The position numbers and the translations under genes were made by a program. This document shows, one piece after another, positions 1-64,000 of a stretch of 64,000 bases of DNA. The first letter of the stretch is position 1. Each line of letters begins with the position of its first letter. The notes beneath the pieces were generated by a model. It did not search any database. It had not been told where the DNA came from and saw only the letters and a program-made list of their open reading frames with translations. The stretch comes from Ginglymostoma cirratum (taxonomy: Eukaryota), in the NCBI GenBank assembly GCA_024137785.1, contig JAHRHZ010000267.1:22251644-22315643 (forward strand), in the 5' to 3' direction.

Positions 1-125
1 TATTTATTTCAGAACCCTCTTCCCCTCCCCCATTTCTGAAGAAGGGTTTAGGCCCGAAACGTCAAGTTTTCCTGCTCCTATGATGCTGCTTGACCTGCTG
101 TGTTCATCCAGCCCCATGCTTGTTA
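1..125 (+). mobile_element. Penelope-like element (PLE) pLTR/3' tail fragment, young family, cut by the window edge
   Basis: CTGAAGAAGGGTTTAGGCCCGAAACGTCAAGTTTTCCTGCTCCTATGATGCTGCTTGACCTGCTGTGTTCATCCAGCCCCATGCTTGTTA is nearly identical to the arms at 9215-9293, 15071-15160 and ~21477-21534. Confidence 0.8.
32..67 (+). ncRNA. Minimal type I hammerhead-ribozyme-like motif of the PLE
   Basis: ATTT-CTGAAGA-A-GGGTTTAGGCCC-GAAAC-GTC-AAGT: CUGANGA and GAAA core boxes, stem II GGG/CCC, palindromic ACGT stem III, GUC cleavage triplet, short stem I (ATTT/AAGT). One extra A follows the CUGANGA box. Confidence 0.6.
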
Positions 126-559
126 AAAATAAAATGCTTCTGAGGGCACATAGGTGGTACAATTGGCACTTCATTACAAACACAAGTCTATACTCATAAA
201 CGTATTGTTACTTTACATCATCCCCTGTCTGATTGACAGACATTATAACTGTGGCTGTAAGAATCAATCTACATAGGTTTTCTTGTCCTTATTGTCATCC
301 CATCTTATGACTCTATTTAAGGGATTGCTGTTCTTTCCCTAATATCTAGCATTGTGTAACATTGTTCAATGTCAGAACATTACATATTGGAAAGCCTCCA
401 AATGATTGAAAGGACTCACTTTAATGTAGAAATAGCAAAAGTGAAAAAAAAATAAATAAAAGCCACATTTGTTTCTGGGAATAGACAGTAGCTGCTTGCC
501 TTTTGAGCAACAACTAATTCACTGCTAATGAGTGAACACTGTCCTCAGCTCTTATCTAT

Positions 560-1340
560 TGGAATCAGGCATCAATGAAGTCCTGTCTGAACTGTCATTC
601 TTGATGCTGCACCGCTCGATCCTACTGAAGGTAATGTACCTCCTGCCTGATGGGAACTTTCCTGCTCAATTTTCTCATCTCTCAGCTCAGAACACTGCAG
701 CTGCTTTCCCCATTCTTCAGCATTCACCACATCGCTGGATTGCCTCCTGGTTGTGTAAAGTACAGCCGGCTAGGATTATGCAGCTTACTCTGTCTGCACT
801 ATAATGCACTGCATTTACCCTTGTCCTTAGTAATGGGGTTATGCACAGAGTCATCACCAATGTTTGCAGAGGGTAGACCTGACTCTCAGTACTCAGCCTT
901 ATAAGACATCAACCTTTGAAATAAATGAGAACATTGGAGCCCTCAAGAGTATAGACATCATGGCAGCTCCCAGGGTACCTGGCACAGACTTCTAGGATGT
1001 GGTACAATGATCACAGCTAAATTGTGCAGTGATGGAATGGAATCCTTTGCTCTGACAGTGCCATATCATAATGCAGCTGACCTCATCAATAGAAATGAGT
1101 GTATGGTCCGTAGTACCCTGCACTAGGGCCAAGCCAGCAGAGCCTGCTACCTAAACTGTAGTATTAACCTCGTCACAATGAAGCAATTTGATCTGTCAAA
1201 AATTGCATCACCAACAGCTTTGAAACATTCGTAGGTCAAAAGAGATCCCACATAGTCCCCAGTAAATCCTTGGAAGCAACCATTTGCAGAAAAAATTAGC
1301 ATAGTAATCACTTTGATGACCACAGGGATAGGATGGCCAC
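560..1340 (-). mobile_element. Harbinger/PIF DDE transposase (HARBI1-like) remnant, C-terminal part
   Basis: Minus-strand translations GHPIPVVIKVITMLIFSANGCFQGFTGD, KGFHSITAQFSCDH, VCARYPGSCHDVY and LHYSADRVSCIILAGCTLHN match HARBI1-family motifs in order; many stops and frameshifts. Confidence 0.85.
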
Positions 1341-1394
1341 TTTTAGAGGGAAAGTTTAGGTGTGACATGAGTTAACATATATTCCCACATGAAT

Positions 1395-2570
1395 TCTGGC
1401 TGGGATTAGAATAAGATTGAATCATAACGATGGATAAATATGAGAAATCTACCCCAAGGAACAAACTGTTACTACAACTTTACCTTCTTCATGATAGTTA
1501 ACTAGAACGAGACGAACTGGAGGATCAAATGGAGAGTTATCTTTATGAGAACAGATATGAACTTTTGAGATGTGAACGTGAAACTCAAGCTCAACATCAA
1601 GGCCCCGAAGAAGTGGAAGAAGTAGGAAGACCAGAATGCTGGAGGTCATCTAGAACGAAGACAAAATGAAGTCTTTTGCATCCACTGTCAGTGAGGGGAT
1701 GAGTAGATCATGATGTCAGGAGCTATCCCAGTGGTCTAATAGATCCATTTCAGAAAGTGGAACAGAAGGAAGTTTTAGAACTAGACAACATATTGTGTCC
1801 AGACAGATTCGGGTTGGAGATGGCGTGTAGTAACTAATCATGTTTCTGTTCTTGAGCCAAATGAACCTAGAGAACCTTCCCAGGAAGCTGTTGACTCTTC
1901 AGAGACTTTCGTCAGTGATCCCTCTGTAGCGGGTGCCAATCACTGACCATTATGTTAGACCTGCAAGTGAGAAGGGTGAGACCTGGTGAAAATACCGATA
2001 GAGATAGAACAGACGACAGGATCCAGTCATGACCCCAAACATCCGACAACACTGTTGTATATGAAAGTGAGCGGGGTGGGCTCAGGTACACATTTTCCCA
2101 CTCTGAACGAACATGGGTGTGAACTTAGGTCAGCACCGTTCACGTTCCTTTTTCCAGGATATCTGATTCAGGTCGTGGATAGGCCACCTTAGTTGACTGC
2201 CCAACAATGCTACGCCAAATAATGATGGGTGGGGATCTACGTTCATTAGTGGGCAGTGACAGTGATTCTGAATCTAGCAACAGGGGCCAAAATCAAGTAC
2301 AGGATATTTCTGAATTGTGAATCCCCAGGCATGGCTTCTGAAGGTGTAATAAGCAAGCAACAGACAGGGAATAACAGAATGGCAGTGAACTAGAGCTAGG
2401 AGAAGAGAAGGTCAGCAAAATCGAGGTTGACTTGGTCTTAAAGAAAGTGATACTTTGTGCATACTTAGACTTGCTCATTTCTTTCTGCTCAATGATGGAG
2501 AATGATCAGCCCAGGGGACTGACTAAAGAGCAGATTGACAATTTGTCCACCTGAAATGTGGGAGAAAATG
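1395..2570 (+). pseudogene. RLIM: Decayed fragment of an RLIM (RNF12)/RNF6-family E3 ubiquitin ligase, ending just before the RING domain
   Basis: Translations TIMLDLQVRRVRPGEN (~1946-1993), NTVVYESERGGLRYTFSHSER, TMLRQIM, TLCILRLAHFFLLND and DQPRGLTKEQIDNLST*NVGEN match RLIM/RNF6 motifs in the correct order; multiple stops and frameshifts. RLIM versus RNF6 is not fully resolved. Confidence 0.9.
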
Positions 2571-4215
2571 AGTATGTAGATATTCTAGGACATGTCGATA
2601 TCAGAAATGGATGTTGTGTTGGGTGTTTTGAAACACAATAAGGTAACAAAGTCCCCAGGACCTGATGGGATATATCCCTGAATGCTGAGGGAAGCATGTG
2701 AGGAAATTACTGGGACCTCATACAAAATATTCGTATCCTGTTTCGTCGCAGGAGAGGCAACAAAGGACTAGAGAATATCCAAATGTGTTCTTTTGTGTAA
2801 GAAGGGCAAACAGGGATAATCCAGGAAATTATGGGCTGGTGAGATTTATGTTAGTGGTGAAGAAGTTATTGGAGAAGATTCTTAAGGATGAGATTTATTC
2901 AATTTGGAACTATATGACTTATTAGCGATAGGCAGCATGGTTTTGTATGGAGAAGGTCGTGTCTCACAAAATTGATTGAGTTTTTTGAGGATGTGATAAA
3001 GGTAACTGATGTTGTCTATACGGACTTTAGCAAAGCCTTTAACAAGATCCCTCATGGCAGGCTAATACAAAAGGTGAAGTCACATGGGATCTGTGGTGAA
3101 CGAGTATGATGCATGTAGAACTGGCTTAGTCATTGAAGACAGAGTACCAGTGCTGGAAGAGTGTTTTTCAGATTAGAGATCTATGAACAATGGTGTTCCG
3201 CAAGGATCAGTGCTGGAACCCCTGTTGTTTGTAATATATATAAATGCTTTGGAGGAATATGTAGATTGTGTCTGATTAGTGATTTTGTGAACGACACAAA
3301 GATTAGGGGAGCTGTGGGTAGCACGGAGGGTTGCCAGAGGATACAGCAGGATTATAAGTAGACTGGAGACTTGGGCAGAGTTTAATCAAGACACGTGCAA
3401 AGTGATGCATTTTAGGAGATCTAATGTAGGAGGGAAGTATACAGTAAATGGCAGAATCCTTAATCAACATACAGAGGGATCTAGGTGTACAAGTCCACGG
3501 TTCGCTTAAAGTGGCAACACAAGTGGACAAGGTGGTTAAGAAGGCATATAGCATGCTTGTCTTCATCAGTCAGGGCATAGAGTATAGAAATTGGCAAGTT
3601 ATGTCGCAGCTGAATAGAACTTTAGTAAAGGCCGCATTTTGAACATTGTGCGCAGTTCTGGTCACCACACTACCAGAACGATGTGGAGGCTTTGGAGAGG
3701 GTGCAGAAACAATTTACGAGGGTGTTACTCGGTTTGGACAATATTAGTTATGAGGAAAGATTGGACAAATTTGGTGTGGTTTCGCTTGAACATCAGAGGA
3801 TGAGGGCAACCTGAGAAGTTTATAAAATTGCGAGAGGCATAGATAGGCAGAACCTTTGACTAGGGTGGAAATGTCAATTACTAGGGGACATAGGTTCAAG
3901 GTAAAATGGGGTAAGTTTAGAGGAGATATGAGAGGCAGGTTTTTTTTAAACACAGAGGGTGGAAAGTGCCTGGAATACACTGCCAGATGGGGTGGTGGAG
4001 TGAATACAATAGCAACATGCAAGAGGCATCTTGACAAATATATAAATAGGCAGGGAATAGAGGAATACAGATGGTGTAGAGACAAAACTTTCACTGTATT
4101 TTACTGCTTTTCTCACTGGAAAATATACAGGATAATAAAATCATTCATTCTTTCTATCAATGTGTTGCTGCAAGCTTCCTGGGCCAAAGGTCCTGTTCAT
4201 GTGCTATACATTTTG
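2571..4215 (+). mobile_element. CR1-clade LINE, 5'-truncated ORF2 RT region plus 3' end
   Basis: KSPGPDGIYP, DNPGNYGLV, DFSKAFNKIPH, SDFVNDTKI (FADD-equivalent), RDLGVQVHGSLKVATQVDKVVKKAY, TRGHRFKV; CR1-type tail GGGCCAAAGGTCCTGTT. Confidence 0.92.
4085..4155 (+). mobile_element. Short 3' tail of a different non-LTR family nested in the CR1 3' UTR
   Basis: TTTCACTGTATTTTACTG...AAAATATACAGGATAATAAAATCATTCATTC matches the reverse complement of 51062-51130. Confidence 0.6.
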
Positions 4216-4224
4216 TTGTAACAT

Positions 4225-5060
4225 CTGTCAAAGTTCTATATAGAATAGAAAACATTGGGGTGATTACGGGGAATTGTTATGTTAGATATCACAATTGCTG
4301 TCATAAACTGTAGAGATAGAAGGAAATATCATTAATACATGGCTAGAACAGATACAGAGTAGAGACTGCCACAGCAGTTTTGTGCACATTGCATATGTGA
4401 TGCAGAAGAGGAAACGTGCAGCTTCAATGCTACAATAAATTGTGCAATGAAAGCAATATGGGCTTGAGAAGTGCTGACCCATAATGCATACCTCGGCAAT
4501 GGGGGATATTATATTACCACATCATGGCAGAATCTTTCATACAGGGGCAATCAGTTGTGCCCCATAACCAATCATATTGTGTGCTTCAATCCAGAAATAC
4601 CAGAAAGAACGGGGAAAGTGGAATTAGTGGAAATATACAAGACAGAAACAGTTGACCTATTGCTCACAGAGAGTTTTGAAGATTAAAATCTTCCAGTACT
4701 TGAACAGGTATTCTTGTGAAATTTCCTTCCTACTGGAACACTCGACAATGATTCAGGAGCAGGCTCAAAGGGTACAAAAAACATATTTCGTCCTTCAGCA
4801 ATGTACTCGAGCCTTAAAGGACCACATTGATCAGATTGATACTTCAACACAGGTAGGAGGATTTGTGGAACTTGGGCTCAAACATACAAATACACCGATA
4901 GATCAAGATTATCTCCCATTGCCTTAGATTCATTTTCATTTATTCTTATTCAAGAAGCTAGTCAGATTAAAAGAAAAGCTAGTGACACAGGATAAGCGCT
5001 TAGCTACTGATGCAGCAAATGGACAGAATTTCTGTGAAAATGCAACATGGGTGAACCAGC
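4225..5060 (+). pseudogene. Env-like (viral fusion glycoprotein-like) C-terminal remnant of an LTR element
   Basis: KVLYRIENIGVITGNCYVRY; Cys-rich CAHCICDAEEETCSFNATINCAM with an N-glycosylation sequon; AYLGNGGYYITTSWQNLSY; heptad-like IQEQAQRVQKTYFVLQQCTRALKDHIDQI; Trp-rich *EDLWNLGSNIQIHR*IKIISHCL; basic tail; lies immediately upstream of a purine tract and an LTR-like end. Confidence 0.5.
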
Positions 5061-5139
5061 AATAATCCTGAAGCATTATTTGGAAATGAAATGTGAGGAT
5101 GACTCCGTCCCACACTGAGAAAAACAAGTCAAGGAGGGG

Positions 5140-5458
5140 TGCATAACACAGGCCTCAGAGTTGATATAGGATGGCACCTGGGAAGACGGGAAGTGATGAG
5201 ACCAGGGGGAGCTGGCACCTTGCCACCTTTGGATTGTGTGGAAAGCAAGATGTTTGTCTAAAACAGGCCATTTCAGAATTCGAATAATATACTGTCTACG
5301 TGACTTAAAATGTATGAATAGCTGATGAATCTCGTTAAGTTAGAGTGCTATCTCAGAATTTTTCCTGGGGTGGACAGTCCCATTGCTGGCACAGTAAACA
5401 ATCATTGACCTGTACCTTGAGACTACTGAGATTATTTAGTAAATAATCTGCCACAACA
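5140..5458 (+). mobile_element. Putative 3' LTR
   Basis: Purine tract AAGGAGGGG (5131-5139) followed by TG; ends in AACA directly before the TSD. Confidence 0.45.
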
Positions 5459-5720
5459 GCCACCGATCCTTCAGATTATATGTTCTGTTCCCTCAGGTGG
5501 TATAGTTCTGTGCCAGTGTCCCAGGACATCTACTATCTATGGCAACATTGAGCTTTGCTCACCTGGATGGAATGGCATTGAGAACAATAGACACTGGGCC
5601 TCCTGTACCTCCTGAGAGGAACTTCACCTTGTTCATGTGGAGGCTTTTCAGCAACTGCTGGAGGTAGCTTCTACTTCTGGACTTGCTGACACATCTGCTC
5701 CATTTCAAGTTCGCTAGGCT
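5459..5720 (-). mobile_element. Harbinger transposase remnant, N-terminal part
   Basis: Minus strand RRYRRPSVYCSQCHSIQVSKAQCCHR**MSWDTGTELYHLREQNI resembles the HARBI1-like N-terminus; continuous with 560-1340 once the insert is removed. Confidence 0.7.
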
Positions 5721-5907
5721 TTCATTGCATCATGGCCACAGTGATGATAATCTGTATTGTAGCTGGATCCATTGGTTACAATTCCAACAAGACATGTCCA
5801 TATGATTGAAGCCTGTGCCGTGTGTTTACCTTATAAGCTACTGCCATATGCTGTAGGTGTGACGTTGATGTAGCGTGGTGCCGTACAGCAAACATGTCCA
5901 TTTACTT

Positions 5908-6720
5908 AAACAAAAACAGAAATTGCTAGAGAAACTCAGCAGGTCTGGCAGCATCTGTGGAGAGAAACCAGAATCAATTACCCTCCTTCAGAACTGATTA
6001 TCATAGTGGAAAAAGATTTGCTGCGCTGAAAACAGCCCATGTGATGACAGGGTTCGGGCTTTGGGGATGGGTAAGGACATGGAAGGAAATGTTCAGACTC
6101 AGCACAAGCCAGAAGAACAGCATCTCACCTTCTGTTCAGGGATCCTGCAGCCATCTGGGCTCTATCAAGTTCAATAATTTTAGGGCATAAATACCTCCTT
6201 CCATGTCCTTTATCCACACCCACCTTCACCACACCCCCCCCCCCCCACCAGGTCCTATCACCAATATAAATACTACATTTACTTAGCTATTATCAGTCCC
6301 AAAGAAGGGTCACTGGGCTCAAAACTCTGTTTTCTTTCCGCAATTGCTGCCAGAAAATTTGTAAGCAGGCTAATTTGGCCCAAGAGTCCTCATCGACCCT
6401 CCGAAGAGCATCCCCCTATCCTATCCCTGTAACCCTGCATTACCCATGGCTAACCTACACATCCCTGAACACGGTGGGTAATTTAGCATGGCCAATCCAC
6501 CTAGCCTGCATTTTGGGACTGTGGGAGGAAACCAGAGCACCTGGTGGAAACCCACGCAGATACAAGGAGAACATGCAAACTCCACACAGACAGTCATTCC
6601 AGGGAGTAATCAACCCAGGTCCCTGGATCTGTGAGGCTGCAGTGCTCACCACTGAGCCACTGTGCCGCCCAGCAATTTCTGTCTTTGTTTCACATCCTCT
6701 GCAGTTGTTTGTTTTGTTTT
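5908..6720 (+). mobile_element. Older PLE insertion (inverted pLTR, ORF C-terminus, pLTR) interrupted by a SINE
   Basis: Inverted arm AAACAAAAACAGAAATTGCTAGAGAAACTCAGCAGGTCTGGCAGC; ORF end EEQHLTFCSGILQPSGL…FNNFRA*; degenerate hammerhead-like stretch near 6297-6327; tail resumes at 6670. Confidence 0.7.
6362..6670 (-). mobile_element. HE1-type (V-SINE) tRNA-derived SINE
   Basis: Minus strand GGGCGGCACAGTGGCTCAGTGG head, TGTGTGGAGTTTGCATGTTCTCC…GGTTTCCTCCCACAGTCC core, CR1-like tail. Confidence 0.92.
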
Positions 6721-8438
6721 ATGTCCAGTCGCTTGACTGATTGCTGCTGACAGCTGGGACAAGATGCCTGGCTTTGTGTTTACACTAAACAGCAAGGCCA
6801 GAAAGCTTTACTGTGAGATTTTAAGTTCTGAATGATGTGGCAACTCCCAAAAAGGCAATGCAAGTTATGACAGAGGTGCTATGAGCATCCCAGTAGATGC
6901 AAAGTGAATGAGTGCTAATACAACCCTGAGATGGATATCAGTCGAAAATGCATATCAATAAAATGTAATTAGATACTAATGGCATGTAAATGAATTCAAA
7001 TAAGCATCTTGTTAGACAGCTTCGTGTTTCACTATTCAAAACTTGGTTGCAGAATCAGCCTTTTACTTCCATGTTCAAAATCTCATTTCTTCTAATTCTG
7101 CCATATTTTCCCAACTGAGATTCCTTCCATAGTATTTCATGATTGAATTGACAAGGTGAGTGAAGGGATGTCAATCAACTGGTCGAATTCACTAGACAGT
7201 ATTTGCCATGATGCTGCCAGACAAATCTGATGATACTGACACACCTACTTAAAGCTGCATTTTTCAGGTCAATACAAACCCAAATGGAACATGCTCAGCT
7301 AATTCCACTTCACAGAGACTGCACTGGAAGCAACCGTTAAGGTTCACCCTATTTAGTCTTTGTCTCGGTTTCATTCCAATGTTATGATCACAGCTGATGT
7401 TGTTGTTAGTGGACAAGTCAGACGCCAGACTGAAATCTGGCTTTAAAAATCATAATTTACTATTTTCAATGAGGTGGTCTTTCACTGAAAAACAAGCGCA
7501 CAATGCTGTAAACGTGTTTTTAAAGTAAGATGCTTAAGTAGTACATATTCCAATAATTTATAATATAATAAGTTTATTGTGCAAAATAAAAGAAGATACA
7601 GTAGAATAATCCAAGCTATTTGAAAGATTTTGAACCACAAAATAAAAATGCAACCCCACCTATTCCAATATGGTCAATGACATTAAGTTACAATCCTTGG
7701 AGTTTTAGTGGGCTTTTGAGAGGGTATTTGTGCCTGATTGGGGCCTAGTCATCTGACCATGTCAGAAGGATATTTCGTGTGCCCTCAAAGCACAGATCAA
7801 TTTTGCATCCTGATCTCTAGTTATAAGCAAGGTGAGCTCCTCCTCAGAATGAAAGAAATCTGACAATTTCTCATCCTTAACATCTACTACAATGCAATCT
7901 CTAATTTACTCAGTCTTTAAGGCTCCATATCCACATTATCCCACCAGTCTGTAAAAATCAGTTAAAAACACCTCAATCAAATTGCCCTTTCGCTGAGACC
8001 ACTGATTGAAACTTGCACTTTCTGTTACTATATTGTGCTTTGGGCTAATGTATGAATCAAATACTTTGATGAACTCCTCAGAGTTGGTAGCACTTTCTTC
8101 AATGCTTCGTCTTACTATTATCTGCTATGGGATCTGTAGCATATAAAAGCATGGTGTCATGATATCCTGAATCTTACCATATTTTGACAAAGTGGCACGG
8201 AGAATTTCTTTTTGCGAGACCTAGTGTGTTATCTTGCACTATCATCCCAAACTTGCTCATTAACTACCTATCCATTCCCTATGGTGCTCCTCTTATTCGA
8301 TGAACTCAACATAGTTGTAGGTATTCACCACTGCCAGGATCCCTGCACCAGCACCGCCTACAAAAGCGAACTTTGATACCTGGTCAAGCACTGTCAGTCT
8401 GGAACTGCCCTGCACAGTTCATAACATTTGACCTGGAT

Positions 8439-9050
8439 ATGGCAGATAAGAGGAAATTGGTGCCCCACTTTGAGGACAGGGACCAAGATGTCCTGTTAGA
8501 TGGGTGATGGGGAGAAGCGATATCCTCTTCCCAATGGACTGGCAGAAGGTGACTGACATCAGATCCTGCTGGTCTGGTCAGAGGCTGCCACCGAGTCAGC
8601 ACAGTTTCAGCCAACTGGAGGTATGCCCAGCAGTTAATGACCTCCATTCCACCAAGGTAAGTATCAGCATCTTCTCTCTGCTGCTTCACATTCACTTTAT
8701 CTCTTCTACTACTACATACCCCTCCCACCAAGGTCCATGCCCTGTCACTCTCGCTATTGTCTGCAACATCTTCCCTCACTCCCTCTTATCCATCCAATTC
8801 TCTCACATATCCATCCAGTCCCTTCGTAACCATGCAGAGCCTCGGTGCTACCTCACCTCACCATCTTACCCCTGCCTGCACCAAAAATAACAGCTGTACC
8901 AATCACTTTCAGCTCACTCTATCCCTCCCTTTGTCACCTTCCAGGAGAAAACAGCCCACAATCAGGCAAAAAAAGTGGGTAGTGGGATGTCTGATATTCA
9001 GCTCCACACAAGGCGAGAGGATCCCTCCTGCCTCAAGTGGCTGCAAAACT
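8439..9050 (+). mobile_element. Harbinger accessory Myb/SANT-like gene remnant with intron
   Basis: MADKRKLVPHFEDRDQDVLLDG…ILFP…VNDLHSTK, donor GTAAGT at 8657, acceptor TTCCAG ending 8944, then EKTAHNQAKKVGSGMSDIQL. Confidence 0.7.
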
Positions 9051-9068
9051 GTGCCTAAACTCCTGGAC

Positions 9069-9293
9069 AGAGATAAAAGGTACTGCAGATGCTGGAGAAT
9101 CCGAGATAACAAGCATGGGGCTGGACGAATTCCTTAGAAGAGGCTTCGCAGTGGGGTTAAAATTGTATCAGAGATAAAAGGTACTGCAGATGCTGGAGAA
9201 TCTTTCCTTAGAAGAGGCCCGAAACGTCAAGTTTTCCTGCTCCTATGATGCTGCTTGACCTGCTGTGTTCGTCCAGCCCCATGCTTGTTATCT
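9069..9293. mobile_element. Young PLE inverted (hairpin) micro-insertion with 15-bp TSD
   Basis: TSD CCTAAACTCCTGGAC at 9054-9068 and 9294-9308; antisense and sense pLTR arms. Confidence 0.9.
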
Positions 9294-9387
9294 CCTAAAC
9301 TCCTGGACTGTTATTTACTGCACCAGGACACCCTGACTTAAATGAAAACTCTTCCCCTTTGACTTTGAAACATGGATATTTCCATGA

Positions 9388-9389
<2 letters not shown>

Positions 9390-9426
<37 letters not shown>
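9390..9426. repeat. (CA)18 microsatellite
   Basis: Uninterrupted CA run. Confidence 0.99.
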
Positions 9427-9428
<2 letters not shown>

Positions 9429-10949
9429 TACTGTCATATGGCGCAGGTGTAAGATTGACATAGCACAGTGCCGAACAACAACATGTCTGCCCCTGGAATG
9501 ATGACTGATGATAACTGAAGGCCCAGAGGACCATCCTTCTATGATTGAGTGAGTGTCCCAGCATTTTCTTTCAGGCATCAGCCAAGACACTTGCCAAGCA
9601 TGGGTGACCCCTCCTGATGTTCTTAAAAATAACCTGAATTCTAAACTAGGGCTTTGTCAAGGAAGAAGACTGGTAGTCAAGAAATGATTTTCTTTCATGA
9701 TTAATGCTGTAATCGTAACAATCAGATTTCAAGGGAAAACAGCATTTACTCCTCAAATAATATTCAGCGTATCAGATGTAAACATATTTTTTACACTCTG
9801 GAGAAAACAATTACCATCTAGTCTTTCATATTCTTTGAGTACAGACCAGGGAGAGAAATCATAGGCCCCGATACTTCTGTTTCCAGGCCCACTGATCATA
9901 TTCTGTAATAATTTTAAGTTATTGAATTTAAAATAAACTTGACAATTCTGCTTGCCCCAGAATTTCACTTTCTTTGCACACAGTGTCGATTTCATTAAAA
10001 CTGAATATGTTGTGCTTAAGTTTATATAACGATAATGCTTGAAGACGAAGACACACTGCACTATATTAATTTACATTCTCCGTGTGAAAGTTTTTTTCAA
10101 AGACCATTTGAATAACCGAATCCTTTCCTTCAGATCCTCTGATTGAAGAGGTATTCAATGACAGTCAGTACGTCATTTGTAAGAATTAACCTGTGTAATG
10201 TGGAGTTGAAAACTATCCATTCACACAAAGAAAGCCACGCACTGAGGCATCTGTAGAGTGAATTACAACATTGGATCAATTATACATATTATGAATTTTC
10301 TGACTAACTCTTCCTGCGTTTTTATTCATTAAACAATGGCCTGTATTCCATTTCTGTGAACTATTCCAGTAAGAGTTTTCAAAGAATCAGACTTCAATTT
10401 AACGTTCATATGATCACAATCAATGGATTATCTATGGTACTTAGGATCAATTAAAGAGAATTGTACACTGCTATCCATTTGTGATGTAAAATAAAACCAT
10501 CATTGTAAAATATAATGCCAAATTATTTGGAATACGCCAGGTGCTGCACAAATGTAGCATTTGAGATATCTAAATAGGTGAGGAATTTTAGGGGAAAAAT
10601 AGGAATCAAATATCATCCCTTTACAAGCCCTTAATCTGCTCATTTAAATTCACCAAATATTTTAATAGTAACAAAGTAGATTTGTAGACTTACGGTTATG
10701 TTTTGCCTTGCCAGTGCCTGGTGTTGTGTACCCAATACTTTCACAAATCCGACTGCCATGCACATGTCCATGCCCACTGGTGCCAGCCCCAACAATCCTG
10801 TATGGGTGTTGGACAGCACCACGGAGCACTGGAAAGCTGAAACCCTATACCAATCCCTACTCTCTCCACATCTCACATCCACTTGTTAATGGCTAAGGAA
10901 ATAAGTGGAAATGGTAGGAACTGAGTTCGCATCAGAACAATGAATTAAG

Positions 10950-11700
10950 GATGAATGGCATTAGTACATTATACAGAAAAGAGGTCTTAAATGCGAAGTT
11001 CCCCGTAGTCCCTGTGCTCTTGTATTTTGGACCCAGTGCATCCCCCTTGGTCAAGCCTTGGTATAAACAAGCCACAGTGTTGAAGTTTTGAGAACGTTTG
11101 TACTTGTATTCTTTGGCCTGTTTTTACACATTGCCTGCTTTATATAGCTTTCTTTTCTGTGGTGAGAATGAGTTTTAGTTCTGTTAATATAGTTGGTGAA
11201 AACAATATTCCTTATACCTGTTGCAATAAATGTACAAATTTGGCCACAATTTTTTTGTAGATCTCTTCTAGTCCCTAATATTTGCCTGTTTATCTATCCT
11301 GTGAACATTCCTGTAGCGTGGACATTATGCATAGTATCACCAGTAACTTGGCAGGCTTTTTAATTTTGGACTAATTCTGTCTTTGCTACAACATGGAAAG
11401 TTTGAAACTCTGTATGGTGCTCCTTCAGCTATGTCAACTGCTTTAACAAAATTCCCTACTGACTACAATCTGAGAGTACCTCCCTTTTAAGTGGGGCTGA
11501 CTGCCTTTAAGTGGCATGAAACACAAACAGCAACTGCTGAATGGTACAGGTGGCATTGCCTGTATGGTTGAGTCATTTTAATGAAACCCCAGCACACATT
11601 GAATGCACTTAGCCTGTGCCACATGAACACCTGAATGCAGCTTGCCTCCTTTGCAGCTGTTTTTAGATGCTGTCAAATAGTTGGTGCCAAAGTCATTCCA
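10950..11700 (-). mobile_element. Possible highly decayed LTR/ERV integrase remnant
   Basis: Weak, frameshifted motifs in integrase order on the minus strand: KCIQCV, PPVPF…FMPL, GRYSQIVV, NFPCCSK…AKLL…PRY, DALGPKY. Confidence 0.3.
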
Positions 11701-14419
11701 TGCCTATTTTTTGTGGTCTTTTCTTCTGAGTTCGTTGTCCATTCATTCTCTTTTCTGTTTCTCAATGTTACATCTTTTTATAAACATATTCTTAAATGGT
11801 ACATGTCTTCATTGTCAGACTGATTAGATGGCTGATTAGATTCTCTTAACATGACTGGAGGTTGTTTTTTGCTCCTCATCCTCAATTAAAGATGTTGGTT
11901 TGATGAAAGTCTAGTTTCAAAGGATCACACAGGGGTGTAAACAATCTGCATTAATTACTGCTACTGTTTTGAATGCAGATTCTCTGCTGTTTTCAGCTAT
12001 GAAGCTCCACAAATCCTCAATCCCCCCAGAAAGAACAAACATTTGATGGCGAATATTCTTGAATTGCATGACTTATTTATTGTAGGAAAGGTTCTTGTAG
12101 AGTTGTTTGCAATTTGTATATGTTTCCACCGTTGAGAAATGGCAGATGCTGAATAAAATATGTCAGAGGAATATTCATATTGTGTCTGGCTACCTCTGTG
12201 ACAAGTTGTCCAAATCAGCCCCAGCTTGATATTTGCAAATCAGTTAGTCTTGTGACTAGTTGTGTGAACAATAATATTTCTCGAAATAATAAGTCCTATC
12301 ATTATTAGTATTCAATTTACCTCGGAAGGCTGTTAGTAAACCCTTCAGAATAATTTATTCACTTCATTATATGTGTTGTAGGAAACTAAATATTAAACAT
12401 CTAATATATTGCTCTCACTCTATCTGTTATCCTGTTTCGAATAATTGAATCAATTATGTATAATAGTTTAGTTTTAAAATTACAGGCCAGTACTAATTGA
12501 TTGAATTTAATTCAAGGACTATAACTTGACAATTATGCAACCACACTGTTGTTTCCTTCTGTCACCGTTACTTCTTTAACTGGTGGCTCTCCACACAGAT
12601 GCTTCAGTAATCAGCTAACTCCTTCATTCTGGATTTACCCTGACAGTTCACAGCGCTTCTCTTCAGCTAGGTTGCTTTGCAGCTGCAGCACAATGATCCA
12701 TGTACTAGCTCAGCTGAAACAAAACATTCAGGCTCAGTGCATGTGGCTCGGTGGCTTTTAACATTATCAAAGGCTGGCATTCACACTGAAAGTTGCAAGT
12801 TAGAAGCCTAGTGATCTGTGACTATACGGGCGACTTAATTAAAGCTGCTAACTAGCATAAAATATTATCAGTTAATAATCTTGACAGAAAGCCAAGCTTG
12901 AAATCCCAGTGAAGCAGAAGAGTATACACATTAGATTCTGCAATAGAGAATCTGTTACGAAAGATTGTTGATGTAGCTGGAATATCAATACCACAGTGCA
13001 CACCAGAATGTAAAATCTGTTCATCTTTAGCTTAATAGCATCCGTGGTAGTCTTGTGGCTACATGCACCACCTGCTGTTGAATTAAACATGCGAATCTCA
13101 AGACCTCAGATAGAAAATTTAAATCATTCTTATTGTAAGAATCATGGTTTAAAATATTTGAACTTTCCATCTATCTTTAAGGCTTTAAATTATTTTAACT
13201 TACTTCTTCTGCAGCTGCAGAGAAAGTGCAAGTTAAGGACATCATTAAAAATAAATCTGACCAATGGTAAACTGACTTTATTAAAGGAAGTGTGTAATTA
13301 AGTGCAGTTAGCATATTGCTCATAGTAAATCAAAGATTGCACAAGAACTAGGTGCTCAATTGAATAGTAATATGAGATAGAGGTGGAATCTTATTGGGAT
13401 CTCAGCACCATTGGCTAGACTGCGATTTGTGGCAGAATTGGACAAAACTTTGGGTGAAGCCTATCTCAATGTTGGAGGCATCTCTCTGTCTTTCACACAT
13501 CTGACAAGTAGTGTGGCAAATTTCTTGCTAGGTAGTGGCAAGTTGCCAATTAAGAGAGATTATTAATGGACAAACATATTACATTAGTATTCAGTTTCCT
13601 CGCTTATCAAACAGACCAAACAAGCTCGACACTAAGAAAACACGACATGGTTACCTGACAAACTGAGCTCACTACTTGCTCCAAAGGACCTGGAAACTAG
13701 ACAACAACACATCAGAGCACGCTCCACGGACACTGGTCACATAAACCCTACATCCATTGACATTGGCACCCTATATATGTCAGCCTTAAGGAACCCTCAT
13801 TGTATTTCCAATTCACTGACAAACTGATTCTTCACTTCAATGCTGCACCTTGGGCTGGCCCGGCAATTAATATTGTACTGCTGCAGCAAAGATTCTGTGC
13901 TGTCAGAGACATGCACCCAGCCCCTGGGACTGGAGCAGGATGCCTCACGAGGCTGTTCGCTAGCTGTCATAGCCCTTACTCACTCTGAACCCTCCTGGAT
14001 GCTCTCAGCATCCTTAGTTTGCATTACCATGCTTTTTACACTTTGACCCCACAGCAGAACTACCAGGCTCATTTAACTACTGTCTTGCCTTGCCATTTAG
14101 TGTAAATACAAAGCAGGAAACTTGTTATGGTTGCCAGCATGCCTCGGTCAGATCAAAGGGGATAACTTTCAGTCAGGGAGCCCTGGAACAGTTAGTCAAG
14201 GGCAGATTCTAGTCCCACTCTAGGAGTTCAGACACAGTTCAGGGCCGTCAGAATCCATATACTCTCCTCATAGGAAATAAGGATTGGACAGCCCACTACC
14301 TTCTTGACTCTTTCCTCCCTTTTGTGGACTATTTTTCTCCTGGAATGAAAGAGAAGCGAGTATTAGGAAATTAGATAGAAGTAGGTGACATAGTTACTAT
14401 TACTGACGCAAGTGAGGAA

Positions 14420-14520
14420 CTGTGGGGGAGGTAGTGTCTGGGTAAGATGCTCTTTGGAAAGTTGGTGCAGATCTGATGGGTCAGATGTCTTCTATCTGCA
14501 CTGTAGAGATTCTATGATGC
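14420..14520 (+). mobile_element. HE1 SINE 3' part
   Basis: GTCTGGGTAAGATGCTCTTTGGAAAGTTGGTGCAGATCTGATGGGTCAGATG…CACTGTAGAGATTCTATGAT matches the HE1 tail. Confidence 0.7.
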
Positions 14521-14949
14521 TAAGATGTCCTAGCTCACTAGGAAGGCATTCGCGAAGAACAAATGAGGATATCTAACATATTCAACAAAAGTGAAATAAA
14601 AATCTTATATACTTCAAATCAGATCTGCCAGCAGTTTGGAAGCAAAGATTTACTTGAGCAAAAGGTAATTGAGCTGCATATGGCTCTTGATCAATATCCA
14701 CAGATTGGATTACCTAACCTGAAAATCTAGGAAACTGCAAGGAGCAATGTACTTGTTTCAACAGAGCATCTGTCTTTCACGACGGACAATCATGAGATTA
14801 AAGGACCTTCAAATGATGTATTGGAGCCGCTGGGTTATTGCGGGTGAGTTCCTCTGTAAAGGGAATTCAGGGACTTCCAGATCGGATAATGAACCAACTA
14901 CCAGGTTATTAGGAACAAAATCAGCTGGAAAGGATATCTGTGAGATAAA

Positions 14950-15195
14950 GAGCATGGGGCTGGATGAACACAGCAGGTCAAGCAGCATCATAGGAGCAGG
15001 AAAACTTGACGTTTCGGGCCTAAACCCTTCATCAGAAAATCATTTTCTGATTTTCTGAACCCTTCATTTTCTGATGAAGGGTTTAGGCCCAAAACGTCAA
15101 GTTTTCCTGCTCCTATGATGCTGCTTGACCTGCTGTGTTCATCCAGCCCCATGCTTGTTATCTCGGATTCTCCAGCATCTGCAGTACCTTTTATC
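14950..15195. mobile_element. Young PLE hairpin insertion with 13-bp TSD and two opposed hammerhead-like motifs
   Basis: TSD TCTGTGAGATAAA at 14937-14949 and 15196-15208; ~95-bp near-perfect inverted arms; cores at 15008-15035 (minus, intact) and 15071-15098 (plus, GAAA>AAAA). Confidence 0.92.
15004..15039 (-). ncRNA. Minimal hammerhead-ribozyme-like motif (intact core)
   Basis: Minus strand TTTT-CTGATGA-A-GGGTTTAGGCCC-GAAAC-GTC-AAGT. Confidence 0.6.
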
Positions 15196-17204
15196 TCTGT
15201 GAGATAAAACATCCTTCAGCAGATCAGAGTCAAGTTCAGCAATCCTCAGGCAAAAGACCTGCTCATCTTCAAGTCCAAAGAGAACATCTTCTGGAAGAAT
15301 TTTGAAACCACCTGCATTTGTGAAGTTAGAGTCTTGAAGGGACATGGGATACTGGTAAATGTAAAGGTAGTAATATATCTAAATATAGAAAGGTTAACTA
15401 TGGAAGTAATGGCTTGAGGGAGATGTTGTATAAGGTGATAATTTTAAGAGTTAATTTTCAAGACTGCTTTAGGCTTCACCCAGTCTGATAATGGCACACA
15501 GCTGTAGATGGACAATAAAGGAGATGAACTCTGGCTCTTGAAGGGGGTCAAACATGTCATCCTGGCTCCTGTTAGTCTTTCTAAGTATGACTTACATAGC
15601 TGGTAGTTATTGCTATCATGTAACAAACTGCATCTTGTTGTTGTACCTCTTCTTGTTGAGTCTCATTAGTGATCCTATTGAGTCCACCATTGAACAGGCA
15701 GAAAAGCCTGCAGACGCAACATAAAAAAGATACTGGTGGCAGCAACATATGGCAACTATGATCTGCCAGCGCTTGGTTCTGCAAATACGCAACACAAAGG
15801 TTTGGTTGGACCTCAAAGTCTAGCTATTTACACTTTGAACAGAACCTACCCTCAAATAAATGCCTCAATTTTTAGTCAATATGGAAATATTCAAACATCT
15901 TCTCAATGTGGAGCACCCGTATTCTTTTGGCAGCTTTTTCCGAAAGATTAACCATGAATAATATATACTGTGGATTGCTACAGCGATTAACTGTGGGGAA
16001 ATGAAGATGTGATTACATCTGCTAAATTTCATTGCACAGCAAGTGACAGTTGCAAATGTTACCACATTTGTTTTCTAACAGTGTATTATCACTGCAGGCT
16101 TGCAACATTTTAGGTATTTCGTTATGACTGTGATGAGATATTAATGATGTAGCTTTCCAAAAGTTCAATGTTCACCAGCATAAAGTGAGGGAGGACAGCA
16201 CAGCCTTCAGAAGCTTGCACCACCTTCTCAAACATTTCGCCCCCAGAGCTCGCTTACGTCCTTTTGTCAGCGATGAAAAGAACTTTCCAATGGGTATTGT
16301 CACTCATTCTAAAGGACATCACTATCATTTCCAAGCAAGCTCAATATTCAAAGCATTCTTCTCTAAAAACGGTAATTTGAAGTCACTGCAGAGAAGTTTG
16401 TCCTTCAAATAATACAACATCTTGGCCTCTGATTTACAGCACTAACTCTTACATAACAACTTGTGAAAGCTCCCAAATTTTTATAATTGCTTCCTACTGC
16501 TGTATTCATTGAACCCATTGCAACTAAATGACATATTTCATTGCACAATGGAGGAACTGTTAACAAAGCACTATCTAAGGATGACAATGGCCATTTTTGA
16601 AATGTCATTTCCCTTTTCAATCAAATTGTCTTCCACCTTCAATCTCATCTCGTGCTGAAAAGCTAGATAAGCAGCCTGTTTGCTGGACTTGCCGGTTCAT
16701 GGAGAGGAGCAAAAATTGACCTAATGTAGTTCTCCCCATGACTTTTTTTTTCCTTCCAGAAAGATGCCTCAGGCATCACTGTATAATTTCTGTTGAACAC
16801 TGTTTTGTGCATTTTCCTCTTAATATGATCTTGTACTTTAATGATTCTACACTCAGCGCCAAGGAATTATTTCTGACAAAATGTTTGGAAAATGATATGA
16901 TATGTTATCTCCTTCCTTGAAAAATTAAGGCTTTCTTTTCTTGAGTAAGCCAGCAACGTTTCTGAATAGCTTTTTCTGAAGGACTTCTAGCTGGATACTT
17001 TTTTAAAAAAATTGTTCTTCCAGTAACAGCTTTAATTTTAGAAATTAGAGAAGCTTGTGGTTAGAAAAAGCTTTATTCCCCTTCTTTATGTAGTGTGATA
17101 TAGGTTCTGTAGACATCCCAATCATTCCCAGAAAACATAAGTAAAAGGTCAAAGTCTTTAATTAACATTGTATTGACATTCTACAGCAAAACCTACAGCA
17201 ATTT

Positions 17205-17300
17205 ATATAAATGTGGGAGACACTCAGCAGATCTGGCAGCATGTGTGGAGAGACAAACAGAGTTAAAGTTTCAAGTCCAATAACTAATCTTCAGAATTGA
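17205..17300 (-). mobile_element. Old PLE pLTR fragment
   Basis: CACTCAGCAGATCTGGCAGCATGTGTGGAGAGACAAACAGAGTTAA resembles 5935-5975; minus strand reads CTGAAGA…GAAAC. Confidence 0.65.
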
Positions 17301-17739
17301 TACGTCAAACACTTTTCACACGGAGGGAGACATCCCAAGTATTTACATTAAGAATGAAAGAAAAACTGAAAACTGATAAGGTAAGAAAAATAAAGAACAG
17401 TTAAATAGAGGACTGAGGGTAAGCTTGAAGAGAAAGGTTTGCGGAGATTCCTAAAAATAGGAAGGGAGTTGAGAAAAGGGTTAACTATTGAAAAAGTACA
17501 CAGGAAGCTATGTCAGTGATTATATCATGAACAGATGATGATGGAGAGTCTTTGAAAAGAGAAGCAGCTGCTTAGATCTTGTGCTTAGCTATAACGTACA
17601 TTGTTAGTAAAATTAAAGACATTGAATTATTTTGAAAAGTGCTACGACTTCAGCAACATCTCTTCCATAAATTAGTGCACTGCGGACCATCCTCACCATA
17701 CCACACTACAACACAATAAGATATAGCAAGGTGTGCAGG

Positions 17740-18370
17740 ACTTGGTTATTCTCACAGAATCAATCCTTACAGCCAATGCCTCAGACACCGCTATCACTAT
17801 CCCTGAGTATATCTTGACCCACAGGCAGGAAATATCTAATGAAAGGTGGTGAAACTGTGGTATACAATGGAAAAGGAGTTACCCTGGAAATCCTCAATAT
17901 TGATTCTACATCCCATGATGTCCCATGGCATCAAATCAAACATGAGCAAGGAAATCTCGGGCTGATTATCACATACCATTCCTCCCCCACTGGAAATTAC
18001 TTCCCACATTGAACACCAGTTGCAGGAGCCACTGCGAGTGGCCAGAGTACAAAATGCACACTGCACTGGGGATATCATTGTCCATCACCAGGTCACTAGT
18101 TCAGCTGTACCACCATTGACTGAGTTAGTCAAATCCGAAAGAACAGTGGTACTAGACTGGGTCTGCAGGAGGACGGAACCAACAAGACGAAGAAACATAC
18201 TTGACCTCATCCTTACCAATCTGCCAGCTGTGGATTCATCTATCCATGACAGTCTTAACAAGATTTACCATTGCACTGTCATTGTGGAGACGATATCCAC
18301 ATCTTCACAGCGATAATAACATATACTGTGTTCTGTGGCACAATTGTTGTGCAAAATGGGACAGATGCCA
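17740..18370 (+). mobile_element. LINE (CR1/L2 group) APE-endonuclease region, decayed
   Basis: LRVARVQN…GD…VHHQ, EPTRRRNILDLILTNLP…HCTVIVE, LWHNCCAKWDR. Confidence 0.8.
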
Positions 18371-18464
18371 TTGTATGTTCTACTGGTTCATGATCATAAA
18401 TGAACCTTTCAAAATGATTAATAGCACTTATTATACCACCGCTAGCAATAACTTCATTACTTCA

Positions 18465-18795
18465 GGGATGGAGGTGAAATAGTGATCATATGAGTGGAAT
18501 GGAAACCAATAGTTAGCAATCCAGGTCCGGGTTATTGTGGGGAAATGTGTTCCAGTCATGACAGACAGTGAAACCTGAATTCAGCAAAATATGGAATTAA
18601 AAGCTAGTCATTGTTGTAAAAATCCATCTGATTCATTAATGTCCTTTATGGAAGGAAATTTACTGTTCTTACTTGGTCTGAACTGTATATGACTGCAGAC
18701 CCACAGCGATGTGGTTGACTCTTAATAGCCCTCTGAAATGGCTTAGCTGGTTAATTAGGAATGGGCAACAAATGTCAGTGATACCCATATCCCCT
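18465..18795 (+). mobile_element. Shark tRNA-headed SINE (second family)
   Basis: Core AAAATCCATCTGATTCATTAATGTCCTTTATGGAAGGAAAT…AGACCCACAGCGATGTGGTTGACTCTTAA shared with copies at 46362, 54980, 56562, 61072 and 63030. Confidence 0.8.
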
Positions 18796-20839
18796 GCAGG
18801 GCTAAAGGAAACATAACTGGGGTGGTTAGCACATAGGAGATCAGTAAGTGTTGCCAAAGCGTACAAATGGCCAAGTGTTCATTAGATTTTAGAAGTATTC
18901 TTAAGTGTGGAATCAAGATCAAAAACAAGATGTTATAATTTAGTTTTAAAAATGCTTTTTTCTATTTTCTCCCTTACTCTTTTGACAATGCTGATTTGCA
19001 ACTGGGTTATTGTCCCACAATCTGTATCCACTTGTCGGTTGTGAAAATAGATGTTTAGATTCATCAACAATGAGGATCATTGTAAAGACCCTGATCTAGC
19101 AATGACTCAATTATGTTGGTTAGAAGCAGGTTCTTTGGCTGACACTTACGCTGCGCCAAGCACTGTAACCTGCAGACTGAAGCTAGAATCCTCGTGTAGA
19201 AATTAATTTCACACTTTTATGAATCAAACAATCTGATAAGCTCAATAAATTATTAATATACATCCAGCCACAATCTTAGAATACAAACTTAGAACATAAA
19301 ATACAATACTGAATTGGATGCATATTCAATGGAATTATTTGAAGAAGGAATAGGGGAACTTTCATATTCTGTACAGTCAAACCGGGGTAACATGGAGATG
19401 ATTGAACTAGAGCCATGAGTCTGAAGAGTGGTATTAGTTGGGACAATGTTGGATAATTCAGTGTGTGCTAATGTATGGTGAGACTCCTTTACCAAGAAGA
19501 TTAAAATAATTTGTTATTTAACCACTTGGTTTTGATGGAGAATCAATTTAATACATCGCATTGTTCTCACGCCTGTCCTCCCACTTTCATATTTAGCACC
19601 TTTGGTAATTTATACGGAACTGAAAGGTTGCAGCGAGTTTCAACATGGAGCAGTTTTGAACAGGAGGGGTGTAGTGCAAAAATGCAATCACTGGTTTGTG
19701 TTTCAGACTCTAGTGTTTTAATTCCCTTAAATTACACTGCTTCACTCTCTACCCATTCCTGGCAGGTTGCAGGAGCAGAGCAGCTACCAACAAGCAAATG
19801 TTAGGCAACCTTTGACATGAAAGTGATGGATGTGGTGGAGGTGGTCTGGGGGCAGTTGTAGGGGCGAGTAGTGTGAAGTGGTAAGACGATCTCAGGGAAG
19901 GAAGCCCTGCAATTTTCTTTTTGTGGCCTGGAGGAGTTCTCCGCCCTGCTGCCAATTTGCAATCTTAGTAGATAAGCAATGCACAGATTCCTTACTAAGA
20001 TTCCCCTTGTGAAAATGTGACCTGAGTCCTACTGACGTAGTAGTACATGGATTTGCACAAATTCATTGGGGTCCGTCCTTCTTTGAGAAGTGGCCTCTGG
20101 TTCCTGAAGCCTGCAGATTAGGGACCACGAAACATTAAGTTCTAAATTGAAGCACTGTGCGCATTTGCTCTTCCTCTGAGCTTTCTGTACTTTGTAACAA
20201 ATTTGTAGGTAAGATTTGGATATGAAGTGCAAGATGGTGGTGCACAGAGAGTGGGGACTAAACCAGCACATGGTCTCATTCATTGATATCCTACGAAGCA
20301 ATAACAATTTCTCCTCCCACTGAAATAATCAAGACAATCAGCAGATTCCTCTTATATTTTGGTAATATCCTTGTGAGCAAATCTTCTCGCTATGCAAATG
20401 TCCTTTGCACTGATTACATTTGCTACCATCCTCAATGTGAGTAACTGTGCCATTATTAAACTATTATGAGAGTTAAAGAAAATGTCATTGATTGATCATT
20501 GTCGGCATTGTGGCTTTAATGAATCTCATAAATTGATAAAGCTGGCACAGAAGAAAGTAGGAAATCAAAAAGCAACGAGACTAGAAGTCTCAGAATAGTT
20601 ATTTCAGCAGAAACTAAAATAAGAATTGCAGGCCATGAGGTGAAAATTAGGAGGCAACTCGTGACAGTAACACAAGGAGCAAGGAAAAGGTTTTAACACT
20701 CTCCAACCTGCTGCAATCCACAGGGTTTGGCAGCCCAGCCATACTCCTACCTGCACTGCATAGGGAATTCCTAACAACTTGCTTTGACAACATAAATCTC
20801 AGTCATCCACTGCCTGTGCCATTGCAAACTGGAAGTCAA

Positions 20840-21335
20840 TGAGGGCTTGTGCTAAAATTGGGAGGGCAGTCTCACAAATTGGAGAAGCAATATCCTGACC
20901 TAACCATACTCATGGATTCATGTCTTACAGATAATGTCTCAGACACCATAATCACCATTTTGATATTACGCATCCCACCATCAGATTTGGTAAGATTGTG
21001 GTATATAGTCTGGAGGGAGATTCCCATGGGAGTTCATGGGGACTATGGACCCCATGAAATGATGTGGAACAGATCAGACATCGGTAAGGAAACCTTCTGT
21101 TGATCCCCATCCCTTGGTAATGAATCAGTATTTCCCGTGCTGAACACCATTTGGAGAAAGCACTGAGGGTAGCAAGGGCACAGAATGTACTCTGTGTTTA
21201 GGACATCAATGTCCATCACCAAGAGTGCCTCAGCAGCATCACCACTGACCAAGCTATTGAGTCCTGAAAGAGATAGCGGTTAGATTAATTCTGTGCAGGT
21301 GATAAGGGCACCAACAAGAGGGAAAAAAACTAATT
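20840..21335 (+). mobile_element. LINE APE-endonuclease 5' region, same family as 17740-18370
   Basis: KLGGQSHKLEKQYPDLTILMDSCLTDNVSDTII; CACTGAGGGTAGCAAGGGCACAGAATGTACTCTG…CCAACAAGAGGGAAAAA. Confidence 0.8.
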
Positions 21336-21396
21336 GATATAATCAACAGGAAGCATGGATTGATTTTTTACTTCAAACCATCTCTCTCTAGTCTAG

Positions 21397-21530
21397 AGAT
21401 AAAAGGTACTGCAGATGCTGGAGAATCCGAGATAACAAGCATGGGGCTGGATGAACACAGCAGGTCAAGCAGCATCCTGCTCCCATGATGCTTCTGGACC
21501 TGCTGTGTTCATCCAGCCCCATGCTTGTTA
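21397..21530. mobile_element. Young PLE hairpin micro-insertion with 14-bp TSD, lacking the ribozyme core
   Basis: TSD TCTCTCTAGTCTAG at 21383-21396 and 21531-21544; inverted arms GAGATAACAAGCATGGGGCTGGATGAACACAGCAGGTC / GACCTGCTGTGTTCATCCAGCCCCATGCTTGTTATCTC. Confidence 0.92.
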
Positions 21531-22229
21531 TCTCTCTAGTCTAGGCAGCATTATGGAAAATGATACAACTGCCAGCTCACAGGTTGTGAACAATTAGCTC
21601 CATAAAGTTAGTTGATTGTCTATATGGCCCAAGCTTCACAGCAGGTATTGCATTAAGAATCTAAACTTTCTTGGTATCTCAAATCATGGGTGCTGTCTAT
21701 TCATGGACCAAATTGTGCCAGAGGATGATTTCAATGTAAGATGTAGACATGTTGCCTGCTCCAAGGCTCAATTTTTGTTCCTGACTCAGGTGAGCAGAGG
21801 TGGGAAAACTCTCCTATGCCAATTTATGCCTAATTAAACTATCCAATAGCCATCCTTTGAGTTAATATTCCCAAAGAGCACCTAACCCCTCCCTCATTCC
21901 CTGCAAACTATCCCTGACTAGTACCCATAACGTGTCCTGGAACCATTTCCACAGGGGTACTGTGGCTCTCCGAAGGGATACCTGAGCTATCCACATGAAA
22001 TTCAGTGTTCTTACCTGGCCTAACCTCCACATTCTGAGTTTCAAATGTCAAGGACTCTGAAATCCAGTTTCAGTGGAGACAGCTGGTTACTTAAATGGCC
22101 CACTGCCTCTGGGAACCTCGAATGTGCAACTTACAATCTGTTCACCAAGAAAACGAGAAATGTTTGTTCAACTAGTTGGGACTTGGTTTCTTTTTTTTTT
22201 TTTGCATACTATTACCATAGTGGAGATGT

Positions 22230-22700
22230 TCGCCTTAATGGCAAAAATGGGGACCAGGCTAAGTTCATTATATTGATGCATAGTACTTAGAAAAATTCTG
22301 CATTTAATCCAACATTAAAGGTGCTGTTTCAACATGTCCCAAAAACTGGACTGAATATTTTGTAACACACAAGAACTGCTGTGCACTGATGTGGCAGGTG
22401 GCAGTGTCAGTATGCCAGAAGTTTCAATTTTGATGCTGACTAAGATTTTTTGAAGATTTCCCCAATTGTATATATTGATTGATTGAATGTTGACAGGAAT
22501 TTCCGAGTGTCAGGCAGCCAAGAAATCCTTAATGGTCTTGCAATGTCTGATAGTGATAATGAGAATGTTGGACAAATTGCTAAGCCTACAATCTCATAGT
22601 TGAGCTGAGAAGTGTTTTGCTCATGTTTCAGATCACTGAAACGATAGGCAATTATACCTTAATGAGTTTGATGCTAAGGAAATTGTGTGTGAGAACATTT
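22230..22700 (+). mobile_element. Possible Tigger/pogo transposase C-terminal remnant
   Basis: Weak: IKGAVSTCPKNWTEYFVTHKNCC and LNVDRNFRVSGS…EILNGLAMSDSDNE resemble Tigger C-terminal acidic regions. Confidence 0.25.
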
Positions 22701-23384
22701 AAATCAGAGATTCATCTAGCACATTGCCAATAATGAGAACATTAGAGTTCACAATTTCAGCTGCAACACTTGTGGACAAGCTTCATTGCATTTATGAACA
22801 GAACAGAATGTACTGCATTTTCTTCCAATTATGAACGTGACTAGAAAGAACTGTTGTGCCATAGTTGGTACAGTGAATAGAGTATGCTGCACGTGTTTCA
22901 TGGCAAATGGTCTGCTCGCCTACTTGTGACGTACACAATTCCCTCTTCATCTCAGTTCCCACAATGCACAAAAATGTAAACCAAGTGATACCAGCTTCCA
23001 TTGGAATCTGCATTGCCAGACTTACACTGATGATCACTCATTGATAAAGTGGAATCCTTCGTAAGAACATTCATTCATTTGTACTCCTGCATTTTTTGTT
23101 ATGTGGTTAAAAAGAAATTGTCAACATTCAGAACGATGAACATTATGACCTTTCGGGAAATTCAGCCATTCAACTTTCTCGAGAGACAGGTACCTCATGA
23201 AATCACAAATGACTCTTGCACAATTGATGCCTTGTGTTAAATTGATTTTGCCTCAATATAACCCCATTTATTCAGTTTTGCATATCTCTAATGTCACAGT
23301 TTTTCATGAAAAGCTGACTAATGGCTGATTAATGAACCGCTAGTCCTTGCTGTCATATTGCTAACAAAAATTAGCCATTTAGGC

Positions 23385-23650
23385 CTAAAACAAGGAGAAT
23401 TTACTTCACTTAAAGGGCTTCGGGACTTTGTAGCCTTTGGAATTTTCTACCCTAGAGAGCTGGGAACGATCAGTTGTTGAATATATTCAAGACAAAAATC
23501 GATAGCCTTTTAAATATTGATGGAATTAAGGCATAGGGGAATGTAGGAAGATGGAACTGAGGGAGAAGATCTCCAGGACTGTGCGGATGTCAAAGAAGGC
23601 TCGAAGGGCTGAATGGCCTACTTTCATTCCTTTTTTTACATTCCTATGTA
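23385..23650 (+). mobile_element. CR1 LINE 3' end
   Basis: AGGAGAATTTACTTCACT…TGGAATTTTCTACC…GGCTCGAAGGGCTGAATGGCCTACT. Confidence 0.85.
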
Positions 23651-24560
23651 CTAACAGTGTGATCATTGTACAATGCAGACAAAAATAGATAATGACACCT
23701 CATTCGTACCCATCAGTATTCCAATCAGGGTTGTTGTTTTCTCCAAAAGTCAGAGGGTCATTATACGTGAGGAGTCATACATTTTGACACATGTGTAGTG
23801 TCTGGTATTCTACATTTTGGACAAAAGCAGAGAACCAGGTATATGTTTATAGTCTAATTTGTCCTGCTTCCCTCTTCCTACTCAGTGTAGGTACAAATTC
23901 AGGTTTACGGCGAAATCGAGGTAGGGACTTTTCTCATGCACAGCAAATTTTAAGCAACATTATAGGAAATCATTTAATATTTGGGAGTCTTTACTGGCAT
24001 TGCAACAGAGTCCAACTGTTAAAAATGACGAGAATAGCACATATAATGAGGGCTGGGAAATTGCAAAAATAGTACCACATTGAAGGAACAGAATTAAAAG
24101 ATTAATTCTCACAGTATGGTTGTCTGTGTTAAAGAAGCAGGAGGTGTAAAATTAAAATAGCTTGTTGAGTGAGTTTGTCTGATAATGAAGAAGAAATTAA
24201 TTCTTGGTAGAATTAAAGACAATTATCCATGGAACTTTTTTGATCATGCCTGTAGTTTAAATTTTATTTTGCAACATGACTTTCTTAATTTAATGTCAAA
24301 AAACTGTGTATATTTTGTTATAATAAGGAGCTTTTCAAAAAAGGTTTTCTTGGTGTGATGTGATGGAAAAATGACAACCTTGTCTAAGTACAAAAACAGA
24401 GTAGATAAAGTGTTAGGCAGTAAGTGGGAGCATTGAGAAAGAGTAATGCAGGAATTTTACAGATTAGAAAGCAGAAGGTAGTGTTTCTGCACAGTGCTTT
24501 GTTATCTCAACGGGGTCCATATGGATTCTTTTGCTTATTTACAATACTGCTAAATATTGA

Positions 24561-24688
24561 GTGAGAAGTCACACGACCGCAACGTTCCGAAAGCTTGTGA
24601 ATTCAAATAAACCTGTTGGACTATAACCTGGTGTTGTGTGACTTCTGACTTTGTCCACACCAGTCCAACATCGCTACCTCCACATCAT
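24561..24688 (+). mobile_element. PLE micro-insertion of another family, short inverted arm, 13-bp TSD with one mismatch
   Basis: TGCTAAATATTGA (24548-24560) and TGCTAATTATTGA (24689-24701); AGAAGTCACAC inverted versus GTGTGACTTCT; CCGAAAGCTTG…AATAAACCTGTTGGACTATAACCTGGTGTTGTGTGACTTCTGAC. Confidence 0.75.
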
Positions 24689-27399
24689 TGCTAATTATTG
24701 AATTACATACTGGATTTTAAGAAGTTAATAAAGAGGCTATGTGTCTACATAGTGAACCAAAATGGAACAATAAGTAGATTTAATTGCCAAAAATATAAAG
24801 GTTAATGAGACCACTACATCTATATGCTAAACTAAAATTCCTCTCTCTCTTTAGCCCCTGCAGAAAAAACTAAAAACAGGAGGGAAATCAAAGGCAGAAC
24901 ATCACAACCATTCAAACATCAATTCCATATCGTGTCTGCCCTCCTGTGGTTAGTGTTACTGTTACTTACTAGTTCTTTGTATATTAAATGTGTTTCTTCC
25001 TCATTATTACAATGTCACCTGAAGGACTAGTGGAGAAAGAAAAGGAAATGTTCATTGCTGACGAGATAACTAAATAAGCTGTGCTTGCTTTCAAGCCAGC
25101 CCCAAAGAATATGCTGCGATCTTGCGAATAAAAACAATGTTTCCAATCCCCACAAATATTTAATGAGAAAGAAAAGAAATTAAAATCCTCAGCTTCATGA
25201 TTTGAAATTTAATCAAACGATTGTGTAAGATTCTCTACTCCCAGCGGATACTGAACTGAACGTCAGAAGTGATCACAGTCTCTCTGTATCATCATTCCTT
25301 GCATGTAACTCTGAGGATGTCACTGCCCAAGATACAAAACTTGCACTTATTGACTGAATTAGTGAAAGATATAACCTTCTGCCAAAGGACAGAGAGAGAA
25401 ACATTCTATCAATATTAACAAAATAAAAGAGAAATAATTGGGTTTTAAGTTTAACTAATATTTCATAGGTCAGATATTCTTTTGATTGTGAATTATGATT
25501 CAGATTATAAAGTCAGGGAATAATGAGGCAAATTGCCCCCAGGCCCTGAATGATGTGGGGCATGGTCTCAATGTCACAACCAAAAAGTTTTACATCCCAG
25601 CCAAATTCAAAACTTCGAGTTGAGATTCTCACTAGTGAGTGGACAGAGGCGTATTTTCGGGGTTATTGCTCATTATCACCATCATTATTATTTATCTTGC
25701 CCCATCAGTATGCACCTTCCCATCCCACCACACACCAGTTAAAAAACTAAATGACAAGAATTCCTGATGTGAAAGTCAGAGTGGGCACATGGTGATTCCA
25801 GACCTCTATCTTGGACAGCTAACACCAACGTCTCGGAGCACACTATGTCAGCAGTGATCACGCCCAAGGATGCTGGCATCTGACATATGACAGTCTCTTC
25901 ACATCATCATGGCACATTTCCAATTCACTTAGATAATGCTACTGACTACCATACAGAGTGCACCAGCATTTCATACTGGAATGCTGCTCAGGAATGCACA
26001 CCCGGATCATAGATGGACTAGGGCTTCTTGCTTCCTCTCTTAATGCCAACTCACTTTGCAGCTACCTGGGTGCTCAAGACATCTCTTGCCTTGTATTAAC
26101 TTGCCTTCTGGAGCTCTTCCCCCCTCATCTGCAAGTTAAAAGCTCACAGTGCTTCTGTCCTGTCTTGTAGTTTAGTACAGACACAAAACCAGGCAGCTTG
26201 TCACACCTGAGGTGATAATGTTGCTGTATGCCATAGTGCTATGTCAATCTCACACCCTCATCATGTGCCAGCAGCCTATGCAGCAAACTCACTGCAAGTG
26301 TGTCAACCAAATGGCCATCTGTGTCAAAGTTGAAGGGAATAGTCCTCATCAAGTCAAGGGGAACTGCTGTCAGTCAGGGGGCCACACTACAGTCAGTCAA
26401 GTACAGCGCCTGTGCTAAGTCCAGGGACTTGAGCAGTCAAAGATCTGACAGTCAAACTTCTGCTTGGGGTGGTCTCACTAAAGTCTGGGTCAGTTTTCGG
26501 TATCAGTGGAATGTATCAGGGGACGCTAGGGTGGTAGGAATAAAGAGAGTGCCAACAGTCGAGGATTGAAGACAGTAACTTGGGATACAGAGGGGACAAG
26601 GACAGTAAAGGAGGGAAATTCAACCTATAACGTCAGAACTGCATGGAAGAACATGGGATGCTATAGGTGCGTTATAAGTGGTCATCACCACCAAAACCTT
26701 GAGGTGTGGAATGTGCATCATGATGGTGGGCATTACCAAACTGCGCTGACAGCGTTCAGGGCGATAAGGATGAGAAATAGATCCATAGTTTGAGGTGATG
26801 GGTGGGAGTATGTGGATTCAGTAGAGAGAAGAGTATTAGGTCCAGTGTGTGGCATCTGATGACCATGCTGAGCCTGGGGCTCTGAGTGTCCATTATGACC
26901 TACGCTGCCTTCAATAATCTTGGGATTGCTGAATGTGACTGACAAATGGAAATCATGCCCTGTGCGGATGGAATCTGTATCTACTTGCTGTCCAAAAATG
27001 CAGGTTCCCTGCAGAAGGCTCTGCATGGGATAATTGATCAATCATGCACTTGCAGAGTGCACACTTAAATAATTTGTAAACATATCATCCTGCATGTGAA
27101 TTGCATGTTATGTACAAGGGTGTGGAATACAAATACAGGACACAAATGTGAGGTAAGGTATGTTATTTATATATATTTTAATATCAATTCATTGTGAGTT
27201 TTCATTTTTGATGTAGTGGCATATGGATTTTCTGTTTATGTGAAGGGGCTTAATGATCAACTTGTAAGTAATTCTGTAGTCATGGTGATTTATTTTAAAG
27301 CACAATATTGGTGAGAGACTTCCTGAAGAGTAATGGAGATCAGTTTACATTGTATGTTATGGCATTTCAAGTATTGATCAAAACATTTATTGAATGTTG

Positions 27400-28715
27400 T
27401 CAGCACTACTGCCTCTATCATCCTTTCAGGCAGTAAATTCCATTATTTTCCTCAAATCCCTCTTAAACGTCCTAAACTGTGCCCTCTGGTTATTGTCCCT
27501 TTTCTAAGGGAAAAGGTTTCTCCATTTCCACTCTATCTTTACTCTTCATAATTTTACAAACTTTGATCAGGTAACTCCTCAGCCTTCTCTGTTCGAAGGA
27601 AAACAACACCAGTCTAGCTACACGCTCATCATAGTTGAATCCCTCCAGCCCAGGCAACATTCTGGTGACTCTCGTATGCACAATTTCTGCTGCAATCATA
27701 TCCTTCCCATAGTGTGCCAACCATAACTGCACACAGTACTCCAGCTGTGGCCTATTTAACATTATATACAGTACTGCCATAACCTGCTTGCTCTTTTACT
27801 TAGTGCCTCAACTAATAAATGCAAGTATCCCAAATGCCTCCAACCAACATATCTACCTGACCTGCTGCCTATGAACATGCATTACCAAAGACCCTCCGCT
27901 GAGCTTCCTAAAATCCTCCCATTTATTATGTATTCTCTTGCCTTGTTAGTCCTTCCAAAATACATTATCTCACATTTTTTAGGATTAAATTCCATTTACC
28001 ACTGTTCAATCCATCTACCTGTAGGCTAGGGGTTTCCTCCTTCTGTTTACCACACCACCAATTTTTGTGTCACCTGCAAGCTTACTGATCATATCTCCTA
28101 CTTCTATACCTAGATCATTACTGATCTGGCAGCCAAAAAACCAACACCAAACACAACCAGACACATGCTTCCAATCACCAAAAACAAACTTCAACCATCA
28201 CCCTCTTCCTCCTGACAGTAAACCAATTTTGGATCTAATTGCCAAATTGCCCTGGATCGCCTGGGTTGTTACTTTCTTGAATGTCAAGCCCTTGCCAAAA
28301 GCCTCACTGAAGTCCATATTGAATAAATCAATTGCACTACCCTCATGTACATACCTAGTCACCTCCTTGAAAAGTTCAATCCAATTTGTTAGTCTTAATT
28401 TTCTCCTGACAAGGCTGTGCCCATAAGCTTTGATTAATCCTTGCTACTCTATGTGGGGATTAATTCCATGCTTTAGATCATTTCCTAATAGTTTTCCTAG
28501 TACTGATGTTAGTCTCACTGTCCTTTAGTTTCCTGGTTTATCCCTACCTTCCTTCTCAAATAATGATGCCATTTTACCTATCCTCCACGCCTCTGGAAAC
28601 CCTCCTGTGGCCAGACAGAATTTAAAAATTAATGTCAGAGTTCCTGCAATTTTCTCCTTTGTCTCCAACAACAGCCTGAAATACATCTTATCCTGACCTG
28701 GGGATTTAACCATTC
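27400..28715 (-). mobile_element. CR1 LINE ORF2 RT region
   Basis: KSPGQDKMY, LFEKEGRDKPGN, LAGDTK, RPQLEYCVQLW, TRMLPGLEG on the minus strand. Confidence 0.9.
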
Positions 28716-29330
28716 TTAAGCTTGCAGAGATTATACTCTTTCTGGTCATGCTTTTCAATCTGCTGCCTAGCTCCCTAAATTTATGTTGCAGGATATCATC
28801 CCTCTTCCCACCCATTTCATTGGTATCTATGTGAACTATGACCTCTGATTGTTCACCTTGCCCCCTTCAGAATGCCCTGCAGCTGTGGAGTGACATCCCT
28901 GGCCTAGGGAGTAACACATCACCCTGGAGTCACGTCTGCAGCCGATGCGTACCCCTCACTCCAGAGTCTCTTACCATTATTTAATTTCCAGTCTTCCTTG
29001 TCCCCCTTGAGTGCTGTGGCTGCACTTCCCACAGGAACAATCACTCTCACTGTTTTCCAACCGAGAGAAACTTTCCTGAATGAGATGCACTCTGGGGATT
29101 TCCTGACAACCTGCCTGTATCCCGTCTTCTGACTGGTGACCACTTATTTGTTCTCTGATTGCTCTTCCTTAAACTGCAGGATGACCATATCTAAAACCAT
29201 GTTATACATGCCACTCTCAGTGCCCAGATACATTGCTGTGCCTCCAGCCAATGCTCAAACTCTGAAACCTAGCGTTCAAGCTGGTCAAACAGGTAGCACT
29301 TTCTGCTGGTGTGGTTATCCAGGCTGCCAT
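28716..29330 (-). mobile_element. CR1 LINE ORF1 (SGNH-esterase type) remnant
   Basis: GGKRDDILQHKFRELGSRLKSMTRKSIIS; VTSQKTGYRQVVRKSPECISF. Confidence 0.75.
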
Positions 29331-29339
29331 TGATAGGTA

Positions 29340-30170
29340 CAAGTGGTTAACTAATAGAAGACAGTGATAGTGTAAAGAGGGCATTTTCACTATGGTGACC
29401 TATAACCAGTGGAGTGCCATAGGGATCAATGCTGGGTCCACAACTACTTAAAAATACTCGAGTTACTTGTGTGAGGAAAATGAATATACAATGGCCAAAT
29501 TTGTGCTTTGGCAAGAAAAATGAAAGAGCTGAATATTATTTAAATGGAGGAAGACTGCAGAAAGCTGCAGCACAGAAGAGCTTTGCAGTCTTTGTGAATG
29601 AAACACAAAATGCTAGCATCCAACTTCAGTAACAGGGAAGGTAAATGGAATGTTGGCCTTTGTTTTAAATGGAATGGAATATAAAAAAAGGGAAGTCTTG
29701 CTAAAATTATATAAAGCGCCAGTTAGCTGGAATATTGTGAACAGCATGGAGGAAATCTTTACAAGGAGAGTTTGAGTAAGTTGGACCTGTACTTACTGGA
29801 GCTCCTAACACACAAGATTCTTAGGGGCTTGACAGGGTAAATGTGCAGAGGTTATTTCCACTTGAGGGAGAGCATAGGGCCAGTGGGCATGATCTCGGCA
29901 TAAGGGGTTGCCTATTAAGCCAGAAATGAAAAATATCTGATCGTAGCAGGTTGTGAATCTGTCAAATTCTTTACCACAGAGGGCTGTCAAGGCTGGGTTG
30001 TTAACTGTATCCAAGACTGACAGACTTTTAATCAATAAGCGAATCAAAGATTATGGGGATAATGCAGGAAAGTGGAGTTGAGGATAATCACATCAACCTT
30101 GATGTCACTGAGTAGCAGGATAGAGTTGATAGACCGAATGGCCTACTTCTCTTCTACATCTTATGGTCTT
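29340..30170 (+). mobile_element. CR1 LINE 3' part with internal deletions
   Basis: TSGVP*GSMLGPQL, EYYLNGGRLQKAAAQK, tail GACCGAATGGCCTACTTCTCTTCTACATCTTATGGTCTT. Confidence 0.9.
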
Positions 30171-30932
30171 TCCACATACTGCAGGCTGGGCAATGCACCA
30201 GACTGAGCTCCCCTGCGATACCTTTTGGTCAAAAAACTCTTTTAAGCCAGGTAGAAAATTATTTGAGCTTTTTTTTAGAAGAAACTAGAAACTAGAAACC
30301 TTTCCTTAATGCAGCATTAAAGTGGAGAAAAATAATATACCCAGGATCTCTCTTTGCATTTGCCAGCATTTTGGAATTCTGGTGGGGTTCCTACTAGGTT
30401 TTGCTGCTGCTCCAACTGAGAACCATCCGGGCCTTGACCTCAGGCGTATATCAAGACACTCCATTGTCATCATTTGTCGCAGGTTTGTTCTGCTCTGCCC
30501 TGGTCCCCTTGCTACTCCGACTGGTTCCTCTCTTTCAGATGCTGGTCCTCTGTCTCTTGCTATTACATTTAAGATAAGGAACTACAAATGTGAAAAGGGA
30601 CTTGGGGCTGAATCTTAAGATACTTTAGCGGTGTCAATTTTGTCAAATTTCGCAGAAGGCTTCTCCCTGTGAGGAAGAGAGGGTGGGATTTATCTCCCCA
30701 AACTCACCTCATTAACTAGGTACCATGCTCCATAGCTCTCCTTTCATTCGATGCTAGACCGATTCTCCCACTTGCGGTAGCTGGACGTTCTCACCACTCA
30801 CCAGACAGCCTGGAATGGATGAGCACTTTTGGCACCAGCATTGTATTTGAAAGGCCATGATGCATTCAGGTTTATTCTGGTATTCTGGTATTCTGAAGCT
30901 GCTTGACACAATACATCATATTTTCCCTGGAA

Positions 30933-31610
30933 GTGGCAGACAACGAAAAATTGAGCCTTATTTTACTGATAAGAACATGGAGGTCCTAGTTGTTAGAATA
31001 ATGCAGAGGAGGGATGGCCTCTTCCCTTAGGACTAGCAGAGGAGGCAACGCCATCAGACCATGCCAGACTAGGTCAAGGTCACTACCAGTGTCTGTATGG
31101 TTTCGGCAGGGCAGATAACGTGCAGATTGCCGTTAGGTCAATGACCTTCTCTGCTCAGCCAGGGTAGAGGCCATTATCCTCACTGTCTACCACCTCACAC
31201 TCACTCTGTCTCTCCTTCTGCACCCACCTCCCACCAAAGCCCATGCTCTACCACTCTCACTGTTGTATGCTGCATCCTACCTCACTTTCTCTCAGTCACC
31301 TAACCTACTATGCTACTAGCCCTGCGTGCCTTCTACACTCACTTGGGTGGGAGAATTCAGCAGCTTTCTCCCTCTTGCGCCAGCACTAACAGCTGTGCCA
31401 CACAATTTCGTCTCGCTTAATCAGTCCCTTTCTCTCATTCCAGAAGTAAACAGCCCATAATAGGGCAGAAAGGGCCCGGAACAGGGATGGGGTTACCAGC
31501 ATTAGGCTCCCCAGCCCTTGTGAAGAGAGAATCCTGGCCCTCACAGGAGAAGACCAGGATTGTTAATGCAGCGACACCGAGATATGCATGTCCCGCCAAT
31601 CAAGTAAGTA
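30933..31610 (+). mobile_element. Harbinger Myb/SANT-like gene remnant, second copy
   Basis: EPYFTDKNMEVLVVRIMQRRDGLFP…VNDLLCSAR, donor at 31164, acceptor ending 31443, TAHNRAERARNRDGVTSIRLPSPCEERILALTG, donor GTAAGT at 31604. Confidence 0.7.
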
Positions 31611-33764
31611 CCAATCTTCATTCTAGTGCAGCTCTTATATTAGCCCCACTCTCAATGTCACAGTAAGCAAGAGACATGGCCCTCTAGAGAGGCAACAACA
31701 CATGTGTGTCTTGGCTCTTGAGAGAAAATGGCCACCAGGATCATCCATGGATGGTTCCAATATGGACCAGGCTCCCTCCACTCCAGATAAGGGACCTGGG
31801 TCTGCACTCAGACAGAATGGGAACAAAAGAGAAAAGAAAATATCTCGAGGGGCAAATTGGTTGCACAGGTGACTTCTGACCATCTCCTTCCTGCTAGGTC
31901 TTCCTGTGAACGCCACAGGCTCTGCACTAATCCAGGTCCACCTCAATCCATCTGTATGAGCTTATGCCACTGTTACTCTACAGTCCCTGACAGATGACAT
32001 GACCATGCAAGGGGTGCTCATACACTGTGCCCCACTTTGAAGCCACGGTGTTCCTGACCATGGACAAAAAGCCCCTCCTGAATAACCCAATTCCCATCCC
32101 TGCTCTACTGTGTTCCCCTGTTACAAATGTAGTTTGCCCCACTTTCACAACGTCTTTACTTCCTGTGACTCCCAGCCTGTAGTCCCCAAGGCCCATGAAT
32201 ATGTTTTCCAGTCTCCTCCCTGTCGATGGAGATCCCTTTACCCACATCTCCTTCCCCCTTGCCTTCATTGGACCCATACACTGACTGCAAATCTCATTGA
32301 GGAGTGGCCCATTCCCAGCTGATGACAGTGCATTTCACCCACTGAGTTAGCACTAGCCCGTGGATTAGCTCCTATGGAGCCATATGAAGACTGCAGAGGC
32401 ACAGACCTCCTGACCACGAACAGACTGACCCGGATGTCTGAGCATGGCAAATCCTCCGCACTGGTATCAAAGATTGCCTTTTGGACCCAACTTACCCCAC
32501 ATCTCAATTTTAAATATGGAAATTGCTGCAATTTTCATTGTCTTTATTGATCTGCAGTTTTCAGGAAGTGTTGGGGAGAATTATAATCCCCAGGAATGTT
32601 ATAGAGTTAAATTAAGATCTATAGGAATAAGGGAGCCTTCAAACTGTAGGACTAAGGTTGAAAAATTTTATTCATTGTAGTGATCTTCATTAATGCAGGA
32701 CATGGCAAATTGAAATGATGGAGCTCAGCAATGCGAGGGAACTAAATTAAGAGATAAAGGAGGTAGATTTTGCTGAGATGCCAAAAACATATCATGTTAA
32801 AAGTCTGAAAGAGCTTAGCTTTCAAAGCTTATCCAGAAACATTGTGCTCATGTTTCGAGAGTTATTAAGCGGTTACATTATTTTTCCTTCACTAAGGAGC
32901 AAAGAACAATTGATAGTTCTCATTGTGAAAATGATACATTGTTAATTGATGTGCATTATGTAAATAAACCAAATTATGGTCTATTTTTCTTGATAAGAAT
33001 GCTTTTTGTCTTCTTTCTGTAAAAAGAGGAGAAGTAATCTGTTGCCATGTGCCATATTTTAATAGTCACTGTGTGAATTAGGCTTCTTTATTATGGGTCT
33101 TTAGCTTTGTTATTATCCAGATTCTAAACAGAAGTCAATGCTGTCTGGATTACAGCAGACATGAGGTCTGATTATGAATGTGGCTGATGATACTGAATCG
33201 AGTGAATATTTAACATCAATGTCTACAAGTTGCAATAATCTCAGACGGTATTTATTCCAAATAATGTCAACCTTTACGAGGAAGTAATAGTTTCTTGCAT
33301 CCACTGGTAAATCAAATATCTCTGATGATCTATTGCACCCCTGAGATTGGTTAATTTGAATACATTCATCATCACCCACTCAGACTTGTCACTATGTCCC
33401 AGTTTTGTGAGTTTGTCTTTGCATTTCATTCTCTGGTCTCCTAATCAGCCCAACAGTGCTTCTCTGATCATTTTTCAGTTATACGTCTTGTATTCAAATT
33501 TCTAAAGCAACACTTGATACTCCAGATGCAGCTTGAAAAATCAACAACATGATAACATCTTTAAATCTACACTTTCTTCTTCTTTTTACACAGACTAACA
33601 CACAATTAGTTTTCATAACAGCAGCCAGGAAATGGATTGATGTCCTGAGAGATTTATTGACTATTGACTACCAACCACCTTTTCTGGTTAGCATTTTCTG
33701 ATTTATCCCATAGTTTCTTAGTTCTTAATTACTAACTTTGTACTTATTGGCATTAAACATTAAG

Positions 33765-33878
33765 GTAGGGGTGGAGGTTAGATAGACCTTAGGATTAGGG
33801 TAAAAGTTTGGCACAACATCGTGGGCTGAAGGGCCTGTACTGTGCTGTACTGTTCTACGTTCTATGTTCTATGTTCTC
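33765..33878 (+). mobile_element. Young CR1 extreme 3' end with (TTCTATG)n-type tail
   Basis: GGCACAACATCGTGGGCTGAAGGGCCTGTACTGTGCTGTACTGTTCTACGTTCTATGTTCTATGTTCT. Confidence 0.9.
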
Positions 33879-36800
33879 AACTGAACCTGCTAATTGTAGA
33901 TCCAAATCTGTAAAGTGACTCAATCTCATGTAATGTTTCCCTATTTCACACTTTTACCCTTCCCTGCCACTTTTGTGTTATCCACAAGCTTTGAGATAAG
34001 GCTACTCTTCTAAATCATTTATGAAAATGTCAACATGTATGGGTCCTGCTATCAAGGCACATAGGACCCCATTCTTTGCATCCCTCAATTCAGGATATTT
34101 AGCATCCGTATCAAATTCTTGATAATAGACTGCCATATTGCAGCTGAGATCCTGTACACCCTTAGCATCCACATGTGCACAAGTTCATGAAGAGCAACCA
34201 GGAACAGGAGGCTCTTTATTTCTCCCCTCCTCCACCCTACTTCATGGGTGCTTGTAAATTTACATACTTCTACGATTGCTTCAGTTAAGAATAGCTAAGT
34301 CAGCGCATGTAAGGAATTGAATCTGTGGTGACATTGCTCAGTACAATAAAATTGATGCATTTTATCCTATGACCTCATAATTCAGGTTAATCCAGTAGAT
34401 TATGTCTACCACATGCCTTCTGCTGATGGAAAAATGCTGTTGTGCATAAGAATATGTTAAATATTTATTCAAAAATGCAGACTCTGTCTTTTTTTTTCTG
34501 CAACTGATTCTTTTTGCTTCAAAATTACAATAGGTTGGTTATCTTGCCAAATTTTAATTAGCTAATTTAAATCCATCCAAGGAATTAATTCAGTAATTGC
34601 TTCACGATGTTATTTTCTGCCAGTCTAACATACTTTGAAAGAGTTGCTATGGACACAGATAGTGAAACAAAATTACCATCAATTTCAACCAAACAGGCCT
34701 CATTTGAAAATTATTCCAGCATACATTTAATTTACAGTTATCTCTGTGAAAATTCTGTTTTTACTCACTATGTAATCTCGCCTTTACTCAATTTGAGCCT
34801 CAAAAAATTAAGTGAATATAGAAAAGATATAGTATGCAGTATGTACATTTCCTCAGGGAAATTCTACAAAATTCAGTGATAAACTTGATTCCTTGGCAAA
34901 AAATTGTGAAGTAGAAATTTGTAGGGATTGATTCCTAGATAATTGTGTCTGTTGCTGAGCGAGGCCTGACATCAGTTGAGGATCAGGCCTCATTCTAACT
35001 CAGTTAGTGAAGTTGGGGAGGGAGATCAACACCAGAACCAGTTGAAGGAGTTAGCTCTTAGCAGCAGTGACTGGGGGAGAGTGGGCAGTGGCTGGAAGAA
35101 ACTAGAGTTCTAAATGTGGGATAGGTACAATTCTTTGGGTTTTGTAAAATGAAAGCAATTTAAAAGTGGCCTCATCTTTTAGAGCACTATTTGACGTGTT
35201 TCTTCAGATTCAACTGCGGCATTGTAGTTACTAACTTTTAACTGTTTAGTTCTGTCTGTCAAGTCCCTTGTGAATCAGCTTACTGGCCATTGGCCACAAA
35301 TAGCAATATTGGCTAGTTACCTATTTGCACATTGTGCTTACAACTGCTTGTATGAGTGCTACGTATGGATGTATTGTTTGTAAAGAGCGAGAAATTAATT
35401 TGCCAGGAATCAATTTTACATGTAAATGTTTCCGGGGTCTCTAAAACACAGGGATTATCAATTAATTGCCAGGATACTAGACATAATCTCCCAACCAGGC
35501 AACATGGGAAGCTCTATTAAATACAAAGGTCTCTAACCTTTGCAAGTCTAAAGTGTTATTATAATCAGAAATCAGATAATCAGAAACCAAAGAGAAACAG
35601 GAGTAACAAGAGTAATGTCATTTTGCCTTTCATGCAACTTTCAAATATCCAATTTTCTAGCATGCACAAGTACTAATCATGCCCATACATAAGATAGATT
35701 CAAGGCTGCTAGTCAATTAATTTTGCAGAAATTAATTTAAAGGGCATATTGAGAAGATTCATTAAGCAGTTATGAGGCCATTTCTGCAGCATTTATCTGT
35801 TTTCATGTTGTTATGTAGGCATTTGAGATAATTGTTGCACTGGAATTTCCCTTCCAACCAAAGCCAGCTGTGATATCAATAGAAATCCTGGAAGCATCAA
35901 CACACATTTAGGCTTTCTGTTTGAAGAGAAGGTTCAAAGGAGAAGCCAAATAGGACAAGCTGCTTCAGAAATGTTCATCTACTGATACCTTGATACCAAC
36001 ATTCAGTGACAGAGGCTCCAAATCCCAGGGAATGCTATAACAACAAACAAATCTCCTTTGAGGTTCTCCCATTTCACTTGTGGTTTAATACTTTTTTATT
36101 ATCCTTCCCTATCTCTTCTTGTCAGTCATTCATTCTTTCATCAGTCTCTTGCCACCATGTCCTTCTATCTGGTCTTATACTGTTCTCTTTCTTTCCCTGG
36201 AAGTCCCATCTCCATGACTCCACTCTCTACATTTCCTCTCTCTCTCTCTCCCTGATATATCACTAGGCCATTTCAATCTCTTCTCAGCTACTTTTTTTGA
36301 TGGTTCTATAATCCTTGATGTACTAGTTCCCGAGCAAACAAGCAGACAAATGGCACAGATAAATGAAGGAATCCAGTAAGCCATGACATCGATGATACTA
36401 TGGGGCAAGCATCATGCTTGGCTTGATTCAAAAGCCAACATAGTCTGCTCAACCATACATCTCAAAATGGTACAACTATCTCCTGTCCAGTGTCCACCTT
36501 GGGAAGTGCTTTTCACAAACACTGCCTAGTAAGATTGTGTCATTTGTTGCAAAAACAGATTTGTGGCAACTAAAATGCCCCATAAGGCTGATATAGTCAA
36601 TGAGAGTGAGAGTCAACTTCTCCAATCTGTTTCCACCTCTCTCTGTGGTACAATGCTGACCCATGGAAATGATCCCGTCACTTCCACAGTCACCTCATGA
36701 ATCATCACCTTCAATTCAGCAACTATTAAATGGGAGGTTGGATTCTGAGCTTCTTCATTATTTGCCTGCAGGTTCAGAAGATTTTCACAATCCCATCTCT

Positions 36801-38149
36801 CACCACATTAATACAGGGGCAACATTTCTGTGACTTGCTCACATTATTTGTTGAAATACCGTTTCATCAGTCATTCAGTAACATATTATGGATGGGACAG
36901 TCAAAAAACCTTAAAAACACAGATTTAAATGTAAGTCAACTTTTCACTGGGAACCAGTCATTTGAAGATCTATGCTATGATCCAGTTACAGTATTAATAG
37001 AATGTAAATGTTGATGCCAGATTAGAAACACACAAAAATAATCTTTGTATAATCTTTGGTCAAGCTAAGTGGGCATCTGAACCCAGTGTAACCCCTTCCC
37101 AATGTTGAAGAAGGAATCTAGATCTTACTGTATCCCATTGTTACCTTGCTGCCTCTTCTCTGCTAACTTCCCAATTCATGCTTTTAAAAGTTACTCGATA
37201 ATAATAAACATGGTAATAGTGAACTTGATAGTGATTAATTGACAGGTCCAGTAATTTGAAAGGGCTGTTGGAGTTTTAATTTCCAGTTTTTAATCAGATA
37301 AAATTCAGGGAAGGGAAATGAAATGAAAAAGCCAGAGGAAGCCTGTGTATGCTTCGATGACTTATATCTCAGATCATTTTCCAAAACTCAGAGGACATAG
37401 CATTGTTAGGATAACTTCTCAATGAATCATTCTAATCAGAAGTACTTTAGTGTGCAAATTAAGTTAATAGAAACTAGACATCAAAGTCCTGTCAAAATTA
37501 AATGCACCGGGTTTAAATGCTATGCTATTAATTTGGAATGAAATATTAATGATACAGTAGGAGTACGGGTTATATTTAAATGTAGCTAATTAAATAGTTC
37601 TCTTATTAAATTCTGTCAGTGCAATCTTTGTGGAACTTAAAAGATAAGGGCAAGGCTATCATCAACTTGGCTTTAAGAACCCTACTTCGTTGCAAAACAT
37701 CACCTGTATACACTTGATTGCAGAACATGAAGGGGTAATCGAATCAATGTGGTTAAAATGATAAGGACAGCCAGGAGCAGAGAAGCAGAAGAACTGTATC
37801 TTATCAGAGGGAATGGGATAACTTAAAACTAGAGCTAGTACATTCAGGGGTGGAACCAGAAAGATATTTTCACTCAAAGGGGAGTAGAAATCAGAATTGA
37901 CTCCCTCAAAAGGTTAGCGCAGTTGGAACTTTCAAGAGTAAAATCAACAAATATTTGTCAGTTGAAGGAACCAAGGGGCATAAAACAAAGGTCAGACCTG
38001 GAGATGTGCATTGACGATTGTAGGGTTCAGTTCCACTTTCAAGCTCACAGATAAGGGATCAGTGTATACCTAAATACAGCTAAACATGGTGAACGCTCAT
38101 GTTTGGGCTGATATGTGATGAGTAGCTTTCACTTCATGTACGATGGACT

Positions 38150-38520
38150 CCATCAAGAAAGATTATAATCACTTGCCTTTGACGTTCAGTGTCATTGAAA
38201 AATGCCAACCATCAACTTCCTGAGTATTATAATCGATGAGAAACCTAACTGAGCCAGCCAAATAAAATACTGAGGCTAAAAGAGCAGGTCAGCAGCTACT
38301 GTTCTGTATCAACTGACTTAACGTCCCGACACCCCAAATTCTATCCTCCATCAGTAAGGCACAAGGCAGGAATCAAATAGATTACTTATCACTCACCTGT
38401 ATCAACGTAGCTCAAAGAACACTCAAAAGGTTCAGCACCATCCAGGACAAAGGAGTCCCTTTGATTGGGACCTCACCCACCACTTTAAAGTCACTATGTT
38501 TACAACTGATACACAGTGGC
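38150..38520 (+). mobile_element. LINE RT C-terminal remnant (CR1/L2 group)
   Basis: TINFLSIIIDEKPN*ASQI; AKRAGQQL; TLKRFSTIQDKGVPLIGTSPTTL. Confidence 0.75.
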
Positions 38521-38854
38521 AACAATAGTAAGCATTCAAACAAGGGCAGGTGAAAATATAAAGGAATAAGTTTCCAAGCAAACTTTTGAAAGCAATACAA
38601 AAGGATGAGAAAAATGATGGAAGTTGATGAAGTTTCAGAGGACGAATCTATTGTGGCTAAAGGAATGACCATCTGTAGTGGAACTAATAGAATTCGGAAT
38701 TTATGTCAGAAATATGTAGCTGGAAAATATTGCAAAACTGTCTTTGGGGTCAAAAGGATTCGACATGAAGACAAGGATTTTGTCATAAAAAGTATAATAT
38801 ATATATATGGCAATAATAATTTTCCATTATTATAAACATGAATAATGATATTGA

Positions 38855-38965
38855 GTTCTGATGTAACTGTTACTCTCCCCACTGAAACTACCTAGACTAT
38901 TAAGTATTTCCAGCACTTTTTTTGTCTTTAATTGCAGATTTCGAGCATCTGCAGTATATTGCTTC
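38855..38965 (+). mobile_element. Old PLE pLTR tail
   Basis: TATTTCCAGCACTTTTTTTGTCTTTAATTGCAGATTTCGAGCATCTGCAGTATATTGCTT resembles the PLE tail. Confidence 0.6.
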
Positions 38966-38989
38966 AGAGATATTTGCATTTTGTCACTC

Positions 38990-40332
38990 GTTTGGGTAGA
39001 GGAACCCAAAGAAGTTTGTCAAGGAAGTGGGTGATGTCCTTAATGAGTACACCACATTGGTGTTCACCAAGGAAAGGAACATGGTAAGATTAGGGAGAGG
39101 TATGTTGATATTCTGGGGCGTGTCGATATTAAAAGGAGGAATTATTTGGTGTCTTGAAAAACAATAAGGTAGATAAATCCCCAAAGCCTGATGGGATCTT
39201 CCCACGATATTGAGGGAGGCAATGGAGGTGATTGCTGGGGCTTTAATTGTCACCATGGTTTTATGCGTGGTCTTGTCTCACAAACTTCAATGAGATATTT
39301 TGAACAAACAATGATGATGATTCATGAAAGTAGAACACTGTATGTTGTCTACATGGACTTTACTGAAGGATTTGACAAGATTCCTCAGGATAGGCTGGGC
39401 CAGAAGATTAGGACACATGGCATCCATGGTGAGTTAGCAAGTTGGATACAAAATTGGCTTGGTCAGAGAAGACAGAGTGTAGTTGAGGAGAGGTGTTTTT
39501 CGGACCGGAGGTTTGTGACCAGTGGCGCTCCACAAGGTAGGCGCTGGGATTTCTGTTGTTATCATTTATATAAATGAGTTGGATGAAAATGTAGGTGGTC
39601 TGATTAGTAAGTTTGCAGATGACACAAAAATTGTTGGAGTTATGGATAGCGAGGAAGGCTATCAGAGGACACAGCAGAATATAGGTCAGTTGGAAAACTG
39701 CTTGGAGAAATGGCGGATGGAGTGGAATCCAGACAAGTGCGAAATGATGGATTCTAGGAGGTCAAATCAAGTGGAAAGTATACCGTAAATAGCAGGAACC
39801 TTAGGCATATTGATATATAAGAGGGATCTTGGGGTTCAAGTCCTTAGCTCCCTGAAAATGGCAACACAAATGGACAAAGTGGTAAAGAAGGCATACAGCA
39901 TGCTTACCTTCATTGGTCGATGCATTGAGTATAAAAGCTGCTAACCATGTTGCAGCTGTATAAAACTTTAGGTCAGCCACATTTGGAGTTTTGCGAGAAT
40001 TCTGATCCCCACACAATAGGAAGATGTGAAGGCCAGAGAGAGGATTCAAAAGAGGTTCACCAAGATGTTGCCAGGGTTGGAGTGTATTAGAGAGGTTGGC
40101 AACTTGGATTGTTTTCACTTTAGTGTCAGAGGCTGAGGACAACCTGATAGAAGTATATAAAATAGAAGGGCATGGTTGGAGTAGATAGTGAGTGTCTTCG
40201 CCCCAAGGTGAAAATATCAATATTTGAGGCTGTATTTTTAAAGTGACAGGGGAAAAGTTAAATGGTGATGTGCAAAGAAACTTTTTCACAGAGATAGTAG
40301 GTGCCTGGAATGCACTGCCAGGGGAGGTGGCG
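38990..40332 (+). mobile_element. CR1 LINE ORF2 RT region
   Basis: VVYMDFTEGFDKIPQ, WIQNWLGQRRQSVV, VTSGAPQG, YINELDENVGGLISKFADDTKIVG; same family as 2571-4215. Confidence 0.93.
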
Positions 40333-40334
40333 TG

Positions 40335-41165
40335 ATATGTCTCCAGGGATTTGAGGTGTCTGCCGTACAAGATCCATGTTCCTGATACATACAGGAAGAT
40401 GGGGACCACAGCTGTACTGTAGTGATTTCGGTACTGGGTTTGAGGTCTCAAACTTTAAACAGTCTGTTCCTCAGGCATCCAAAGACTGTACTGGTGCATT
40501 GGAGTTGATGTTGGATTTCATTGTCAATGTCTGCTGACACCAAGAGGAGGCTCCCAAGGTATGGGAAATGATCCATGTTGTCCAGGGGCTGGCTGTGGGT
40601 TTTAATGGTTGGGTATGCAGTGCTGTATGTTAGGGAGAGTTGATGGCTGGTTGCAATGCAGAGTGACATGAACAGTGTAGGTTCAATTCCTGCACTGGCT
40701 GAGGTTACCATTTAGGACTTTCCTTCACATCCTCTCCCTTTACCCTGAGGTGTAGTGACCCTCAGGTTAATCTACCACCAGTCATTTCTCTCTAATGACA
40801 TGATAATGACTTTATCTTTATTGTGTGCCCGGAGCAGGCTGGTAGACAACCTTTATTTCCAAGATGTTTAGTCTGAAGTCCATTTTCTCATAGCCCTGGA
40901 TGAATGCGTTGATGCTGGTTTGTAGCTCGGTCTGAGAGTGCTTGCACAGGTGTTGTCTGTGTACTGCAGCTCGGTGTCAGAAGTCAGGGTGAACGTGGTT
41001 CTGGCCTGGAGGTGTGGAAGATTGAATAGTTTCCTGCTGGTCCTGTAGGTTAGCTCCACTCCAGCAGGAAGCTTCATGAAGTTGGTGTGGAGTGTTTCAG
41101 TGAGGAAGATGGAGAAGAGAGTTGGTGTGATTGCGCAAGCACTCTTCGTGCCATCTTGCAACATA
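40335..41165 (-). mobile_element. RTE-clade LINE RT, downstream segment
   Basis: TPTLFSIFL…PAGVELTYRTSRKLFNL…ELQYTDN; FPYLGSLL…DIDNEIQHQLQCTSTVFGCLRNRLF. Confidence 0.88.
40620..40820 (+). mobile_element. Short tRNA-derived SINE nested in the RTE
   Basis: GGCTGGTTGCAATGCAGAGTGAC…GGTTCAATTCC (B box)…GGCTGAGGTTACCAT…GTGACCCTCAGGTTAA…GACTTTA. Confidence 0.7.
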
Positions 41166-41289
41166 CTACTCATTGCCATGTCAGCTCACCTCCAACTTCC
41201 TGTGAAATTGAAAAGCCATCTGACAGCTGTAGAACAAAAACACCTCTGGCTCAGATGGAATTCCTGCTGCAGTACTAAAGTACAATGGA

Positions 41290-41769
41290 GAGGCAACCTT
41301 GACCTGAATCCAAGACCTCATTGTCCTTGTCTGGAAGGATGAGAGTATATGGGAGATCTCAGAGATGTTGTAATGGCGACTGTCTTCAAGACAGGAGACA
41401 GGTCCAACCGTGGAAAATACAGACGGATCTTCTTACTGTCCATCACAGGAAAAGTCATCATCAGAATCCTCCTCAACCATCTCCTCTCAGAGGCACATTG
41501 GAGATGATTTTCAGTGTGCGACAAATCCAAGAAAAGTGTAGAGAACAACACCAACCTCAGCACATGGCCTTCTTTGATCTCACTGGGGCTTTCAACTTTG
41601 TCAGCCATGAGGGATTGTGAAATATGCCCCTCCAGTTTGGTAGCCTGAAGAACTTTATGATGATTCTCCACCTGCTTCATGATGATATGCAAACCATAAT
41701 CCTCACCAATGGAGCCACCACAGACCCAATACCAGTGCAAGCTGGGGATCAAACAGGGCTGCGTCATCA
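41290..41769 (+). mobile_element. RTE-clade LINE RT, upstream segment, inverted relative to 40335-41165
   Basis: LSITGKVIIRILLNHL, RGTLEMIFSVRQIQEKCREQHQP…AFFDLTGAFNFVS, LLHDDM, ends KQGCVI. Confidence 0.9.
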
Positions 41770-41774
41770 GACTA

Positions 41775-42000
41775 TGTAACAATCCTTTACTGTTTATTAA
41801 GATTGAGCCTACCTTCTGCTGAAGACTTCATGTGGGCATCCTTCCATACTTGGGATCACGAACTTAAACAAATACCGATATGAAGGATTGGTAGCTGTGA
41901 ATCTACCCAAGGCATCTCCTGTTCCAGAGAATGTGACCACATACTTTTATACGATAGTAATAGAGGTAGACACCACTATTAAATATGATAGAGCTGATAT
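41775..42000 (-). mobile_element. Solo-LTR-like fragment
   Basis: Starts TGTAACA; minus strand has TATAAAA (~41945-41951) upstream of AATAAA (~41793-41798) and ends TGTTACA. Confidence 0.4.
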
Positions 42001-42515
42001 CAGATTATCCATCTCACCTCACACCTTCCCCACCTATTGGCGATTTGCCATTTAGCATTGGTAGCTTTAAAATTTTATTTTAATGAGGGTCAGTCACCAA
42101 ATTTGTTCAGGCCATCCACTGCAAGATCAGCAGGTGGCTTGATCATCTTACTCAATGTCTATCTCAATCAAAAAGATACCCCATGATCATCCAGGCATTT
42201 CTTGCCCCTGGTTGTTACCTGGTGCATCCATTCTGGTGAAGTTCTATTGACAGGCAGAGTACTCAACTCTCAATGATATTGGAAAGGGACACTTTTAGAT
42301 TAAAGTGAAAACCCGACTGCATGTCAGGAAAGCCACAATAATATATATCTTCAATCAAAACGTATCTCCAGAGTACTACCACTTTATCTTAGAGCATCAT
42401 TAACTGCAGGAGTACTTTACATATTCAACTGATGGGGATAGACTAAATAAAAGTACCTTGAAGCTCTCTTGCACTGGGGACAATTGAGTGTTTTTAACCT
42501 GGTATTAATGTTGTC

Positions 42516-42840
42516 ATAGAATCATCATTGAACCCCTACAGTGTGGAACGAGGCCCTTTAGCCCAACAAGTCCACACCAACCTTCAGAGCACGCAACCAA
42601 ACCCATCTCCCTATAACCCACCTAATCTAAACATCCCTGAACACTATGGACAATTTAGTGTGGTCAACCCACCTAGCCTGCACATCTTTGGACTGTGGAA
42701 GGAAACCAGAGCGCCCGGAGGAAACCCGAGCAGACACAGGGAGAACGTGCAAACTCCACACAGACAGTTGCCCGAGGGTGGAATTGAACCCAGGTCCCTG
42801 GTGCTGTGAGGCAGCAGCACTAACCATTGACCCACCGTGC
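42516..42840 (-). mobile_element. HE1-type (V-SINE) SINE, near full length
   Basis: Minus strand GCACGGTGGGTCAATGGTTAGTGCTGCTGCCTCACAGCACCAGGGACCTGGGTTCAATTCC, V-core, tail CACTGTAGGG…GATTCTATGA. Confidence 0.93.
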
Positions 42841-44629
42841 TCTCCTTGTGTGTTTTTTATAATCTGCAATCTGAGTACAGAAAATAATTTCTCATGCTAT
42901 TTCACTTGCTCCAGCAGTAACAATGTTGAGTGAAAGAAAGACATCAGTAGACTTTTGCCTGACGTTATATAAACATCTGAGATCTAAAACATTAGTTCAT
43001 CTGTAAGTACGTTGAATAAACTTCATTGATAAACTGACCTTATCTGCCGCGCACAATGAACAGGTTTAGTTGTGAGTCCTGTGTTTGGAGAATAATTTCT
43101 TATGAAACTTTAGGTTACCAAACAGTAGGTCAAGCTTTGATAAGGTCAATTGTGTGATAGAAATATAATGGTAGGCAAGTACAAACATTCTCTATAAACT
43201 AAATAAAAGGTTACAGATTTTGGGACTGTCTTAGATATTTGCTAAGACTCCATAGTACTGGTCATTCGTGTTAATGGAGCCCATTGTTTTGACTTTCAGA
43301 AATATGTCTGTACTATCGAACTCTTAGCTACACAATAGTGTAACCCCAGAGTTTTTCACTGGAAATCTCACATTAGGGAACAGGTTGAGTTCCACAATAT
43401 TTACCTGGGTAGCTACACAAGAAATGTTAGAAAGATTGATACCTAATCTAACACCTGATTAACTTTTCTGATGTGATTCTTATGTCCACATCCATGAATT
43501 TTGGTTTAAGTCAGATTGGTCAAGGAGAAGATAAGGTCAACAACTGCCTTCTCGACTCGACTTCTGTAGAACTCTGTTTATTGCTTTCTAATAACCGACA
43601 GTACCATATATGGTAATCTGAGATAAACCAGGTCTAATGTCACTGTTGCAACATGAAGACACTATTCACTGAATGTTATCGATCTTCTAATTTCTATCTC
43701 TCCACTTTCTAACACCACGCATGCTGTGCAATCTATGCCACTGGGGAGAAGCTCCTTATGCCTGATTGTTTTTCCGAATCAAAGCATCTTAATGCTGTTT
43801 CTGAAAAAGTTTCTTAACTTGCTTTTTCATAATTTTTCCATCCAGTATACAATGAGTCACTGCCAGAGATTTTACCTCTGCTTCTCAGCCTGGTTTTCAG
43901 GTTTATTTTCTCTAAGGAATTGAATCTGTCTTTGATGCTCAGTAAGTCAGCCTTTTCTCATGAATGTTCAATCTGGATTTATCCTCTTGGCTGCTCGAGG
44001 ACTTTTACTGATTTTCTGTTTTTCCTTTTTCCATTAAAAGATTGCTCCCCCATTACTTGCTGTAAAAAGCTTTTATTGACTTACAGTTATCTTTGGTCGT
44101 TTCTCTGTAGGAATCTTCTGTTAAGCGTTTTCTTTCTTTGACAGCAGCTCTGTGACTCTCCTGGCTGCTCACTGGTATTAAAATTGTACAAATGATTTTG
44201 TTTTTTAGAAAAGTGGTTTCTGCAGTTCTTTTCTCTAGATAGTTTCTGATCTGTTTCTTGATTTCACTACTGCCATAATTTTCCAGGCCTAAACATAGGT
44301 TCTGCCATCATCAGTTGGTCATGTAGATTTTATGCCAGCATCCATGAGTTTGGGTTCAAGGCGGACTGTCCAAAGAGAAGGCAAGGACAAAAACTGTCTT
44401 CAGGCTTAGACTTCTTTAGAACCCTGTTTATTGCATATTAATACTACACAGGACCATAAATGTTAAACTGAGCTATACCAGGCTTTAATCTTGCTGTTAC
44501 TTTATGAAGAGACTATTCCCTAATCTCTATGCGTCATTCACCTTCTATCGCGCCGCTTTCAATCTAATTAATTCTGCCCAAATCTGTGATGTCATTGCAA
44601 AATTGCAACAGAGATCCACACCCTTAAAC

Positions 44630-44980
44630 AACAGGTAACTGCTCAACTTACCCTCAATCATCCTCAACACTGCCCTCCTGTCAACCCCCTGACCAACTGA
44701 TTATTTCCTAAATATCACCCCAAGCCAACTACCCAATGACTGCCTGACTACCCTCCCAAGCCAACCTTAATACCCTCCTCAACCAACCTGAATAGCCTCC
44801 TAACCCAACTTCTTCCCACTTTTTTAAGCATCTGACCATCTATCTAGTTCACCAACCTAACTACCCCTGCAGACTTGACACAAATAATCTCCTAACCAAC
44901 CCTTAACCATTCAAATACCCATCAATCACCCAACTACCGCGACTCTGATGACACCACTCAACTACCTCCTATCCATTTTC
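44630..44980. repeat. C/A-rich degenerate tandem or low-complexity tract (CCAAC-type units)
   Basis: Recurrent CCAACC, CCAACT and CCCAAGCCAAC; G almost absent on the + strand. Confidence 0.6.
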
Positions 44981-45574
44981 ACACTGAAACTGTAAATTTA
45001 AACTTACCACACATCTGCTAGTGCCTTGAGAAAGGAGCGAGCTCTGTCTTACCCTGACTGTAGTTTACTTCACCAGGCTTCCCTGTTATGCGCTGCACTG
45101 TGCATTTCTATGAAAGCCAGACTCAGAGGTTCCAATAGAAATGCACAGCAGTATCAAGTTGGAGGAAGTTTTAAGTGCATGGGCAATTCCTGCTCAAAAG
45201 ACCCAGGTGAATATTTTTGGAAATGGTACCAGTATAATGTCAGTTATGAGTTGTAGCAATTATAGCATTCTTAGAAAGAGCAGATGACTTATTCCTAAAG
45301 CATTCCTTGCCTCATGTGTTGGCCAGATTGACTCCTATGACTAGTCAATAATTCAATTATTAATCCAACATATAACTACTTGGATTGCAGAAGGTGAACT
45401 ATTTCTGATTGTACTTTATTTTTAAAATTAATTGGTTAAACATAATCTAAGCAGCCAATTTTCACATGAATCACTGTCCAATAATTTAAAGACAAGCACA
45501 GAGTTAGGAATTTCCACATAGAATATTTTTCCATCTTGAATGTTAATTAGGTTCCATATACATTCTTCTAATTG

Positions 45575-46030
45575 AAACATAGGACATAGAAAATAGGTGC
45601 AGGAGTAGGTAATTCAGCCCTTTGAGCCTGCACCACCGTTCAATATGATCATGACTGATCATGAAATCTCAGTATCCCGTTCCTGCTTTCTCTCCATACT
45701 CCTCGATTCCTTTAGCCACAAAGCCCACTTTCAGCTCCCTCATGAATTTATCGAATGAAATGACTATAACAGCTTCCTGTGGGAGATCATTCCACAGGTT
45801 CACAACTCTGAGTGAAGAAATTCTTCCTCATTTCAGTACTGAATGGCTTACTCCTTATTCTTCAACTGTCACCCCTAGACCTGGACTTCCCCAACATGAA
45901 GAACATTCTTTCCACATCTAACCTGTCCAGTCCCATTAGGATTTTATATGTTTCTTTGAGATTCCCCCCGCATTCTTCTAAATTCCAGCAAATACAAGCC
46001 CAGTCAATCCAGTCTGTCTTCATTTGTCAG
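45575..46030 (-). mobile_element. CR1 LINE 3' end
   Basis: ACATAGGACATAGAAAATAGGTGCAGGAGTAGG…CCCTTTGAGCCTGC…TTCCACAGGTTCACAACTCT is the reverse complement of a CR1 tail. Confidence 0.9.
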
Positions 46031-46361
46031 AATACCTATTCTGCTTTCTAAATTTATCAAAGTCTAACAATTACTCAAATGCATATTAGCAGTAAATTTT
46101 GTCCTTATGGTAATGATTTATCCAAACTTTCATAAATCTAACTTTCCTAACCAAGCCTTCCAATTCCTGAGCTTCTGAATCTGGGAAAACCTGATCCTTG
46201 CTTCATTTTCCAATGATCATAAGGCGCAACTTCACAGAACATCAATTGGAAATCTTATCCAGACATTTTATGCTTAGTTTCAGCCATTCTCTTCAAAATA
46301 ATTTATACCACCCTTCAGTCTGAAACAAAAAACCTTAGTTTCCATTTTGTAAAATATTTCT

Positions 46362-46700
46362 TCATGGGATGTGGCCATCACTGGCTAGGCCAGAATTTAT
46401 TGCCGAGAGGGCAGTTAAGAGTCAATGACATTGCTCTGGGAATGGAGTCACATGTAAGCCGGCCCCAGATAAGGGCAACAGATTTATTTCCCGAAAGAAC
46501 AAAATTGAAGCAGATGGGTTTTACAACAATTGGCAGTGGCACTTGGCCACTATTAGACTGGTCTTTTATTCTTGACTTTTAATTGAAGTTACATTTCACG
46601 ATCTGCTGCAGTGGAATTTGATCCCACATCCACTAAGCATTAACCTAGGGTTGTGGATTGATTGATTGATGCCTTTACCACTACACCAGTACCCTCGACC
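46362..46700 (-). mobile_element. tRNA-headed SINE (second family)
   Basis: GGGCAGTTAAGAGTCAA…GGAGTCACATGTA…GGAATTTGATCCC…ACCACTACACCA. Confidence 0.85.
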
Positions 46701-46704
46701 ATCT

Positions 46705-46897
46705 TCTACCCTTTCAAAATTGGATCCAAGCAAGTCAGTGAGACAGAAAACAAGATACTCTTCTTTGTGAATTGGGTTTATTAACTGCTCAGTCCTGTAG
46801 CTCCTTCCACACACCAGTCTCGTCTATTCCACTGTTATACCTACACAGTCAATTAATTAATCAATTACCCCAAACATCCACTTAACTATTTGCGACA
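46705..46897 (-). mobile_element. Short solo-LTR-like element
   Basis: Minus strand begins TGTCGCA, contains TATAA and AATAAA, and resembles the flanks of 58378-59074. Confidence 0.45.
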
Positions 46898-48584
46898 GTT
46901 ACATTATTTCCCAAAGGATCATTTGCGGAATATTTACGCAGCACTGCCTTAATCATAAATCGTAATCAAATCAGAAGCAAATCAAATCAATCAAAACTAG
47001 TGTATGCAGCACCCTGGACAGGTACACAAAGTTTCATGACTTGCTGCCTTTTTCCCAAACTATACCACACATACACTTGCACCCAGTACAACTGTGTTTT
47101 GTTCTTTGTTGTTTCAGAATTTTACTGAAAATAAAATTGAGTCAAGATCCAAACAGCACACAACAGCACTATGCTTCCCTCAATTAAATACAATCTCTCC
47201 TAAATTATGTCTTATTTAACATGTCACAGATAGAAGTTCTCTATCTCTCATTTTTAGTGTCCCAGCACATAGGTATCCTGATCTGCATATTCTTTGAAAG
47301 AAATGAGCAAAGCTACTATGTAAATGTCAGCAAGTTAATTTTCACCGACTCAACTGCACAGAGGGAGATATTTGATTCATTTCTCTTGGCAAATGCATGT
47401 TGGAAGATGAAAAAAAACCTTGTACAGAAAGACACAAACCCAAAAAATATTTCCTTCTGGGCTAACGCTTTTTAATTAGTGTGTGTATATATTAAAACTC
47501 AATGAGTTCTTTTCGATGGAAATCTTTGACCATATCAAGTGAAAGATTCAGAAGATGTTGTACAAGGTAATGGGTTTGAAAGTGTTGTCATTTGGAGACA
47601 TACATAAGTTACCTACATCTTATCCGTAATAGTTATACGCCTAAGGGTTGAGATAACCTGTATACAGTTACTGAGATGTAAAATGCATTTTGTTATCTGA
47701 GAAAAGCATCGTTTCTGTTCAGACCTTTGCATGGTTCATCCTTTACCACAGACTACTAGAAAGCCCTTAGACTAGAACAGGATGGATTGGTGACAGCATC
47801 TAAACCAACCACAAGTTGTTGGTACCCAGGTCTTCTCCTTGCAGTTGTGACAGAAGATAGGAACATGATCTGCCCTTGCTGCCAAACATTATCCATCTTG
47901 ACATGATTAGTATATTATCAGCAGGAACCACTATACTATATAATTGGATAGTAGTCTCTAGAGAGTATTATGCATTGCCCGAGGCACTGCTGCAGACTTC
48001 AGGCTAGCCATGACATGATAAATTTGATAGTTTCTGTTTCCTCTGTGTTGTTTGCAATCTTTGTCTGCCACCCTTTGTGAACTTACAGACAGGTGGACAG
48101 AAATGGACAATATTTTAAAAAGAATGGAGCATCAGAATGATACTTCAAACTTGCAACTACCAACCACATGCCACACCACCGGAGGATCTCAGATAATTGA
48201 GAAAAAAACTCAGTTTGTTTTCTCTGTGATGACACAGCACCCAAGTGGAGGTGGTGACTGGGTTAGAATGAAATGTAACAAACCCAGAACTGATAGTGGA
48301 CTGGCAGAAATTTGAATCTTCTTCACATTCATACACATTATCATTCAGACTATTTTTGCACCAAAGGCATTTGAACTTTGTAAAGTTTGGAGTGAGCTCA
48401 CTAATGAGGATGAATCAGCAACCTATTGCTGCAAGCTCAGAAACCTACATTTGCCCATTTACAGCTCGCTTGGCTATATGTTTTAGTTTGATTATTTATG
48501 AACATTTGAAGCCAGTAATTATAACTTCACTGAAATGCTGCTACAAAGTAAATAAATTCTACGGTCAACTCAAGGCTCTGTTGA

Positions 48585-48730
48585 TAGTAGAGGAAACATG
48601 TTATTCAAGGAGTCAAAACTGAGTGAGGAGGTAGGTGGCAATGTGGAGTTAAGGCAATAATCAGATCAGTCATGATCTTATTGAAACATCGAGCCACCTT
48701 GAGACTGAATGGCTTCCTCTGCCTCCTAAT
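48585..48730 (+). mobile_element. CR1 3' UTR end
   Basis: TGGAGTTAAGGCAATAATCAGATCAGTCATGATCTTATTGAA…CTGAATGGCTTCCTCTGCCTCCTAATT. Confidence 0.75.
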
Positions 48731-49360
48731 TTGATTTGATTGATTTATTACTGTCACATTTACTGAAGTACAGTGAAAAGTCTTACATGCTTTACAGTCA
48801 GAGCGTACTATATAAGTGCATCAGGGTAACAGAACAGAGTGCAGGATACAGTGTTACAGCTGCCAAGAAGGTGCAGGGAGAGATCAATCTTAACATCAAA
48901 GAGGTGCATTTAAAAATCTGATAACACCAGGGAAGAAGCTGCTCTTGAATCTGTTTATATGTATTTACAAGCTTTTATATCTTCTGCCCAGCAGAAGAGG
49001 GTGGAAGAGAGTATAACCAGGGTTGGAGGGGTCTTTGATTATGTTGGTTGCTTTCCCAATGCAGTGGGAAGTACACATGAAATCAGTCTAGGCGAGGCTG
49101 GTTTGAGTGATGGACTGTGTTCACAACTCCATGTAGTTTCTTTTGGTCTTGGTAAAAGCAGTTGCCATACCACTATGTGATGCATCCAGATAGGGTGCTT
49201 TCTATGGTGCATCTGCAAAAATTCATAAGAGTCTTTATGGACATGCTGAATTTCCTTAGCCTCTTGAGGAAACAGAGGTGTTCCTGTGTTTTCTTGACTG
49301 TAGTGTCAATGTGGGTGGACCAGGATAGATGGTTGGTGATAATCACTCCTAGGAACTTGA
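48731..49360 (-). mobile_element. Rex1/Babar-type LINE 3' part
   Basis: FLGVIITNHLSWSTHIDTTVKKTQEHLCFLKRLRKFSMSIKTLMNFCRCTIESTLSGCIT*WYGNC; tail …GTGACAGTAATAAATCAATCAAATCAA. Confidence 0.88.
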
Positions 49361-49517
49361 GCTGTGCGTATTTAATCTTAGTAAATGCAAATATGAAAAA
49401 CAGTGGTCTATTTCTGTTTTTGACTTAATTAGCTAAAGAGAGCAAGTTTAGATTTTATTTGTTTCCCAAATTTTAATTCACAAGAAGAAATTCTCAAAGT
49501 TGACAGCTGTGTGCAAG

Positions 49518-49717
49518 ACATAGTAAGAACTGCAGATGCTGGAGAATCTGAGATAACAAGGGGTAGAGCTGGATGAACACAGCTGACCAAGCAGCATCAG
49601 AGGAGCAGGAAGGCTGACATTTTCTGAAGAAGGGTCTAGGCCCAAAACGTCAGCCTTCCTGCTTCTCTGATGCTGCTTGGCCTGCTGTGTTCATCCAGCT
49701 CTACACCTTGTTATCCT
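49518..49717. mobile_element. PLE hairpin micro-insertion (sister subfamily) with 13-bp TSD
   Basis: TSD AGCTGTGTGCAAG at 49505-49517 and 49718-49730; inverted arms; core CTGAAGAAGGGTCTAGGCCCAAAACGTC at 49624-49651. Confidence 0.9.
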
Positions 49718-51059
49718 AGCTGTGTGCAAGCTCGATTCAGAAAGGGATCCAATAGTGTTTGTCACAGCACAATGAGATAATGACAAAAGAAGCTTGACCC
49801 TGTATCATACTTAGAAAAGATACATAAGCTCTAACCTGTGGAGATATATTAGCTAGCCTATTATGATAAACGTAAACTGGAGTCGGTGGTGGATTTCTGG
49901 GATAAATTTTACCTATGTATCATTGTTCATAAACTATGCATGAGGAATTGTGTGGATGAGTGTCTGCATGCTCACTACCTGCTAAACTGCCTTGGAAATT
50001 CTCTACCATGTTGGAATTCATAGTTGTTTTTGAATTTCAGCTAAGTTTTTTCTGAAAGGCTATGGTGATTTTACTTATAGCGACTAGTCATACATATAAC
50101 GTTGGATATGAGAGAACTGATATCGTTACTACTTCTATTGGAAGTAGCCATCAAAAATAGGGTACATTTTCCGAAAGTTACTATAAGCACATTAATCTGA
50201 CTGTGTTGTATATTTGATATGTCTCAGACCAATGTAGAAGTAACACTAGTTTCAAAGTGTCCAACAGATTTTATTTACAATGCTTTAAAAATACATCTGC
50301 TGTGATAAATTATCCACACTCTTAATTCAAACTCATCTTTTAGGTGGTTTTGTGGTGCCTGTTTACTCCGTGAGTCAACAGCTAAACTTAACCTTATCAA
50401 ACACAGTGAGAATAGATCACACATCGCACAGATATAATCAAACATAGAACAACTGAATAATTGACTACTACCTGTCCAACCAACCCCATGTAAAGAAAGA
50501 GGTTGAATGGAATCTTATAGGAACCAGGATAAAGGGCACCCTGGCAAGAAATGTGGCAGAATCATGTGAGATGAGTAGCGAGTCTATCTCAACATTGGGA
50601 TTGTGGAGTGTTGTTGGGAGTGCAGGCGGACTGGACCAGGGACTCCAGAGAAACAGTTGCTACAGAATGCTGACAAGGGAAGGGAGGGGAACAGTATCTG
50701 ATGGTGGGATCCCTCTGAAGATTGCTGAAATGGTGGCTTGGATCCTTCTTAAACCATCACATGCCATGTGTAGGTATACCAGCCGTGCTGTGAAAGAGGG
50801 AGTTCCAGATGATACCGTGACAAAGAGGAGTCTGACAATTATTCTCTATGTGGACAGATGCTGACTTCATTGGGAGCAAGTAGTCTAGGTCAATCTTGGA
50901 CCTTATAGCATGGGGGTTTCCATTTTGAAAGCAATCAGGACAGTATAAAGAACATCCAATACACCCAATGTGCAGCTCAATGAAGGAATACTTGTTGAAT
51001 TCTGCCGTAGGCTAAATGTATCCATCATGTGTGGAGGTATCCATCGGAGGAATTTGGAG

Positions 51060-51660
51060 ATTAGATTGAAAGATTTATTATCACCTGTATTTTACAGTGT
51101 TTAATACAGTAAAATACAGTGAAAAGCTTCAACTGTTGCTATAATCCAGTGCCATTTTCAATAGTTTAAGAAGAAAAAGAGATAACTGAAAGTGAGTCCA
51201 TTTTCATTCTACTGCCTCCACCATCACTAACACCTGCACCTCCACACCTCCTCCACTGCCTCACTGCCCCCTGTGCCAGACCCACCAATGTAGAAATTGC
51301 CACTCTTCAGGTGCCATCCCTTTGGCCCTGGGCTGACCTCACCAATGCCGCCACCAATGTGGGGGTCCAATGCTGAACTCACACACGTCCCACAACCAGG
51401 AGTCCCCGGCTCCGCTGCTGTCACTGCGTTGCTGATAACCAGGAGTCCTCAGCTCAGGGCCTACTGCAACTAGGAGCTGCCATTGCTGCCTTTTTGATAA
51501 CCAGGAGTCCCCACTCTGGACCTGCTGCGATCACAGCATGAGTCCTTGGCTCCACTGCTAACTCAATGAAGCCAGGAGTCCCTGCTCTGGGCCTACGACA
51601 ACAAAGAGTCCCTGCTGCCAGGCCAGGCCACCTGTACAAAGAACAAATTATACTGTAACA
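51060..51660 (-). mobile_element. Non-autonomous non-LTR element with internal degenerate tandem repeats
   Basis: Minus-strand tail CTTTTCACTGTATTTTACTG…AATACAGGTGATAATAAATC; internal (A/G)CCAGGAGTCC motif four times plus two degenerate copies within 51395-51615. Confidence 0.55.
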
Positions 51661-52559
51661 AGAAAAGCGACAGTAAAGTTGCTGTAGTCCCAGAGGACCC
51701 AGGATTGCTGTCTCATTATAGAGTGATAACAGGTGCCATAAATGGATGTAGAGTGTTATCTGAAGTTAAAGATGACGGAACAAGACTAATAGAACCTTTA
51801 ACTCACAAGAGAGTACTCAAGAACCTGAAATAATATGTTACACAGCAAGGCATTTCACATGATTGGTATCCAAGTAAAGTAGTTGTTTATTTTGTATCAT
51901 CATTCAACATAAATACTTGCATAGTAACAATGCAGCATTATTAATAGCTTTACCAAACAAATTAGAGGCAAGTATTCATGCCAAGCATGTAGTATAATAA
52001 TTGAAATTGAATATTACTGACTTACAATGTTAAACTGAACCCAAACAAGCCTGTGATACACTACTTTTACTTCTTGTCTAAGTTACTATGCTATCTTCTA
52101 TTATATGTAGATGGTATATCGTAATTCCCAAACATAAACATAGCTCTTTTTGTGATAATTATGTTGCTATCTGTTTCCTTAACCATGTGAAAGTAGTGTA
52201 ATAAAATTGCAGTCAGTTGTTCATAAAGCAATTTTCCATTCAGTCCTTGTTACTGCTTATGTGCCAAGAATCAATTGAGTCTTTGTAATGAAGAGAGTTC
52301 ATGTTGGACAAATCATGAACCAAATTAAGTCACGAGCCCAAGTTAGGCATGTAAATATCATGGATGCAAAAGTGAAATCTCAAACAATTAGAAATCGCTG
52401 GTCAGGCGTCAGCAGTAGAATTGTGTTGAAACCGGAGCACTGCACTTCAGGAAGAATGCCAAACCCTGGAGATTTAATTAAATAATATGAGAATAAAAAT
52501 TGATGAGAAATGTCACTTAAGTACAGAGACTGAAAAAAACTGAGGTTGTTTCCCTCAAC

Positions 52560-52757
52560 ATCTATACTACTGTTAATCCTTCAACCAACATCAATAATAA
52601 TCAGGTAGTCATTACCAAATTGCTGTTTGTCGGATATGCTTATGTACTGATTGGCCATCCCATTTCCTGCTTTGCAACAGGGTGTTTACATTTCATTTGA
52701 TGTAAGAGCTTTGAGGAATCATTTGACTGTTGCTATATAAATACAAATCTTTCTTTG
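52560..52757 (+). mobile_element. Old SINE/L2-type 3' tail nested in a CR1 remnant (~52500-53070)
   Basis: CAAATTGCTGTTTGTCGGATATGCTTATGTACTGATTGGC…GCTATATAAATACAAATCTTTCTTT; flanks GGTTGTTTCCCT and GAAGAGAAGGTTAAGGGAAGATT rejoin as CR1. Confidence 0.55.
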
Positions 52758-53879
52758 TGTCCATGAGAAGAGAAGGTTAAGGGAAGATTAAATAAGAGAA
52801 ACACGACAAATTGTTTCCAGTACTGGGGAGTTCGGTTTAAAAAAAAAATCACAGATCAAAGGTTCAGCAAAAAATAAAGGAAATTAGGAGATTTTGTGAA
52901 ATGCAGTGAAATATTTTGGCAGGGAAGTCATACTTAGAAAAGTGGTAGAAGTAATATCCAAAGTAATATTGGATACAAAAAAAAGATTGCAAGTGAAGAC
53001 CAGGGGTATGTGACGAACTGGATTTTTCTTTAATGAGCCAACACGTCACTGTTGTATGAATTATTCCTACATAAATTGCAACACAGTTTGATCATATTGT
53101 AACATCATTATTTTTGTGTGGATGAGTTCTTTCTGTTTGAAGGGTTTCTATTTTCTTTTTCCCATCCCTAATAGGATTCTTTCATATCAAGCATCATTCC
53201 TCAGCCAATATTGTTCGAAGTTCAGTGGCTTAGATGATGTGTGCTGGCTGGAAGCAGGTCCCTACACAACACTGCATTCTGAAATTTGAGGATATGTGTC
53301 ACTATCTTGCTAATTGCTAACGCTGTGCATAAAAATGCCAACTAAATCTAATACCACTCCATCAACAATGTATTTCACTGTGCAGAATCACAAGTGGGAG
53401 AAAATTGATGGCTATTTGGTACTTAACAGCTGTTGTGATATACCTTGAAGGTACATATCTAAAACTGCTGTTCATCACCAGGCACAATGTGATGTTTACA
53501 TCATGTAATTATTGGGTCAGATAATAGTACCAGTCCAAGAGACCAGATGTAATAACTAGAGCACCAACCTACTTGTCAAATACAAGGCTATGAATCAGTT
53601 TGGTTCAGGTAGATTTAATTGAGGTATCCAAGAGGTAATTGTTTCTATTTAAATGATTATCCAATGTGCATGTTAAGGGAAAAGGCAGAACAATGACATG
53701 AAGGTAAAATGATCAGAGAATCAGTGCAGACACAATAGGCCAAATGTAGTTCTTTTGCATGTGCACATTGACAAGCTGGATAGTTCCATGGCCACATTAG
53801 ACACTTTAAGTTATTTAGCCAACCTGTCCAAAACTACAGCTATTTCCTCAGATCTGCAAATAGGTCTCATTAATAACTC

Positions 53880-54800
53880 ATAACTTTCAGGCAGTATAAA
53901 TGCCAGCAACGTTAACAAAAAATGTCCAGTGATCCCCTAATGCAAATCTTAAGAAAGACCATTATTAGTCAGTGGTCAGATGCCTTTCCAGAGGTGCTAG
54001 GACCATTTTGGCCTTATAGAGACAAGCTTGAGATATATAAAGGTATTATCTTCAAGATTAAATAAGTCATTACTCCAGAATGCCCTAGACCTGACATCCT
54101 ATAGCAATTACATTGAGCACTTATGGAGAGAACTCAAACCAGGGGACTCAATAAAGAAATTGTATACTAGCCAGGAATAAACCAAGACACTGGAAGTGCC
54201 ATGAGCAATGTGAGGAATGTCAAGTCTACAAGCCCAGTCACTGCAAAGAACCTCCAACACTTTATAATATAAAATAAACTCAACTCTGTTGGAATAACAT
54301 CCTGGTTGTGGCTATCTTTCTGAAAATTTCCCATTATCTATCAGTTATACAATGTGTCCAGCAAAACTGTTAGAGATACACTGAGAAAAATCTTTAACCT
54401 ATTTCAGGTACTGCAAGAGGTTTTTTTGGAATAACAGATCCCATTAAACGAAAAAACTGTTCAAGGTTATGTCTGAAATGTGAAGAGTTGACCACACACC
54501 TCACCCCCTTACTATTTATTCCAAGTCAATTAGTATGGCTGAAGTTATGGCATGTAAGGCAAAGTCTGCAATGATAAAATATTGGCAAAGTAAATGAGAT
54601 TTGTATCCTTCAAATTCCTTCAAAAGCAGAATTATTGCTCAGTAAACAAGTGCAAACGGCCCGTCCCAGTCTTCATTCCTCAGTACTTCTATGAGTATGA
54701 GATGTATTCATTGCAAAACAGAGAATGGTGAAGAGCTCATGTGACTGGCATGCAGGCAAAAAAACTATGCAATTTAAAATTGGTTAAATGACACACATAC
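53880..54800 (+). mobile_element. Ty3/Gypsy integrase remnant
   Basis: PEVLGPFWPYRDKLEIYKGIIFK…VITPECPRPDIL*QLH…VY*PGINQD…CEECQVYKPSHCKEP (zinc-binding region), later HTSPP. Confidence 0.85.
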
Positions 54801-54979
54801 ATACTCAAATGGAGCATAGAATTTAGCACAAATTATTAGCATCTGTCCAGAACTGTGATTGCATCAAGTACAAATACACAATAGCATGACATTGTGAAGA
54901 AATGGATTCCAAATTGGAAATCTACTATGACAAGAAATAGCAAGTAATCCCATCTTAAATATAGACTGTTGTACATTCT

Positions 54980-55497
54980 GAGATGATAGTCAAGTGATGT
55001 TATTGCTAAACCTGGCAAACCAGAGACCCAGGTAATGTTCTGGGAACCTGGATTCAAATCCCCCAATGATGGACTTGGAATTCAATTTTTATTAAATCTT
55101 GAACTGAAAGTCTAATGATATGAAACTATTGCTGATTGTCAGGAAACCCGTATGGTTCATTACTGTCCTGTTATGAATGAAATCTACCATCCTCATCTGG
55201 TCTCACCTACATGTGGCTCGAGACCCACAGAAATATGCTTGACTTCTAACTGCCTGCTGAACTGACCTAGCAAGCCATTCAATTATATGAATCACGAGAG
55301 AGTATCAGAAAAGGAATGAAACTGAAAGGACCACCACACATTGACCTAGGCTCTGGAAACAACAATGACAAAAACAGCCCTGCTGACCCTGCAAAGTCCT
55401 CCTTACTAGGCTCTGGAGGCTCGTGCCTGAAATAGTCAAACTCATGGATTATTACCTTGCGCACCATGTCACAGACACCATCCCTGGATATGTGCTA
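54980..55497 (+). mobile_element. tRNA-headed SINE-like head continuing into the start of a LINE endonuclease ORF
   Basis: 54980-55280 matches the second SINE family (B box GGATTCAAATCCC); 55410-55497 is homologous to 20840-20950 (ACTCATGGATT…TGTC.CAGACACCAT). Confidence 0.7.
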
Positions 55498-56561
55498 AAT
55501 TCTACCATGCTGTAGTTACTGTTTTGTAAGAAATCTTTTACTCTGAGATCATTTCTTAAACCTACCTCATTTCCAATCATGAGATCCAACTTGGCCTGAT
55601 CCCTGCTTGGATCCTTTGCATATTGTTCTTAGAATCTGCCCCAAATACACTCTTTGAATCCTTCCTTGTCAATAGTCTTATCAATTTAACCTTTCTAATC
55701 TAACGTTACCCATGATTAATGTACAGCCTTTTTACATACACTTCATGTTTTCTGATTTTTCTCTGTTGTACTGTATAGTTGCCGTTAAATGGCCTCTTAT
55801 CAATTCCTTCTTCCTCCTGTTATTTTCTTAACTCCACCCATATGGATTCTATACTTTTTGATTCAAGATCATTTTTGCTATCATACTTACTCCATCCATT
55901 ATAGTGGTGATAGAGAGTTGGCTGTAAAGAGGAGCTGCCCAGACGACAAAGAAAGGTACCAAAAATTGTAGGCATGGATGGAAGGGTGAGATAAGTATGC
56001 GTATATCAACTATAAACTGGCAAGCTGTTTTATTCTTTTAGGTTTATCATTAATAGAAAGCATCTGCTTTATTAAAAGATATTTCCTAACATTGGGTCAA
56101 CAGAACGATTTCAATACTTTTTTCAGTACGCAGTGTTAATCTTTGCAGCACAGACAGATAGAGATGGAAAGGTTAATGAGGTTGACTTCTCAATATATTG
56201 TTTCTGTTTTTCAGTCCATAGTTTCTTCTGGGAAGTTTGCAAGAGGCAGAGATGAGGGATTAAGGAAGAACAATTACATCAAGCCAGCAATGTCTTGACT
56301 CATTCTCATTTTCACAACAGTTTTATACGCATAATGCATATATGATTAATATTATTAATGTCAAATTATATATTTGCACATTTATCCAGCCCTCAAAATT
56401 TGATAGCCAACAGCATCCAAATTATTTTCAGCTAAAATCCAGTTTTCACGTTGTCAATTTTTAGTAAAAATGACAGTTATTGGTACGACAAAGACTAAAT
56501 ACACTTCAATTGCACAGTTTGTCTTGGAATGATTTCTGTAGGGTTTTTAACTTTATGTTAT

Positions 56562-56920
56562 TCATTCACCAGATGTGGGCATTTCTGGCAAAATCAGCAT
56601 TGATTGTCTATCCATAACATAACAGTGCTTTGGGAAGATGGTGCTGAGCCACCCTCTTGGCAACTGGGCTTGACCATGAAAAGAGGCCAATTTAAAGTGA
56701 ATAAGATTGCTATAGGTCTGATGCACAAAGAGGCAGATCAAACACAGGTAATAAATTTCCTTTCCTAAACGGCATTGAAGAGCTAGGTGATTTCAGTTAG
56801 GATAATACATTAATTTCATGGTCATCATCATTGAAAGCAACATTTTATTCCAAATTTATTTAATCAATTGAATTTAAATTCTCCTGCTGCCATTGATTTG
56901 AGCTCACATCTCCAAATCAT
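56562..56920 (-). mobile_element. tRNA-headed SINE (second family), old
   Basis: GATGTGGGCATTTCTGGC…TTTCCTTTCCTAAACGGCATT…TTTCATGGTCATCAT…GAATTTAAATTC. Confidence 0.7.
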
Positions 56921-58377
56921 TAAATGTTTCACTCTCTCAGGTTAGGAATCAAATGTGATAGCTGCTGCTGTCAATTAGTAGCCTTTAGTTTAATCAACAG
57001 AAATGGAAAGTAAGTTATTTAGCAGATGTTGAATTCTTGCAGCTGTTACCATGGATGAAGGTCTTGGTTTTTGTTAGGGGTAAAAGATTAACATTATTGT
57101 TTTTAGTATCATGAAATTGTTAATTTACTGGAGCTTTGAAAGTGACTTATTGTGATTGTTGTGTATTCATTTTGTAAACATATTTCAGGCCTTCTGTGGC
57201 TGTATTGCTGTTGGGCTAGTCTTTCATTATTTGCCTAGAGTGTGTTTAGCTGCCCACAGAATTACCGTGGGTCCTCTCAGAGTTGCTAACTGTAATACAG
57301 AGGATGAGCTCACAGCAGCATATTAATTCCCATTCAGCTTGTCTGCAAAGTAGTGCAGATGTTCAATGTTTCGACCAGAGCAGCATGAAGTGTTACCCCC
57401 TAGTTCAAACATCACCAATTTTCCTGTTCAATGATTATTTCTATTAACCGGAAGAAGTTTCAGGTATCAAAGCCAAGTTCTATCTGTATGTAGTTTGTCC
57501 TGCCTATTTACTGCATAATACATAGGATCTCAATTTTAAAGATACACATCTGCTATAATCTAAATAAACGGCTGTACAGACTCAAATGGCTTCCCCTTTA
57601 TCTGTAGTCATCCTCGGTTGTAAAATAATTTCCAGCATGTTGATGTATTACATATCGAAAAATCATGTTTTAAAATATTTCCTGTGGTAGTGCTCACATA
57701 TAAAAAGTTTTATAAAGAACATGCTGTGTATTAATGTCAATAATCCTAATACTTGGTACCTTAAGCAAGTGGCAACATTAGAATGGTTCCATTATATTCA
57801 TGTGCACATCACTATTTATTAAGACTAGCTTAGTCAGAGTTAAATGTATTGGTACAACTCTTGGTTATCTCACATTGATGGTTATGGGGAGTCAGGGATA
57901 TCTCCATTATGGAAGAAGTTTTTTTTAGTTCACTGTTTAATGAATGTTCATGTTAGCTTTGAGAATTAACTCACCACTCTGCAAGACATGGCTAAACTTG
58001 CTCATCTGGACTTCCCTTGCATTATGAAGTCTGAGAGCAAATTTGGTGGAAATAAATGAAATGTGGTAGATTAACCAAAATTCCTATAAGGATTCTTCTT
58101 GATAGCTCGATGACATGGGTATAGCTTTGGCCAGTACTGGCACCGCCCTTCAGGCTTCTTATTTTCCTAGCTTGACTGAATGTCCCACCACAAATACACC
58201 CACAAGACTAAATCCTTCCCACTTCACTCCTCCACACCCATAACTCCAAATTTTATCCTCCCTTAGATCCATTTCCAGTCATTCATGTCCCTGCCCTCAT
58301 TCCACACTCACCACTACTTCATCCTTGCCAGTCCCAAGCCTCCATGAAAATTGCTGTTCTCTGGCTCCCCTTCCTTG

Positions 58378-59074
58378 TGTCATGTAATTAAGGTTAGAAT
58401 GGGAACAGACATTGATGTTAATTGGTTAATTGGTGCCTATTTATATAGAGGGAAACAATCTTGGGGTCCTGTGATACAGTGGCAGAGTCCTACCTTTTGG
58501 CTAGGTGATCCAGGTTCGAGTCCCATTTCAGGAAACAGTAACCATGGAAGTGTATCTTAATATTTACAAACATGTTGATAATTTGAAGTAGATCTTATGA
58601 TGTAGTGTTAGTGTTCCTATCTCTGGACCAGAAGATCCTACTTTATGTGTTTCATAACTTATTTTATGTCTCATAAACTGTCCATACATGATTAAAAATA
58701 TCTATGTCAGGGCCAGTAGGTCCAGGTTTGACTCCCATCTCCACTAGAAGATGTGTGATTACATCTCCAAATAGGTTCTTCTTGTTATAAAAAGGAACAG
58801 TGGATCTTGCAATCCAGTGGCAGCGTCCCTACTTCTAGGTCAGGTGATCTGGGTTCGAGTCTCATCTCAGGATGTGTTGATCTCAGAAATGTGCCACAAT
58901 ACCAACAAGAATATAGGGTTTTAAAAAATGGGGGATCAATGGGGAGCAGCAGTGACTGGGTACTTGAGAGCTGCTAGACTGGTATAGTCAATAAAGTTTC
59001 TGCACATGGGAAAGTGTATTTCTCTTAGTTTCTGTTTGAACAGCCAGGTTAGAATCTATCGACACCTTGTGACA
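58378..59074 (+). mobile_element. Solo-LTR-like element interrupted by an array of tRNA-like heads
   Basis: TGTCA…TGACA termini, TATA-like TTTATATAG at ~58440, AATAAA at 58990; no TSD seen. Confidence 0.45.
58463..58925 (+). repeat. Four tandem ~110-130 bp tRNA-derived SINE-head units
   Basis: A-box-like CAGTGGCAG/TAGTGTTAG followed by TCCTAC/TCCTAT; B boxes GGTTCGAGTCCC (58513), GGTTTGACTCCC (~58724), GGTTCGAGTCTC (58852). Confidence 0.7.
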
Positions 59075-59729
59075 TAGAGTTAAAAACCATAGAACTTACA
59101 AAACAAATGCAATAGTGTACACCACCTTAAAACAACCATGATTCAGATGCTACAGAATTCTTATGCGCCACTGACTTTATTTTGAATGTGAGATATAATT
59201 TTGATAAGTTTTATACTGATGAATATTCAATATGAGCTAATCTAAGTGTGAACCTGCCAGTATGAGTCTACTGATTTTATCTCTTCATAGCAAGCCACAA
59301 TCCACTAATCTCCTCATTTAGTAGGTTTCATATCTTGCATTCACGAGATCTTTCAGTCTCAAAAGAGGGAATTTAATCTGAATATGTAAATAAAACAGAA
59401 AAATTATAGATGATTTTAAAGATCCATTCATGTTTTGATTGCATGTAAGAATTCATAATTTATATAAATTGCATGGTTCTTAAGTGACAGTTTTGACAAT
59501 CTAAAGTCTATTTCCTTCCAAACGTTTTTGCAAGCAAAGAATGAAAGGAAGCATCTTTAAACTCTTCTTGATGCACAGATTGTTCAGAAATCCTGCAAAC
59601 TGTGAAAATATAGCTGTGATTAAAACATTCCTCCAACTGTAGGTGTAAAAATATCCAGGTGAAGCCCACACTTTTTAGGACCAACTAAGTACATAATGTA
59701 AAACCTTTAATGAATGAACCTTTGATGAA

Positions 59730-59790
59730 TGAATGTGGACTTGTCGGGCCGAAGGGCCTGTTTCCACACTGTAGGGATTCTGTGAATTCT
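59730..59790 (+). mobile_element. HE1/CR1 3' tail fragment
   Basis: GTGGACTTGTCGGGCCGAAGGGCCTGTTTCCACACTGTAGGGATTCT. Confidence 0.8.
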
Positions 59791-61071
59791 TTAATGCAAG
59801 AAAGCATTCACTTGCTAAATTTGTTCTTTGAGTGTACATATTTTTAAAATTTGTTTTAGAGGATGGAACTTTTAACCATAGCCAACCGGCAGAAAACAAA
59901 AGCACATGGGCTCTTAAATTTGCTCAATTTATTTAATTATGCTGAAATTAGTGCAAACTGACCAATCAAAATTTTAACTTGGTTAACTGATGAGGCACCA
60001 AAGTTGCTCATTGAGACAGGCGGAATCCAATTGTTACATATCCATTTTAGCAGGGCAGTGATGCCTTTGGGACTCATTGCAATTTTATCTCACTAGTTAT
60101 AGCAAGAAGCTAAAGTGAGTTTCCCATCTGATCTACCCAGCAACAAACTTGAATGTGGCTAGAAGAGTGCAACTAAAAGTTTTTTATCTTAAAACTTAAA
60201 ATTGAGATGCTTTGATCATAAAGGGGCAAGCAAACCTCTTTGGGTCACAAGGGAAATGGTGACCTCCCTTGGCAGTAACATGCACCTATACCCCAAATTT
60301 GAGGTACCAGGAGAACAACTCTAACGTTCAATTTGCCACTAACCTGCTCTTAATGAACAAGCTCCAAGTGTGAAATTTTTTTTGCTGATTCTCATTGACT
60401 TCCCATTGGTACTGCGTGGAACTGGCTGGTTGGATCTAATGGGGTCTTGGAGTAGCAATACAGTACAATTTCCTCCAACATGAAACCAGCCCAGAGCTGA
60501 AAATCTGAGTATTAAATGAAAATAACTTATTATAAGTGTTGCATGATTCGATGGGAAAAGACAGTCTCCTAGTGCACTAACAAATGATATTTTCACAACA
60601 GCAGTATTGCCAGAGCACTCAGGAACCTTTATTCTGCATCTGTCCTGATATCTAGCTTTGAAGTATTTGATGCTGACACTGAATACAAAGTGGGAAATTA
60701 CTCAGCTTTTGGCATTCGTCAACTTGATGAGCAAAAAGAAAGTTAATAATCCAGAATAATTATCATTGAACTGTATTGATCTTTCTGACGTGAACTTTAA
60801 TGCCTCAGTGCCACTGCAATATTTCAGAGCTGACAAATGGTCTTGAAGAGTGTATAACAACTGTAAACTTTTGAAGCAATCTTCAGCCTGAATGACAAAA
60901 GGCAAATTTCTACATTTCAGATATGTAATATATCTCTTTTTAAAAAGATTGACGAACATTTTTCTTTTCTGTCACTGCTAAGAATTTTTGGATCCAGTGC
61001 TGAGGCAGTCAAATTTTTGCTTATGCTCTGGTAGTGAACATGTTTGTATCCAATTTTTTTTTTCAACGTAT

Positions 61072-61425
61072 TCTTTCACAGCATGTGGACGTTGCTGGCC
61101 AGGATGAGTATTTGTTGATGTGTGGCTTGCTAGGCCGTTTGAAGAGGGCAGTTAAGAGTCAACCACTTTACTCTGGGTCTAGAGTCACATGTAAGGAAGA
61201 CCTGGAAAAATTTCCTTCTCTAAAGAATACTATTGAATCAGATGAGTCTTTACAACAATCAAAAATACTTACACATTCCCCATTACTGAGGTTAGCTTTT
61301 AATTTTATTAATTGTATCTAAATTACACTAGTTGCCGTGCTGGAATTTGAACAAGTGTTCCCAAAATATTTGACTAGGTCTCTGGAATACTAGCCCAAAA
61401 ATATCATCACTGTACAACCAGCTCC
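61072..61425 (-). mobile_element. tRNA-headed SINE (second family)
   Basis: GGCTTGCTAGGCCGTTTGAAGAGGGCAGTTAAGAGTCAACCAC…GGAATTTGAAC. Confidence 0.8.
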
Positions 61426-61559
61426 CTTAATGCAGTGGACCTAGTTATAATATGCCTTTGCTGTGCAATCACATGGTAGGAGAAGTGGAAGGGTTCACCA
61501 CTGCTGAGAGCTCCTGCACTCATGCTATTAGCGGCTTGAATATAGCCATCTGCAAACCA

Positions 61560-62140
61560 CTTCACTGGGAATTATCCTTCACACTGTGGTGTTCCACTAT
61601 TATCACTGAGGAAGTGGTCATGGGGACCGGGATCTGGTGGTGCTGGTGGATAGGGTGGTGGAGAAGAGAACAATGCTTTATCCTGCTGACCACCACAGGA
61701 GGCCACATTACCAGACACAGCCAGCACAGAATGAAATGACAGTCTAGCTCAGTGCTGTATTGTGGGTAAGAAGGAACTCACAGTGTTGCAGGGAAAAGGC
61801 CAATGATCCTCTGTAATCTTCAGAGGTAAGTGCCAACATCTTCTCTGCTACCTCACACTCACAGGTCCACTATTCAACCACCTGTGCTGCTGCACACATT
61901 TCTCATCGAGATACACGGGCTGTAACTCTCGCTATAGCACCATGTCCATTAAATGGCCATCACTTACCTCAACCTGCCAAGCTACTAACCCTCATTGTCC
62001 TCTTGGTTTTCCTATTAACTTAGTGGGGACACCTCACCACCTCCCTTACTCCTGCATCATCATTAATTGCTCTTCCATCCACTTTCATCGTACTTAATCT
62101 CTCCATTTGTCTCATTGCGGGAAAATTTGGTTCACACCCA
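61560..62140 (+). mobile_element. Harbinger Myb/SANT-like gene remnant, third copy
   Basis: VEKRTMLYPA…QCCREKANDPL*SS, donor GTAAGT at 61826, C-rich intron, degenerate acceptor near 62118. Confidence 0.55.
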
Positions 62141-63029
62141 CCCCGCAAGACTGATATTTCTGCAGTGCCCTGAATGACCTACTGTCATGCTTGGGCTGGA
62201 TGCTCTTGACCTTCAGGACTGACTATGCCCAACTCCCGGACTGCAAGGATATAGATTACTAGAATCTGGTCAAACCAAGCAACTGACTTACTGTGGCCAA
62301 TCCCCTGACTGGAATCAAGCAATCCATTTGACAGAATATCATGGCATCCTCTGACTGACTGTAAGCCCCCTTGACCTCTTTAAGGCCTGTTTCCCTTTTA
62401 TTTTCAGACATGACCATTTTGTTGAATCGCTGGCAGTGTGATTGTCAACTGTTTACCACATAAACTATTGGCATATGCTGTACCCAGTTCTATGGTGCCT
62501 TTTATGTCCCTCTACACAAGGTGATCTGGCAGAAGTATGCAAGTCCTAGGCACCCTAACGCAAAAAAAAGGTCCTGAAGGGCTGAAGTGGTGTGAGATTT
62601 GGACTGAGGGCAGGCATGGTTGTGTGGTGAAGTTGATCGTTTGTACATGCCAAATTGCATTGACAAATGGTAAAAAAGGATGGTGTGCATGGAGTATATC
62701 GCAGGAGTTTTTGAAGACAGAGTCGGATGAAGCCTGGATCAAGCAATCAACAACCTGCAGCCACCAGGATTTGCGTTGGTTTACAAGTTGGAATTTAGGT
62801 TATGTGGTTTCTCAGGGAAGGAGACGAGGTACTGAACTAGGATGAATTGCACTAATAATGCATGGAAATAAAATAGCTGTCGCTCAATGGTGAGTTTTTG
62901 ATGTTGAAGATTAAGATTTAAGGGAAAAAAATAGGATATTGTTTTATTAACATCACAATTCTTACTATACTTTACCAAATTTTTCACTATTGCCCACTCC
63001 ATCTTATTGTTTAAAATTATTATTCTCAT

Positions 63030-63402
63030 ATGAGATATGAGTGTCACTGGCAAGGCTGACATTTGTTGCCCATCTCTAATTTCCCATGAGCTGATTGGTT
63101 CTCTAGATCATGCAGATGGCAGTTTAAGTTCAACTGTATTTCTGTAGATCTGGAGTAAGACAGCAGCCACAGCAGGTAAGGATGGTACCTTGCTTCTCTA
63201 AAGAATACAAGTGAAGCAGGTGGAGTTTTATGACAATCAATAACGGTTACATGGTCACCATTAGACGTCCTTTTAATTCAAGATTTTGTTTCTCTAAATT
63301 GAATTCAAATTTCGCCATTTGCCACAGTGAAATTCAAACTCACATCCCTGACTCTGGGACACTGGATTAGCAGTCCAGTAAGATTTACCACAAAGTCACT
63401 GC
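63030..63402 (-). mobile_element. tRNA-headed SINE (second family)
   Basis: GTCACTGGCAAGGCTGACATTTGTTGCCCATCTCTAATT…ATGGTCACCATTAGAC…CTGGATTAGCAGTCCAG. Confidence 0.8.
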
Positions 63403-64000
63403 CTTGAAGGGGAGAGGAAAGTTCCACCCAAAGTCTTGAGTGAGAACAGGCCATTTGGTACATTTAATTTATTTAATCTGGAAGTCGTGTGTGTTTACTT
63501 TGTCACAGATGCCTTCTCTGTCACCTCCTGCAACTTTAAGGAGCGCCAAATTCTACCTACTTATCCGAATGAAAAAATACAAAAGTGATAATAACTTTAG
63601 GGCACTCAGCAGAAAGATGAAATGTCTGTAACAAGTAACAGATAATGCTATATTTAAGATGAGCTTGACCTTGTTGAACTAACATCTAAACTGTAGTGTC
63701 TCTTTGGGCAACATCAGAGAAAATGTCGTAGATAATGAATACCGGTGGCATGTGAATGGTGAGAGAGCAAACTCGCAGCCCAGTCTGACCAGGCACATGT
63801 GCTTTTCTAATTTTCACAATCTTATGTTCATTAATCTTATATTCAAGACAGAACATTTCCAATAACTTTCTCAGTTTCTTTATGAGCACTCATTCAGACA
63901 GCTGATATTAGTATTTCAGATGTGATACATGAAATAACAATTTCATATGGAAACTAAATATTTGATACAGACACAATGATATGAACAAACAGAACAAAGT

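Follow-up and report, generated by a model that had tools for sequence, protein, structure and literature searches.

Does a fragment of the host gene RLIM inside a retroviral relic record a virus that captured a host gene and spread it? The interval in question lies in a 64-kb window (the whole 64,000-nt stretch of shark DNA analysed) and holds what is left of a decayed retrovirus: it has one LTR-like end, and an RLIM fragment is joined to a CR1 element and the CR1 element to env (Table 1). The RLIM-bearing relic appears to be one dead copy without a left viral end, and it is more likely to have come from one botched insertion than from a virus capturing and spreading RLIM. From left to right, the interval consists of a short stub, the RLIM fragment, a 5′-truncated CR1, the 3′ part of env, a purine tract and the LTR-like end, with RLIM, CR1 and env all in sense orientation (+). 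The equivalent of env residues 1–432 is absent, and host sequence occupies the place of the internal viral ORFs. An earlier note on this DNA had seen no gag or pol; gag-pol is indeed absent from the interval, and a tblastn search with an integrase query (P0135) found no match within the 64-kb window.

Table 1. Features of the interval and its flanks (positions in the window)
Feature	Position	Strand	Basis or remark
Left half of split DNA repeat	600..1340	-	multi-copy depth, joints in other copies; left limit approximate
Target-site duplication, left copy (GCCAC)	1336..1340	.	sequence and joints in uninterrupted repeat copies
157-bp stub	1341..1497	.	neither LTR nor RLIM, no significant env match
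Decayed internal fragment of shark RLIM	1498..2571	+	protein homology; aa ~233-604 of 663
5′-truncated CR1-type LINE with 3′ terminal motif	2572..4217 (end approximate)	+	paralogue alignment, RVT_1
Short separate repeat nested in CR1 3′ region	4089..4151	.	79% match to 51063-51124
Retroviral env 3′ part, with stops and frameshifts	4220..5065	+	shark homologues; tail to stop 5063-5065 by frame only
Polypurine-tract-like run before TG	5131..5139	+	sequence
LTR-like end, TG...CA	5140..5458	+	sequence; start uncertain, alternative 5091
Target-site duplication, right copy (GCCAC)	5459..5463	.	sequence and joints in uninterrupted repeat copies
Right half of split repeat	5459..5907	-	contig alignment; ends at very high-copy short repeat near 5908

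Other copies of the split repeat bear on the insertion site. The flanks had been read as a Harbinger transposase split in register between two copies of GCCAC (1336–1340 and 5459–5463), which excision of the interval would restore with a 1-nt frameshift. Uninterrupted copies of the repeat link both halves across a single GCCAC, and position 1340 is joined straight to the right half (1340→5494) in 2 contigs per run in 3 runs. In one case the joint is 1340→5502, with 39 letters between vs. 38 in the window, a spacing that agrees with the 1-nt frameshift. Because repeat copies join the halves across one GCCAC, the 5-bp duplication is genuine; coincidence, which the earlier note had allowed for, is refuted since both flanks belong to a single repeat, each being one half of it. 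Contig joints thus bear out the split and the repeat nature of the flanks, and the name fares less well: Pfam searches of the broken frames gave no match to a DDE transposase domain. The repeat is presumably a Harbinger-like transposase remnant, judging from a motif.

The host-derived part is RLIM and abuts a LINE. The proposed RLIM/RNF6 fragment at 1395–2570 has its best matches in chondrichthyan RLIM (E 4.6e-51), with 255/341 residues identical to RLIM of Chiloscyllium plagiosum; RLIM therefore stands, RNF6 drops out, and the start moves from 1395 to about 1498–1501 (aa 233), where homology begins. The fragment carries neither the N-terminus nor the RING, contains 8 stops and about 9 frameshifts, and shows no convincing resumption of the RING 3′ of CR1 (score 33). 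Parent-gene contigs are 13% diverged from it, and their match stops at 2571, flush with the start of the CR1 paralogue alignment at 2572. RLIM here adjoins CR1 and not any recognisable viral sequence; microhomology amounts to at most 1–2 nt at this junction, and none is claimed where CR1 meets env. Genomic parent contigs align unbroken over 1687–2063 and 2046–2571, and the 885 nt that they cover hold no splice junction, hence no intron to lose. The CR1 3′ half was correctly recognised: its CR1-type reverse transcriptase matches RVT_1 (E 7e-5), and paralogous pieces number in the thousands. The CR1 3′ motif adjoining env resembles a motif at 59746. On inspection, no duplication is evident at 1498/4217, that is, around the RLIM-CR1 chimera itself.

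The right part of the interval is viral, as the earlier note had proposed for its env-like remnant, purine tract and LTR-like end. The env remnant matches shark homologues (E 1e-16; tblastn E 2.6e-26), with homology over 4236–4925 corresponding to aa 433–661 of a 714-aa homologue. These homologues came from a full HMMER search (6 matches, the unrelated repeat protein P0129 being dropped). A word-index env search returned 0/110 candidates, and searches for related loci returned 0/32 candidates among viral contigs, 0/24 among metagenome contigs and 0 in an exact motif scan. Two env fold models were of low confidence (pLDDT 34–36). The LTR-like end, which follows the purine tract, contains a TATA-like box (5311–5321) and AGTAAA at 5393 and 5438, and its terminal CA at 5458 is probably the true U5 end. 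It is covered by 14–15 contigs at 5227 and by 3–4 at 5161 and 5351–5383. A weak LTR match at 36358–36492 proved scattered on alignment and was taken as chance.

No 5′ LTR was found at the left end by alignment to the LTR. When 1341–1395 and 1341–1500 were compared with the LTR on both strands, 69–174/200 shuffles scored as high. Of the interval ends proposed earlier, the CA at 5458 holds, and the TTTT start is not supported as an LTR remnant. The stub fared no better as RLIM (1341–1500 against RLIM aa 96–235; 18–22/30 shuffles as high) or as upstream env, for which three short look-alikes in inconsistent order gave a summed score of 70, equalled by 32/150 shuffles and 45/150 genomic controls. 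Pfam and Rfam gave no match for it. Contig coverage over the stub is 2–3 at 1379 and one at 1413–1466. The stub could be a proviral leader, which would favour models with two steps, and position 1341 may resemble a primer-binding site.

Copy number speaks to whether the RLIM-bearing form ever moved. In one related species the same junctions recur in three studies, 4–7% diverged and at the depth of a single contig. One of the outcomes that the earlier note held against capture, absence of RLIM from orthologous loci, was not found: the orthologue has RLIM as well, so the event is older than that species split and the orthologue test is uninformative. The other outcome, a single-copy RLIM form, was found within an 80%-identity limit, the power at 22–25% divergence being 7–54% of length. 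RLIM depth approximates the orthologue plus the parent gene, and the RLIM 5′ end (1504–1519) is covered by the orthologue only, with a single contig in each of 3 runs. Extra RLIM depth is small, with a third contig at 1555 in 2/3 runs and, in a single run, two bins that exceed expectation by 1.6 and 0.7 units. A further run from another organism (X13) gave 3 reads only. There is no sign of mobilisation; one or two old siblings could escape detection. As to the suggestion that a transducing LTR element carried RLIM, the exact 5-bp duplication and the lack of an LTR remnant at left fit RLIM having been attached already at insertion. A mobilised transducing element is unsupported, given no 5′ LTR, no 3′ RLIM-virus junction and a single orthologous copy. 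The RLIM, CR1 and LTR parts did not separate in relative age. An absolute date was rejected: 12–14% at the 2.2e-10 per site per year given in PMC4422223 corresponds to >500 million years, which contradicts the tree placement.

We favour, with a probability of about 0.45, the reading that the interval is one defective, one-ended integration in which CR1 and then RLIM were added to a truncated viral end. Integrase would have joined the right (CA) end to the target, with the left viral end truncated inside env. The free 3′ end of the truncated env may then have primed copying of CR1 from the CR1 3′ terminus, and copying would have jumped from CR1 to RLIM sequence, probably mRNA, and on to the 157-bp stub, whose end would have been attached to the target at a point 5 bp away from the first nick. 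The insertion would have reached fixation before the window's species and the related one diverged, and would have decayed since; lacking a 5′ LTR, the product would have been dead from the outset. In favour of this reading are the true 5-bp duplication without LTR sequence at left, the flush RLIM/CR1 junction with no RING beyond CR1, the CR1 3′ motif beside env, the shared sense orientation of RLIM, CR1 and env, and the single contig per run at 1504–1519. Coincidences that a later history would need are rare: a later deletion with a random endpoint would stop no more than 5 nt from the left boundary in about 0.06–0.08% of cases, assuming 6–9 kb upstream, and a later CR1 would land within 5–20 nt of the RLIM/env joint with a chance of 0.4–1.7%. 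Cell-culture work described in PMC5041404 includes integrants in which integrase joins one end, and the other is truncated and carries several added pieces of host DNA, among them pieces from other chromosomes. Two points in that account count against a one-ended reading here, since duplications at aberrant ends there mostly exceed 5 bp by far and copying is ascribed to host DNA polymerases, not to a LINE enzyme. A more specific version, which we regard as rather unlikely, is that a half-integrated retrovirus was rescued by a LINE: CR1 reverse transcriptase would have primed on the truncated viral end, switched to RLIM mRNA and closed the insertion. In an ancestor of carpet sharks, two classes of retroelement would thus have moved a host-gene fragment together in a single event. 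A former 5′ LTR may also have been lost by near-precise microhomology deletion, GCCAC being present also at 5450–5454 inside the LTR end; deletion through that copy would be expected to leave AACA, although TTTT is what stands in the window.

A history in two steps has a real, if minority, chance. A normal provirus would have inserted at GCCAC, and a later CR1 retrotransposition primed in env would have taken up RLIM (by a jump or as DNA filler), with a large target deletion that took out the 5′ LTR together with gag, pol and the 5′ part of env. The flush sense RLIM-CR1 junction with an intact CR1 3′ end and the single copy are consistent with this, as are the great abundance of CR1 insertions here, the template-switch chimeras between cellular RNA and LINEs described in PMC4476161 and the extra 5′ nucleotides reported in PMC4245944 for about half of zebrafish ZfL2-2 inserts. 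However, either the deletion happened to end a few bases from the left duplication, for which the chance is about 0.07%, or a separate event removed the 5′ LTR precisely.

Classical capture, the proposal of the earlier note, seems improbable. Retroviral reverse transcriptase would have switched to RLIM mRNA and back, yielding LTR-RLIM-env-LTR, with the 5′ LTR lost, CR1 arriving later or co-captured, and spread possible. The 5-bp duplication, the CA end, the absence of gag-pol and the sense orientation of every part all fit, and the small extra RLIM depth, at 1555 and in the two bins, counts in its favour. PMC5131818 describes LTR-mediated retrocopies in fish, chicken and mouse; some of them combine several RNAs and an Alu, and on one side four have lost their LTR remnants. 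Against capture stand the missing 5′ LTR, the absence of an RLIM-env junction, two required positional coincidences and a residual RLIM depth of <0.5 unit in 10/12 bin-by-run cells vs. 14–25 units over the env tail and LTR.

A LINE-type 3′ transduction, in which transcription of a CR1 in env continued to the LTR polyadenylation site and the product was retroposed as one 5′-truncated RNA with RLIM and the stub as 5′ additions, is very unlikely. It would make the missing 5′ end natural, with AGTAAA at 5438 placed 15 nt before the end and CR1/L2-clade duplications peaking at 3–5 bp (PMC4245944). Against it, there is no poly(A) tail, the second AGTAAA at 5393 and the TATA-like box upstream fit a complete LTR ending at 5458, CR1/L2 enzymes presumably prime at the tail that is their own, and no donor CR1-env junction was seen at 80% or more identity, a search of limited power.

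One dead locus without coding potential has small biological weight. If the single-event reading is true, the relic would be a natural germline case of the one-ended integration with host-sequence capture that PMC5041404 describes in culture, a route of host-gene duplication requiring no second LTR, and a caution against taking a short duplication and one LTR as proof of retroviral transduction. A more useful lead than the relic itself may be the shark env family, which is unclassified. Its full-length member P0132 resembles lokiretroviruses as described in PMC7947760 in its N- and C-terminal hydrophobic stretches, RSKR and long predicted helices. Lokiretrovirus env is related to PF00523 fusion proteins; P0132 gave no match to PF00523 or to a solved fusion protein at E up to 10, profile A4 also giving none. 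The interval has no pol with which to place the element in an RT phylogeny, where lokiretroviruses are sister to other retroviruses. Cartilaginous fish are absent from the list of lokiretrovirus host classes in PMC7947760.

The relic as a whole shares features with three known systems. As in the LTR-mediated retrocopies of Tan et al. 2016 (as characterised in PMC5131818), a doubly truncated internal host-gene fragment without poly(A) replaces internal retroelement ORFs, with an LTR and a short duplication at its borders. The duplication lies in the 4–6 bp range typical of such retrocopies, and the CA end is seen at the right end only. Direct host-virus junctions with microsimilarity are lacking, the 3′ junction being RLIM/CR1 and the 5′ neighbour matching neither LTR nor env; the relic also differs in having no 5′ LTR, in being single copy, and in that RLIM adjoins CR1 and the stub instead of LTR-element sequence. 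Like the LINE template-switch chimeras described in PMC4476161 (U6/L1 and related), it has a cellular piece in sense on a 5′-truncated LINE with an intact 3′ end, whereas the LINE here is CR1 and the duplication also encloses env and an LTR. With the aberrant one-ended integrants of ASLV and HIV in culture (PMC5041404) it shares one normal LTR end, a truncated other end with host pieces and a duplicated flank; unlike those, it is a fossil that reached fixation in the germline, its duplication is exactly 5 bp, and the first added piece is a LINE. Neither LTR-mediated retrocopies nor LINE chimeras are new as classes, and this relic is an odd dead variant.

The interval between the GCCAC copies is apparently single-copy, and its whole arrangement is orthologous in a related species and older than the split between the two. 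Our evidence comprises the window sequence, protein searches, and public contigs aligned once to window positions 600–6000. Three sequencing runs were informative (X1, X5 and X7; three studies, one coded organism). Because their best contigs are 3.9–7.0% divergent from the window, they do not derive from its species, and we treat the organism as related. Single contigs from these runs (depth 7–20) bridge the same junctions: flank-stub-RLIM in 2/3 runs (1087–2063 and 976–2063; in pieces in the third), RLIM-CR1 in 3/3, CR1-env in two of three runs listed, and LTR-duplication-flank (5062–5874) in 3/3.

Features of the interval and its flanks, in window coordinates
Feature	Position	Strand	Source
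Flanking repeat, left half	600–1340 (nominal left limit)	-	
GCCAC duplication	1336–1340 and 5459–5463		window sequence
Stub	1341–1497		
RLIM fragment	~1498–2571	+	
CR1	2572–~4217	+	
Short repeat nested in 3′ region of CR1	4089–4151		
env remnant	4220–5065 (frame closes at 5065)	+	
Purine run	5131–5139	+	window sequence
LTR-like end	5140–5458 (putative start; TG at 5140, TATA-like box, AGTAAA at 5393 and 5438, CA at 5458)	+	window sequence
Perfect 10-bp inverted repeat immediately before LTR end	5428–5458		
Further GCCAC, inside LTR-like end	5450–5454		
Flanking repeat, right half	5459–5907	-	
Extremely high-copy short repeat terminating right flank half	5908–5972		

The 5-bp duplication is genuine. 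Copies of the flanking repeat elsewhere run from 1340 straight into the right half (1340 to 5494, two contigs per run in 3/3 runs), and one further contig joins 1340 to 5502 with 39 letters between versus 38 in the window, confirming the in-register split and 1-nt frameshift that had been claimed. The repeat, putatively a Harbinger by motif, drew no name from a Pfam search.

The earlier note had proposed possible retroviral capture of RLIM/RNF6 by an LTR-like element. Its anatomy stands in part, including the CR1 3′ half, the env-like remnant, the purine tract and the LTR-like end. Its interpretation is upheld in part too; a spreading transducing retrovirus finds no support, as the interval is apparently single-copy and has no 5′ LTR, and contigs of X1, X5 and X7 over 600–6000 gave no evidence of one. 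Since summed contig depth is not copy number, we gave contig counts more weight and used depth as a rough ratio only. One contig per run covers 1504–1519, and RLIM depth minus orthologue and parent is below 0.5 unit in 10/12 bin-by-run cells (1.6 and 0.7 units in the others, two bins of X7). A single-copy RLIM-bearing form, one part of what the earlier note had set against its own proposal, is upheld down to 80% identity. Siblings of equal age are expected to be 22–25% divergent, and simulated match vectors, for which seed lengths were assumed, recover only 7–54% of their length, so one or two old RLIM-bearing siblings may exist; a sizeable family is unlikely. A third contig at 1555 in X1 and X5 and excess depth within 2048–2409 in one run could reflect another RLIM copy or a paralogue.

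Chondrichthyan RLIM proteins were the best of 888 matches in the protein search, which upholds the RLIM identity; the proposed start at 1395 finds no support, with 18–22 of 30 shuffles reaching as high a score. In a frameshift-aware alignment 1501–2572 corresponds to residues 233–604 of Chiloscyllium plagiosum RLIM (255/341 identical), broken by 8 stops and about nine frameshifts. The RING domain is missing from the fragment, and none resumes 3′ of CR1. A tree built from the copy and 10 chondrichthyan RLIMs groups the copy with Chiloscyllium and Rhincodon (UFBoot 99); its branch length is 0.29 versus 0.02–0.03. Of 12 columns diagnostic for that pair, 7 show the pair's residue in the copy, 3 show that of the outgroup and 2 show neither. 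Together these suggest a decaying copy that probably arose in the carpet-shark lineage. Parent-gene contigs (13.3% divergent from the fragment) align unbroken across 1687–2063 and 2046–2571 and end at 2571 in 3/3 runs; the parent gene has no intron there, so the RLIM piece may derive from either RNA or DNA.

The stub matches neither the LTR-like end nor RLIM, nor anything in Pfam or Rfam, and 32/150 shuffles score as high as it does against upstream env. The suggested LTR remnant at the left start finds no support. One or two sequences elsewhere resemble part of the stub, since 2–3 contigs cover 1379 and a single one covers 1413–1466.

We tentatively favor a single defective integration event (probability roughly 0.45), which satisfies two otherwise diverging sets of facts, from the left end and from the RLIM/CR1/env joints. 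The non-viral pieces would already have been attached at insertion, because the duplication is exact without a left LTR remnant and the chance of a later deletion ending at that point is about 0.06–0.08% (assuming 6–9 kb upstream). RLIM would have arrived with CR1: a CR1 paralogue within the window aligns starting at 2572, making the RLIM/CR1 joint flush (overlap ≤1–2 nt), the CR1 3′ motif terminates near 4217, against env, and a later CR1 would strike a pre-existing RLIM/env joint 0.4–1.7% of the time, unless deleting it. We infer the order of steps and the enzymes throughout, and the weights are our judgement. Parts of PMC5041404 describe integrants that integrase had joined at one end, the opposite end being truncated and carrying several added host pieces. 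Two points there weigh against the single event: the duplications mostly exceed 5 bp by a wide margin, and host DNA polymerases are credited. Later insertion of RLIM-CR1 with a deletion shares the joint evidence and is the less likely account, given where that deletion would have to end. Classical two-LTR capture is improbable, as the interval has neither a 5′ LTR nor an RLIM/env junction and two positional coincidences would be required. LINE 3′ transduction seems least probable, even though CR1/L2-clade duplications peaking at 3–5 bp with common 5′ extra nucleotides (in parts of PMC4245944) fit it as well as CR1 involvement generally.

Env homologues occur in four named shark genera (Heterodontus, E 2.6e-26; Heptranchias; Chiloscyllium; Mustelus), with 4236–4925 aligning to residues 433–661 of a 714-aa Mustelus protein (63/229 identical). 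In one predicted Heptranchias protein an env piece of this type is joined with sequence resembling an integrase (rve, E 0.0025), which points to a putative retroviral family. The env family of these shark proteins (P0125–P0128, P0130–P0135) had no match in Pfam or PDB. In full-length P0132, RSKR and long predicted helices are accompanied by a hydrophobic stretch at the C-terminus, a layout like that of lokiretrovirus env; the hosts listed in the portion of PMC7947760 covered include no cartilaginous fish. Predicted Heptranchias perlo proteins P0133 and P0135 have this kind of env linked with a zinc-finger array and with a p24/GOLD piece, possibly as gene-model artefacts or chimeric transcripts. 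Alignments to env homologues and orthologous contigs all end at 4925; the contigs continue 324–372 letters beyond, versus 136 in the window before the next piece (4925–5062), which suggests an indel between the species in the predicted membrane-anchor region. Depth is 0.8–1.9 units over the env core versus 14–25 over the env tail and LTR start. Paralogue depth rises about tenfold near 4905–4926, upstream of the proposed LTR start (region about 4905–5305), so many family members seem to retain env tail and LTR without the core; they may be derivatives with internal deletions, or the LTR may be longer.

ERVs are already described in sharks (parts of PMC4422223 and PMC6001957); the parts of 10.1101/2023.10.26.564294 covered have no bearing on sharks. 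The literature covered, which leaves out most subscription journals, held no report of an RLIM copy or of ERV host-gene capture in a shark. The interval shares the junction of LINE template-switch chimeras (parts of PMC4476161) but lacks the duplication that flanks such chimeras. As in LTR-mediated retrocopies (parts of PMC5131818), a doubly truncated host fragment occupies the place of internal ORFs, but the interval has neither both LTRs nor a direct host-virus junction, two defining features, and is therefore not classed with them. The interval is a dead chimera, unusual in how its known parts are arranged.
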